64,000 bases of DNA from the NCBI GenBank assembly GCA_004431415.1, contig QPMI01000435.1, forward strand, positions 124,001-188,000, written 5' to 3'. The DNA is from Cyanophora paradoxa CCMP329. Its lineage: Eukaryota > Plantae > Glaucophyta. A model generated the notes under the pieces. The model did not search any database and was not told where the DNA came from. It saw only the letters and a program-made list of their open reading frames with translations. The position numbers and the translations under genes were made by a program. This document shows positions 1 to 64,000 of this stretch, in pieces. Within the stretch, counting starts at the first letter, position 1; each line of letters starts with the position of its first letter.

Positions 1-1800
1 GCGGCGGGGGTGCGACACGCGAGAGGGGCCCCGTGGCGGGCTCCGAGAAGGAGCGCCGCCGGGGGGTACGCAGGGCGGGGCGGCGAGCGGGGGGCGGGCG
101 TCGGGCGCTGCTGGCGGCGATAGGGCGCGTCTCCGTTCGCCGATCGACGCCGAGTCCTGCTGTGGGAGTACAGCTTCCGGGGCGGGCGAGAGCTGGGGGG
201 TACCCGAGAGCGCGACGAGGCTCAGAGCAGAAGCCTCGGGCGGCGGAGTCGCGTCTGCAGCGGCCGGGGCCACTGGCCTAGAAGGAGAGGGGGGCGCCGC
301 GGCGGCCGCCGTCGCGGCGGGGGGTACGACACCGCAAGAGGGGGCGTTGTGGCAGTCTCCCGGCAGGAGTGCCGCCGGGGGGGTACGCGGGGCGGGGGCG
401 GCGAGCGGAGGGAGGGCGTCGGGCGCCGCTGACGGCGATAGGGCGCGTCCCCGTTCGCCGATCGACGCCGAGTCCTGCGGTGGGGGTACAGCTTCCGGGG
501 CGGGCGAGGGCTGGGGGGTACCCGAGAGCGCGACGAGGCTCAGAGCAGAAGCCTCGGGCGGCGGAGTCGCGTCTGCAGCGGCCGGGGCCACTGGCCTAGA
601 AGGAGAGGGGGGCGCCGCGGCGGCCGCCGTCGTGGCGGGGGGTACGACACCGCAAGAGGGGACGTCGTAGCGGGCTCCCGGCAGGAGTGCCACCGGGGGG
701 GTACGCAGGGCGGGGGCGGCGAGCGGAGGGAAAACAAGAGCGGCGACGGGCGCCGTTGGCAGCGCCAGAGCACGTCTCACATCGCCGATCACCGCCGAGT
801 GCTGCGGCGGGCGTGTAGCTTCCGGGGCGAGCGAGGGCCGGGGGTACCCGAGAGCGATGCGGGGCGCGGGCGGGTGCCTCAGGCGGCGGGTCACGTCTGC
901 AGCGGCCGGGGTCGCTGGCCTTGAAGGGGAGGGGGACGTCGCGGCGGCCGCTGCCGCGGCGGGGGGTGCGACACCGCGAGAGGGGGCCCCGTGGCGGGCT
1001 CCGAGAAGGAGCGCCGCCGGGGGGGTACGCAGGGCGGGGGCGGCGAGCGGGGGGCGGGCGTCGGGCGCTGCTGGCGGCGATAGGGCGCGTCTCCGTTCGC
1101 CGATCGACGCCGAGTCCTGCTGTGGGAGTACAGCTTCCGGGGCGGGCGAGAGCTGGGGGGTACCCGAGAGCGCGACGAGGCTCAGAGCAGAAGCCTCGGG
1201 CGGCGGAGTCGCGTCTGCAGCGGCCGGGGCCACTGGCCTAGAAGGAGAGGGGGGCGCCGCGGCGGCCGCCGTCGCGGCGGGGGGTACGACACCGCAAGAG
1301 GGGGCGTTGTGGCAGTCTCCCGGCAGGAGTGCCGCCGGGGGGGCACGCGGGGCGGGGGCGGCGAGCGGAGGGCGGGCGTCGGGCGCCGCTGGCGGCGATA
1401 GGGCGCGTCTCCGTGCGCCGATCGACGCCGAGTCCTGCGGCGGGGATACAGCTTCCGGGGCGGGCGAGGGCTGGGGGGTACCCGAGAGCGCGACGGGGCT
1501 CGGAGCAGAAGCCTCGGGCGGCGGAGTCGCGTCTGCAGCGGCCGGGGCCACTGGCCTAGAGGGAGAGGGGGTCGTCGCGGCGGCCGCCGTCGCGGCGGGG
1601 GGTACGACACTGCAAGAGGGGGCGTCGTGGCAGTCTTCCGGCAGGAGTGCCGCCAGGGGGGTACGCGGGGCGGGGGCGGCGAGCGGAGGGAGGGCGTCGT
1701 GCGCCGCTGACGGCGTCGGGGCACGGCTTGGATCGCTGATCGGCGCCGAGTCCTGCGGCTGGGGTACAGTTTCCGGGGCGAGCAAGGGCCGGGGGGTACC
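1..1800. repeat. Coding tandem repeat with 318/324-bp units (higher-order period 960 bp), at least 5 units, running off the window start
   Basis: The motif (g/a)cgtctgcagcggccgggg recurs at 251, 569, 893, 1211 and 1529 (spacings 318, 324, 318, 318, all multiples of 3). Positions 121-340 equal 1081-1300. Confidence 0.95.
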
Positions 1801-1863
1801 CGGGAGCGCGGCGGGGCGCGGGGCGAAGGCCTCGGACGGCGGCGTCTGCATGGGGACCGGCAT
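1..1863 (-). CDS. Intronless Pro/Ala/Ser-rich protein with 106-108-aa repeats (partial; C-terminus outside the window); possibly a mobile-element ORF
   Basis: No stop codon in the stretches of this minus frame that I translated below 2424, and all repeat spacings preserve frame. First ATG is at 1863 (MPVPMQTPPSEAFAPRP...). The repeat reads ...AAPPSPSRPVAPAAADATPPPEAS... It is absent from the ORF track, consistent with having no stop in the window. Homopolymer indels occur below ~80. Confidence 0.55.
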   Translation of the reverse strand, partial: MPVPMQTPPSEAFAPRPAALPGTPRPLLAPETVPQPQDSAPISDPSRAPTPSAAHDALPPLAAPAPRTPLAALLPEDCHDAPSCSVVPPAATAAAATTPSPSRPVAPAAADATPPPEASAPSPVALSGTPQPSPAPEAVSPPQDSASIGARRRALSPPAAPDARPPLAAPAPRAPPAALLPGDCHNAPSCGVVPPAATAAAAAPPSPSRPVAPAAADATPPPEASALSLVALSGTPQLSPAPEAVLPQQDSASIGERRRALSPPAAPDARPPLAAPALRTPPAALLLGARHGAPSRGVAPPAAAAAAATSPSPSRPATPAAADVTRRLRHPPAPRIALGYPRPSLAPEATRPPQHSAVIGDVRRALALPTAPVAALVFPPLAAPALRTPPVALLPGARYDVPSCGVVPPATTAAAAAPPSPSRPVAPAAADATPPPEASALSLVALSGTPQPSPAPEAVPPPQDSASIGERGRALSPSAAPDALPPLAAPAPRTPPAALLPGDCHNAPSCGVVPPAATAAAAAPPSPSRPVAPAAADATPPPEASALSLVALSGTPQLSPAPEAVLPQQDSASIGERRRALSPPAAPDARPPLAAPPCVPPGGAPSRSPPRGPSRVSHPRR

Positions 1864-2875
1864 GGAGCAGGGGCTTGCGCCCTCTGTGGCGCTCTGCGCA
1901 AGAAAAGCAGTCCAGGGAAGGGGCGGGGGAGGTGTGACTGGCGAGGGGGGCGGGGACAGGCCAGCGGCGATTGGGACACCGAGCGCGAAGACAAAGCATA
2001 CCACGGTGGGTGCGGAGGAGAGTTGGAGGCCCAGGAGACGTTGCCGGCCGCGCCGGGCTGAGGCTACGCCGCAAGCAACGTACTCGTAGCTGTGGTGCGC
2101 GCGCGAGCGCTCGCGCGGGCGGCGGCAGCGGCGTCGGCGTCGTTGACGATCGCCGCGGATCTCAGCGTGGGCGATCGCCGCTGTACTCGGCGTTCTGGCC
2201 GCTGCGGGCGCCCGGCCACTCCCTTGCGAGTCAGACTGGCGCGATGTGCTAGCCGGCGCGTACCAGAAGACCAAGAGAATCGCCGTGTAGAGAGTGTAGA
2301 GCCAGTCGCCCACGAGGGGCAGAGACCGACTATCGGAGCGCGAAGCGCCTTGCGGCGCTAAGCGCGGTGGATAGATACGGGATGGCCTTTCAGCGATGCC
2401 CGCGGTTCTCTCGACGCTTCGAACTTAGTATGCCACCGTGGCACCTAGGCCTGCAGGCTGCAGCTGGCATGCAGCTGCAGCAGCTAGTGGCAGGCTGGCA
2501 GCCTAGTGCACGTGGCTGCGGCAGCTGTCGGGCCCCGGGGGTGAGTCGGGTCTACGCCGATATCGATGTCGACAGTGACTCGACACTCGACGTGTTCGCA
2601 CATGAGGGTTCATATTGGGTGCGACAAAACGGGGAACTGAATCGAAACTGCAAGCTCAGCCGGCCGTGTTAACCCGATTTTTTTCGCAAGTGTCCGCTTG
2701 CGTCTTAAGTAATAAGTTATAACTTAGTATTACCGTAATATGGCCAAAGTTTTCACATGTACAGTACGTGCTATAGGTGAATTCCCGAAGTAATTTAAAA
2801 TGCTGCTGATGCTTTCAACGACGAGTATTCTGACCAATACCCGGTACCTCTACACATATGCATATCGCGCAAGTG

Positions 2876-5874
2876 TCACTGGGGGCCCGCCGGGGCGCCG
2901 GCCCCCTCCTCCTCCTCCTCCTCCTGCTCGTCCTCCCCCTCGCCCTCCTCGCCCTCCTCCGCCCCCTCTCCCGCCGCCTCCGCCGCGGCGCCGGCAACGC
3001 CGCCGGCCTCCTCCGTCCACGCGTTCTCCCTGCGGATCTCCTCCTCCTCCTCCGGCGTGAAGTCGTTCCGGATGTTGAACGTTTGCCGGATCTCCTCGGG
3101 GGACTTGCCTGCCCCGGGGGTAAGCAAGGCAAGCTCGGTCACGGGAAGGCGAGCGGGCGGACCGCGGATCTTGTCGGCGATGGCCATGCAGCCGAGGTCG
3201 AGCAGCGGCTGCACCTCCAGCCGGTTCGCCGCCTGCGCCCCAGCCCCGCCCCCCTCAGCAAGGCCGGCGCGCGCTGCGCTGAGGGGGCAGAGGCGGGCGC
3301 GCCATGATGAGCGCGAAGATGGACTCGTTGTCGCCGGCGATGAACCTGCTCTCCCACGCCCGCACCGCCTCGGGCTCCTCGCGGCCGGCCTTGAGCGCGC
3401 GATAGCGGCAGAAGGCGACCAGCTTCCTCATCGTCGGCGCCGGGATGCAGCCGGCGGGCAGCCGCACGCCCTCCCCGTCCCCCGCGTAGTCTGCCCCCCG
3501 CCCCGCGTTGGGCCGGGCCGGCGGGCGAGGCCGGCCAGTCTATTAACAGACCGGGGCGCACCGGGTGCCTCCATCTCGCGCTTGAGGAAGCCGCTCAGCT
3601 CCGCCGCCGCGCGCTGCAGCTGCCGGGGGGGGGCTGAGCGCGAGCGGGAGGAACCCAGGGGCGGCGTGGAGCGCGCGCACCCGGAACGTGTGAGGCGGGA
3701 GGCGAACGCTCACGAGCGCTTCGCTTGGGCCGGCGACGGCGGCGGCCGCGGCGTCCACGCCCTGGGCCAAGGCCGGCGCGGCGTCGACGTGCGCGGCGGC
3801 GGCGGCCTCCGCCTGCTCCTCCGCGGGATCGCGGGGGGCCTGGGCGGGGTCCGGCCCCGGAGCAGCGAGGAGGGCCTCGAGGGCCTCGTCGGGCGTCCCG
3901 CGCGCCACGGCCCCGCCAGCGCCTGCGCCCCGCCGCCCCTCAGGCGCCGCCCGCGGAGGACAGGCGGCGGGGCGGCGGACCGCGACGGCGGCGGAGAACG
4001 AGTAGCGGTACCCCTCCAGCGCGTACGCGCGGGCGGCGCGGACGAGGCCGGCCGCGGGCGGCGGGCGGCGGGCCCGCAGGGCGCCGGCGAGGGCCCTCAG
4101 GAGCGCCCCGTGGTACCGGCCCGCAAACTCCTCGCTGGCACCTGCCTGCCCGAGCACCTGCGACCCCGCTCAGGCCGGCCGACAGCGCGCGGATCGCAAT
4201 GTAGTCAGACCCGCAGGACGGCGCCGGCGGCGGCCGGTCGGGCGGCCCCGCCGCGCGCCTCTGCCACCAGCGCCTCCGCAAGGCCCGCCGACATCGACGG
4301 CTGCGCGCGCGTGCCGCGGGCCGCGTCAGCCGGGCCGGCGCCGCCGGCGCGACGGGGGCAGCGGCGGCGGGGGCGCTGTGCACCGCGGCCGCGTCGAACG
4401 GCGCCTCGCGGAAGACACGCTTCGCTGCGAGGCGGTCGGTCAGCGGGGCGCCGGCGCGAGGGGGGTGACTGCTAGCGAGCTCGTGCGAGGGCCGGCGCAC
4501 CGGCGTCGGCGAGCGAAGGTAGGCCCTCGCGGGGCGCGTGGAAGAGGTCCTGGCGCCCTCGAGCCGTGAGGGGCGGCGTGGGGGCGGCCCCCGCCCCCGG
4601 CCCCCCGCCCGGCGCACGAGGTAGCGGAAGACGCGGAGGAGGACGCCCGTGAAGGCCGCGTAGGGCGCCCGCACCGCCGCCAGCGCCCCCGCCGCCTCCT
4701 CCAGCGGCCCCCCGCGGCACGGCACGCCCAGCACATCTGCCGCCCGCCCGTTACTCGCCCCGCCCACCCGGCGGGGGCGTGCGGCGCCCGCGCGGGCGCA
4801 CCCTCGAGGAGGGAGGTCGGGAGGGTGGCCGAGCGCTCAGCGATGATGCGGCGCGCTGCCTCTGGATACGCTTCGTACGCCCGCGCCGCCACGCGCTGCG
4901 CCCGATCGGTCGGCTCGCGCGGCGCGCGGCTCGCAGGGAGGCCAGCGGGCGCGCACGAATCCGGCGACGGCGAGGTCGTACGCCTTCTCGCTGCAGGGCG
5001 CCGGCGCGTCAGCCGCGCGGGCGGCCGCGGCAGAGCATCAGATGTGATAGCGCGCTGGGAGGCACCTGTTCTCCCCTCCCTCGCTCCCCGGAGCAGCGCA
5101 CAGCTCGTACGCCCACTGCGACGAGGGGTCGAGAGGGCCCGCGGGGGCAGCGCGGGGCGCGGGGGCGCACGTGGTAGGCGAGGGAGGGCTGCAGGGCGCA
5201 CACGTCCTCCGGGCGGAGGCCAGCGGGGATAAGGCCGGCGAGCGCCTGCACGAAGTCGGCGAGCCGCCCGAAGAGCTCCCCCCGCGCCGCCCCCGACGCC
5301 GGCGCCGCGACGCCCGCCGCGGCGAGCGCCCGCACGTCGTCGCCGGCGCCCCGCCAGACGCGCGCCCGCGCGAGCGCCCGCAGGCGCTCCGAGACCGGCG
5401 CGCACTGCAGGTACTCCGCCGCCATCACCGTCTCCCACAGCTCGTCGTCGGAGAGCGCGCCCAGCCGCGCGCTCAGCTCCGCCTCGGCGCCGCCGCCCGC
5501 GATCAGCGAGCACAGCCCCGAGATCCGCAGCACCGCTTCTCGGCTTGCAAAGCGCCTGTCGACGGGGAGAGGCGGCTGGTCTGCGCGTCCGGCCGCGGTC
5601 AGGCGGCCTTGGCGCGCACAGCGAGAGCTTGCGCATGCGCAAGCGGACCATCCCGGGGCTTGTGGATGTTGTCCGCTGCGAGAGCATCCTTGAGGAAGCC
5701 GCAGAGCTCGAAGCAGACCGCCTCGATGCCCACGCGAACGCTCGTGTCGTGGTCATCGGCCGCGGCCGCGGTCGGCGCCTCGGCAGCGTTCGCCTCCCGC
5801 CGACTGGGGACGAGGTAGTAGATCTCTCCACTCTGTTCAGCGACCGCGGATGACTGCTCTCGCTGGCGCTTCAT
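2876..5874 (-). CDS. SKP1-domain protein: N-terminal divergent SKP1/BTB-like region and C-terminal canonical SKP1 domain with acidic tail (spliced)
   Basis: C-terminal exons read ...[11 protein letters not shown]...[18 protein letters not shown]|[23 protein letters not shown]|[31 protein letters not shown], a textbook SKP1 dimerisation domain. An N-terminal exon reads [25 protein letters not shown]. That all exons form one gene is inferred. Confidence 0.7.
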
Positions 5875-6374
5875 TCGTGCCTGACCTCTGCCCACGGACC
5901 CCGGAATGAACGCGAGGAGACGCGCTGCAGGGGATGTTCGAGCTCGCAAGTGGCTCGAATCTGGCGGGCGGGTATCTTGCAATGCGCTCCTACGGCGTGG
6001 GACGCTCGCCTTGGAGTCAGCTGAAGTCAGTGGGGGAGCAATCCCAGCCGGGGGGAGCAATCCCAGCCGGGGGACAGGGGGAAAAAACACATTTGAACCG
6101 GGCGCGCCGCGATGTCGCTGCGCGAGTATCTCTCGACGGGCTCGGTCTACTTGCTTTTCACCGGCGCGATGGGAGCATGCACTGAGCCCGGCATCTTCAG
6201 GTCAGCGCTCCTAAAAGCCCGTGCTGATCATGAGCCGCGTGCGCCCGCCCGTACGCGTCTAGACTGAGCGCTGCCGCCCCGCAGTTCTACCAATCCGCGG
6301 GAAGAGGCCCGCAAGTTCTCGAGCTAGTGCGCTCCCGGCCGCTCGCGCGCCCGGCCATATGCATATGCATATGC

Positions 6375-7616
6375 ATGGAGCTCACCAACCGAGGTTTCCG
6401 CCAGTTTCGATTGCAACGCGTTAAAGCTACCGCTGCAAGTGTATTTGGATACGATGGCCGCTGTTCAAGCAGACGGGTCCGCACAAACCTAGGCTCTGGC
6501 TGCAGCTTGCAATTGGCAACCGCCGCGGCCGCGGCCGCGGCGTACGAGTCGCGCCTTGACGTGCGCGTGCTGCGCAGCCTTGAAGCCGGCAAGGCGGTCG
6601 TCAACGCGGCGCGGGAGTCGGACCCCAGCATCGGCGGCGGGGCGGACATGATCGACCTCGACGTACGGCGCTGGCTGGAGGGCGAGCTCGACGCCCGCAT
6701 GGAACGCTGGTTCGACAAAAGCAAGCAATCTATCGAACAGGTTCCTTGGCTGCTCGCGCATGCCCGGGCGTTCCGCTCAGTGCTTTGTCCTCCGCAGGCC
6801 AGCACAGCGGACGAGGCCATTCACGGGATAGACACTCTGCGCTCGCAGCTCCTCCTTGATGGCGAGTCGCTCTGGAGCACGCTGGACCCCGCTCGGGACC
6901 AGGGCTACAGTGCCATCATCCCCAAGGGCTCTCGCGAGGAGGAGGTACCCCCCTTCTCACCTGAGGGTCCATCGGTCGGAAGCTCTCGTGAATCCCGCGG
7001 CAGCTCGTGCTGGAGATGTGGGAGCGGTTCCCCGACATGTCGCCGGCGAACCGTCGCGATCTGAGCCGCAAGATCCACGTCCGCTCTCAGGCCATCGGGC
7101 AGTGCGCTCGCGCGCGCCTGGGGCGGGACCCACTGCGGGGCGGCCCACTGATGTGCCATTCCGAAGGTACATTTCGAGGCTCGACAAGCAGCTCCAGGGG
7201 AGGCCCCGCTGCCAGAAGAAAACCCCCGCGCAGGTTCGAGCCCCCGATCCGACGCGCACCGTGCCCCGCCGGATCCGACCCGTACCCTCAGGTCGAAGCA
7301 CTGGAGCGCCTGTTCGACGAACTGGACGGCGAGATTTCCATTCAGAACGCCCGCCACTGGGCCGCCGAGCTCGGCCTCGAGAAGGGCGAGCAGGTGCCTG
7401 TACCCCCTCAACTCCTCCCCCCCTTCCCCCCGGCCTGCCTCCCCACCCCACCCCTTCCGCTCAGGCCCCCGCGAGCAGATCAAGACGTGGTTCGCGCGGG
7501 AGCGGTCGAAGCGGGGCATGCCGAAGAGCAGCCTGTGGGAGCACGTGGTGGACCAGCACTGGGGGAAGGTCGAGCGCGAGCAGGCCCGCTCCGCCGCCCG
7601 CTTCGCGCCGTACTAG
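6375..7616 (+). CDS. Divergent homeodomain transcription factor (spliced)
   Basis: Spliced sequence RPRCQKKTPAQ|VEALERLFDELDGEISIQNARHWAAELGLEKGEQ|IKTWFARERSKR shows L16, F20, LGL and WF..R. Stop TAG at 7614-7616. Start uncertain (6375 or 6648). Confidence 0.7.
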
Positions 7617-8292
7617 CCATGAACCTCGTCGGTTTCTCTTTTCTTAGCTACTGTTGGTAGCGTAGGCTGCCGATCTTTCATTGTAAATGCGTCCTTCTGT
7701 TATAATTAGTTCTTTATTGCGTGCGCCGTACCTCTTCTTTATTGTTATATATGCAGAGTTCGATTTCGCTCTTGCGTGAAACAACATCTGAATGCGTACA
7801 ACTGATCCGGTACCGTCTACCGCGATTCGCGCGCGCGCGCGCGCCTGCAGCTAGCGCTCGGATATCGATGCGACTCGGCGAGGGCCGGGCGCTCGAGCTC
7901 GAGCTCCACGCCGGGGCGCCCACGCCTCGCTCGCTGAGCCGCGCCTGGAGTCTCAGAGTCTGGAACTTCTACGAACTATAGCTAGGCCCGGTACATGTGA
8001 TTCAGCGCTAGCGCTAGCCCCCGGCCTCGCGCGCCGCACATGCCGCAGCTGCATGCGCATGCGCAGAGCACTGCGGCGCACGCGCGCGCGCGCCGGCATG
8101 CGCATGCGCCGAATGCGAGCTCGGAGATCGGGCCGGGCCAGCTGCATCATGATCATGATCAAGCCGCATCATGGCATGCAGCAGCGCTAATTCCGAGAGT
8201 TGTCACTAATAAGAAAGTGTAAACGCCTGGCTGCAGCCAGCTGCGGGGGGGACAGCAAAACCCAGGGCGGGGGACAGCAAAACGCGACCATC

Positions 8293-11143
8293 ATGATCAG
8301 CAGCAGCGATCAGCGCACGCTGTTTGCGAGCGGAGCGTACGCGTACGAGCGGGCGACGACTTCGCCCGGCCCTCGAGGCGCACTTGCCGCGTACTTGCCG
8401 TACTTGCCTACAGGCACCCGTTGTTCAGCGGAGACAGCGAGGAGCATGGCGAGCTTGCCAACCTGGCCAACCTGGACTTGCGCTGCTGCGGCCGCGCCAA
8501 GGCGCTTCGAATTCAGGGGCCACGCGCTGCTGCGCAGCCCGCGTTTCCGCTGGGCGGCATACAAGCGGTCTCGGCTGCTAGCCATGCATATGCATATGGA
8601 TCGACTGGCGATGCAGCCGGCTTCGTCCGCGGTCGCCGATGCGAAAGCGCCGCCTCCGCCAATGCAACCGTCGGCTCGCAAGGCGCGCAGCGTCCCGTAC
8701 GTTTCGCAAGACGGTGAGCGACTGGCCTGCACTCTTGCACGACACCGCTCCGCCGCGCCGACGCCTCGCCGGCAGGAAGCATCCGCGCGGACGCGGACTT
8801 CGAAAGCGGCAACGGGCGCGTCGTCTCGGCGAGCGCGCAGGCGGGCGCGGGCGGCGAGAGCACGCTCTTCGTCGAGATCGAACGTGCGTCTCCGCCGCAC
8901 CCGCCCTCGCGTCCCCCGGGCCCCGGCGGGCCGACTCCGCGGCCGCAGCGGACACGAACGCGAAGGACTACCAGTGGTTCCACCTGCGCGTCCAGTGCGC
9001 CGCGGGCCGGCGGCTGTGCGTCGTCATCACGAACGCCAAGTGCGCCATGCCTCTCTACCAGCGGGACTGGACCGGTGCGGCGCGCGGGGGGGGAGGGGGG
9101 GGGGGGGGGGGGGGGGGCGGGCAAGCCTGCGGCCCTGCGCTCTGAGAACTCTCCCCCTCTGCACTCAGGGTACAGAGCCTACTGGACGGGGGGCGACCCG
9201 GAGGAGGCCGACGCGTGGGAGACGGCCGAGTCGACCTACAACGCCAACACGGGCTGGTTCAGGCGAGCCCCCGCGCCCCTCTGCCAGCGCCCTCCGACGG
9301 TCCGCCGGGCCCAACACGCCGCGGCCGCCGGCGCAGCTTCCGGCTGGAGACGCGCTCGGAGGAGACGCAGGTGGCGTTCTTCCCGCCCTACTCCCTCGCC
9401 CGGGCACGCCGCCGGCCCCGAGCCCCGCCCTCACCGCCCTCGCGCGCGGCCGCTGACGCCGGCCGCCAGGCCGAGGTCCTCGCGGAGCGGGCGGCGCGCA
9501 GCGGACGCTGCTCCGCCGCCACCATTGGATTCAGGTCGGCTCCCGCCCTCGCATCCCCGCCCCCGCCCCCGCTCGAGCTCGAGCGTGCGCGTATCCCCTC
9601 GCAGCGTGGAAGGCCGGCCGATCACGGAGCTGCACTTCCGCGCGCCGGGCCCCGCGGCCGAGCTCAGGTCGCCGGGCCGGAAGCACTTCTGGGTCATCGC
9701 CCGGCAGGTCCGCCCTCGGGCAGGGCGCGGCCGCCGATTTCGGTGCCCGCCTGACTGAGCAGTCCTGTACCCCGCAGCACTCGGGGGAGTCGATGGCGTC
9801 CCACTTCGCCGAGGGGCTCGTTTCGAGGCGCGGCGTACCCGGGCCGCGTTCGACGCCGTACCCCGGCAGCCCCGGGTCACGCCCGCCTCAGGCTGCTGGA
9901 CGAGGAGGACGCGGACGCGGGGCGGGTGCTGGCGGCCGCCGACGTCCACGTCGTCCCCGTCGTGAACCCGGGTTCGAAGCCCGCGGGGGCCTTTCGGCGC
10001 CCCGGCCCGACCATCCCTGCCCGCCGCAGATGGCGTGGCCTGGGGCAACCTGCGATACAACTTGTGCGGTCTCGACCTCAACAGGCACGCGCCGCCACGG
10101 CCCTTCGCCCCTCGAGCTCCCGCGCGCTGCGAGCGCTTCGGAGCGGCTCACGCGCGGGGCGGCGCAGGCAGTGGGCGGAGCCGGACCCCGCCCTTGCCCC
10201 CGAGGCGAGTCGCCCGCCGTCTCTCGCCTCCGCGCCGCCGCTGAAGCACCCCTCCGCAGGTGGCGTGCGTGCGGGGGCGCCTGGAGGAGACGGGCGCGCA
10301 CTTCCTCCTCGACGCCCACGGCGACGAGGGTCCGCCCAGCCGCCGAGCGTGGCCGCGCCGCTTCGGGGGGTACTCAACCACCCCGCAGCGATCCCGTACG
10401 TCTTCGTCGTACCCTCCTGCAGCGAGCCGGGGGCAGATGCCCCACGCGACGAGCGTCTAGGGCGTCTCACGGTGAGCGAGCGTCGTTGAGCGTGTACCCC
10501 CTGCAAAAGCGAGTCGATACCCCCGCGCACCACTTATCTGCGTATATACTCCCAGGACCTCTTTAAAGCGGAGTACGGTCGAATTAACGCGTGCTTTCAG
10601 GACAGGTGAGCCCGTGTCCCCTGCTTCCGCTCCCCTCGATACCCCCCCCCCCCCAACCCTTCCCTCCCGCTCCCTCCCCCTCCCTTCCCCCTCCCCCGCT
10701 CCCCCCCTCCCCTCCCCCTCCCCCCTCCCCCTCCCCCCTTCCCCTCCCCCTCCTCCCCCATACCCCCCGGAACCCTCCCACCCACACCCCTCCCTCTTCC
10801 TCGGCAGCATCACTCATCTCATTGGTGTCCCCCTCAGGTTCAGCTACGCGAACAAGCCGCCCGGGCTGGGGATGTCGTGCCCGCCGACGACGTACCCCGG
10901 CGTGGCCGCGAACCACGTGGCGCGGCGGCACGGCGCCCTCGCCGTCACCCTCGAGATGCCGTTCAAGGCCGGCCTGCCCCTCCCCTTCCCTCCGGTCCCC
11001 TCTGCCTTTCCGTGGCTGACACCTTTCCTGCGCAGGAGGCGGCGAACGAGGCCGACGCGCTGCGGGGCTTCGGGGCGGAGCGGTGCCGGCGCCTCGGGGC
11101 CGACCTCGTCGCCGTCCTCGCGGCCCTCGCCGGCGAGCTCTAG
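8293..11143 (+). CDS. M14 zinc carboxypeptidase of the CCP/Nna1-like (bacterial-type) subfamily, with an N-terminal extension (spliced)
   Basis: Motifs DFESGN, DYQWFH, FFPPYS, SVEGRPI, IARQ|HSGESMA (Zn His and Glu), VVNP|DG, NLCGLDLNR, LDAHGDE (Zn His) and TLEMPFK (catalytic Glu). Start codon uncertain. Confidence 0.88.
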
Positions 11144-11324
11144 CTCGTCGAGCCCTAGCGAGCCCTCAATTCGATCCGGTGCCTCCCATCGTTTCCCTCG
11201 ACCTCCTCGCGCTCCTCTCAAAAATTTCCCGCAGGCCGGAAGGGGAGATCGAGCTGGAGGGTGATCGCAAAATTGAAGGAGAGAGCTCGAGGGAGGGACT
11301 TGAAAACTCCAGATTTAAGCCGCC

Positions 11325-14300
11325 ATGCAGAGCGCGTGGCCTGCGCTGCGCGAGACGCTGCGCGCCGTGTCGGAGGCGCTAGCGCTGAGCGGCGCGCATG
11401 TGCCGGCGATTCCCGTCGATCGCGATCGTTCGAGTCGGTGCGCGAAAGCGCCAGTGCGCGCTCGCTCCTCGTCGTTTCGATATGCGCGCTTCGTTGCGCG
11501 GCACAGGTTGCACGAAGTGGAGCGGATCCTGTGCGACGCGCTCCACGCCGACCGCGTTTTCGCGCTAGAACTGTCGAAGGCCGTCCCAGTTGACCCGGCG
11601 CGCCATCTCTACCTGACTGGTCTGATCCTTGAGCCCGCGTGCGCCTTCGAGCGCGCCGACGCCTGGATCTACACGTTTTCGCACCTGATACGAGTCTCGT
11701 GCACAGGTATCCGTACGAGCTCGCCGGCCTGCCCCGCACCTGCCCGACGGAGCTGGAGGACGTGAGAACGGCTTTGCAGACGCAAGGAGTGCCTCCGCGG
11801 CGGGCGCGGGATGTGGTCGAGAAGTTTCAGGCGGGGTGCTGCGCGTGGCAGCCCTGCATCGCGTTCACGAACGTGCGTGCCTCGCATGCAGATTCCGTGT
11901 ACGATGTCTGACGAGAGCGCAGGTGTGGGGCGTGCTAGCCGTTCATCGAGCGGAGGCCGGCCGGCGCTTCGACGAAAACGAGCTCCGCCTGCTCCAGGCG
12001 GTCTCTGACTGTGGTGCGCGCTACTTCGCCTGGGTCCGCCTTGGCCTGCTCCCTAATCTAAGTGCGCAGTCGGCATGTATATGGCGCTCGATGATGCGGC
12101 CGGGGATCCGGAGCCGGCGGCGGCCGCGACTCCTGCAGCTGCGCCTTCGTCTGCCGGATGCCCATTCGCCAGGGCCGCCACGCCAGCGTTGAGATCGAGC
12201 ACCAGCTGCACGACTTGCAGGACAAGGTTCGCCCCATATCTTTGACTTGGTCTCGACTTCGCGCAGCTGCCTTTCTCAGTCGGCCCCGCCTCGACTTCGC
12301 AGTGGCGCGAGTGCTGCCTGGCGATGCAGTGGCGGACGAAAGGCGAGGCCCTAATCTGGGCCCTGGCCCTGGGCATGCGGTCGTGCGCAGGCGCCCTGGC
12401 TGCAGCCCGCGCTGCGGCGCGCGAGCCCGCTGCCTGCACTTCGGACTCTGCTCACCTTCGGCTCGCAGAAAGCCTCTGCTGGCGGTGCTGAACGACGCGC
12501 TGGGGCAAGTGCAGCAGGTATCTTCAACATCTGCGCAATCAAGGTTCATTAGCTCAGTTTTTCGCAGGTCTTCCGCGTGGATTCGATCTGCGTGCGCTCG
12601 CTGGACAAGGCGTGCCTGGTGCGGCAGGCGGGCCGCGTGGATCCCGAAGACTGCACCAACCTCTGGGTCAGCGGCCCGCTGGCGTCTGCGTGTGCTGGCC
12701 TTCGAGCCTCGGTGTCTTACGTATACCGAGCGCAGGCGGTGCTGCGGGGAGGCGGGGGTCCGTCGCAGCCGTGGCCATGCCCACACCGAAGCCTTCCGGC
12801 GGGCGTTCGGTGCCGCATCAGGGTGCGCCCCGTTCTTTCCTGCTGCTCCCACGGTTTTCTCGCGCTTGATCGCGAGTGCCACTCTCAGTATCTCTCGCGC
12901 GTCGGGTGCGCAACGCGCGTGCTGCGGGACTGGGACGAGTGGGACCCGGATATGGACGGGGAGTACGACGCGGTGAGCGGCTCGAGCTCGCGGCCCCCGC
13001 TTCTGCGCCCGACCCGACGCGGCCCCGGCCGTGGCCGGCAGCGTGCGCACGAGGGGATCCGCGAGTTCGGGCGGGCGATGCAGTTCCGGACGGTGGTGGT
13101 CCGCTCGACCAAGCGGGTCTTCGCGGACCCGACGATCGGCCTCGTCAAGTTCGGCTGGGCGCAGCCGCGGGAGATCGGGCGCAGCGAGCTGGAGCAGCTC
13201 GAGCGCTTCGCGGACCACATCTGCTTCATGCACGAGCAGGAGATCAGGAACCTCGAAGCCCAGCGACCAGTGCGCGGGGCCGGGCCCCGCACTGTGCCGC
13301 TCGCTTGCCTGGTCATGACTCGCGGGGCCGGGCGCGCCGGTGCCGGCAGCACGAGGAGCACACGGCGGAACTGGAGCGGCAGCTGAAGTCGGAGGCGCTG
13401 CTGCGCGACATCGCCAGCAGCATCCGCACGTGCGCCCGCCCGCCCGCCCGGCCGCCCGCCGCGGCCACCGGTTTCGATGTCGGCGCCCACTGCGCGGCGC
13501 CGCAGGAAGCTGGACGTGGAGGCGGTGCTGCAGGAGAACCTGGGCCGCGTGCGCGAGCTCTTCCAGGCCGACTTCGTCCGCGTCCACTGGTTCCAGCGCC
13601 TCGACCGGCCCCCGCGCGAGGTCTTCGTCACCCCCGCCGACCTCCGGGTCCGTTCGCTCTGACCTGCGCGTCGCGCCCGCCCTCCCTCGCCGTCTCCTCG
13701 CTCGCTCGCTGAATTTTGGCCGCGGATCCAGTTCACAGCGACGTCGACAGAGGGGGTGCAGGTCGACGCGGAGCCGGCGGTTCAGCCTGAGCTTCCGGCC
13801 GCCTTGCGCTACCGCCTAGATGTGCATCGACGTATTCCTGACGCCGTCCCCGGTCCTCCTGTTGCTGATCACGAGGCGGGCGCAGCGGTTGTTCGCGCAG
13901 CCGGGGCGGGTCTTCTCGTTCCGGGACGTGGCCGCGCGCCACGAGGAGCTGGACGCAGGCTCTCCCGCCAGCTTCGACGTGCGCATGTTTCGCGTCCCTC
14001 CGCGCGAACCGGCGTCTCATTCGCGCGTGGCAGGAGGACCGGGAGGAGGTGCGGGCGGTCATCGACTCCGTGGGCAAGGGCTGCAAGTCCGGCATGGTGT
14101 CGGCGACGGAGTGGGGCGGGCGGCCCACGGGCACCGTCCAGGTCGGCTGGCGGGAGGAGCGCGACGCGACTCCCCACCAGCGCGCCCTCTTCGGCGCGCC
14201 CCAGCCGTACCCCCTCCCCGCGCCGCTCCGCACCGTCCTGGCCTGGCGTCGAAGCTCGCCTGCAGGGGCGATCTGCGACTCGATCGGGCACGCGATCGGG

Positions 14301-17241
14301 CAGTCGGGCCTGCTGCGGGAGATCGCGGCGAAGAACGAGCGGCTCGAGGCGCTCCTCGAGGAGGCGCAGCAGGCCGCCCGCGCCAAGGCCGACTTCCTCT
14401 CCGTCGTCACCCGTGCGCCCTTTAAGTTTCGCTGTGGACTCTGCCTTCGGCGCCGACGCCAACGACCCCTCCCCCAGACGAGATGCGCACGCCGATGCAG
14501 GCGGTGCGCGCCCAAACTCCCGCCCGGCGCTGGACTTGGGCGTCGTCCGCCGCGGGCGTGACGGGCGGGGGCCGGGCGGGGGGCCGGCGGCAGGTGCTGG
14601 GGATCGTGAGCCTGCTGCTGGAGACGCCGCTGAGCAGCGAGCAGCGGGAGCACCTCCTCGTCGCCCAGGCCTCCGGCCAGGCGTAAGCAGGCCGGAGCCC
14701 CGCAGCCGAGCTCGCGGCGAGCCCGCCACAGGGCTCAGATGGCGCGCGCGTGCTCGTGCAGGCTGGTGGACCTGATCGCGGAGGTGCTGGAGGCGAGCGC
14801 GCTGGAGCGCGGCGGGCGCCTCGGCGTCAACGTCGGCCCGTTCGACCTCCGCGCCTGCCTCGAGGAGGCCATGGACATGCTCTGGCCCGTGCGCCCCACG
14901 TCAACAATGAAATCTGTCTGACTGCAGATCGGACTCTGCTCTAGAACTCGAGCTAGCCGTTCTGTCCGCAGGGAGGCCTTCGCGATCGGCCTGACTGACG
15001 CCGACGCCGACGCCGGCCGGCGTGCAGGTGGCGGCACAGAAGGGCGTGTCGCTGCAGATTCGGATGGGGAACGACGTGCCGCGCTTCGTCGCGTCGGACC
15101 GCGGCCGCATCCGCCAGGTCGTCATCAACCTCTGCGGCAGTGCGCGCGGGCGCCCCTCGCGGGGCCCGCGCGCGCAACGCCCACCGGCGCTGGGGGCAGA
15201 CTCGATCAAGTTCTCGGAGGGTGGGCGCATCCTCGTGGACGTCGAAGCCGAGGGCTTCCCCTGCGCCCCGGGCCCCGCCCCGGGCCCCGGCGCGGGCCCC
15301 GGCGCGGGCCCGGCCGCCGCCGGCAGCAAGCTCCTCTTCCGCATCACCGTCACCGGCGAGCCGCCGCGGCTTTGGACTTGGCCTCGGCTCGGCCCTCTCT
15401 GACGGCGGGGCCTCGGGCCGGGCCGGGCCGGGGCAGATTCGGGGAGCGGGATCTCGGAGGAGAACCTGCGGCTCCTCTTCCAGTTCTTCACGCAGCTCGA
15501 CTCCTCCAAGTCCCGCCGCCACCAGGGCCCGCCCCTTCGCCCCCGCCCCTCCCGCTGCGCCGGGCTGACGGGGCGGGGCGGGGCAGGGACGGGTCTGGGG
15601 CTCTACATCAGCCTCCAGATCGCGCGGGCCCTCGAGGGGGACATCCAGGTACCGCCCCCGCCCCCGCCCCGCTCGCCTCCCCCTCCTCATCCCTCTCTCA
15701 GGTCGTCTCGACGCCGGGGACGGGCTCCACCTTCGCCTTCACCTTCCGGGCCGCGGCGCTGCCCGAGGGCGACCCCGCCCTCCCCGCCCTCCGCGCCGCC
15801 TGCCTCGCCGAGGTCCGCCTCGAGCGTCGCCCCCGCGCCGGCCGCGCCCCGGGCTCGAGCGCGCGCGCGTGGGGCCGCGGCAGGGGGACGCGGTGCTGCG
15901 CGGGGCGGCGCTGGTGGTGGCGGTGGACGAGGCGGAGTGGGCGGGGACGGCCACCGCCGACGCCGAGCGCTGGGGCATGCGCCCCGTGCGCGCCGCCACC
16001 GTCGACGCCGTCCTCGAGGTCCGCCAAGCGCGCGCGCGCGGCCGGCGCCGGAGCCGCTGCGAGCGGGGGCGGCGGGGCGCAGGCGGTGCGGCGGGAGGCG
16101 GGGGCGGGGGCGGGGCGGCTGGCGGGCGTCCTCTTTTACATGCCGGGCCTCGTCCCGGAGCAGGAGCTCCCCGCCGTGGCCTCCCGCATCCTCGCCGAGC
16201 TCGCCGGCGCGTCGGGCGGGGGCGAGGGGGGCGGGGCCCTCCCGCCGCCACCCCTGCTCCTCCTCCGCACCTGCGTCGCCGTCGACAGTCGTGCGCCCCG
16301 CCCCGCCCGGCGCTGCCGTGCCCCCGGAGTCCCGTCCGACGCGGATGCCGACGGGGCCAGGGCTGCGGGGGGCGGGGGCGGTGTCGCTGCGGCTGCCGGT
16401 CTCCGAGCGCGTCCTCCACGAGCACCTCGTCAACGCCCTCCGCCCCCCCGGGGCCCCCGCCCCCGGCGACGCCCCCGTCCCCCGCCCCTCGCCCCTCGAG
16501 GCTCCCGCCCGGGCGGAGACGGAGGCCGGGGATGTGGCCGGAGCGCCCGAGAGGCCCTGCGGATTCTCTTCGCGGAGGACACGCCCGTCCGCCCCGCCGC
16601 GCCCGCCCCGCCCGCCCGCCCCCCCCCCCCCCCCCCCCCCCCGGCCCCCTTCTGGCCGCCCGCTTATGATTCGCGCCGCAGACGAACGCGCGGATCATCC
16701 TGATGCTGCTGCGGAGGCAGGGCTACGGGGACGTCGTGCACGTGGAGGACGGCCTGTGGGCGCTGCGGGCGGCGCGCGAGGCGGCGGCGGGGCCCGCCCC
16801 TTCGACGTCCTCCTCTCCGACGTCATGATGGCGCGCCGGCCCGCCTGCCCCCAGCCGCAGCGCGCCCCGCATTCGAATCCCTTCGCAAAGCTAAGCTGCG
16901 CGCGGCCTCGCAGCCGGTGATGGACGGGCTGGAGTCGCTGCGGCGCCTGCGGGCCGAGCTGCCGCCGGGGCGCCTGCCCTACGCCGTCGCCCTCTCCGCC
17001 AACGTGGGGTCCGCGGACCGCCAGCAGTGCGCCGCCGCCGGCTACGACGCCTTCCTCGCCGTGCGCCTCCCCCCCCCCCCGCCACCCGCCCACCCACCCC
17101 GCCTTCTCTGAGCGGCCGCTTCGCGTGTGTGTGGACCCGCAGAAGCCGGTGCGGGGAAGGATCTGGCGGAGGCCCTCGCGGCGGCCTCTGCCGCCCTCCG
17201 CGCCCGCCCCCGCCCGCGCCATGGCCAGGCACTCGATTTAG
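11325..17241 (+). CDS. Soluble hybrid sensor histidine kinase: about 3 GAF domains, HisKA, HATPase, pseudo-receiver and receiver (spliced)
   Basis: H-box AKADFLSVVTHEMRTPM (His codon split by an intron), N-box RIRQVVINLCGNSIKF, G1 DSGSGIS, F-box LFQFFTQ, G2 GTGLGL. Receiver LRILFAEDTP...SDVMMP...ALSAN...AKP. GAF C-termini such as WGVLAVHRAEAGRRFDENELRLLQ. Apparent -1 frameshifts in C-runs near 16555 and 16795 are probably read errors. Confidence 0.92.
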
Positions 17242-19885
17242 GCTTCGAGATTCCGAGTCTTCAAGCTTAAGCCCTAATCCTATTTCGCATGTATCATAGT
17301 AGTATATACACACCACTCCCGCGGCTTCACTTCCACAGAATCCAGACACTGCGTGCACTGGAGCGGCTGCCGGCCGTTCGATCGATGTCCGCAGTGATTC
17401 CGCTTTGCGCGCGACGTTGACCGTCGGACCGTCGACGTCGGAGTCGTGTCGGACAGCTGCGCTGATCATCGGATCGATATCGGACCGGATGGCGCGCTCT
17501 GAGTCTAGTTTATTGAACTTTGTGAACATTAATCTGGACTCCGGGATATCGATATAGATCTAGACGTACTCTAGCTATAGGCTCTAGCCTCTAGCTAGCG
17601 CTGCGCTGCTGCCGGAGCCTGCCGCACTGCGGCCCGCGGCGGGGCAGTCTAGATCTGCGGCAGTCATGATCATGCCAGTCTGCGGCAGTCAGGCCTGAGG
17701 CCTCCCCCCCCCCCCCCCCCCCCCCCCCCCGGCCCCTTCTGGGCCGCCCGCTTATGATTCGCGCCGCAGACGAACGCGCGGATCATCCTGATGCTGCTGC
17801 GGAGGCAGGGCTACGGGGACGTCGTGCACGTGGAGGACGGCCTGCGGGCGCTGCGGGCGGCGCGCGAGGCGGCGGCGGGGCCCCGCCCTTCGACGTCCTC
17901 CTCTCCGACGTCATGATGGCGCGCCGGCCCGCCTGCCCCCAGCCGCAGCGCGCCCCCGCATTCGAATCCCTTCGCAAAGCTAAGCTGCGCGCGGCCTCGC
18001 AGCCGGTGATGGACGGGCTGGAGTCGCTGCGGCGCCTGCGGGCCGAGCTGCCGCCGGGGCGCCTGCCCTACGCCGTCGCCCTCTCCGCCAACGTGGGGTC
18101 CGCGGACCGCCAGCAGTGCGCCGCCGCCGGCTACGACGCCTTCCTCGCCGTGCGCCTCCCCCCCCCCCCGCCACCCGCCCACCCCACCCGCCTTCTCTGA
18201 GCGGCCGCTTCGCGTGTGTGTGGACCCGCAGAAGCCGGTGCGGGGGAAGGATCTGGCGGAGGCCCTCGCGGCGGCCTCTGCCGCCTCCGCGCCCGCCCCC
18301 GCCCCGCGCCATGGCCAGGCACTCGATTTAGGCTTCGAGATTCCGAGTCTTCAAGCTTAAGCCTAATCCTATTTCGCATGTATCATAGTAGTATATACAC
18401 ACCACTCCCGCGGCTTCACTTCCACAGAATCCAGACACTGCGTGCACTGGAGCGGCTGCCGGCCGTTCGATCGATGTCCGCAGTGATTCCGCTTTGCGCG
18501 CGACGTTGACCGTCGGACCGTCGACGTCGGAGTCGTGTCGGACAGCTGCGCTGATCATCGGATCGATATCGGACCGGATGGCGCGCTCTGAGTCTAGTTT
18601 ATTGAACTTTGTGAACATTAATCTGGACTCCGGGATATCGATATAGATCTAGACGTACTCTAGCTATAGGCTCTAGCCTCTAGCTAGCGCTGCGCTGCTG
18701 CCGGAGCCTGCCGCACTGCGGCCCGCGGCGGGGCAGTCTAGATCTGCGGCAGTCATGATCATGCCAGTCTGCGGCAGTCAGGCCTGAGGCTCCCCCCCCC
18801 CCCCCCCCCCCCCCCCCGGCCCCTTCTGGGCCGCCCGCTTATGATTCGCGCCGCAGACGAACGCGCGGATCATCCTGATGCTGCTGCGGAGGCAGGGCTA
18901 CGGGGACGTCGTGCACGTGGAGGACGGCCTGCGGGCGCTGCGGGCGGCGCGCGAGGCGGCGGCGGGGCCCGCCCTTCGACGTCCTCCTCTCCGACGTCAT
19001 GATGGCGCGCCGGCCCCGCCTGCCCCCCAGCCGCAGCGCGCCCCCGCATTCGAATCCCTTCGCAAAGCTAAGCTGCGCGCGGCCTCGCAGCCGGTGATGG
19101 ACGGGCTGGAGTCGCTGCGGCGCCTGCGGGCCGAGCTGCCGCCGGGGCGCCTGCCCTACGCCGTCGCCCTCTCCGCCAACGTGGGGTCCGCGGACCGCCA
19201 GCAGTGCGCCGCCGCCGGCTACGACGCCTTCCTCGCCGTGCGCCCCCCCCCCCCCCCGCCCACCCGCCCACCCCACCCCGCCTTCTCTGAGCGGCCGCTT
19301 CGCGTGTGTGTGGACCCGCAGAAGCCGGTGCGGGGGAAGGATCTGGCGGAGGCCCTCGCGGCGGCCTCTGCCGCCCTCCGCGCCCGCCCCCCGCCCCGCG
19401 CCATGGCCAGGCACTCGATTTAGGCTTCGAGATTCCGAGTCTTCAAGCTTAAGCCCTAATCCTATTTCGCATGTATCATAGTAGTATATACACACCACTC
19501 CCGCGGCTTCACTTCCACAGAATCCAGACACTGCGTGCACTGGAGCGGCTGCCGGCCGTTCGATCGATGTCCGCAGTGATTCCGCTTTGCGCGCGACGTT
19601 GACCGTCGGACCGTCGACGTCGGAGTCGTGTCGGACAGCTGCGCTGATCATCGGATCGATATCGGACCGGATGGCGCGCTCTGAGTCTAGTTTATTGAAC
19701 TTTGTGAACATTAATCTGGACTCCGGGATATCGATATAGATCTAGACGTACTCTAGCTATAGGCTCTAGCCTCTAGCTAGCGCTGCGCTGCTGCCGGAGC
19801 CTGCCGCACTGCGGCCCGCGGCGGGGCAGTCTAGATCTGCGGCAGTCATGATCATGCCAGTCTGCGGCAGTCAGGCCTGAGGCCT

Positions 19886-19916
<31 letters not shown>

Positions 19917-20985
19917 CCCCCTTCTGGGCCGCCCGCTTATGATTCGCGCCGCAGACGAACGCGCGGATCATCCTGATGCTGCTGCGGAGGCAGGGCTACG
20001 GGGACGTCGTGCACGTGGAGGACGGCCTGCGGGCGCTGCGGGCGGCGCGCGAGGCGGCGGCGGGGCCCCGCCCCTTCGACGTCCTCCTCTCCGACGTCAT
20101 GATGGCGCGCCGGCCCCGCCTGCCCCCCAGCCGCAGCGCGCCCCCGCATTCGAATCCCTTCGCAAAGCTAAGCTGCGCGCGGCCTCGCAGCCGGTGATGG
20201 ACGGGCTGGAGTCGCTGCGGCGCCTGCGGGCCGAGCTGCCGCCGGGGCGCCTGCCCTACGCCGTCGCCCTCTCCGCCAACGTGGGGTCCGCGGACCGCCA
20301 GCAGTGCGCCGCCGCCGGCTACGACGCCTTCCTCGCCGTGCGCCCCCCCCCCCCCCCCGCCCACCCGCCCACCCCACCCCGCCTTCTCTGAGCGGCCGCT
20401 TCGCGTGTGTGTGGACCCGCAGAAGCCGGTGCGGGGGAAGGATCTGGCGGAGGCCCTCGCGGCGGCCTCTGCCGCCCTCCGCGCCCGCCCCCCGCCCCGC
20501 GCCATGGCCAGGCACTCGATTTAGGCTTCGAGATTCCGAGTCTTCAAGCTTAAGCCCTAATCCTATTTCGCATGTATCATAGTAGTATATACACACCACT
20601 CCCGCGGCTTCACTTCCACAGAATCCAGACACTGCGTGCACTGGAGCGGCTGCCGGCCGTTCGATCGATGTCCGCAGTGATTCCGCTTTGCGCGCGACGT
20701 TGACCGTCGGACCGTCGACGTCGGAGTCGTGTCGGACAGCTGCGCTGATCATCGGATCGATATCGGACCGGATGGCGCGCTCTGAGTCTAGTTTATTGAA
20801 CTTTGTGAACATTAATCTGGACTCCGGGATATCGATATAGATCTAGACGTACTCTAGCTATAGGCTCTAGCCTCTAGCTAGCGCTGCGCTGCTGCCGGAG
20901 CCTGCCGCACTGCGGCCCGCGGCGGGGCAGTCTAGATCTGCGGCAGTCATGATCATGCCAGTCTGCGGCAGTCAGGCCTGAGGCC

Positions 20986-21020
<35 letters not shown>

Positions 21021-22234
21021 CCCCTTCTGGGCCGCCCGCTTATGATTCGCGCCGCAGACGAACGCGCGGATCATCCTGATGCTGCTGCGGAGGCAGGGCT
21101 ACGGGGACGTCGTGCACGTGGAGGACGGCCTGCGGGCGCTGCGGGCGGCGCGCGAGGCGGCGGCGGGGCCCGCCCCTTCGACGTCCTCCTCTCCGACGTC
21201 ATGATGGCGCGCCGGCCCCGCCTGCCCCCCAGCCGCAGCGCGCCCCCGCATTCGAATCCCTTCGCAAAGCTAAGCTGCGCGCGGCCTCGCAGCCGGTGAT
21301 GGACGGGCTGGAGTCGCTGCGGCGCCTGCGGGCCGAGCTGCCGCCGGGGCGCCTGCCCTACGCCGTCGCCCTCTCCGCCAACGTGGGGTCCGCGGACCGC
21401 CAGCAGTGCGCCGCCGCCGGCTACGACGCCTTCCTCGCCGTGCGCCTCCCCCCCCCCCCCCCCCCCCCCCCCCCCGCCCCACCCCGCCTTCTCTGAGCGG
21501 CCGCTTCGCGTGTGTGTGGACCCGCAGAAGCCGGTGCGGGGGAAGGATCTGGCGGAGGCCCTCGCGGCGGCCTCTGCCGCCCTCCGCGCCCGCCCCCCGC
21601 CCCGCGCCATGGCCAGGCACTCGGTTTAGGCGTCGAGACTCCGAGTCCTCAAGCTTAAGCCCTAATCCTATTTCGCATGTATCATAGTAGTATATACACA
21701 CCACTCCCGCGGCTTCACTTCCACAGAATCCAGACACTGCGTGCACTGGAGCGGCCGCCGGCCGCCGTTCGCGATCGATCGATATCCGAAGTGATTAATA
21801 TATTCCGCTTTGCGCGCGACGTTGACCGTCGGTCCGGCGTCGGACCGTCGACTTCGGACTCAAGTTCGGAGTCGTGTCGGACAGCTGCGCTGATCATCGG
21901 ACCGATATCGGACCGGATGGCGCGCGCGGCGCGCCTCTAGATCTCGAGCTCCGAGTCTAGTTTAATTCAAAGGATTTATTGAACTTTAAATTTGTGAACA
22001 TTAATCTGGATTCTGGACTCCGGGATATCGATATAGATCTAGACGTACTCTACCGGGTAGCTTTAGGCTCTACTAGGCTAGGCTCTAGCTAGCGCTGCAC
22101 TGCTGCGCGGCCGGAGCCTGCCGCACTGCGGGCCAGTCTGCAGCTGCGGCAGTCATGAATCTCATGATCATGCCAGTCTGCTGAGGGCCTGAGGCTGCGG
22201 CATTCAGGCGGCTCAGGAGTCAGGCCTGAGGCCT
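16620..22234 (+). repeat. Five-copy ~1.09-1.10 kb tandem array: last three receiver-domain exons plus 3' flank of the kinase gene, with junctions at poly-C tracts
   Basis: The splice acceptor ttatgattcgcgccgcag|ACGAAC ends at 16681, 17769, 18856, 19954 and 21057. Each junction reads ggcctgaggc(c)t followed by poly-C. The flank of copy 5 is diverged. Confidence 0.95.
17770..21629 (+). pseudogene. Four extra partial receiver-domain copies (17770-18331, 18857-19423, 19955-20524, 21058-21629); gene fragments or alternative terminal exon sets
   Basis: Each encodes TNARIILMLLRRQGY...SDVMM|PVMDGLES...YDAFLA|KPVRGKDL...HS(I/V)* but lacks the first receiver strand (LRILFAED). Confidence 0.75.
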
Positions 22235-22311
22235 CCGCGAGTCCGCGACTCCCGGACCGCAAGACTGCGGGCAGTCTGCGGCGCGACTCGGCGAGTCACT
22301 GAGTACGTCTA

Positions 22312-22398
22312 CCGTAGGTCCGTAGTACGTTTGCGCAGAAAACGCATTAATTAGGGGGCGCATTAATTAAATGCGCGCATTACTTAAGTGTTCTACGG
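22312..22398. mobile_element. Short derivative of the Tc2/pogo-like MITE at 23377
   Basis: TA|CCGTAG...CTACGG|TA ends. The internal gcagaaaacgcattaattagggggcgcattaat matches the right half of the 23377-23665 element. Confidence 0.6.
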
Positions 22399-22619
22399 TA
22401 CTGCCTTGCCTCCGGCGCGGCGGCGCCTCCGCAGCAGCGCACTGAGCGCAGGCCTGAGGCCTCCGCAGGCCGAGCTTCGAGCCTTCGACCCGACTACCAG
22501 CATAGTAGTAGGCTAGTACCAGGTAGGAGCGCGGGGTATTAGCACCTGCAGAGAGACTAGTAGGCTAGTAGTAGCTAAAGTGTGCTATATATATGAACCT
22601 GGTATAATGTATGCTGCTG

Positions 22620-23360
22620 GTATTACGCGTGAGTCGCGCGCGTCGTCAGTGACTCGTCACCGGCGTGACGGATCCGGGATCCGGACTCCGGAGCCCGGAT
22701 CCGCGGGGCCGCGAGCGTTACGGAATCATTGATCGATGGCGCCGGCGCCGGCCCGGACCGTGACTCCGATCCGCGAGTCCGTGACTCAGTGGCCCCCGTC
22801 GCCGGCCGGCGCCGCCGGCGCCGCGCCGCGGCCGCCGGCCGGCCGCCGGCGCCGGGCCGGCGCCGGCCGCCGCCGGGCGCGCCCGGCCGGCCGCGGCCGG
22901 CCGCGCGGGGCCGGGGCCGCGGCCCGCGGGGCGCGCGCGGCGGCGCCGGCGCGGCGCCGGCGGCGGCGCGGCCCGCGCGAGCCCGCCGGCCCGGCGCCGG
23001 GCCGCGGGCCGCGGCCCGCGGCCGGGTGCGCGGCCGTACGCGTGCGCCCGGCGGCCGCGCGGCCGGCGCGGCGCTGCGGCGCCGCGGCGGCTGCGCATGC
23101 GCGCGTCGAGTCGCCGTCGACTCGGCGAGTCGCCGCGCGCGAGGCCCGCGACGAGTCGCCGACTCGGCGAGTCGACGGCGACGAGTCGCCGACGTCGACG
23201 ACTCGCCGGCGACTCGGCGCCGAGTCGGCGGCGACTCCGGCGAGTCGACGTCGCCGCGCCGTCGACGGTCCGGTCGACTCGCGAATCAGAGTCGCGATCG
23301 GCGACTCCGCCGCCGATCGCGAGTCTGCGACGTCAAGACTCAAGGGCCCAAGGGCCAAGG
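22620..23360. repeat. Low-complexity palindromic block: GGATCC/GAGTC-rich flanks around a G/C-only core
   Basis: 22800-22979 contains no A or T and is built from GCCGGC, GGCGCC, CCGCGG and CGGCCG. 23100-23340 is dominated by GAGTC, GACTC and GTCGAC. Confidence 0.85.
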
Positions 23361-23376
23361 CCCTGAAGTAGTACTA

Positions 23377-23665
23377 CCGTATAACACAATATTAATGCGC
23401 TCAATATTAATGCGTTTTTGGATCCGGACCCCTCTCAGGGGCCCTCTGGTGGCTAATACACTGGCTATTAATGCGGCACCAAATTAATGCGCATGCCGCG
23501 CAGTGCGTTTTGAAGCCTTTTGGCTGGGTATGGGGAGGTACAGACCGTAGTTTTCTTAGCGCTTCAATATTAATGCGCCCCCAAATTAATGCGTTTTGCC
23601 GGCAGAAAACGCATTAAATTGGGGGCGCATTAATATTATGCGCGCACTAATATTCTGTTATACGG
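23377..23665. mobile_element. Non-autonomous Tc1/mariner-superfamily (Tc2/pogo-like) MITE, 289 bp, TA target-site duplication
   Basis: Left end TA|CCGTATAACACAATATTAATGCGC; right end GCGCACTAATATTCTGTTATACGG|TA (24-bp TIR, 2 mismatches). The motif ATTAATGCG repeats internally in both orientations. AT-rich island. Confidence 0.85.
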
Positions 23666-24740
23666 TAGGCTACTAGGCTAGTATCGCGAGCCTGATATCG
23701 ATGATCGATCATGCCCGGCGGCCAACGCCGGCCATGATGAGTTGCCGCGCTTGGCGCCATGCGGGCCGGCGGCCATCGATCATGCCCGGCGGCCAACGCC
23801 TTTAGTGAGCGATAAAACTTTGTTACTTCGCTCAAAAAGTTTTAGTACTATAAATATGCAGCCCACTAAATATTTCTGGTTCTCCAGTACGTAGTTCCGA
23901 AGTTCGCCGATCGATATCCGATGATCGCGAATCGCGATTCGCGAGGCTGATATCGACATCGCGCGCCGACTCGGCGAGTCGCGCTCATGAGTTGCACAAC
24001 TTGCAGTCTTGCACTCGAGTTGCCGCTTAGCCAAGTTAGCACAGCAGCTGCAGCCAGCCTTGCGCTGCTTAACGCTTCTCCCGGCTCTCAGAGAGCCTCG
24101 GAGAGTCCCGCAGCTTCTTCGAAAGACTGATTCCTTCCGACGCTGAAGTTCCGAGGTTCAGCAGATCCAAAAGCTTGCCGCGCGGCTCAGCGGCTGTTCT
24201 CCGCTGAATTCGTATACGTATACTCTTGCCTGGAAGGTTGCTGGACATGCTTATCATTTGCATAGTATGGTCATCCCATGGCTAGCTGCAGCAGCGCTAG
24301 CGCGGCTTGCATTGAACATGCATATGAGCACGCGTATATATACGTAGCTGGCTGTAGAGCCGCATGCGCAGCATCTAGATCTGCAGTTGCGAGGCTGCCG
24401 CGCCGCGTACGTATATATACGAAGCTGGTGCTCCAGCTGCAGCGCTAGCGTGCGCGCGGCCCGCAGCTGTGGCACTGCATCCGCATCCGCGGCGATTCCG
24501 CGACAGCCGCTGAGCTGGTACGTACTACGGTATATATGTATATGCAGTATTAAATATTACTGGTTCATTGCAATCGGCATAGCAAATTAAACGTTAACAG
24601 CCTGGTGCCGGCCCGGCAGTGGGCCGGCAGTGGCCCGGCACATGTACACTGCTCTGCATGCATATGCGCATCGATATCTGATGATCATGATCTGCAGTGG
24701 ATAATCTGCTAAAGCGAATTGCATCTCCGCAGACTTGACC

Positions 24741-27700
24741 ATGGACCTCCCGATCCCTACGGCCGCGGATTCAGAAATTGACCACGAGGACGCTTTGACG
24801 GTTGAAGCAACCGCCAGCTGCAGCCACAACGGGGCTATCGATATCGATCATGATCACGAGGGGTCTCTGATCTTGCCGGCGCACGTTTCGTTCAGACGGG
24901 CGGCACCGGCAATGAGCGCCTCATCGCCTAGATCCAGTCAGAAATCGGCTCCGAGTGTCGGCAAGTGGCTCAAAGAAACGCGTTCCATTGCAGCGAAACG
25001 GAGCGGTACAGCGCGAGAAGCAGGCGCGTCGACTGTCGGCGCTGGCGGCTCTGGCTCGCGGAGAAGCATCGATCGCGAGCCGCCTGCACTGCCAATGCCC
25101 TCAGTGGTGAGCGCGCGGCGGATCGCATCTCTCAACGTGGTTTCTACCGCCTCGAACGCAATGACGGCCAACGTCAACTCTTTTGCCGCATCCCTCCAGG
25201 ATCCGGACTTGTTCGACGACGTCAGCGATCGCGACCTGCAGCTGACTGCATCCGCTGCCGTTCTCTTCCGTGATCCCGACGCGGGCTCCAACAGCCCGCC
25301 GTCTGCAGCTGGAGATGCATGCGGAGACTGCGCATCGCCGGTTTCTCGAAAGCGCGTGTCTATTATTTCCGTGCAAGATGCCGTTGTCCTCCAGCTCGAG
25401 AGACCGCAGTCGAGCACGCGCAGAGACTCCGTCGAGCTCGACGTGCCGTTGCCGCCCTCCTCGTCGGCAGCGTTTGCAATTGCGTCTCCGACGGAGGCTC
25501 GAGCTGCCAGCGTGGTCGCCAGGCCAAGCCTACGGCGGCGTAACTCGAGCGGAGCCTGCCTCGGGAGGGAGATCATCGGCCGCGGCGCACGCGGTGAGGG
25601 CGAGGTGGTCTCGCGGACGTTCGAGGCGGAGTGGGACGAGCAAGAGAAAGGAGCGCCCATGACCATGGCGAGGCGATTGACCTCCGGAAGCAACCTTCTG
25701 GACATCGTAGCGCGGAGAGAGTCCACGCTGTCGAGCCCCCAGCCGCTGTCTCCCCACTCGCGTATTGCCTCCGGACAAGACCTCCGGATCCCGAGCGATC
25801 TGTGCGACGATGTCACCTATATAGCTATTTTGACGCCGGCGCCGGCGCCCACGTCAACCCGGCCCCCGCTGATTCACATTTGTCGTTCCCGCAGGTTTGC
25901 CTGCCGCGGGAGTCCTCGTCTGAAGTTATGCGGCCAATTGCAAGTGCAGCCCTCCGCGTCCCAGTCGGCAAATGATCCACAGGCAAGGGGACGCGCTCAT
26001 CGGAATTCCGGATCCAAGTTAGGCGCCGCGGCCGGCAAACCGCGGCATGCGATTGCGCGCTGGTGGAACGGAATTAGCCTGCGTTCGAAGCACTTCTCAA
26101 TCATTTTCATGGCCCAGACAGGGCTTCTTCGTGCGCACAATGATCCTTCGTTTGCTGTCAGCATTATTATTCGAATTCTTATTCTCGAGCTCGCTTTGCC
26201 AGTCACCATTGGCCTTTTGGTGTTCGCCTTCTTCAACTGGCGGTGAGTTTGACTTCTGCAGTCTTTCCAGATCGAAAATTAAATCTCCGGTTTCGATTCA
26301 TGATATCGATCCGCTGGAACTGCCGCCCCGCGCCGATTGTGACCCGCTCGGCTCTTGCAGTGTTCCAGAGATTCATGTACAGGAGCAGGCGAGGCTGGAG
26401 CTCTCCCACCTTAAGACCGCTGTTGCAGTTGCGGTGAAGGTGCTCGCGCGTGCGGTCGAGTTTACACAGCTGCAGTCTTGCGCGTCGAGATCTGATCACA
26501 AGCACAAACGTGCAGACACACGTCTCTTACAGAGATGCGATTGAAGAGACTCTGGCCGAGTTCCGGGAAGGTTACGCTGCCGTGTATACGATGCACATGC
26601 CCTACCCATGGCCAGTTGCTTCCGATCGGCTGCCGCAGCTGGCCTCGTCATTACTACTGCACACCTCCGAAGGTGAGCTCCAGCTAATGCTGCTTCCTTC
26701 TCATATAATTACACAAAGCGAGCTTTGTTTCGATCCTTGCGATTGGCGCAGCGCAATTGCAACCCATGGCCAGTGTCGACGTCGAGGTTGCTGCCGACGT
26801 AATGCAGTCGCTGTTATCCCAGCTTGCCAAGGGCGCTCCATCTGCCGAGGGCAGGTGGAACCCGGGCGGGGGGGAGATGCTGGTCCAGGCTGCCGTGCAG
26901 AGCAGCGCGACCCAAGGGCAGTCCCTCCTCGTGGTGCGCTCATGATCATGATCATGGCTCGAGATCGCTCCAGCTCGCGATTTGAAATGCGTCGTTCCAC
27001 AAGCGGCGCTCACATTCCATATGCATGTACGTGTACAGGTCCGAGGAACGCAATCGCTGCCGGCGGTAGACTCCACGCGGCGCGCGCTGTTTGTCGCCAT
27101 CTGCATTGCACTGCCCGTGCTCCTGCTCGCCAGCGGGGTGATGGCGTTTCTGCTCGGCCACGCCCTGGTCAAGCCTATCCGCCGCCTTCAATGTGCGGAC
27201 AAACTTCGCCCGTGGCCGCTTATGTGATAGAGCTTAAGCATCTGACTTGTTCCCGGCGAAACGCGCTGCAGTAACCGTCGAAGCGCTCTCTGGCTACGAC
27301 GGGACTCGTGGAAACTCTTACGAACATCACAGCAAGGTTTGCTTTCAAAAACAAGAGGCTATAGCCAGATGAGCGGTATAAATATATAATATAATAATTG
27401 GTGTGGTTCTGCAGATCCAGCTACAGGGGTGCGGGACGCGCGCCGTCGTGGAGTCGGGAGACGAGATCGGCCGCTTGGCGCTCTCTTTCAACGGCCTAAT
27501 GGATCGTGTCGATGAGGTGCACCTTCCGCAGCTCGTATATAAACACCAGTATTATGTCAGCTAGCTATAGAATTTTAATTTGGTGTCCGGCTCGGCTCAT
27601 ATTCCTGTTCTTGCGCGCGCAGGCCTGGAAGGACATCCGCGGCTTGCTGAAGCAGGCGGCCATCGAAGAGTTTCGCGCCCGGCAGATCATGGACACCGCG

Positions 27701-30700
27701 AACGACGCCGTGGTGCGCCTCTGGCTATGGCATTGACCAAGAATTGTTTCTCTGAAGTTCGGCCACCTCTGCGCAAATCGTAGGTGCTCATCAACGGCGA
27801 TTCGATCATCCAGTCTTTAAACGGCACGTTCACCGACGTCTTCGGCTACACGGTGCGCGCCCGAGGGCGCAGTTACATAACATCATATACATAGTTTAGT
27901 CAGGATCAAAGCTCACCTCCATGTTTCTACGATTAATATATATTAAGTCCATGTTTACTTTTATTACGCAGGCGGACGAGCTGATAGGGAAGTCTGTCAA
28001 CTTGATTATGCCCCGCCGTTATGCCGATCACCACGGTGCCGACGTACCGGTCCATGCCGGCTCCTCTGCTTTTCCTTGATTGTCTGCAGAGGGCTACGTG
28101 AGGCGGTACCTGGACACGGGGGAGAGCCACATCCTGGGGACCATCCGCGAGGTGGAGGCGCTCCACAAGGACGGCCACGAGTTCCCCGTCGAGCTCTCCA
28201 TGTCGTGCGCCCGCCCGTGGCCGCGCTCGGCCAGCGCTGTCTCTCTTCCACCCGACGCAAACCTTTCCATTGACATGGCGTGAACGTTATCCGCCTCGCC
28301 TCGCAGGGAAATGATCATCGGCAAAGAGCACTTGTGCGTCTGCCCGGGTCTCTGAATGCGCATGCAGAGATCTGGTGTGTGTCCTGATCCGTCGCGTCTC
28401 GCACGTCCGCGCAGCTTCGTGGGCATGCTGCGGGACATCTCGGCACGCAAGGACATGGAGGCGGCCCTCCGCAAGCAGCGCTCGAAGACGCTAGCGCTGC
28501 TGCGGAACATGCTGCCGCCCCGCATCGCGCAGCGCCTGATGGACTCGCCCAACGAGAGCATCGCCGACCGCTGCGAGAACGTCACCATCCTCTTTGCCGA
28601 TATCGGTGCGCCCGAGTTTTGCTCGCGCGTGTTCAATCTGTTGTCTGCTTCAAATTAAAAGACGCTTACTTTGTTGTTGCGCAGTGGGATTCACTCCTCT
28701 GGCGGGTGGTATGGACGCGGGCAAGCTTGTCTCGCTGTTGAACGCCATCTTCTCGGAATTCGACGTGCTCGCCGCGCAATACCAAGTCGAGAAAATAAAG
28801 ACTATCGTGCGCTCTCACCCGCAATCACGCTCCAATTCGCCCGTTGGGCCGGAGTGCACGTGATAGGGAGCTCACCTTATCGCAGGGGGACGCGATTATG
28901 TGTGCGGCGGGGCTGAAGGACACGACGGAGCGGCCGTTGAGCGCGGGCGGTAACGGCGGGACCGACGAGAGCGGTCTGGAGCGGATGGCGGTGCGCTCTA
29001 AGCCTGAGCGTGGGACGCGCCTAACTGCTGCGCCGAGTTCGAATTGACCACATCCGACGCAGCGCATGGCGTTGGAGATGCACGAAGTCGTCGCGCAGCG
29101 GAGAGACGCCGACGGGAACCCGCTGAGGCTGCGTATCGGGATTCATCATGGCGTTGTTGTCGCGGGGTCCGTTGCATGATAACATCGCAATTGGGACCGA
29201 TTTATGCGCCGAGGCCTTCGTCGAGGCTGATGATCATGTGCGTGCGCAGCGTGATCGGCAAGAAGAAATTCTTGTTCGACTTGGTGCGCCGTCGTGTGCG
29301 ACTGCGCGACTGCGCTGGTTCGACTTGCACATGCATATGCTGATTCTGAATCGTGTGCATTTTGCAGTGGGGCGACGACGTGAACATGGCAAGGTAATTC
29401 TGCGCGCGCCTTAACGCCTCAAGCTCCATTTTCACTGTAATCGTTCGCGCGCTTTAATTCTCTCAGTCGTCTGGAGAGCTCGGGCGTGCCGGGTAAGACG
29501 CAGGTCAGCATGGACGTGCACACCCGGCTGAAGGATTCGCCGTTCTTCACCTTCGGTGAGCATCGTTTCAATTATTCATGATCAGCATCGATATCGATAA
29601 CGCATGCATATGCATCTTCATATGTCGTAAGCTTGGTCTGAGTTTCCCGCTTTGACAGAGGAACGCGGTGCCGTATTCATCAAAGGCAAAGGAGGCGAGC
29701 TTGCAACTGTTTCGACTTCTCATTTAAATTGTCCGTGTTTCGCAGACTGACCCAGTTTTTGTACGTTCCTTGCCCCGCAGACATGCAAACGTTCCTGCTC
29801 TCTGCAGGACCAGCGTTCCAGCCAGCAAGGTCCCGCACCAGCCATGCGCCGCTGGAGCGAAGGTGGCATTCTCCGTGACACATCCTCCTCGTTTCTCTAA
29901 ACGCTTCTCTGAACGATGTTTGCGGTCTTCGAATTCTGCGCGCAGTGACAGCATGTCCGCCCAATTAACTTCCATCAACAAGTCCATTGTCTCGGCCTGG
30001 CAGGTGCACTTGCAATTGGCCGATGCCGCGCTGGAAATCCCGTGGCTCCGGCCAGTGCGTTTTCTGACGTCGACGTTGGCGCCGACAGGAGCTGCGCAGC
30101 GTCGCCATCGGAAGCAACGAGAGCACTGCGAATGCGGACATGCTCCAGTCGCTCCGCGTGGTCACGCGGCGCCACAAGGCGCGCCGGGAGACGATACTGC
30201 GGCTCGACCTGGCGAGCATCTCCGTGTTCGACCTGCAGGAGGAGGACGGCCCGGCGCTCTTCCGCCGCCTCGTCGAGGACCTCGGGGTGCGAGCGGCTCC
30301 TCCAGCTCACACTGCTCGTGCGGTGAGGTATCAGGGCACACATAACCCCTCCGGGACTTCTGCAGCTGGACAAGGCGCTCGGGCTGGACCTGAACATGGT
30401 CGAGGAGCTCGCCGACCACGCGCTGCGCGACCACCGCGAAGTCCCGGTGAGCGCTCTCTTCGAGTTCGATTCGAGTGCTTGCGCTTGGTCTGGAAGACCG
30501 GCGTAACTCTTGCATTTGCAACGGGCAGTACCACAACAGGCTCCACGCGATGGACGTGTCGCTCACGACGCACGCGCTGCTGAAGTCCAGCAAGGCGGCC
30601 GAGCCCGGGCAGCACCCGCACGCCGTCCACGCTGCCGGCGCCGCGCCGCACGAGATCCGGCTGACGGAGATCGACCGGCTCGCTCTGATGCTCGCCGCCG

Positions 30701-32148
30701 TGTGTCACGGTGCGACACTGATAATGATAATTATGTCCTGACTTTGCATAATCGAGCATCGAGCTTATGCGTTGTCGCGCGCGCACGCACCAGACCTCGA
30801 CCACCCAGGGCTTCTGAAAAAGCACCCGAAGCTACAAGCGCTGGCCTCGATGACATCAGTCGAGGCGGCCGCAAAGCTCGAGCGCTCTTTCAGGAACAGG
30901 CCGCGCAGCCGCCAGTCGCTCGAGGCGCACCACGCTAACCGCTGCGTCGAGCTGCTCGAGAGGCACCTCCGGGCCATCGCCCCCTCCCTTATCGACGCTG
31001 AGATCCTCCACATTCAGAAGGTGCGACGAATTCGACGCTTTTTTCGAGATCCTCGATGCATCGCCATTGGACGACGTTTGCAGTTATCGACTTCTGATAT
31101 CGAATTGCGCAGCTGGCGTTGGAGAGCATCCTTGACACGAACATGGACATCCATGAGGTAACTACGTATATATATACACAATCACGATGGCAGACATTCG
31201 CTTGCTTACAATTAGGAGATGGAGCTCGAGAGAGTCTGACTGTGGACTTCGCCTCCGCAGGAGTTCATGGCCCGCTTCAAGGCGTTCTTCTCTATCGATC
31301 GCAATGTCGACGTCGCGGGCTCGAGCTCCGGCACGGGATCGATATCGGGCACTGGAGCAGCAGCGAACGGATCGGGGGCGCCCGCGCCGACGCCGACGCA
31401 GGAGGCGGCAGCTGCGGATGCGGCTGCGGCTGCAGGGGGCCAATTGCAGCCGCACGGCACGGACGTCATGCAGCACCTGAACCTGGGCGCTGACACCGCC
31501 GCCGGCGTCGACGTCGGGGAGGTCGCGGACGTCGACGGCGCCGACGGCGACGCTGGCGGCGACCGGCTGTACGCGGGGCGGCAGCTCCTGTGCGGCGCCA
31601 TCCTCAAGGTCGCCGACCTCGGGTGCGCCGCCGATGCTCCCGAGCCCTCTAACTAATTGCATTCCACTCGCAACTGGCATGGCTCGTTCATGCCTGTACG
31701 TGCACAGGAACGCTGCGCGCCCGTTCGCGGACGCGCGGCGCTGGGCGCGGCGCATCGTGCTGGAGCTGGGCCTCGCGTCGGCGGCGGCGTCGGGGTCGGG
31801 GTCGGCGTCGGGCGGGGCGAGCTGCGGGCCGGAGGCGGACCTGTCGGGGGAGGGCCCCCTCTCGGACGAGGCGCTGGCGGGGCCGCAGGACGCCTTCCTC
31901 CGCCGCGTCGCCCTGCCCCTTTTCGAGACCGTCGCCCGCATCCTCCCCGAGGTCCGCCCTGTTCCGGCCCGGCCCGCAAGCAAGCTTAGCTTAAGCCGCC
32001 CCTCGGAATCGAACTCGCGCGGGGGCTAACCGGCGGGCAGGCCGTGCGGCCGATGCTGGAGCGGGCGGCGGTGAACGCCGACGCGTGGAGCTCCCTCAAG
32101 AGGCGCTCCGACGAGGAGAGCGGCCGTGCCAACCTGTGCGAGATTTAG
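24741..32148 (+). CDS. Membrane receptor adenylate cyclase-phosphodiesterase fusion: disordered N-terminus, TM, extracytoplasmic sensor, TM, HAMP, FixL-type PAS, class III adenylate cyclase, class I PDE (spliced)
   Basis: TM1 at ~26170-26240 and TM2 at ~27080-27170. HAMP LVKPIRRL...GDEIGRLALSFNGLM. PAS ...VFGYT|ADELIGKSVNLIMPPRYADHHEGYVRRYLDTGESHILGTIREV. Cyclase FADI|VGFT, EKIKTI|GDA, LRIGIHHG, FDL|WGDDVNMA|SRLES, IKGKG. PDE YHNRLHAMDV, CHDLDHPG, LEAHH, KVADLG|N, PQDAFL. Stop TAG at 32146-32148. Confidence 0.88.
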
Positions 32149-33906
32149 CGTAGGCGCCTTTCCGACGGTCTGGCCGCAATCTCCTTCAGCACGGCCGATC
32201 TAGATCTAAGTCTGCTGTCCGAGTTGCAGCTTGCAATTTTCTGATATCGTTTTCAATGTACCTATATATATAGAAGTCTTTCCCGCTCTTTGATTTGTCT
32301 AGCTTTCCATCGAATTCGTTCTATATATATGATCATGATGTTCGACATCGATGATCAGCAACATTTGCCTCATTTTCATGCGACATCGCGTTTTCTGCTT
32401 CGGGTCTACGGTCGAGCTCGTAAATGCGCGCGTCAACGTCACATCTTGATCCTGCAGGCCTTTTGCTAGGATCCGGATCATGTAATCAATAATGCCGATG
32501 CGTTAGTATTGTATCTTTCTCGCTTCGACGGTCCCCCACAGCCCCTGTGTCTAGATCTGCTGTTTACATGTACAACTGTTCTCGCGACTGATTCTGTAGG
32601 CCTAGGTTCGAAAATTCATAGCTAGATCTTCGATTCTGGTGCGGCTTGCGATTTGATTCTGGATCCTTTTCCTCGATCGTTGTTCTCCCTCCCTGCTGTG
32701 TGGTATTCGCGTGTGCATTATGCGAATCCAACTATATAGTGCGAAGAGCACTTTTGACTTGTGCATGCATGTACGTGTGCAACTGCAGTCCTTGTCGCAT
32801 GCGCAATGTGCATGCGAGGCTCGCAATTCAACGATATCGATTCAAACAAGGTCGCCCATTTGCAAGATGGTTCGAATATTAATATAATTCGCAAGCGCTG
32901 CGAGCGCCTGGCCATGGACTGAGTTTGAATTTCTGCAAATTCGAAAATTCTTTTGGCAGCTGCCTTCTATTAATAATTCTTTTTGCGGCAGCTGCTCACG
33001 TTGCATGCCGCCCGGTGGCAGCTGCAGATGGCTGCTCGGCCCTCCTGATTAATACTAGTGGCCCGGCCGCAATTCTCGCGCCGGGGGTGCAAGGGGGGAA
33101 CCGGGATCTATTGAAAGAGTCGTAGTGGCACGCACATGCACGGGGCCGGGCAGATCTAGATCGACCCCGGCCCAGCGCGCGCGGCAGGTTGAAGTGTAAA
33201 GATAGACACAGATTATATATGATTGAAAAAAATAGGAAAGGCCCGATAAGCAGACGCTGCGATCAAACCGAATAAAGAAAAGCCTCAATGAAAGGCCAGA
33301 TTCAGCGCACTGTAAATGAAAGATTGTTCTGGAGCGAAAAAACGCTGCGCATCAACTGTGTTCGCACGGCGTACCGCTAACCCTGATCATGAACAGCTGG
33401 CTAAAAGATGATGGTGCTGTCTGCAGAGGGCTCGCCGTAAACATAGGCGATCCAGGCCTTCTGGAGGGGGTCGGGGCGGAAGTCGACCATGGGGGTGAGC
33501 GGCAGCCAGCGGCGAGCACAAACGCGACGGCGCCCGCACAAAGCCGGCCGCGCGCGAGGCCGAGCCAGGAGGCGTCTTCGGCGGAGGCAACGACGAGCCC
33601 CCCAACCGCCAGAGGCGGTCCCGAAGCCGTAGCATAAACTCGATTTCGTAGACGTACTGAACGCAGCAAGAGTCTGCCAAGAGAGCACGGTCTGGACGGC
33701 CCGGCGTGCTCGGCTGCGATCAGCGACGCAGCTAGGCAGCGGTGCAACCGGTTTTGCAGTGCAAGCTCAAGCACGAGTGCCACAAAGCGTGCTCGGCTGC
33801 GGGCAGCGGCACGTGCTCGGTACGCACTGCGGCATGCGCCGCGGCGCAGTGCTGCGATGCAAGCTTGATGCAGAGAAAAGTAGTCCAGGCGGCACGGGTA
33901 CCGTGC

Positions 33907-34121
33907 GGCGTACGCGGCGCACTGCAGCAGCGAGCTCGAGGAAGCGGAAATCTAGAGGAGACAGCTAGCTATAGGGAGAAGTGGTTCCATGCAGAACCGC
34001 GCAAGTAAGAGCAAGGCGTACGCGACGCACTGCGAGGAAGCTCAAGCCGAAATCTAGAGGAGACAGCTAGCTATAGGGAGAACTGGTTCCATGCGCATGC
34101 AGACTCTGAGAACCGCGCAAG
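33907..34121. repeat. Two-copy ~108-bp direct repeat with copy-specific short insertions
   Basis: ggcgtacgcg(g/a)cgcactgc...gaaatctagaggagacagctagctatagggagaa(g/c)tggttccatgc...gaaccgcgcaag occurs twice. Confidence 0.85.
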
Positions 34122-34333
34122 GAATTTGAAGACCGGAGTTAGAGAGAAGTTAGTTTTCCCCTCGAAAACCACTTTTTCCCCTCGACTTTGATCATGACGC
34201 TCGAAAGTCGAAAGCTGACCGGTCCACCGAGCCAATCGGATCGCGAATAAAGCAACATTTTTTTCAGGTGTTGCAAACTGGACCTCGAAAACGGCCTCAT
34301 AGAAAAATTTTGGCTGAAGCGAGGGAACGGGAA

Positions 34334-34355
34334 GCAAGGGGGGAACCCCCCTTGC
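34334..34355. other. Perfect hairpin GCAAGGGGGG-AA-CCCCCCTTGC; possible mobile-element end
   Basis: 10-bp stem with a 2-nt loop. Its first 14 nt also occur at 33089-33102. Confidence 0.6.
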
Positions 34356-34475
34356 AATTTGAAGTGCCGTCGACGCAAACAAGGGCATGAACACACGGCA
34401 TAGCTGTCCCGCGATCGGTGGCTCCGCTCTCGTTGGGCGAGTAAAGAGCAAGAGACGGGCCCGCCTCTGCCGAAA

Positions 34476-37400
34476 TCACAGCGCGTCGGGGTCCTCGCTC
34501 TCGTCCGACTCCCGCCCCGTCCACGCGCCACACGCCCCGGCCGCAGCCTCCCCCGCCCCGCCCCCGGGCCCCTCGCGATCGCCCGCCGCCCACGGCCAGC
34601 CTGCCGCCCCCGCGCGTCGGCCCAATGGGCACCAGCGCGGCGAGGGGCGGGGCGGGCTGGCGCCGGCGGACCCTGGAGCATGCGGCGGAGGGCGGGCGGG
34701 GCGACCTCGCCGTGCGGGCGCCCCGCGGCGTCCCGCGGCAGATCCCCGGGCCCGTGCGCCTCTAGCAGCGCCAGCAGCGGCCCCCGCCTCCCCAGCTGCG
34801 CCGCGGGTGTCGGGGTGCAGACGGGGCGCGCGGGCCAGGGCGGGGAGGGGCGCGCCCTGGCGGCGACGTGCAGAGGGGTGGCGCCGCCGCTGTCACGCGC
34901 GGCCAGCAGCTCCCGGAGCGACTCCTGCCGCCGCTCAGAGGGCGCGAAGCGCAGGGCGCGGGGCGGCGCACCCGCCCGCAGCGGAGGAGGGCGCGCAGGA
35001 GCAGGCCGACGTGCCGCCCCGCCGCCGCCACGTGCAGCTGCGATCCCGTCGGGCCGCGTCGGAGGGGAGGCAGGGCGCAGAAGGGGCGCACGGGCGTGCG
35101 GCCGGCGGCGTCGCGGGCGGCGAGGGGCGAGGCGGCGACGAGGGCGTCGGCGGCGCGCTCGACGTCGGGCAGCGCGGCGGGGCCTCCCGCCCACGGGCGC
35201 CGCCACAGCTGCCGCCGCGCGATGCGGTGCAGCGGCGTGCGCCCGCGCAGGTCGGCCGCGCCGGCCGCCTCGGGCCGGGCCCGCAGGAGCGCCTCGAGGA
35301 GGGCGCAGGCGGCGCGCCAGTCGGCCTCGCCGGCGCCGAAGCGGAGGCCGTGGAGGGCGGTGGCGCCCTCCGCGTCCGCCGCGCGCGGGTCGCACCCCGC
35401 CGCCAGCAGCGCCTCCGCGACGCCGTACTCGTTCGCGCGGCACGCCACCGCGAGCGGCGTCCGCCCGGCGGGGTCCGGCGCCGAGAGCGCCCCGGCGAGC
35501 CCGCGGCGGCTGCGAGGATCGGGCCCCAGTGCGCGATTCGCCCCGCCGCCGCCTGCAGCGGAGCCTCGAGTCCGTCAAAATAAAGGGAAAGAAAGCAGGC
35601 GAATTCAGAGGGGCGGACGTGGTGGGCGAGGGTGCGGCCGGCGCCGTCGGTCGCGTCGAGCGCCGCCCCGCGCCCCAGCAGCTTTCCCAGCAGCGCCGCG
35701 ACCTCCTCCGCCTCCTCGCCCCCCGCCCCCGCCTCCGCCTCCGCCCTGCAGCCCGCGCCGGCAGCGCTCAGATGGAAGAGGCGAGGGGCTCCGCGGCCCG
35801 CGCGCGGGGCGCACGCGGCCGGCTCGTCCTCGGCGCGCCCCCTGGCGGGAGGCGAGCTCAGCACCGACGCGGTGCATCGAAGGCAGGCTGTGGCAGAGGC
35901 GCACTCGGCGGGGCCGGCGGGGCGGCGCGGACGGGGCGCGAAGAGGGCGAAGAGGATGGGGGAATCCGGGGGCCCGAGGAGCGGGTCGGCCCCGCGCGCC
36001 AGCAGCGCCCCCGCCGCCCCGTACAGCCGCCCCTCCACCGCCAGCCACAGCGCCGTCCTGCGCCCCGACCCCGGCGTCAGCCGCGCGGGGAAAGTGCGGG
36101 GGAAGGGCGGCGCGCTTCTGGTGCTCGTCCCGGGCGTCGAGGGGCAGGGGCCGCCCCGCCGCCCCCGCCTCCAGCAGCGCCTGCACCCGGGTCAGGCGGC
36201 GGCGCGGGCGCACACGGCGAGGGGCGGGCGGGCCTCGAGGCAGGCGGGGCGGCGGGCGGCGGCGGCGGCGTGGAGCGGGGTGCGGCCGGCGCGGTCGCGG
36301 GCGGCGGGGTCGGCGCCGGCGCGCAGGAGCAGCCGCAGGGCCTCCGGGCTGGCGGCGGCGGCGGCGAGGTGCAGCGGCGCCTTCCCCTCCAAATCCGCCA
36401 GCGACGCGTCCACCCCGGGCAGCTGCGCGCGGCTCCTCGGAACCCGAGGGGGGGGGGGGAGGCGCGGGGGGTACCTGGAGGAGGGCGTGGAGGAAGCGGG
36501 GCGGGGCGGGGGCGGGCCCCTCGAGGGCGGCGTGGAGGGCCGTGCGGCCGCGCCCGTCCCGCTCGTTCACGTCCGCATCGGGCCGCACTGGCGGAAAAGG
36601 CCGCGGTCAGAGCTCGAGGGCGGGGGCGCAGGCGGGCGGGGGCGGGGCCGGGCGGACGCTGGGCGATCTCGGCGAACTCGGGGAGGCGGCAGCGGACGGC
36701 GGCGAGCAGCGCGCCCCGCAGCGCCGCCGGCGTCGCCAGCGCCACCAGCAGCCGCAGCACCGGCCGCAGCGGCCGCGCAGCCGCCGCCGCCGCCGCTGTC
36801 CCGCACGGCTCCGCCTCGAGCTCCGCCGCCGCCTCCGCCTCGGCCGCGCGGGCGGCCGCCAGCGCCTCGAGCGCCGCCACGAGCGGCGTCCTGCCCTCCT
36901 CGTCTGCGCGCCGCCGCTCGGTCAAGAGAGCAGCGGAAATGGGACTGCTCGGGGGCGGACCGAGGGACTCGAGGAGGCGGGGCCGGGCCTCGGCGATGGT
37001 GCGGATGGCCTCGGCCAGCGTCGGGTCCTCCTCGGGGCGGGCGGCGAGCGCGTGCAGCGCCCCCCGGCGGCCGGGGTCGGCGCCCAGGGCGAGGAGAGCG
37101 CGGAGGACGGGGATGGAGAACGAGGCCTCCGGGTGCTGGAGCATCACCTCCAGCGGCGTCCGCCCCGCCTCGTTCGCAGCAGGCTGGTTCGCCAGCGGTC
37201 CCAGGCCCATCCCCGCCAGGATCTGCCGGCGAGGGCGGGGGGCGGCGTCCTCAGGGGAGGTGGCGGGGGGCGCGGGAGGGGCGCGGGGCGGGCGCCTGGG
37301 GGAGGTCGGCGGGGTGGCACTCGGAGGGGTCGCAGGGCGCCAGCAGGTGCAGCGCGTTCTCCCCCGGCTGGGCCGACCTGCCGCCCGGGCTCAGGGGGTA

Positions 37401-40400
37401 CATGGCGAGACGCGGGGAGGGGGTAGGCGCACGTGTCGGAGACGCTGTAGAGGCTGGTGGGGTACGGGGCGACCTGCGCCCCGCCCGTGTCAGAGAACGA
37501 AGCGGGCGGGCGGGCCGGGGGACGGGGCGCGCGAAGGGGTCGGGGAAGAGGGGCCCGCAGGGGCGGACGAGGGCGGCCTGCGGGGTTCGGGATCGAACGG
37601 ACGGGCGCGTCGGGATCGAACGAATTCGAGCGGGCGCACCTGGGAGGCGCCGAGCTCGAGGAGGCGGCCGGCGACCGCCCACATGAGCCCGTCCACCGCC
37701 CCTGCGCCCTCGTGAGGGGCCGGAGGGGGCGCGGGGGGCCGGGGCCGAGGGCGGGAAGCACGGAGGAAGGGCGTGCGGCCGTTGCCGTCCACCGCCTCGA
37801 GCCCCGCACACGGGCCCAGGCCCAGCGCCACCTGCCGGCGAGCGTTTGGCGGGGGGAGAAGGCGGCAGGGGGGTACGGGAGCGCGCCTCCTGGAGGGTGG
37901 GCTCGACGAGCCGCAGCTGCTCGGCTTCCGACTGCTCCACCTCCGCCAGCTCCAGCTGCGGGGGGTATCGGGAAGGGCGGGGGGGAGAAGGCCGGGGTAC
38001 GCGCGTCGTCGAAGGCGCCGGAGGTGAGAAGGCGGAGGGCGGGGCGGGCGGCGCGCAGGGGCGCGAGGGCCGCCGCGAGGTCCCCGGGGGGCGCCACCGG
38101 CAGCTCCGGCGTCGGCGCCCGCGGCCGGCACTGCCCCCCGTCAGCTCCGGGGGGGGGGATGAAGCGGAGGGGGGTGCACGATGTAGAGGAAGGAGAGGCG
38201 GGGGCTCCCCTCCGCGAGCTCCGCCAGAACCTCCGCCGCCGCCTGGGGGAGAGGATGAGCGGGGGGAGAAGGACGACGAGGGGTACGGGTGCCTCGTCGA
38301 GGACGGTGTCGCTGGCGTCGAGGGCCGTCAGCGCCGGCAGCCTGCGCCCCGCCGCGTCGGACCCGGCGAGCGCGGGCGGGGCGGGGCGGGGCGGGGCGGG
38401 GCGGGGGCGGGCGGACGGGATGGCGCGGAGGGAGCCGAGGGCCGACTTGGGCGCCTTGCGCCCCTCCTTCCCCTGGAAGACCGCCGTCGACCTGCCCCCG
38501 CCACGTCAGGGCTCGCAATGGGAGGGCGTCTCTCTCTCGAGGCCCCAGGGCTCGCAATGGGGGGAGGAGCTCGCAATGCTCTCCCAGGCTCTCTCGCCGG
38601 GGGACGCGGGGCGCACGAGATGTAGAGGGCGCGGAGGGAGGCGGCGGAGGCCTCGACGAGGTCGACGAGCACGCCCCGCGCCACTTGCGCGAACGAGAGG
38701 TTCAGCACCTGCCGCGCGCGGGGCGAGGAGGAGTCAGGGGGGCGGTCGGGGGGAGAGGAGGGGGCGGGGGCGCCTGGAGGGAGGGCGGGGCGGGGTGGAT
38801 GCGCTCGCGGAGGACGCAGGGCGCGAAGGCGAGGGAGAGGTGCGTCAGGTTCTGCAGCGGCGGCAGCAGCTGCACGGCGGGCCCGGGCCAGAGCGAGGTC
38901 AGCGGGCAGCGCGGCGCCGGCGGCGGGGGGCCTCGGAGCGGGGAGGAGCGGACGGAGCGGAAGTCGGCGGCGGAGAGGCGGGCGATGTGGCCCGCGCGGA
39001 GGCGCCGCACGTACTCGCGCATCCGCCGGCACGAGGCGAGCACGAAGCCCGCCGGGTCGCCGGCCTGCGCGCAGGAGTGAGGCGAGGAGCGGGGGGCCGT
39101 CCAGAGGGAAGGCGGGGGCGCACGGCGAAGGACGGCTCCTCGAACCAGTCCGGCTGCCAGCAGAGCGCCCGCAGCCGCCGCGAGGCCCGCCCCACGCCCC
39201 GCAGCGCCCCCGCCGGGCCCCCCTCGTCCACGAGCGGCTGCAGGATCCGCACCAGAATCTCGTCTGCGGTACGGGTTACTCGGAGGTGGGGGGTGGGGGA
39301 AGGGAAAGATCTGGAGGGGGGAATGAGAGCGGGGCGCACCGGGGAGCTGCTCGAAGGGGGAGAGGCTTTCGAGCGGGGGTAGAGGCGGGGAGGGCGGGCG
39401 GGGGGTCGGGGAGGAGGGGCCGGGTTCCGGGGGCGGCGAGGGGACGGAGGCGGTCCGATTGGCGGGCCGGCCTGGGCCTGCGTGGGTACGGTGAGATGGA
39501 GCAGCGGGGCGAGAGGGGCGGCGTGGCACCGGTGGGGGGGTTGGGGGCGGCCTTGGGGCTGACTGGATCGGGGGCCTGCTGCTGGGCCCGAAGGTTGGAG
39601 GAGGGGCCGGAGGGGGGCGGCGCGGAGCGCAGCACGGGGCGGTGGGGAGCGGGGGCGGCGGGGGCGGGGGCGGAGAAGATGCGCCCGGATCGGAGGGACG
39701 AGGGAGCGTCGAGGTCTGGAGGGGTCGCGGGACGGGCCGCGGGGGCCGCACGGGCCGGAGCGGGGGCGGGGCGGGGCTCCTGGCTCGGGGGTACGGGTGC
39801 CGTCGCCTTGGTTTTAGCGGCCTCCGGAGCGGCGGAGGGGCCCGGAGCTGGTGCGGCCTTGGGCGCCGCTTGGGGACGGGCGGGCGCCGCCCCCGGGGCG
39901 GGGGCCGCGCTGGGGGGCGCCGAGGAGGGGCGCGCGCCGCCGGGGGGCGCCGAGAGAGGCTGGGGCCTCGCGAACACGGGCATGATGGGGTACGCGGGTG
40001 CAAAGCTGAAGGCGGGGTACACGATGCCCGGGGGGTACTGGACGCGGTGCTGCTGGGGGTACTGGACCGCAGGGTGGCGGTGGCTGCCGGCAAGGGCGGA
40101 TGGGGACGCCTGTGCTGCGGGCGCGGGGAGGTACTGCGGGGGAGCCGTCGAGGGGGCCGCCCCGTACCAGCCCGGCGACTGCAGGCGCGGGGCCTGCGCC
40201 GCCGCCGCCGCCGCCGCCGGCGCGTAAGTTGCGCCGGGCAACAGCGCCTGTGGCGGGGGAGGCTGCGAGAGCGACGGCGGAGGCGCCAACCGCGGCCCCG
40301 GCTGCATGCTGGAGCCGGCCGCCGTCTGTATGCCGGCGCCAGGGGCGGGACGGATGCCGGCGCCGGGAGCCGCTTGCATGCCGGGGCCGGGCGCGTGATG

Positions 40401-41423
40401 GATGCCGGAGCCGGATGCGGGATAGGAGCCGGGCAAAGGATTGATGCCGGAGCCGGATGCGTGACGGGGGCTGGAAGCGGGCACCGCTTGGATGCCGGGG
40501 CCGGGCGCGGGTTGGATGCCTGGGCCGGGGGCGTGCCTGATCAAGGTTTTGCGGGGCGCTGCAGCTTGGCTTGACGCGGCCGCGGGCCCGCGGGCTGACG
40601 GGGGCGGGCCGATCCCGATGGAGCGCGCGTGCGCAGACGTGGCCAGCGCGCTGCTGCTCGCCGCGTGCGGCGGCGGACCCGGGCCGCAGAGCAGAGGCGG
40701 TGGGGGCCGGGGCCGCGCTGCGGTTGTCGCTGCCACCTCTGCCGCCGCTGGCGCGCGCTGTGCCGCCCAGCTGTGCGGTACGAGCCCCGGGGCGGACGAT
40801 CCCTGGGCCGCGATCGGAGCACGCGGGGAGGCAGCCTCGAGATCCGCAGACGGGCCCCGCGCCGCGGGCGCGCCCCAGACAGGAGACCCCCGGCTCCGCT
40901 CGCCGAGCCCAGCGACGCTGGCGCTTGCGGCTTCGGAATGCTGCTGAGAATACCAGTTCGTGTTCTCGCGCGCCTGAGCCGGCACGTTTGCCTGAGCAAG
41001 CTGCGGTTGCGGCGTTCCCGCTGGCGCCGCGTCCTCGCTGGCTACGCGCGCGGATAGGACGCGGTACAGCTGCGCTGTTGTAGATGGTGTAGATGACGTT
41101 CCTGCTGCGCCGCGAGCGACGGCCATGCCCGCTGCCGATGCATCCGAGGCGCGCAGTTCAAAAGGAGCCTGCAACTGCGGACGCTGCAGCGGAGCGGATC
41201 CCCAAACGGGCGGCGTTTCCGGTTGAAAAGAGAACGCTGGAAGGTACACATGCGCTTCCGGATCACGGTTGCGAGCCTGCTGCACCTCCGCACCCAGCAG
41301 CCGCGCTCGCTTTGCGTCGTCGAGCGCGCGGGCTGGCCATGACGGCTCCGGTCGCTCCCGCTTTGGCGTACTGTGACCGAAAGCTAGCTCGTTTGCGAGC
41401 GCTTCCTCGATCTCGCGCTCCAT
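34476..41423 (-). CDS. Large F-box/LRR/ankyrin-repeat protein with a long Pro/Ala-rich N-terminus (spliced)
   Basis: F-box SPFEQLP|DEILVRILQPL...LRGVGRASRRLRAL (~39360-39160). LRR-like LQNLTHLSLA and VLNLSFAQV. Many ankyrin motifs (DGNGRTP, NEAGRTPL, DEEGRTPL, DGRGRTALH, DLEGKAPLHLAA, DRAGRTPLH, DSGGATPLH). Stop at 34476-34478. Confidence 0.78.
40290..40530 (-). repeat. Coding octapeptide (24-nt) repeat (P/S)G(P/S/A)G(I/M)xxA, about 9 degenerate copies
   Basis: PGPGIQPA PGPGIQAV ... SGSGIHHA PGPGMQAA PGAGIRPA PGAGIQTA in the 39276..41423 ORF. Confidence 0.8.
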
Positions 41424-41788
41424 GCGTAGCGCCTACACTTTTGAAATCTCGGTACCCGCGCGCGACGCCAAACTTGCGGCCAAAGTTGCGGCCAAACTGA
41501 CGAACTGGAAGGCCCGCCCCACGCCCATCGACTCTCCGTCCATCCATCTGCACGCGCTATTGTAAAGACGCTGCGGAAGCTGCAGCTGCGTTCTCTTCCG
41601 CGAGATCAGCTCGCCGCTCCAGGCGATCCGCAGCGCGGTGAGCCCCGAGGCGCGTGCAGATAGCTGCAACCTTTGCTAGCAAACCTGGATCGATGCGCGA
41701 TCGCCCTCCCTGATCTTGCGATCCTTCTGCAGCTGCCCGCCGACAGTTGTCCGCAGAAGCACGGATCGCGGATCTCGTCGCTGCATCC

Positions 41789-44002
41789 ATGTCAAGCCCC
41801 AAACGTAGGAAGACCGGATCGCCGGCGCCGGAGCCGGCGCCCGCACCAGCTGTAGCTGGCGCTGCAGATAGCGCCTCAAGCTTCCAATCTCATGCGCATG
41901 CGCACGCCGGCGCCGCGGGCGCGAGTGCGCAAGGAGATCAGCAACCGGAGGCCGCTGCGGCAGCGTCGCTGTTCGACCGGCTGCCCGACGCGATCCTCTC
42001 ACAAATCCTCGAGTGCCTGGGCCTGCGGGCCGCGGCGCAGGCGCGCGCCGTCTGCGTCCGCTGGCGCGAGGCGGCCGCCGCCGTCCTCTGGAAGCGGCTG
42101 GACTTCGAATTCTCTCAGAGCGCGGAGATCGCCGATGCGCTCGCGGGACTCGCTGCCGCCTGCATTGCGCGAGGCGACGGCGACCCCGGCGCGGCCGCGG
42201 CGGCGCCGGCCGCCGGCCGCCCGTGGATCCGCGCGGCGCCCGGAGCGTCGCTGCTTCTGGAGACCGGTGTGCATGCGTTTGCGCCGCCGACGACTCCGCG
42301 GCCGCCGGTGAACCCGCTGCCGAACGCCGTCGCGCTCGTCGCGGCGTGCGCGGCGGCGAGCGGCGGCCTGGGCAGCGTCGACGCGCACTTCACCTTCGCC
42401 GTCGGCGTGGGCGGGTGTATCCTCGGCCTGCTGGGCGCCCTCGTGCCGCCGGGCGCGGCGGCCTGCCCCGCGCTGCGCAGCCTGGCGCTGCGGTGCGAGG
42501 AGCACGCGCGGGCCCCCGAGGAGTGGGAGGAGTGGCGCCTGCCCGACGCCTTCCCCGCCGACCTGGGGCGCGCCCTCGCCGCCCTGCCCAACCTCGAGAG
42601 GCTCCTCCTGCCCCGCTGCTGCGCCGCCGACGAGCGCGTGGCGGAGGCCCTCGCCGCGTCCCTCCCGCGCCTCAGGCGGGTCCGCGCGCCCCCGGTGCCC
42701 CCGCGCGCAGCGCTCGGGCCCCGTTGACCCGAGCGGCAGCTGGAGATCAACGTCTGGGACGACGCGGCCGCCGGCTGCCTCGCGGCCCTCCCCGGCGGCC
42801 TCGAGGTCCTCGCGCTCCACGCCGCGCTCTCCGACCCGTTCGACGGGGCGCCCCGGGAGGCTGCGCCCCTGCTCGAGGCCCTCGCCGCCGGCCCCTCCGC
42901 CGCCTCCCTCAAGGAGTGAGCGAGCGGCCCCGCCCCCGCCCGCCCCGCCGCGCCCCGACCGGCGCCCCGCGCGCTGCAGGCTCCGTATCCCGGAGTCGTA
43001 TCAACTCTGCGGGGCCGCCCTGCGCGCCCTCCCGCGCCTCCCCGCCCTCCAGCGCCTCCTCCACGCGCCCCCCGTGGTCCGACCTCCGCCCCGCGCTCTT
43101 ATGCTCAAGGCGGTCTCTTCATGCCGATCTAACTTGCCGAGCTGCTCTCGATTCCAGATGCTCGGGGGGGACGAGGACCTGTCCCTCCTGGGCGACTGCG
43201 CGGCGCTCGCGGAGCTGCCGGCGCTGCACCTGTGGCCCACCGGCGAGGGGGCCCCGGCGCGGCTCGCCGGCCTCCTCGCCGGCCTCGCCGCCGCCCTCGA
43301 GCGCTCGACGTCGCTCTCAGGCCTGAACATCTGCATCCGTGCGCGCCAGCTCGCCGCCCGCCCCGCGCCGCCCCTCCTGCACTTCACTCCTCTGACGTCG
43401 GCCGCGGTCCGGGGGCAGGCGCGCGGCCACCGTGGCCGGAGGCCCTCGCGGCGCTCGCGGCGCTGGTGCGCGCGGCCGGCGGGCGGCACTCCCTCGAGCT
43501 GGAGGTCGACCTGGCGGCAAGGGAAACCGCCGAGGTCGCGGCGGCGCTGGCGGCCGCCCCGACCCGCCGCCTCGCCTTAAAAGTCTCGGTCGACGAGGCG
43601 GCGCTGGAGGGCGGCCTGCTGGCCGGCCTCGCCGCCTTCGCCGCCTGCTCCGAGGACATCGAGGTCCGCCCCGCCCGCCCGCCCGCCCGCCCGCCCGGAC
43701 GAAGCCGGCCCGGCCCGCCCCCGCCCGAGCCGAGCCGGCGGGGCGCGCAGCTGCGCCTGCGGGTCGGGTGGCGGGCGGATCAGATGTGGCGAGAGCCGCG
43801 CTCGACGATGTTCGGCTCGCTGGTCGAGGAGGAGGGGCAGGTGCACTTCGAGGTGGAGCCGGGGGGCCCCGGGCGCCTGCCAAGCTCCGGCGACGAGGAG
43901 GCCGACGCACGCGCCTTCGCCGCGAAGGCACGGCTCCTCGAGGCGGCCGTGCGCGCGCTCCCCGGCGCCGCCGCCGCCCTCTACGACTACCGCCGGCCCT
44001 GA
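41789..44002 (+). CDS. F-box/LRR-like protein (spliced)
   Basis: NLS-like PKRRK. F-box SLFDRLPDAILSQILECLGLRAAAQARAVCVRWREAA. LRR-like units CPALRSLAL, LPNLERLLL and LPRLRR. Confidence 0.82.
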
Positions 44003-44232
44003 GACTCCGCCCCCTGACCTCCGCGCCTGCCTCCCGCATCCGCTTTGGACCAGCTATGGAGATGGAAGGCGCTCATCGAGCCAGCGCTCGGTCCTTATGT
44101 TTTAGCTCGAGCTCGTGTGTTTATTTCTGATAGCAGTCATGATCAGTTCTAGATCTTAAGCTTGTTTAATTTCGTATTCCTGTACATGTCGGGCCAAAGC
44201 AACTATATGTGGATACTGCCGCTCTGCGTCCG

Positions 44233-45598
44233 TCACCGGCCGAGGCCGTGGATGTTGGCGCCGCCGCGTCCGCCGGGCCCGGGGCCCCTCCGCGCGGCCC
44301 CCTGCCCCTGCCCCTGGCCCCTGCCGCGCCGGCGTCAGTCGCCGAGGACGGCGCGCAAGCGGCAATCCAAGCCTGCGCTTGCGGCAATCCAAGTCTGCGC
44401 CCTTGCCGGCGCGCGCGCGCACCCCTGGGCGGGTGCCGAGGCGGAGCCGAGGAAGCCCTCGCGCTTGAGGGCGCGCCAGGCGGTGCGGATGCCGCTGATG
44501 GGCCCGAAGCCCCCCGCCGCGATGTGCGGCTCGTCCCCCTCCAGCCCCTCCCCCTCGCCCCCGCCCGACATCACCACCTGCTGCGTGGCGCCGCTCGCGG
44601 GGGCCTCGCCCCTGCGCGCGCGCACGTCCGCCAGCGAGTGCGCCTCGTTGCCGAAGGCCCGCCCCGCGCCCTCCCGCCGCCTCAGCCCGCCGCCGCCCTC
44701 CCCGCCGGCCCCCACCGCCGGCGCCGCCGCCCCGTACGTCTGCCGCAGGTGCCGCTCCAGCTCGGGGTTCGGGCCTGCAGGTCCCCGCCCCGCTCGGCTT
44801 GGCCTCCTGGCGGGGGGGCGGGGGGCGCACCGAACTGCCACAGGCCGGAGCCCGGGACGCGCTGCGGCGCCCCCTCGCGCGTGCGCCCCGCGGCGTCGCC
44901 CGCAGGCAGGTCCGCCAGCGTCGCCGTCCTGCCGGCAGTCAGGCGCGGCCCCGGCCCGGCGCGGGGGAGAGGCGAGCGGACCGGGCCCGCCCGGGGGCGC
45001 CCGGGGCCGATGAGGAGGAGGAGGAGGAGGACGCGGCACCACCGCCGGAGCCCATCCCCGCCAGCTCCTTGAGGGACCGCCCGCACTCCGCCAGGTTCGA
45101 GGGGCTGGGGTACAGCGGTGAGTGCGATCCCCGCAGCCAAGGAGCGAAGGATTACCCCTCCCGCACCTGAAGAGCTCCGCGATGCCGCGCACGGGGGCGA
45201 GGAGGATGTCCGCGTAGGACGGGCCCGCCCGCGGCCCCGCGCCGGGCCCTCCCGCCTGCGAACCAGGAGAAGAACGAAGCGGGCGCCGGTCAGTCGGGGG
45301 GGTACAGTAGCGCGCGGATGTGCGGCGCGGGGGCACCGTCGCGGGGGTCCTCCCCGGGGGCGCGTGGAAGGGGCCGGGGTCGGCGCCGGGGCCGCCGCGG
45401 CCGCGCCGCCGCGCCTCGGCCTCGAACTGGGCGGCGAGGCGCTGGGCGAGGGCGGCGTCGGCGTCGGCGTCGGGGCCCGGGGGGCCCCGGGCGGCGAGGG
45501 CGGGCGGGCCCCGCGGCCGGCCCCCGCCGCGCCTCCGCGTCGAACTCGGCCTGCAGCCGCGCCGCCAGCGCCGCGTCCTCGTCGACCTCCTGCCCACT

Positions 45599-45629
<31 letters not shown>

Positions 45630-46101
45630 CGCGGACTCCGCGGCGGGGCGGCCGCCGGCGCCGGCGCCGGAGCCGAGGACCTCGCAGGCGCGGCGGCGGC
45701 CGTGGCGGAGGGCGGCTGCGGCTGCAGTTCCTCTTCCTCCTCCATCTGCCGGCCGGCTTAGGGCGCGCGCCGGGCCCGGGGGCGGATGCGCGCGTGCAAG
45801 CGGGGGCTGACTCTAATGACGAGCGTGGCCGTGGGCGTCAGCTCCATGTCGACGACGCTCAGCTGCACCTCTCCCGCGTAGTCGTCCAAGATGCGCACGG
45901 GAAACGTGGTCGCCAGCTGTGTGGGAAGTGAGGCCGGCAGCGGAGCGCGACCCGAGTTGCGCTCACCTTGAAGCGCGCGCGCGGCACGTCCTTCAAGATG
46001 TTCTCGCGGACATGCCTCCTCAGGTCGCTGAGAGTGGCGGTCCGGTCGAAGCGAGCGATCGAGTGGCCAGAAGGCCCGCGGAAGTTGATGGTGCAGGCCA
46101 T
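44233..46101 (-). CDS. UBX-domain protein (p97/Cdc48 cofactor-like) with MIU/UIM-like ubiquitin-binding motifs (spliced)
   Basis: MACTINFRGPSGHSIARFDRTATLSDLRRHV...RFK|LATTFPVRIL...DMELTPTATLVI matches the UBX consensus with its FP loop. EDAALAARLQAEF and DAALAQRLAAQF are MIU-like. The spliced end reads GGANIHGLGR*. Confidence 0.72.
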
Positions 46102-46406
46102 CGCTACTGCTTATGCAAGAGACCACGCGTACGCTGGCGGTGATGGTGCTGGTGCGAGAGACCACACGTACGCTGGCGCTGGGGTCACTTGGCCGGTCGG
46201 CCAGTTGCTTGGCTGCGCGCTGAGCCTGCTTGTCTGAGGCAGAGTTTTCTCGTGCGGGCCGGCGCGGCTCGCGCGGCTGCGGTTCCGAGTGTTTGACTGT
46301 ACCCTTGAGGGGGGTGAAGTTCGAAAAAAAGAGCTTCACACGCGCGGCCTCAGTCTCAGATCGCATCGCAGCCGGCGCCAGCCGCCGCCGATAAGCAACG
46401 AAATTT

Positions 46407-46508
46407 GTATACGCCCAGAATCGACCATGCAGCTAGAATCTCTGCCCTTCGATGTCGGTATACGCCCAGAAACGATCATGCAGCTGGAATCTCTGCCCCT
46501 CGACGTGC
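46407..46508 (+). repeat. 51-bp tandem duplication spanning the start codon of the F-box/ankyrin gene
   Basis: gtatacgcccagaa..ga.catgcagct.gaatctctgccc.tcga.gt occurs twice, giving in-frame ATGs at 46427 and 46478. Confidence 0.9.
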
Positions 46509-48405
46509 TTGCGCACATAGCGGGCTGCTTGACGACCTTTTCCGACGTGCTGAACTTCGCATCGGCCTGCAAGGCGCTGCGGGCGGCCGCGGCGGCGGCT
46601 GAGGTCGCTCTGCGGGTTACGGCCGCTCGGGAGCTCGGCCCGGAGATGCTCGAGCGCAGCTTGAGCACTCTGCGCCGGTTACGCGTCAACATCGCGGCTC
46701 TTGACGCGCGCGAGACTACGCTTACAGCCGGTGACCGATACGCTTGCTTTCGATCGTTCGCGCGCGGGCGGATTATTGAAGTTCGAGCGCGCAGCGTCGC
46801 TGGAAGTCCTGGCGGGGCAGCAGCGGCTGAAGTGCCTGCTGGCGGCGGATCTGCGCGGCGGTGGCGAGATCACGCTGCCCGCGTCGCTCGAGAGCCTAGG
46901 GGGCACCACGAAGCTCCTCGTCTGCGCGGCGCCCGCGTCCCTTCGCGTCGTGGCGGCCGTGAACGCGAAGTGGGACCAGCCGCTCCTCGAGCGCCTCCGC
47001 GAGGCCGCCCGGGTTCGAGGCCCTCGCCCTTCCTCCCGCTCCCTTCGTTGTTCGCGCGCGAACGCGGCTCCCGCGCAGGGCCGCTGCCAGTTCCTCTTCC
47101 TCGGGGGCGCGCGCATGACGGAGGGCGCCCTGCGGGAGCTCCCGGCGCTCTTCGCGGAGCTGCCGGCGCTGCGGGCGGTGGACGTGACGTGCGCGGAGCA
47201 GCGGGTGGCGCGGGAGGTCCGCCGCGCGCTCGCCGCCCTCGAGCGGGACGTCCTCGTGCTGGACATGGAGTTCCAGCACGCCCGCAAGTCCTTCGACGCC
47301 CACGTCCGGCCCCACGTCGGCGCGCCCGCCTTCCGCCCTTTTGAGCTTCTTCGTCCCGCTGAGGGCCGCGGCGCGCAGGCGCGGAGGTGACGAGCCTGGC
47401 GCTGGCGGCGGCGAACGGGCACAAGCACGCGCTGCTGCATTTGGCGGCGGAACGCGGGGACGGCGAGTGCGTGCGGTGGCTCCTGCGCGCCGGCGCCAAC
47501 GCCCTCGCCAAGGACGACGCCGGCTGCACGCCCCTGGTGCGCGCGGGCCCGCTGCCGCTCCTCTGCGAGGGGAGCGAGGCGAGGGCGGCGGGGGTAGTTT
47601 GTGGCGGCGGAGGTGGGGCACGCGGGGGTCGTGGACGTGCTCGCGCGGCACGCACCGGCCTCCATCGAGAGCCGCAACCACAACCTCGAGACCCCCCTCT
47701 ACATCGCCGCCCTGTCCGCCCCCCCCCCGCCCCGCCCCGCCCCAGTGAGATTCGAGCGCGCCCTTACGGCGGCGCAGGAAGGGCCACCTGGCGGCTGTGA
47801 GGACGCTGCTGGGGCGCGGGGCGGCGGTGGACGGGTCCGACTGGAACGGCTGGTCCTGCCTCCAGGCCGCCTGCATCAACCGCAACCACCACGCCGAGGC
47901 CCGCCGCGCCCCTCCCGCCGCTGCCGTACCCCCCTCTCTGACCCCTCCTCCCCCAGGTCGTGCGCGAGCTCATCGACGGGGGCGCGGACGTCGCGGCGCC
48001 CAACCGCTACGGGACGACCGCGCTGGTGCAGTGCTGTACCCTCCGCGCTGCTCCCCCCCGGGGGGCTCGGGGCTGAGGCGGGGGCCGGGGCAGCACATCG
48101 CGGCGCGCGGGGGCTTCGGGGAGGCGGTGCGGCTGCTGGTGGACGCGGGGGCGCCCGTCGACGCCCGCGACGAGTCCGGCCACGCCCCGCTCGACCGTGC
48201 CCGCCCCTCCACAAGCCCTCTTTCTCTTCTTCTTCTTCTTCTTCGTCTCACCGGAGCGCGCGCAGTGTGCAAGTCGGAGGAGATCGCCGCTCTGCTGGTC
48301 TCCCGCGGGGCCGTCCCCGCGCCGCCCGCGCCCGCCTCGCGCTCGAAGCGGCGCCCGCGGCCCCCCGCGCCCCGCGGCGCCGGCCGCCGCAACGCCCCCG
48401 GCTAG
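46427..48405 (+). CDS. F-box/LRR-like/ankyrin-repeat protein (spliced)
   Basis: F-box LESLPLDVLAHIAGCLTTFSDVLNFASACKALR. About five ankyrin repeats (LLHLAAERGDGECVRWLLRAGAN, ETPLYIAA, GTTAL|HIAARGGFGEAVRLLVDAGAPVDARD). Confidence 0.85.
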
Positions 48406-48675
48406 GCTCTCCCGTCCCGCGACGCGTCAATGCGTGTCGCTTGTATTTGATCGTGACACGTAATGTTCGCTAGCGGCTAGCTAGCAGCACATCAGTGGTT
48501 TACGCTGGGCGACACTGCGTAGGCTACTATCGAAAGATCGAGTTCTTTGTATCGGTCGAGTACTAGTGCGGTCCTTGCCCGAAGGCCCGATATATTACAT
48601 TCCTGATATGTTACATTAGTTGCATGTCGCTGTATGATGCAGCAGTACTGTAGCTAGCGAGAGAAACGGCCGACG

Positions 48676-50062
48676 TCAGCCGAGGTGGGTGCGCAGAAAC
48701 TGCAGGGTCCAGTCCCTGCACGCGCGGGGGCCGCGGCCGGGCCGGCGTCAATTGGCCGCTGGAGGCGGGGGGCGCGGGGGGCACCAGGCGAGGAGGGCGT
48801 CGTTGGGGTTGTAGGCCGAGGACGACTCATCCTGCCCGCGCGCGTGAGTGGCGGGCGGGCCGGAGCGAGCGGCGGGCCAGCGCTGCGCTGCGCGGCGCGA
48901 GCGAGCGCACCGCGAATCCGTTCTGCGAAGCGTAGAGCTGCATCTGGCACTTGGAGGCACTGCGCGCGGCGCCGGCGTCGGCGCGCGCGGGGCCCGAGGG
49001 CTGGCGGGCGGCCGCATGCGCACGGGGTGGTGACGACGCGCTCGGAGAGCTGCGCGAGCTCCTGCGAGGGGAAGACCGACCCCGACTCTTTGTCCGCGCG
49101 CGAGATGTGCACCTGTGCCACACTGAGAGCGCGCGGCGCCGGCCGGGCGCGCGCGCCCGCCGGACCAGCGTCGGGCAGGCGAGGGCCTCGAACTTGCAGT
49201 CCGCGGGGGGCAGCGCGTAGTAGGACACGATCGCCGAGAGGGGCTGGACCGCCGACTTCGCGGCGATGCACTGCGGCGAGCTCAGCGGGCCGGAGCAGGC
49301 GGCCGGCGCGGCAGAACGGACCAGGGCCGCCTCCCCGCCGATGCCGAACCCCACGATCGCCGCGCGCTGGATCTTCTCGGCTTTCACCAGGTACTCGACG
49401 CACGCGGCCGCGTCCTCAGCCTAAACGTACGCGTGCGCGAACGCGCCCGGCCATGACCAGATTTCGAACGCGCATGCGCATGCGCAGCGAAAGTTGGGGC
49501 GCTCACCAGAAGCTCCCGCGCGCGCTCCTTGTTCCCGCCCTGGCTCTGCGCACGCCAAAACGCAACGTAGATGGCGCAACGACGCGAATCTTCAAGCGCG
49601 CACAGCGCGCCTCTGTATGACAAACTTGCGGGCTGATGGCGATGAAACCCAGGCCTGCCGGGATTCAGTGCACTCCCCGGGATTCAGTGCACTCGTGCAC
49701 TCGCCTGCAAGACGCTCGAGGGTCGTCCGCCGTGCTTCAGTGCACTCTGCGCTCGTCTTCAGTGCTCGTCTTCAACCCCCACAAGAGCGGAACGGCCGCG
49801 CTCGCGTACGCGCGGCTTCAGTGCCGCGCGAACGCGAGCGCGGACTGCGGCCGCCGAAAAGGGCGCGCGCCCTCAAGTACGACAACAGCGGAAAGCGGTG
49901 AAGACGGCTCCATGGGGGGATAAAGCACGCTGTCGATGGTCCGCTGGCCTGTCTGCGGAGGGAGCGATCAGCGCGCAGGGCTCGCGGCGGGAACGATAGC
50001 CGCGGCACCTTCACGCTCACGACGCGCGGCGTCCAGTCGCCCATCGGTGAGTCCTTCCACAT
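48676..50062 (-). CDS. Dienelactone hydrolase-family alpha/beta-hydrolase with substituted catalytic residues (spliced)
   Basis: SAVVVLEE...ERLAGLGFIAISPQV, DAAACVEYL, AIVGFGIGG, AIVSYY, LYASQNGF and YNPNDALLAWDWTLQFLRTHLG*. Confidence 0.75.
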
Positions 50063-50352
50063 CGTGGAGCGGACAGAAGGCCAAAGTTAGCGTACCCCTA
50101 TCCACAAGCTACTGCTTAGCTGCAAGCGGCGGCGTTGGAAGCGCGCGGCTTTGCGGGGCCGAGGAACGGCTTGTAGAAGAGCAGCTATAACGTCTTTGCC
50201 TCTCGGAACAGCTCGACCAGTCTTCTGGGCGGTTCCTTTTGTCAGGGGTCCGCGTCAAGCCGCGTGGGCGGCGGTCTTGCGTGAACCGCGTATCGTCGCC
50301 TCCGTCGTCCGTGGCGGTCGCTGCGGCCGCCGACAAGTGAAGGAGCCAGGCG

Positions 50353-53300
50353 ATGCTCTCGGGGTGCTTCGGACGCTCGTCGTCGAGCAAGCGAAAGTCG
50401 CCCACGAAGGAGAGAATCGCTGGTGTGGGCCCCGGAGATCCTGCGCTCGATGGATCGGCCGGCCCCTCGGCGCGAGCCTTCGGCGCGCGCGACCCGATGG
50501 AGGTCGACGTCCTCCCACAGGCTCAACCGCAGTACATGCCTCCGCAGGCTCTGAGCCAAGCACAGCCCCCGCCGCTCCCGCCGCAGCCCGCATCCTCCCA
50601 GCAGCGCCCGTATGAGTTCCAGCGGGCGGACTCGTACTCACAGGTGCCCCGGCCGATGCCGCAGCGCACTGCCAGCAACTCTAGCTTTGTGCGAGGTGAG
50701 CGTATGCATTGCGTTAGGCCCGCCGCGCAGCGGAGTGACGCCTGTTCGCTCAGCCCCCATAAGCCCCGGCACCGAGATCTTCGTCTGGGGAATGAACGAC
50801 TCGGGGTGCGCGCGCGCCCCTGCGTCTCTTGTCGCCCGACGCGGCCCCGAGACGCGCGCGCAGGCAGCTCGGCTTCGCCTCGTCGGACCTGCAGGAGTCT
50901 CCGCAGCCCCGCCTGCTGCCGACCGTGCGGGACACCGGCCTGAGCATCATCGACGCCGCCGCCGGCTCCGTCCACACCGTTCTCCTCACCGGTGCGTCTC
51001 CTTCTGCCGCCCCGCCGCACCGAAGGAGCCCGCCGGCGCTCACCGGGGGCGGCCGGGGCGCGCGCGCAGCCTCCGGGGAGGTGCACGGCTTTGGGAGCAA
51101 CGAGAACGGGCAGCTGGGGGCGGAGGCGGCCGGAGAGGAGGCGAACGCGCGGCGGGAGGTGCCCACGCCACTCCACGTCCACGCCCTCGAGTCCCAGCGC
51201 GTCCTGCAGGCCCGCCCCGCCCCCGCCGCCCCTCCGCCGCCCCTCCGCCGCCTCCGAACGCCTCGCAGGTCGCCTGCGGCGAGACGCACACAGCCGTGCT
51301 TCTCGACACGGGCGTCGTCGCCACCTGGGGCGCCGGCGAAATCGGCCAGGCGCGCCCGCCCGCCCCGCCCGCCAGCACGCCCGCCGCCCGCCCCGCGGCG
51401 CTGAGATTGGGGCGCTGCGCAGCTGGGGATCGAGGGGGCGGCGGCGACGCGGAACCCGCCGCGGATGGTGAAGTCGCTGAAGGGCAAGTTCGTCGTGCGG
51501 GTCGCCTGCGGCTCCTACCACACTCTCTTCCTCACCGCCACCGGCGAGGCGCGCGCCCCGGCGCCGCCCGCAGCCCCGCCGCGATCCGCTGAGGCGGCCG
51601 ACAGGTGTACGGGTGCGGGCAGAACAGCTACGGGCAGATCGGGACGGGGGCGAAGGACGCGAACCCGGTCTTCGTGCCGGCGCTCGCCAAGGGCCTCTGG
51701 GGCAAGCCCGTGACGGGGATCGCGGCCGGGGAGGCCCACAGCGTCTGCGTGACGGCCGGCGGGGTGGTGCACGCGTGGGGCCGCAACCGGAGCGGCCAGC
51801 TGGGGCTGGGCGACCAGGCGGACCGGACCGTGCCGACGCCCGTGCGGGACCGCGTGCTCGCCGGCGAGCGCGCCACGCACGTCGACTGCGGCGGCGACCA
51901 CAGCATCGTCGTCTGCCAGTCCGGCCGCGGTGCGCCGCCCCCGCGCCCCCCGCACCTCTTCCCCCCGGCTCAGCCGGCGCCGCAGTCTTCTGCTTCGGGT
52001 GCTCGATGGGGGGCCGGATCCGGCAGAACTCGCCGCGGCTGATGGGGGAGCTGGAGGGGCGCACGCGGGGCCGGCCGGTGGCGGGGGCGGCGGCCTCGGC
52101 GCACACGTACGCGGTGCTGACGGACCAGCGGGAGGTGTACGCCTTCACGTGCGAGATCCCCGTCCAGATCCGCCAGCTCCACGAGCTCTCCGGCCGCGGC
52201 GCCTCCGCCCTCGCCTCCGGCGCCGCCCACACCGTCTGCGTCTGCGCCTCCCCCGCCGAGCCGGCCCCGCCGGCGGCGGCGGCGGCGGGCCTCGCGGGGC
52301 CGCCCTCGCGCGCCGGCTCGCACTCGTCGGTGGCCCTCCAGCCGCCCTGGGCGCGTCTCGTGGGGCTCCCCGTGCTGGACGCCGCCAGCCTCGGCGCGCT
52401 GCTGCAGGAGGCGGCGGCGCGGCGGAGCCCCGCCGGCCTCCTGCGCGCCATGCACCAGACGCTCCCCGTGCCGGCCCTCGTCAACGGCTCGTTCCTGCGG
52501 TGCAAGCCCAACGGGGCGGCCGAACCGATGTGGGGCGGCCTCGACCTCGCCGCCGTCTCCGAGTGCGCCCGCCCGCCCGCCCGCCCGCCCGCCGGCCCGC
52601 CCGCCCGCCTGAGCCTGTGGCAGCTTCTACGTGGCGGTGATCCGGCTGGACTCGGCGGAGGCGATCCGGGCGCTCGAGTCCGACCTGGACCGGCTCCTCG
52701 CTGCGCTGGAGCCGAACGCGCGGGGGATGGACGACCCCGAGACGCTGCGCGCGCTGCTCTTCCTCCTCCACAACCCCATGCTCCTCGAGACGGCCCGCAA
52801 CGCCCAGATCCTCCGCCGCCTCTTCGAGACCATCGAGGGCCTCCCCAAGCCCGCCCAGGCCCGCCCCGCCCCGCCGCGCGCAGCCTTTCTCTCTCCGCCC
52901 TCTCTGAGCGCGCTCTTCCGGCGGCGCAGTCGCACCTGATCAACTGGTGGGCGACGTACCCCCAGGAGGCCTTCTCCCGCCTCCTCAAGGTCCCCGCCCC
53001 CCCTCCGGCTGCCCCAGCGCGGCGGGCTCGCCGACCGACGCCGGCGGCAGGTGTGCCACTCGTTCCTGAACCTGGCGTACCGCGCCGGCGTCTCCTACAA
53101 CCATCTCGACCCCGCCATCGTCTACTGCTGCAAGGCCCGCCCCCACGCGTCTCCTCCCGCCCGCCCGCCCCGATCCGATCCGAGCCGCCGGCGCAGGTGA
53201 TGCAGCTGCTGCACATGGCGAACGAGAAGGGGCGGGTGGTGCCGTACGCGCGCTTCTACAACGACCTGATCTCGCGCAAGTTCAACCTGCGGGAGGACTA

Positions 53301-55280
53301 CCCGCGGTGGCGGTCGCGGCAGTACGCGTTCGCCTTCTGCCACTACCCCTTCCTCCTCGACGTCGCCACCAAGTCCGAGGTCCTCCACGCCGAGGCCTCC
53401 CTCCAGGCCCGCCCGCACCCCCGGCCCCGGTGGCGCCGTACCCCGCCTTGACTCGCGGGGGCAGATGGAGTCGGAGATCCAGTACTCGCTGATCGACGCG
53501 CTGCGGCGGCACCAGCCCGTCTTCATGCCCTTCCTCGTCCTGGAGGTCCGGCGCCCCTACCTCATCCACGACGCCCTCAACGGCCTCCTCTCCCTCTCCC
53601 CGCGCGGTGCCGGCCCCGCCGCCCCCTCCCCGTCTACCCGCCCGGCTCACCTGTAGCCCCCTTGCAGACCTGAAGAAGCCGCTGAAGGTGGCGTTCGCGG
53701 GGGAGGAGGCGGTGGACGCGGGCGGCGTCCGCAAGGAGTTCTTCCAGCTCGTCGTCCAGGTCCGGGGCGGGCGCCCCCGGCAAACAGCGAAACGAGCTGA
53801 CGGGGGGCCGGCCGGGCCCGCTGCAGGTGATCTTCGACGCGCAGTACGGGATGTTCGTCGAGCACCCCGAGTCCCGCCACGTCTGGTGCCCGCGCCCCGC
53901 CAGGGGGGCGGGAGGGCGCGTGCAGGGCGCCGCTGACCGCCCCGCTCGCCCCGCCGGCGCAGGTTCAACGCGCACTCGTTCGAGAACGACTCCGAGTTCA
54001 TGCTCGTCGGCATCGTGCGCCCGCCCCCCGGCCGCTCTTCCCCGCCCCCGCCCCCGCCCCCTCGCCCGCCTGATCTGGGGGCAGCTGCTGGGGCTGGCGA
54101 TCTACAACGCGGTGATCCTGGACCTCCACTTCCCCCTCGTCGTCTACAAGAAGCTCATGCGCATCGCGCCCTCCCTCGAGGACCTCAAGGAGGCGCGAGC
54201 GAGCGAGCGAGCGAGAGGAGGGCTCGTAGTGGGGCCGGCGTGACGCCCGCCCCCCGCAGGTGAACCCGGCGGTGGGGAGCTCGATGCAGCAGCTGCTGGA
54301 GTACACGGGGGACGTCGAGAACGACCTCTGCCTCACCTTCGCCGTCCAGGAGGACTACTTCGGCGAGGCCCGCACCCGCCCCCTCGTTCGCCTCGCTTCG
54401 CCCTCCCCCTGACGCGCGCGCCCCCTTGCAGGTGCGGCAGCACGAGCTGAAGCCGGGCGGGGCGAGCATCCCCGTCACCGACAAGAACCGCGAGGGCGCG
54501 CCCGCGCCCCGCGCCCCCTCCTTCCGGCCTTTCCGGCCGGCCGCGCCTTTCCCCTCGCTCGGGCCGACGCGGGCGCGGGGCGCAGAGTACGTGGAGCTCT
54601 TCGTGAAGCACCGGCTGGTGACGAGCATCGCGCGCCAGTTCGAGGCCTTCGCAAAGGGCTTCCTCCTCGTCTGCGAGACCCCCGCCATGATGGCCCGCCG
54701 CCCCCGCCCCCGCCTCTCCCTCAGCTTCTGCCGCTCACGCCGCCGCGCAGCTCTTCCGGGCAGAGGAGCTGGAGGCCCTGATCTGCGGCTCGGCGGAGCT
54801 CGACTTCCGGGAGCTCGAGAAGGCGTGCCGCTACGACGGGGGGTACACCCCCGAGACCCCCGTCGTGCGCTGGTTCTGGGAGTTCGTCCACGCCATGTCC
54901 ACCGAGGAGAAGGTCCGCGGGCCCAGGCCCTTTCTCTGCTCCGCGCCGCGCCGGGCAAGACCTGACCTCGGGCCCGGGCCCGGCGCCGCAGAAAGCGCTG
55001 CTGATGTTCGCGACGGGGTCGGACCGGTCGCCCATCCGGGGCCTCGGCTCGCTGCCCTTCGTGGTGCAGCGGCAGGGCCCCGACACGGAGCGCCTCCCCA
55101 CCGCCCACACCTGCTTCAACGTCCTCATGCTCCCCGAGTACCGCACCCGCGAGCGCCTCCGCGAGAAGGTCCGCCCCGCGTTAACGTCGGGCGCGCTGCC
55201 CCGCGCCCGGCGTCTCCGGTCTCACGCCCCCGCAGCTGCTGACGGCCATCTGCAACTGCACCGGCTTCGGCCTCAAATGA
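50353..55280 (+). CDS. RCC1-repeat plus HECT E3 ubiquitin ligase (small-HERC-like), 22 introns
   Basis: RCC1 repeats (FVWGMNDSG|QLG, GSNENGQLG, VACGETHT, AWGRNRSGQLG). HECT DLKKPLKVAFAGEEAVDAGGVRKEFF and RLPTAHTCFNVLMLPEY (catalytic Cys), ending GFGLK*. Confidence 0.95.
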
Positions 55281-55593
55281 GGGGCAGGAGCGGACCGCGT
55301 CCGAGCTTGCTAGGTAGCCGTAGGGCGAGGAGGAGTGCACAGGCCCCGAGATCGTTTGATTAGACGTCAGTCGACCCGCTGCGGCTGTAGGCCAGCCGAT
55401 AAGCCAGTAGTTATAATTACTAGCCCTAGGCCCATGTATATTCATATTCCACTTGCACTGAATCCCAACGAACGGACGCTCCCAACGCCTGCGAGCGTTC
55501 AAGTGCCGGCGCCGGCGCCGTGACATCGCGTGCGAATTCGAATCATGATCAGGTGAATGTCATTGGATACGAACAAGCCGAAGCGGCGAGGGG

Positions 55594-58500
55594 CTATCTC
55601 TGCCGTCTGCTGGAGCTCGAGCCACCCTGGGGGAGGGGCCGGCCGCCCCCGCCCGGGGTGACCGCGCGGGCGCCTCCGGCGGGGGCCGGGGCGGCCTCGG
55701 CGTCCGAGGGGGGCCGCAGCTGCACGGCGGGGGCGGCGACGGCGGCGACGGGCACGGGCATGAAGGGCGGGAGGGCGACGCCGGCGCCCCCGCCGGGCCC
55801 CGCGGGGCTCACCAGCACCGTCGCCCCCGCGTTCGCCGCCGAGGCCAGCGGCGCCTGCCCAGAGGCGTACCCCTGCTCCCACTGCCGCTGCGCCGCGAAG
55901 AGGTCGCGCTCGGCCGCAGAAGAGGGCCCCGCCCGCCGCCCCTGCCCGCCCCGGCCCCGCCGCGCCGCCCCCGCCCCGCGCCGCCCGCCCTCCTCGTCCT
56001 CCTCCTCCCCCTCCCCCTCGTCCGTCTCCTCCCCCGCCACCGTCTGCGGCGGGGCGTGAGGGGGGGCGGGAGCGGCGGGGGTACGGGGTCTCGGACGCGG
56101 GCGGCGCGGGCTAGGAGGGCGGCCTGGTAGCGGTTGCGCTCGCGCTCCATCGCGAGGCGGTTGCTCAGGTACCGCCCTGCGCCCCGTCAGACGAGGGGGA
56201 GGGGCGGGGGAGGCGCGGGCGCTGGGGGCGGGCCGAGGGTGAGGACGAGGATGACGGCGGCGGCGAGCGTCGCCACCGCCGCCGAGGCCGCCAGCGCCAC
56301 CGTGATCGGGCCCCCGTACCTGGCCCCGCCGAGACCGGCCCCCCGTCGGGCCGGGCCACGGGGGGAGAGATGAAGCGGCGCAGCGCACTTGTCGGAGTTG
56401 AAGACGGTCTTCTGCTCCCAGAAGGAGAGGGGTACCGCCTCGAAGGAGCCCGACCACCAGCCGGCTGAGCAGGGGGATGGTGTTAACGGACGAGGGGGTA
56501 CGGGGCGGGAGGCGGGCGTGGCGCACTCCGGTTGCAGACGCCGCCGTTGTAGCGGTCAGGGCAGTAGGCTGCGGACCCCGGAGCGCGTTGGAGCGGGCGG
56601 GGGAAAGCGGGGCCGGCGGGGATCGAACCCTCGTTGCAGGAGTCGCCGCCCCAGGCGGGAGGGCACACGCACTGGCCCTTGACGCAGTTGCCGCGGCCGG
56701 AGCAACGCTCGGGGCACTGCGCCGGCGTCAGGGGCGGGTGTGGGGCCGATGCGGCGGGGGGGAGAAGCGCGCCTCGTGGCGGGTGATGGGGAGGTCGTCA
56801 CACATCTCCGCGTACGGGGGGCACACCAGCTCGCCCACGTACCCCGGGGGCGCCTTCGCCGGGCCCCCCGCCCACGGGCAGTCGATGGTCTGGTCCTGCA
56901 GCTGCGCCCCGCGCTCGCCGGGGGTACCGGGGGCGGGCGGGCGGGCGGGCAAGGGGGGTGGGGGGGTACCTTGACGCGGAGCTGGCCGCCCTCGCAGGAG
57001 TAGCCGAAGCAGCCCGTGTGCTGCGACGTCGCGAAGCCGTCCACCATCTGTACCCCCCGCGGCCGTCAGCGAACAGCGGGCAGCGGGGCGGGCGGGGGCA
57101 GGGGCGCGCCAGGCCCTTGGTCTCGAAGCAGCGGCAGGAGGGGCAGTAGACCTCGCCCAGAGAGTTGAGGGCGGGGGCGTTGTGCGGGCTCCGGCAGTCC
57201 GTCGTCCGCCCCGAGGAGCGCACGTTGAACGACTGGTACAGCGGGCAGAAGTCCGCGAACTCCATGCCCCCCCGGTCGTCGTCCCCGAAGTACTGGAACT
57301 CGGGGGGCACCGGCCTCCCCTTCCTCCGGTGGTTGTAGATGAAGCAGTTCGCCTGCGTCAGCCTGCGCCGGCCTCAGCCGCGGGGGGCGGGGCACAGGAG
57401 GGGGAGGAGGGGGCGGGCCGGTTGTGGGAGCAGGCGTCGTCGCCGGACTTGGTGCAGAAGTACTTGGGGTTGACGCTGACGGGGGCGCTGGGCGGGCCCG
57501 AGAGGCAGCGGTCCTGGACGAAGGCGCAGCCGGCGTTGCGGCCCCAGGCGAGGGGCTCCGAGACGGTGTAGTTGACCCAGTACCAGCCCGAGTCCTCGAA
57601 GAGGGCGAGGGTGATTGGGGAGAAGACGGGGCTGGGGGAGGCGGAGCCGGTCATGATCTCCTCGAGGAAGACGCGCTTCTCCCAGTGGGAGCCGGCGGTG
57701 GACTCGCCGCCCTGGTTCTCCAGCAGCGCCCCCGGCAGGTCCGGGCACCCGAAGTGCCGCCGCACCTCCCGCTGCACCGCCGGCGTCACCACCGCCTGCG
57801 CCGCGTCAGAGACAAACAAGGCGGGGGCGGGGCGGGGCGGGGAGAGGGGCGGGGCGGGGCGGGGCGGGGCGGGCCAGGCTGGAGCCGACGGTGCCCTTGA
57901 GGGTGACCTCCTTGACCACGTTGTCGTACCCCCTGCACCGGGGTATCCGTCAGACTCGCGCGGAGGGGCGTGGCGAGGGGCGGGCGGGGGCGGGGGCGCC
58001 TGGCGGTGCCGGTGGCGGGGTCGAGGAAGCGCTTGAAGGACTTGCTCGTGAAGCCCATCGCGTGCAGGATCTCGTGGATCGTCACCGAGACCTGCCCCCG
58101 CCCCGGCCTAGCCTCAGCGGGGCGGGGCGGGGGGCGGGGCGGGGGGTACGCGCCTGCTCCTCCCACATGTCCTCGGCGAGGGAGAGCATGTTGGGGCCGA
58201 TGTTGACGTACCCCGCCAGCGGCCGCCCGTGCTGGTCCTCCTGGCACCACTGCGCGTACGCCAGCGTGCCCCTGCGCCCCGCGGGGCTCGCCCGGGCGCC
58301 GGCGCAGTCGCAGCGCGCGGGCGGCGGCCGCACTGGTTCGTGGGGTACGTGGTGACGTAGAGGAGGTAGTCGGCGGAGACGCCGATGCCGTCTGCGGGCG
58401 GGGCTCGGGCCCGGGCGGCTGGGAGTGGTCGGGCGGGCGGGGCGGCACTGGGCTCGAGGTGCGCGTCGGGGACGATGGCCTGCCCGCACATCGTCGTCGG

Positions 58501-59247
58501 CTCGAAGGGGAAGCAGTCCGGGCAGCACGGCTGCCCCGCGTCGTTCTTCCGCCGGCAGTCCCGCTTCAGCACGAGCCGCGACTTGACGGGCACCACGGCG
58601 AAGGCTTTCTGCAGCCACTGCACCGCTGCGGTCGCGTCCGCGCGTCGGCGCTTCCGCACGCGCGGCGGGGCGGCGAGGGCGGGGGCGGCGGGCGCGAGGC
58701 GGGACGCACCGGTGGGCAGGAGTGCGCGGGTCAGGAAGGACCGCTGCTCCTCGCTCATCGACACCTGGCCCTGCGGTGCGCGGAGCGTCGGCGGCGGGCG
58801 GCGCTCGGCGGGCGCGGCGGCCGCACGGTGTCCACGTGGATGCGAATCCCGTCGTATCCCGGCGGGTACGACTCGACCACGCCGCCGGCGTCGGCCAGGC
58901 GGCGCCGGGGCAGGCCGGCTCCTGCAGCTGTGGTCAAAGCGGCGGCTCTGAGCGCGCCGGTCGGGGCGCCGGCAAGCAGAGCGAACCTGTTTCTAGCGGG
59001 TGGTTCTCGTACTCTTGGTGCGCGGTCAGAGAGTGGTGCGGGTCGAAGCCCAGGTCGACTGCCGACGTAATTTGATGTCAACCGACGACGGCCTCGGAGG
59101 CGGCGGGAAGAACGAGCGACGCGCACTCTTACGCTGCATCAAGTCCTCATGGATGCACTTGTGGTGCCCGCCGCGCGCGGTGCAAAGCTGGCTGCCTAGG
59201 AGGACGGCGAGCAGGACCGCGGCAAAGAGCCTGCATGATTCCCGCAT
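55594..59247 (-). CDS. LMLN: Leishmanolysin/GP63-like M8 metallopeptidase with signal peptide, EGF-like domain, TM helix and cytoplasmic tail
   Basis: Signal peptide MRESCRLFAAVLLAVLLG, Cys-switch HKCIH, HEILHAMGF, LENQGGESTAGSHWEKR, Met-turn EIMTG, TLALFEDSGWY, EGF-like CSGRGNCVKGQCVC and TM ITVALAASAAVATLAAAVILVL. Confidence 0.93.
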
Positions 59248-59378
59248 CACCAGCCCAGCTGTGATAAGTTGCCGCAGCGTTTCGGAGAGAGCGCTGCAGC
59301 ACACGAGTCTGGGTTTGGCCTGTACCCCTCGCCCCCATCAACCTCACGCTGGACCAGGCCGCGCAGCCGCTCCGCAAG
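59248..59378. promoter_or_regulatory. Probable compact bidirectional promoter (131 bp between divergent ATGs)
   Basis: Leishmanolysin ATG at 59247 (-) and acyl-CoA oxidase ATG at 59379 (+). Positional inference only. Confidence 0.55.
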
Positions 59379-62300
59379 ATGGCTTCGGCAGCAGCGCGCC
59401 GCGTGGATGCGATAGCCCGCCAGATCGCCGGCGTGCGGTCGGAGGAGCAGCAGCGGCCCGCCGGCGCCGAAGCGGGCTTCCCGGTCGAAAAGATGAGAAC
59501 GCTGCTTGATGCTCACAACCACGACACCCGCCGGCGGGTGTACACGCTCCTCGGTGCGCCGGATGGCCGACAACCGCTCGCTGCGCTTACCGGCGCGCCG
59601 CAGCGAGCGATCCGCTCTTCGCGTACAACTATGACATGAAGTACGTGAGCTCGCCGCGCGAGGGCCCGTCGTGCCTGCGCCGCGGCACGCGCGGGTCCCT
59701 TGACGCCATCCGCCACTCGTCAGGCTGAGCGAGGTCCGGGAGATCAACTGGCAGCGGGCCCAGCGGCTCGTGCGCGCCGGCTTCTTCAAGGGCCACCTCA
59801 CCAGCGGGGGGCGGGACGTGCAGTGCGCCCGGGATCCCCGCGAGCGGCCGTGCGGCGCGGGCGACGCGCGCGCAGGATCAACCTGGAGCACATGGCGACC
59901 ATGGAGTGCCTCGCCGCGTACGACCACCAGCTGCAGGCGCGCCGCCGCGCCGCGCCGCGCCGGCTTCTCCGGCGCGGGGCCGACCGGGGCGGCGTGCGCA
60001 GGTTCTGTGCGGCGTCCACCTGGGCCTCTTCGGCGTCTCGGTGATGAAGCTCGGCACGGAGAAGCACCGCCACCTCCTCCAGACCGTTGAGGGCGCGCGC
60101 GGGAGCCGCCGCTGAGGTCGCCGCGCGCTCACGCCGCGCCCCGCGCAGACTTCCAGACGATCGGCTGCTTCGGGCTGACGGAGCTGGGCCACGGCTCGAA
60201 CGTGCGCGGCATCGAGACCGAGGCGACGTACGACAAGGCCACCGGCGAGGTCCGAGCCCGCGCCCTCCGCCCCCCCGCCGCCCACCCGGGCCCTTCCGAC
60301 CGGCGCCGGCGCGCAGTTCGTCATCAACAGCCCTACGGAGACCTCCCAGAAGTACTGGATCGGCGCCGCCGGTGCGCGCGCCCTCCGGCCCCTCCGGTAC
60401 GGCCGCGCCGCCCGACGAGCCGGCCGCCGGCGGCGGCGGCGCGCGCAGCGATGCGGGCGCACTTCTCGGTGGTCTTCGCGAACCTCGCGATCGGGGGCGA
60501 AAACAAGGGCGTCCACGCCTTCGTCGTCCGCATCCGGTCCGCCGCGGGCCCCGCCGCCGCCCCCGCCCCCGCCGCCTCCGAAGCCGACGCGGCGGGTGCG
60601 CCAGCAACGCGGACGGGACGGTGTGCCCCGGCATCCGCATCGCCGACTGCGGGCACAAGATGGGCCTCAATGGCGCGCCCCGCGCGGCGCGGCGCGGCGC
60701 GGCGGGGCGTGCCCCCTGAGGCGGGGCGGGGCGCAGGGGTGGACAACGGGCGCATCTGGCTGGACCACGTCCGCGTGCCCCGCGACGCCCTCCTCGACCG
60801 CATCGCCCAGGTCCCTCCGTCCCCGCCTCGTCCGCTGCTGCTGCTGCTGCTTCTTCTTCGTCTTTGACGCCCTCGGCTTCAGGTGACGGAGGCCGGGGAG
60901 TACCGCAGCCCGCTCCCCTCGGCCGAGGCCCGCTTCGCCGCCCTCATGCGTGCGCCCGCCCGCCCCGCCCCGCCCCGCGACGGCCGACGGGGCGGGGGCG
61001 CAGTGCCGCTGACGGGCGGGCGCGTCGGCATCGCGATGAACTCTGTGAACGTCGCCAAGGTCCCGGGCACCCGCTCCTAGCCCCGCGCCCGGGTCGCTGA
61101 GGGCGGCGGCGGCAGATCGCGCTGGCGACGGCCGTCCGCTACTCGCTCACGCGGCGCGCCTTCGGGCCCCCGGGCCAGCCCGAGGTCACCCTCATGGAGT
61201 ACCAGAGCCACCAGGCCCGCCCGCCTTCTCGTAGCCCGCCCGCCCGCCTGCCTACGCTGACGCGGCTTCCCGGCAGGCGCGGCTGATGCCGCTGGTGGCT
61301 GCAACGTACGCCCTCAACTTCGCCTGCGTCGACCTCAAGGCGCGCCACCCCGGACCCCGTCCCCGCCCCGCCCTGCTCACGGGCGGGCAGATGAAGCACG
61401 CGCGGGGGGCGGCGGACACGGTCAAGGAGGTCCACGTCGTCTCCTCCGGCCTCAAGGCGCGCCCCTTCGCCGCCCGCGCCCGCGCACGCCCCCGCGCCGG
61501 AATCGACGCGGGGCGGGGCGGGGCGCAGGCGCTGGCGACGTGGCACATGTCGCGGGCCATCCAGGAGTGCCGCGAGGCCTGCGGCGGCCAGGGCGCGCCT
61601 TCCCTGCTCTTCCCCCCGAGGACCCGGCTGAGCCGCGCTGACGGAGGGGCGGCAGGCTACAAGTCGGACAACCGGTTCGGGGCGCTGCGGGCCGACCACG
61701 ACGTGGCCCTCACCTTCGAGGCGAGCGCCGGCCCCGACCCCCCCGCCCTGGACGCCCGCGGGCCTGACGGGGCGGGGCGGGGCGGGCGGGGCGGCAGGGT
61801 GACAACACGGTGCTGCTGCAGCAGGTCGCGAAGGCGCTGCTGGCGGAGCTGAAGAGCTCGCGGGGGGCCCTGGAGGAGGCGGGCCGCCGCGTGCGGGGCC
61901 GCCTCGCCGCCAAGCCCAACGTCCGCTGCCCCGAGTGGCAGCGCGCCGTCTTCGAGGCCCGCCCCGCGCCCCCGTGCCCCCGGCCCCGCCCGCCCCTCTC
62001 CGACCCGCCTCCGGCGCAGGCGCGGCGGCTGGACCTGCTGATGAACCTCGGCCTCAAGTACCAGCAGGCCCTCGAGGCCTCCAAGGGCCCGCCCCGCCCG
62101 CCCCCCGCCCGCCCGCCCCCGCCCCGCACGCTGGGATCGAGGGCGGCGGGGCGGGGCGGGCGGCAGGGGAGTTCTGGGCGTGGAACAAGTGCCTGGACGT
62201 GGCGGGGGCCCTGGGGCGCGCCCACACCGAGCTCGTCGTCCTCCAGGCGAGCTCGCGGGCGGACCGCCGGCCCCGCCCGCCCCCGTCTGACCCGTCTCTC

Positions 62301-62429
62301 TCGCCCGCGCGCAGCGGTTCGACGAGGCGCTGGCGGCGGGGGGGCTGGACGGCGCCCTGCGCGCCCCGCTCGCCCTCGCCCGCTCCCTCTACGCCCTCAC
62401 CCGCATCGACGGTGCCCTCCCCTCCCCGC

Positions 62430-62467
<38 letters not shown>

Positions 62468-62887
62468 TCGCCTCGACGTCGAGGCGTGCGGCGCAGAGGA
62501 GGCGACGTTCCTGCGGCACCAGTACGTGGACCGGAAGACGGCGGAGGAGGTGCACGCCGCGCAGCTCGCCCTCTGCGCCGACGCCGCCGCCGTCCGTCTT
62601 CCCCGGCCCCCCTGCCCCCGCGCCCCCGGCTCTGTTTGTCGCGCCCCGCCCGACGCGGCCGGGGCGGCAGATCGCGCGCCCGCTGGTCGACGCGTTCGGC
62701 ATCCCCGACTTCATGCTCGGTGCCGGCCGCCGCCCGCCGCCCGCCCGCCCGCCCCGCCATTGGGCGCGGCCGACGCGGCGGGGGGCCGGCGCGCGCAGGG
62801 GCGATCGCGCACGACTGGGTGGCCCACAACAGCTGGGACGCCGTCCCCCCGCACCTCCGCCAGGAGGGGCCCCGCCCCGCCCGCTGA
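59379..62887 (+). CDS. ACX: Peroxisomal acyl-CoA oxidase with a PTS2-like N-terminus (spliced)
   Basis: [54 protein letters not shown] and TFE|GDNTVLLQQ (catalytic Glu). N-terminal RVDAIARQI. Confidence 0.95.
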
Positions 62888-63444
62888 GCCCCGCCCCGCC
62901 GTCGCGACCCGGACCTACTGAGCGTAGGCATGTACCCCCGCGCACATGTACATGCTGCTGCTTCCCCTGCAGTCGCGTTGTGTGGAGCACAGTCCAAAAA
63001 GCGCTGCAGCGCTAGCGGGTGAGGATCGGGGCCGATCGCGATCGTGCACATGTCATGATGATGTTCGGCAAGCACTTCCAAATTAATGCAAGCACGCGTC
63101 AAATCGACGGTAGTCAATACAGGAACGATAACTAGGCACACTTGTACTAGCTCGAAAAGCGAAAGCCTATGCCGCCCTAAACATGAATTCCCTCTTCAGA
63201 AAAAAAACTCGGTTGAAGCTAAGATTGAATTGAATAAAGCTTACGCAAACCATGCACCTTTCAGATTTATCGCGAAGAGACTACACTAATGCGAGACCTG
63301 TGGGCTAAACTCGGGAGCCCTTGCCAAGTTGATCTCAAGGCCGTCGCCTTTATTGACATTGGTTGCAGACAGGACCGGAACTGAAATCTATCTTTTAACG
63401 CGCCTAGGGCCTGCAACCGCACGTGCTGCGGCTCCGACGGCCGC

Positions 63445-64000
63445 CTACAGGTCGACGAAGCCGACGCGGTTGGGGTTGGGGGCCGCGTTGACGGTCCGGC
63501 GGCCGTACTTGCAGTAGAGGCAGAGGCCGATGGCGAGGGCGGTGCCGAAGCCGGCCGCCAGGCCGAGGCTCACACCGAGGATGGCCCCCAGGTTGCCCTC
63601 CCCCGAGTTGGACGACGAGGAAGTGGACGAGGCGCCCGTGCTGGCGCCGGAGCTGCTCGAGCCGGCGCCGGTGCTGGCGCTCGTCGTCTGCCACTGGAAG
63701 GCCTGCGGTGCGAGAGCCGTTGAGACAGAGAACGGCCAGGCAGAGAATATAACTCTTTAAGGTCGGAACGGGTCGGACCTCAGCGATGGTGACGGGCGTG
63801 AAGGCGTTCGTGGGGCTCGAGATGGTGAGGTCGTAGTTCTTGCCCGCCGTGAGCTGCAGCAGCTTGCGGGCCGCGCAGGTGGCGCTCGCCGGGGCCGGCG
63901 CCACGAAGGTGATGAGCGTGGCAGACACGATCTTGGCGTCGGTGCCCTTGGCCGTGCACTTGCCGTCCGTGATCGTGATGTCGATGACGCCGGCCTTGCC
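63445..64000 (-). CDS. C-terminal part of a type-I membrane protein (Ig/IPT-like domain, Ser/Thr linker, TM, short tail); partial
   Basis: ...VSATLITFVAPAP...RKLLQ...VTIAE|AFQWQTT, Ser-rich linker, TM LGAILGVSLGLAAGFGTALAIGLCLYC, then KYGRR. Stop at 63445-63447. Confidence 0.7.

Follow-up and report, generated by a model that had tools for sequence, protein, structure and literature searches.

Single chains that both synthesise and degrade one second messenger are the rule in bacterial cyclic di-GMP signalling, but they are rare for cAMP and cGMP. In the transcript-supported diatom GC/PDE, two transmembrane (TM) helices precede the two catalytic domains, and the outside loop has been proposed as a ligand binder (PMC4726125, PMC5485032). 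CAPE proteins (COMBINED AC with PDE) occur in Marchantia and other streptophytes with motile sperm, CAPE-like proteins occur in oomycetes, and both activities of the Marchantia protein have been demonstrated biochemically (PMC5159850, PMC8115329, PMC11032487). Here we describe a gene of the glaucophyte Cyanophora paradoxa CCMP329, located within a window of 64,000 nucleotides (GenBank assembly GCA_004431415.1, contig QPMI01000435.1, positions 124,001 to 188,000, forward strand); all positions below are numbered from the first letter of this window. The gene is an undescribed glaucophyte variant of the cyclase/phosphodiesterase (PDE) fusions reported in diatoms and, with the order reversed, in plants. 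It is likely, in our judgment, that a single nuclear gene encodes a receptor with two TM helices, a HAMP-like relay, a FixL-type PAS domain, an adenylyl cyclase, a linker and a class I PDE, which would produce a self-limiting, local cAMP signal.

RESULTS

Gene model and domain order

In a splice model built from coordinates only, the locus reads from ATG to TAG as one frame with zero internal stops, interrupted by 29 introns of 54 to 119 nt, 28 of them GT-AG and one GC-AG (Table 1). A continuous frame from the cyclase into a class I PDE had been claimed in the original prediction, and three-frame views gave the same junctions (..IKGKG|DMQTF.., ..LER|SDSMSAQ.. and ..AWQ|ELRSV..); the two ends of the model also coincide with those of that prediction. 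The public automated gene model P0001, which maps here as a truncated and mis-spliced version of the locus, already joins PAS, cyclase and PDE. Pfam searches used separate exon pieces, with P0001 serving as a proxy for the whole protein; the joined spliced model was used for checks of frame, hydropathy and codon-position GC alone. Exon pieces on the + strand matched, in this order, Pfam HAMP, Guanylate_cyc (PF00211; three pieces, with 27.0, 32.9 and 15.3 bits) and PDEase_I (PF00233; two pieces, 26.8 bits being scored by an exon piece). P0001 scored 119.9 bits with Guanylate_cyc (cut-off, 21.9), 83.6 bits with PDEase_I (cut-off, 24.8) and 49.6 bits with PAS. From its N terminus, the protein comprises a low-complexity region, two membrane helices separated by a loop, a HAMP-like segment, a FixL-type PAS domain, a class III cyclase, a linker and a class I PDE. 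Long open reading frames in the flanking GC-rich DNA matched no Pfam family.

The PAS, cyclase and PDE exons carry a strong codon-position signal, with GC contents at third positions (GC3) of 0.71 to 1.00 against 0.52 to 0.56 in the introns; the one exception among the domain exons is the short exon 20 (12 codons; GC3, 0.50).

Table 1. Coordinates of the features of the Cyanophora fusion gene within the window
Feature	Position	Strand	Basis or motif
Whole coding model	24741..32148	+	30 exons, 1630 codons; ATG at 24741, stop TAG at 32146-32148
Exon 1 N-terminal Ala/Ser/Arg/Pro-rich region, ~467 residues	24741..26141	+	500-codon open frame; start codon putative
Membrane helix 1, end of exon 1	26142..26242	+	Hydropathy peak 2.51, model residues 468-502
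Extracytoplasmic loop, ~150 residues (exons 2-4 and start of exon 5)	26361..27080	+	Splice model
Membrane helix 2	27081..27164	+	Hydropathy peak 2.65, residues 650-685
HAMP-like segment, divided among exons 5-7	27165..27516	+	Pfam HAMP match on exon 7; position after helix 2 fits
FixL-type PAS domain (exons 8-13)	27671..28439	+	PDB FixL matches; Pfam PAS on P0001
Helical connector (signalling helix/cyclase transducer element)	28440..28556	+	C-terminal end of Pfam HNOBA on exon 13
Class III cyclase catalytic domain (exons 13-21)	28557..29800	+	Pfam Guanylate_cyc, three exon pieces and P0001
Cyclase metal Asp codons	28599-28601 and 28889-28891	+	Read in FADI, IGDA
Cyclase substrate-pair codons	Lys 28798-28800; Asp 29278-29280	+	EKIKT, FDL|WG
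Cyclase transition-state pair codons	Asn 29383-29385; Arg 29468-29470	+	VNMAS|R
Sole GC-AG intron	29695..29780	+	Separates ..IKGKG from DMQTFLL..
Linker, ~55 residues (rest of exon 21, exon 22, start of exon 23)	29801..30140	+	Splice model
Class I PDE catalytic domain (exons 23-30)	30141..32145	+	Pfam PDEase_I, PDB PDE alignments, motif table
PDE His codons	30532-30534 and 30544-30546	+	YHNRLHA
PDE His-Asp codons	30706-30709 plus 30794-30795	+	CH|DLDHPG
PDE Glu codon	30922-30924	+	E.HH
Asn in place of invariant ATDM Asp	31140-31142	+	ILDTNMDIH
PDE Asp codon	31615-31617	+	ADLG|N
PDE Gln codon	31886-31888	+	Purine-clamp Gln

N-terminal region, membrane helices and HAMP-like segment

The N-terminal region of exon 1 matched no family in the Pfam search, and the codon-position signal of this exon is weak (GC3 of 0.67 versus GC2 of 0.57). 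As had been predicted, two membrane helices and a HAMP-like segment precede the catalytic domains: there are two hydropathy peaks, the first followed directly by a GTGAGT donor at 26243, and among the three HAMP exons, exon 7 alone matched Pfam HAMP (PF00672), at 20.9 to 22.8 bits (best E value, 1.2e-4), below the 25-bit cut-off. The corresponding match in paralogue P0124 covers HAMP positions 1 to 52 of 53, at 21.1 bits.

The outside sensor is far shorter here than in paralogues P0122 and P0124. No Pfam family or PDB chain was matched by the outside loop of this gene or by the paralogue sensors, and BLASTP detected no similarity of the N-terminal half or outside loop to the paralogue sensors, that of P0124 included. 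A likeness of the N-terminal half to P0122 and P0124 had been seen by eye and was set aside when BLASTP gave no confirmation.

FixL-type PAS domain and helical connector

The PAS domain matched PDB entries 1d06, the FixL haem domain (E value, 6.8e-26), and 1dp6 (3.3e-23), as well as DosP (~5e-12). The codon at 28032-28034, which encodes a His in ..ADHH|E.., aligns with the proximal His of FixL, and two Arg, one in VRRY and one in GTIREV, align with FixL Arg residues (distal/propionate Arg). Judged from these alignments, the domain is probably a haem-binding sensor of O2, NO or CO. Exon 13 matched the C-terminal end of Pfam HNOBA at 18.4 bits, under the cut-off, and the same match was obtained in P0124 and P0005.

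Adenylyl cyclase domain

All six cyclase catalytic residues are kept in one chain, as in the homodimer type, and align with those of the paralogues and of cyanobacterial cyclases. The complete ATP-type site that had been proposed was recovered in full, FADI, GDA, VNMAS|R, EKIKT and FDL|WG all being read in the sequence. The positions that hold Lys/Asp in adenylyl and Glu/Cys in guanylyl cyclases are established as substrate determinants from mammalian AC C2 and guanylyl cyclases; the pair here is Lys/Asp, not Glu/Cys, and since this pair specifies ATP, the enzyme is predicted to use ATP.

The best matches to the PAS and cyclase part from outside Cyanophora were cyanobacterial receptors, with 38 to 41% identity, and the nearest predicted folds were likewise cyanobacterial. 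In a quick tree, the Cyanophora cyclases formed one clade among cyanobacterial sequences; as sampling for this tree was biased to query matches, a cyanobacterial origin of the cyclase part is consistent with the data rather than shown by them.

Cyclase-PDE junction and paralogues

The motif that ends the cyclase, KGKGxMxTYFL, is kept in all paralogues in the motif alignment and is restored here only by splicing of the GC-AG intron, whereupon exon 21 completes it as KGKG|DMQTFLL. The exon 22 peptide includes 18 residues identical in paralogue P0003, a model that also continues from cyclase to PDE. At least eight Cyanophora gene models combine PF00211 and PF00233, always as one gene in cyclase-to-PDE order, although these models come from a single prediction pipeline and are not independent proof of transcripts. 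P0124 (1,499 amino acids) holds two TM helices, HAMP, PAS, cyclase and PDE within one model, and DNA runs contain a diverged second genomic copy whose exons are arranged as here from the cyclase through to the PDE. In the AlphaFold model of paralogue P0123, a disordered stretch of ~20 residues lies between two confident domains.

No public run recorded as RNA contains the locus, the runs that do being DNA; assembly from runs gave genomic contigs, and runs presumed to be RNA yielded low-complexity matches only; a search for transcript-derived short proteins spanning the junction (query, P0003:285-445) found none. The proposal of a single transcript therefore draws on the logic of the splice sites and on conservation among the paralogues. 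Retention of the intron at 29863-29945 would bring in a stop at 29876-29878, five codons in, and exon 22 contains an ATG; together, these leave room for a separate PDE transcript. Two adjacent genes might then have been wrongly joined, a receptor cyclase ending at ~29878 and a PDE starting at ~29955, and the RNA searches, together with the moderate coding signal of linker exons 21 and 22 (GC3 of 0.67 and 0.75 versus 0.52 to 0.56 in introns), are compatible with such an arrangement. It is nevertheless quite improbable, given that the gap from stop to ATG would be only ~77 nt, that the three linking introns (29695-29780, 29863-29945 and 30004-30088; 83 to 86 nt) match the other 26 in size and splice signals, that the exon 22 peptide is conserved in P0003 on both sides of the ATG, and that at none of the at least eight loci with this domain order are the two parts modelled as separate genes. 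A single fusion gene is the reading that we carry forward.

Phosphodiesterase domain

The closest paralogue matched PDB PDEs with E values down to 3.7e-11. The PDE motifs YHN..HA, HD..H, E.HH and ADLGN and the Gln are kept, and in alignments with PDB PDEs, a moth (Danaus) PDE5-like protein and an Ostreococcus PDE, no substitution affects the catalytic His, any of the four metal ligands, the Glu/His pair or the purine-clamp Gln. In PDE4D2, His160 is catalytic, and the ligands are His164, His200, Asp201 and Asp318 (PMC12839185). In this copy and in P0003, the Asp of the ATDM motif is replaced by Asn, the other paralogues and the reference PDEs aligned having Asp; the segment after HDLDHPG is ~10 to 14 residues longer, diverged and without the usual xNxFL..LA..Y motif. 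To our knowledge, the ATDM Asp is present in all human PDE families. We take the PDE4D2 numbering to correspond to motifs YHNRLHA, CH|DLDHPG and ADLG|N. The idea that the ATDM Asp is a zinc ligand, with Asn signifying loss of metal binding, was rejected, as ligand Asp318 belongs to ADLSN, a motif that this gene retains.

The original prediction also held that the polypeptide degrades cAMP. The four retained metal ligands favour that claim, but the ATDM Asn and the longer, diverged loop after HDLDHPG make it less certain for this copy, and PDE activity is therefore plausible but unproven. A credible, if unlikely, alternative is that the fusion is real and its PDE weak or noncatalytic, binding cAMP and feeding back on the cyclase or on partners rather than clearing the nucleotide; degenerate EAL or GGDEF domains act as such binding and feedback modules. 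The altered ATDM residue and the extended segment would suit this role, and the family already includes a clearly degenerate PDE in P0005, where three of the four metal ligands are missing. In other respects, P0001 and P0003 show high conservation of the PDE core, so the domain has been retained for some function. Against the alternative stand the intact set of catalytic and purine-binding residues and the isosteric nature of an Asp-to-Asn change, and a PDE that may be slower or regulated is the interpretation that we favour.

The divergence of the PDE could also be read as the mark of a young pseudogene, a duplicate, now silent or decaying, of a family member that is expressed, a reading with which the absence of the locus from runs recorded as RNA, the much shorter outside sensor than in P0122 and P0124 and the lack of BLASTP similarity to the P0124 sensor would also agree. 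We hold this to be very unlikely: the frame runs through all 30 exons with every splice site intact and no frame shift or stop, the domain exons have a very high GC3, and the odd PDE features are common to P0003, with the core conserved. The explanation that we prefer is that of an intact fusion gene.

DISCUSSION

We suggest that the low-complexity N terminus is cytoplasmic, that the two membrane helices flank a small outside loop and that, because class III cyclases are obligate dimers, the protein would dimerise via its HAMP, PAS and cyclase parts. Gas signals, outside-ligand signals or both would pass along the helical connector and switch cAMP synthesis, and the PDE, tethered by its flexible linker, would hydrolyse cAMP near the source, so that the signal would be both local and brief. 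In this copy and in its closest paralogue, P0003, the ATDM Asn and the longer loop after the HD motif suggest that the PDE may be slower or regulated.

A more speculative proposal, which we advance as rather doubtful, is that the Cyanophora family arose as an independent chimera of a cyanobacterium-derived receptor (TM sensor, HAMP, haem PAS and adenylyl cyclase) and a eukaryotic class I PDE, forming a gas-gated, self-terminating generator of cAMP pulses; in copies with the ATDM Asn and the extended loop, such as this one, the PDE would have become a regulated or product-sensing module, comparable to the active and degenerate forms of GGDEF-EAL proteins.

A glaucophyte family of at least eight members would bring a third or fourth eukaryotic lineage to those with such fusions, and would be the first in which an apparent haem gas sensor and a HAMP relay precede the fused enzymes. 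Since one Cyanophora genome contains PDE domains of canonical, altered and degenerate kinds, the family forms a ready-made comparison series. It is also a natural test of the effect of a tethered PDE on local cAMP signals. The family may also be a case of a cyanobacterial receptor-cyclase taken into a eukaryotic pathway, and synthetic signalling could make use of its compact parts, in which a gas-switched cyclase is combined with its own off-switch.

The diatom GC/PDE described in 2016 likewise unites a class III cyclase and a class I PDE in one polypeptide, and the Cyanophora gene fits its layout of two hydrophobic segments placed before the cyclase and the PDE. Guanylyl specificity is predicted for the diatom enzyme, in contrast to the ATP-specifying Lys/Asp pair here, and neither HAMP nor haem-PAS has been reported in it (PMC4726125, PMC5485032), whereas a HAMP-like segment and a FixL-type PAS domain are present in our gene. 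In the ESM Atlas, the nearest cluster by features (0.94, no alignment) comprised 130 proteins, most of them from diatoms, that carry both Pfam families. When the PDE part served as query, the only fusions recovered were from Cyanophora, and in this way no close relationship to the diatom fusions was detected; an ESM Atlas fold search with the P0123 model gave single-domain matches only, and a search of a representative library with the stretch of exon 23 (read from 30086, one codon upstream) returned only the cluster of this gene and one spurious repeat protein. CAPE also combines a class III adenylyl cyclase with a class I PDE in one protein, but with the PDE N-terminal and the cyclase C-terminal and with no HAMP or PAS reported (PMC5159850, PMC8115329), which agrees with how the original prediction had set CAPE apart.

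Cyanobacterial HAMP-PAS-adenylate cyclase receptors (e.g., P0015 to P0018, of ~1,200 amino acids) have the same order of these domains; they differ in stopping just after the KG.GEM.TY.L motif, with no PDE domain, and in being encoded by intron-free genes, compared with the 29 introns here. FixL and DosP match the PAS domain in sequence, with the proximal His and Arg aligned, and in DosP, too, a haem-PAS is linked to domains of second-messenger turnover (GGDEF-EAL), but the output of FixL and DosP is a histidine kinase or cyclic di-GMP turnover, and that predicted here is cAMP synthesis and hydrolysis. The suggestion that the architecture was undescribed was overstated: the diatom two-TM GC/PDE and CAPE had been published, and P0001 was already fused, but the combination of HAMP-like and probable haem-PAS input with adenylyl specificity appears to be new among cyclase/PDE fusions.

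A single frame from cyclase to PDE

Exon borders were placed by coordinate from three-frame views and then checked in a script, giving 30 exons and 29 introns of 54 to 119 nt (28 GT-AG and one GC-AG), and the spliced exons form a single open frame of 1630 codons. Frame, hydropathy, and codon-position GC were computed on the joined model, and searches were made with single exons or with the stored public model. Pfam matches to stop-to-stop pieces followed one another along the forward strand as HAMP (below the cut-off), Guanylate_cyc (PF00211; three pieces), and PDEase_I (PF00233; two pieces), the order anticipated by the original prediction, whose hand-spliced junction strings leading from the cyclase into the PDE were reproduced exactly by the coordinate-set borders. 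The window is GC-rich eukaryotic DNA, and the 24- to 33-kb stretch, at a GC content of 0.54 to 0.66, lies below its flanks. Two flanking regions of approximately 0.8 GC with strong GC skew contain very long open frames (up to 1011 codons) in several frames on both strands, which matched no Pfam family; these are not evidence of genes.

Coordinates of features of the receptor gene and its surroundings
Feature	Position	Strand	Remark
Gene under study	24741-32148	+	ATG at 24741, TAG at 32146-32148
GC-AG intron	29695-29780	+	sole GC-AG among the gene's 29 introns; exactly inside conserved cyclase end motif
Intron, stop if retained	29863-29945	+	frame stops five codons later
Exon 23 query	from 30086	+	read from one codon upstream
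Intron, second copy	30447-30528	+	seems absent or reshaped in second copy
Public model P0001	27500-32148		span of model
Second-copy contigs	28213 to beyond 30651		exons in same order
Second copy, substitutions	30236-30253		Gln to Arg, Pro to Ala, as in P0003
Second copy, shorter stretch	30413-30520		26 letters for 108, in frame
GC-rich flanks	34000-41500; 1-2000		long open frames

Searched against 1.84 billion representatives, the exon 23 stretch recovered, at 99% identity, the public automated model P0001 (789 residues; EukProt EP00741_Cyanophora_paradoxa_P012693, gene tig00020616_g12263), which tblastn maps onto the window locus. PAS, cyclase, and PDE are already joined in this model; it is truncated, beginning at MDRVDE, midway through the HAMP segment; it passes directly from ..FLFDL to ELRSV.., so that exons 18 to 22 (the linker and the final third of the cyclase) are missing; and one splice removes the Asp from the HD motif. 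Domain-based surveys relying on P0001 would misjudge both cyclase and PDE.

One gene or two

Cyclase and PDE are very probably carried on a single transcript; the case rests on five indirect points, the search for transcripts having found none. None of the runs recorded as RNA contains the locus, and the four runs that do contain it are genomic, from 2012; runs guessed to be RNA gave low-complexity matches only, and no short transcript-derived proteins were found across the cyclase-PDE junction of the closest paralogue, P0003. The three introns that separate cyclase from PDE (83 to 86 nt; GC-AG, GT-AG, and GT-AG) resemble all others and their phases fit; on the other side, retention of one of them would stop the frame. 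In alignment, the start of exon 21, DMQTFLL, completes KGKGxMxTYFL, the end motif of the cyclase shared by all paralogues and by relatives in cyanobacteria, so exon 21 is part of the cyclase and continues into the linker. The 18 residues of the exon 22 peptide are unchanged in P0003, though this protein is overall only 75 to 77% identical, and there, too, lead into the PDE through ELRSVA..; against this, exon 22 holds an ATG at which a separate PDE could begin, and GC3 of the linker exons is moderate (0.67 and 0.75, compared with 0.71 to 1.00 in most domain exons, 0.50 in the 12-codon exon 20, and 0.52 to 0.56 in introns). Both Pfam families occur together in at least eight Cyanophora models (P0001, P0003, P0005, P0007, P0008, P0122, P0123, and P0124), and P0124 (1499 residues) combines two membrane helices, HAMP, PAS, cyclase, and PDE, but a single prediction pipeline produced all of these paralogue models. 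A diverged second copy, represented by low-depth contigs from DNA runs, aligns along the exons with their order preserved, and a single transcript remains the preferred reading.

The second-copy contigs (public runs X1 and X4) have a depth of 3 to 8, compared with 12 to 13 for the main copy, and align exon by exon. Where they are shorter the residue count is unchanged, which suggests the altered intron entered in the table, and the residues there read ..DGQYHN, compared with ..DVPYHN in the P0003 model. P0008 and P0122, consecutive models on one contig (tig00000178_g12720 and g12721) with PDE parts 87% identical, are a tandem duplication. In the AlphaFold model of P0123 (pLDDT 83), a disordered joint of approximately 20 residues links two confidently predicted domains.

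Catalytic domains

All of the cyclase residues named in the original prediction were read at the locus (a slash marks an exon junction): both metal Asp residues (FADI, IGDA), the Asn/Arg pair (VNMAS/R), and the Lys/Asp pair (EKIKT, FDL/WG). Judged by these residues, the domain should be a homodimeric adenylyl cyclase.

The PDE contains the catalytic and metal-binding His residues (YHNRLHA), His-Asp and His (CH/DLDHPG), Glu/His (LEAHH), the second metal Asp with Asn (ADLG/N), and the purine-clamp Gln. ATDM reads DTNM, with Asn replacing the Asp found in all PDEs aligned here, and the stretch after HDLDHPG is 10 to 14 residues longer and without the usual motif; judged against PDE2 and PDE5 structures, this stretch is the H-loop, which can gate the active site. 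Zinc binding by the ATDM Asp was considered and rejected, since the ligand Asp318 (PDE4D2 numbering) falls in the ADLSN motif, which is intact in this gene. Both features depart from canonical PDEs and five paralogues but are common to P0003, and the core is otherwise almost identical in the two proteins; the PDE domain is therefore under selection. An active PDE in this copy is plausible and slightly more likely than not, and activity may be reduced. The proposal that one chain both makes and degrades cAMP is supported by the cyclase residues and made less certain for this copy by the Asn of DTNM and the longer stretch. P0005, with two PAS domains and an intact cyclase, has a degenerate PDE that has lost three metal ligands (His to Arg at the HA position, HD to MD, ADLxN to AHYGT) and is a natural pseudo-PDE.

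Input domains and origin

Hydropathy identified exactly two membrane segments (residues 468 to 502 and 650 to 685) separated by approximately 150 residues. In exon 1, a frame rich in Ala, Ser, Arg, and Pro stays open for 500 codons, and the codon-position signal there is weak; by our estimate, the chance of such a frame at this composition is approximately 2e-7 for one frame, and the exon is probably coding, its start codon being uncertain. The outside loop, about half the length of the P0122 and P0124 sensors, matched no Pfam family, the paralogue sensors had no match in Pfam or PDB, and BLASTP of the window's N-terminal exons against P0124 found no similarity. Exon 7 alone scored 22.8 bits for HAMP, compared with a Pfam cut-off of 25, and the domain is split over three exons; a HAMP domain is likely to be present, though below the cut-off. 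The PAS domain matches FixL haem domains (1d06, E 6.8e-26; 1dp6, E 3.3e-23) and DosP, keeps the residues aligned with the FixL proximal His and two Arg, and is best read as a putative gas-sensing haem input; just upstream of the cyclase lies a helical connector carrying the usual LL.NMLP..IA..L motif.

The best non-Cyanophora matches to PAS plus cyclase are cyanobacterial HAMP-PAS-cyclases (38 to 41% identity), and in a quick tree, with sampling biased to query matches, the Cyanophora cyclases group as a single clade (support, 96) in a poorly resolved cyanobacterial bush. The PDE is nearest in sequence, outside Cyanophora, to an Ostreococcus PDE and a moth (Danaus) PDE5-like protein (26 to 28% identity), and the predicted folds nearest to the two halves are cyanobacterial for the cyclase and animal PDEs for the PDE. 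These relationships fit, without proving, a chimeric origin in which a receptor cyclase of cyanobacterial type was joined to a eukaryotic PDE.

Comparison with known systems

A literature search found no paper on cyclase-PDE fusion proteins in Cyanophora. ESM Atlas contains Bacteroidota proteins of 440 to 480 residues with a class III cyclase and an HD domain (PF01966), in several clusters of 56 to 139 members, which may be a bacterial make-and-break counterpart. Streptophyte CAPE and oomycete CAPE-like proteins place the PDE first and the AC last (PMC5159850, PMC8115329), as originally noted for the plant proteins, whereas the Cyanophora gene runs from cyclase to PDE. The diatom bifunctional GC/PDE, induced by sex pheromone, carries a pair of TM helices on the N-terminal side of its two catalytic domains, and its authors called the combination of domains diatom specific (PMC4726125, PMC5485032); an ESM Atlas cluster of 130 mostly diatom proteins contains both Pfam families. 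Because these proteins exist, the cyclase-PDE fusion as such is already known; the original observation was confirmed and its interpretation supported in part, the claim of an undescribed architecture giving way for the fusion itself, whereas novelty appears to lie in the HAMP and FixL-type PAS input, the adenylyl specificity, and the glaucophyte family.
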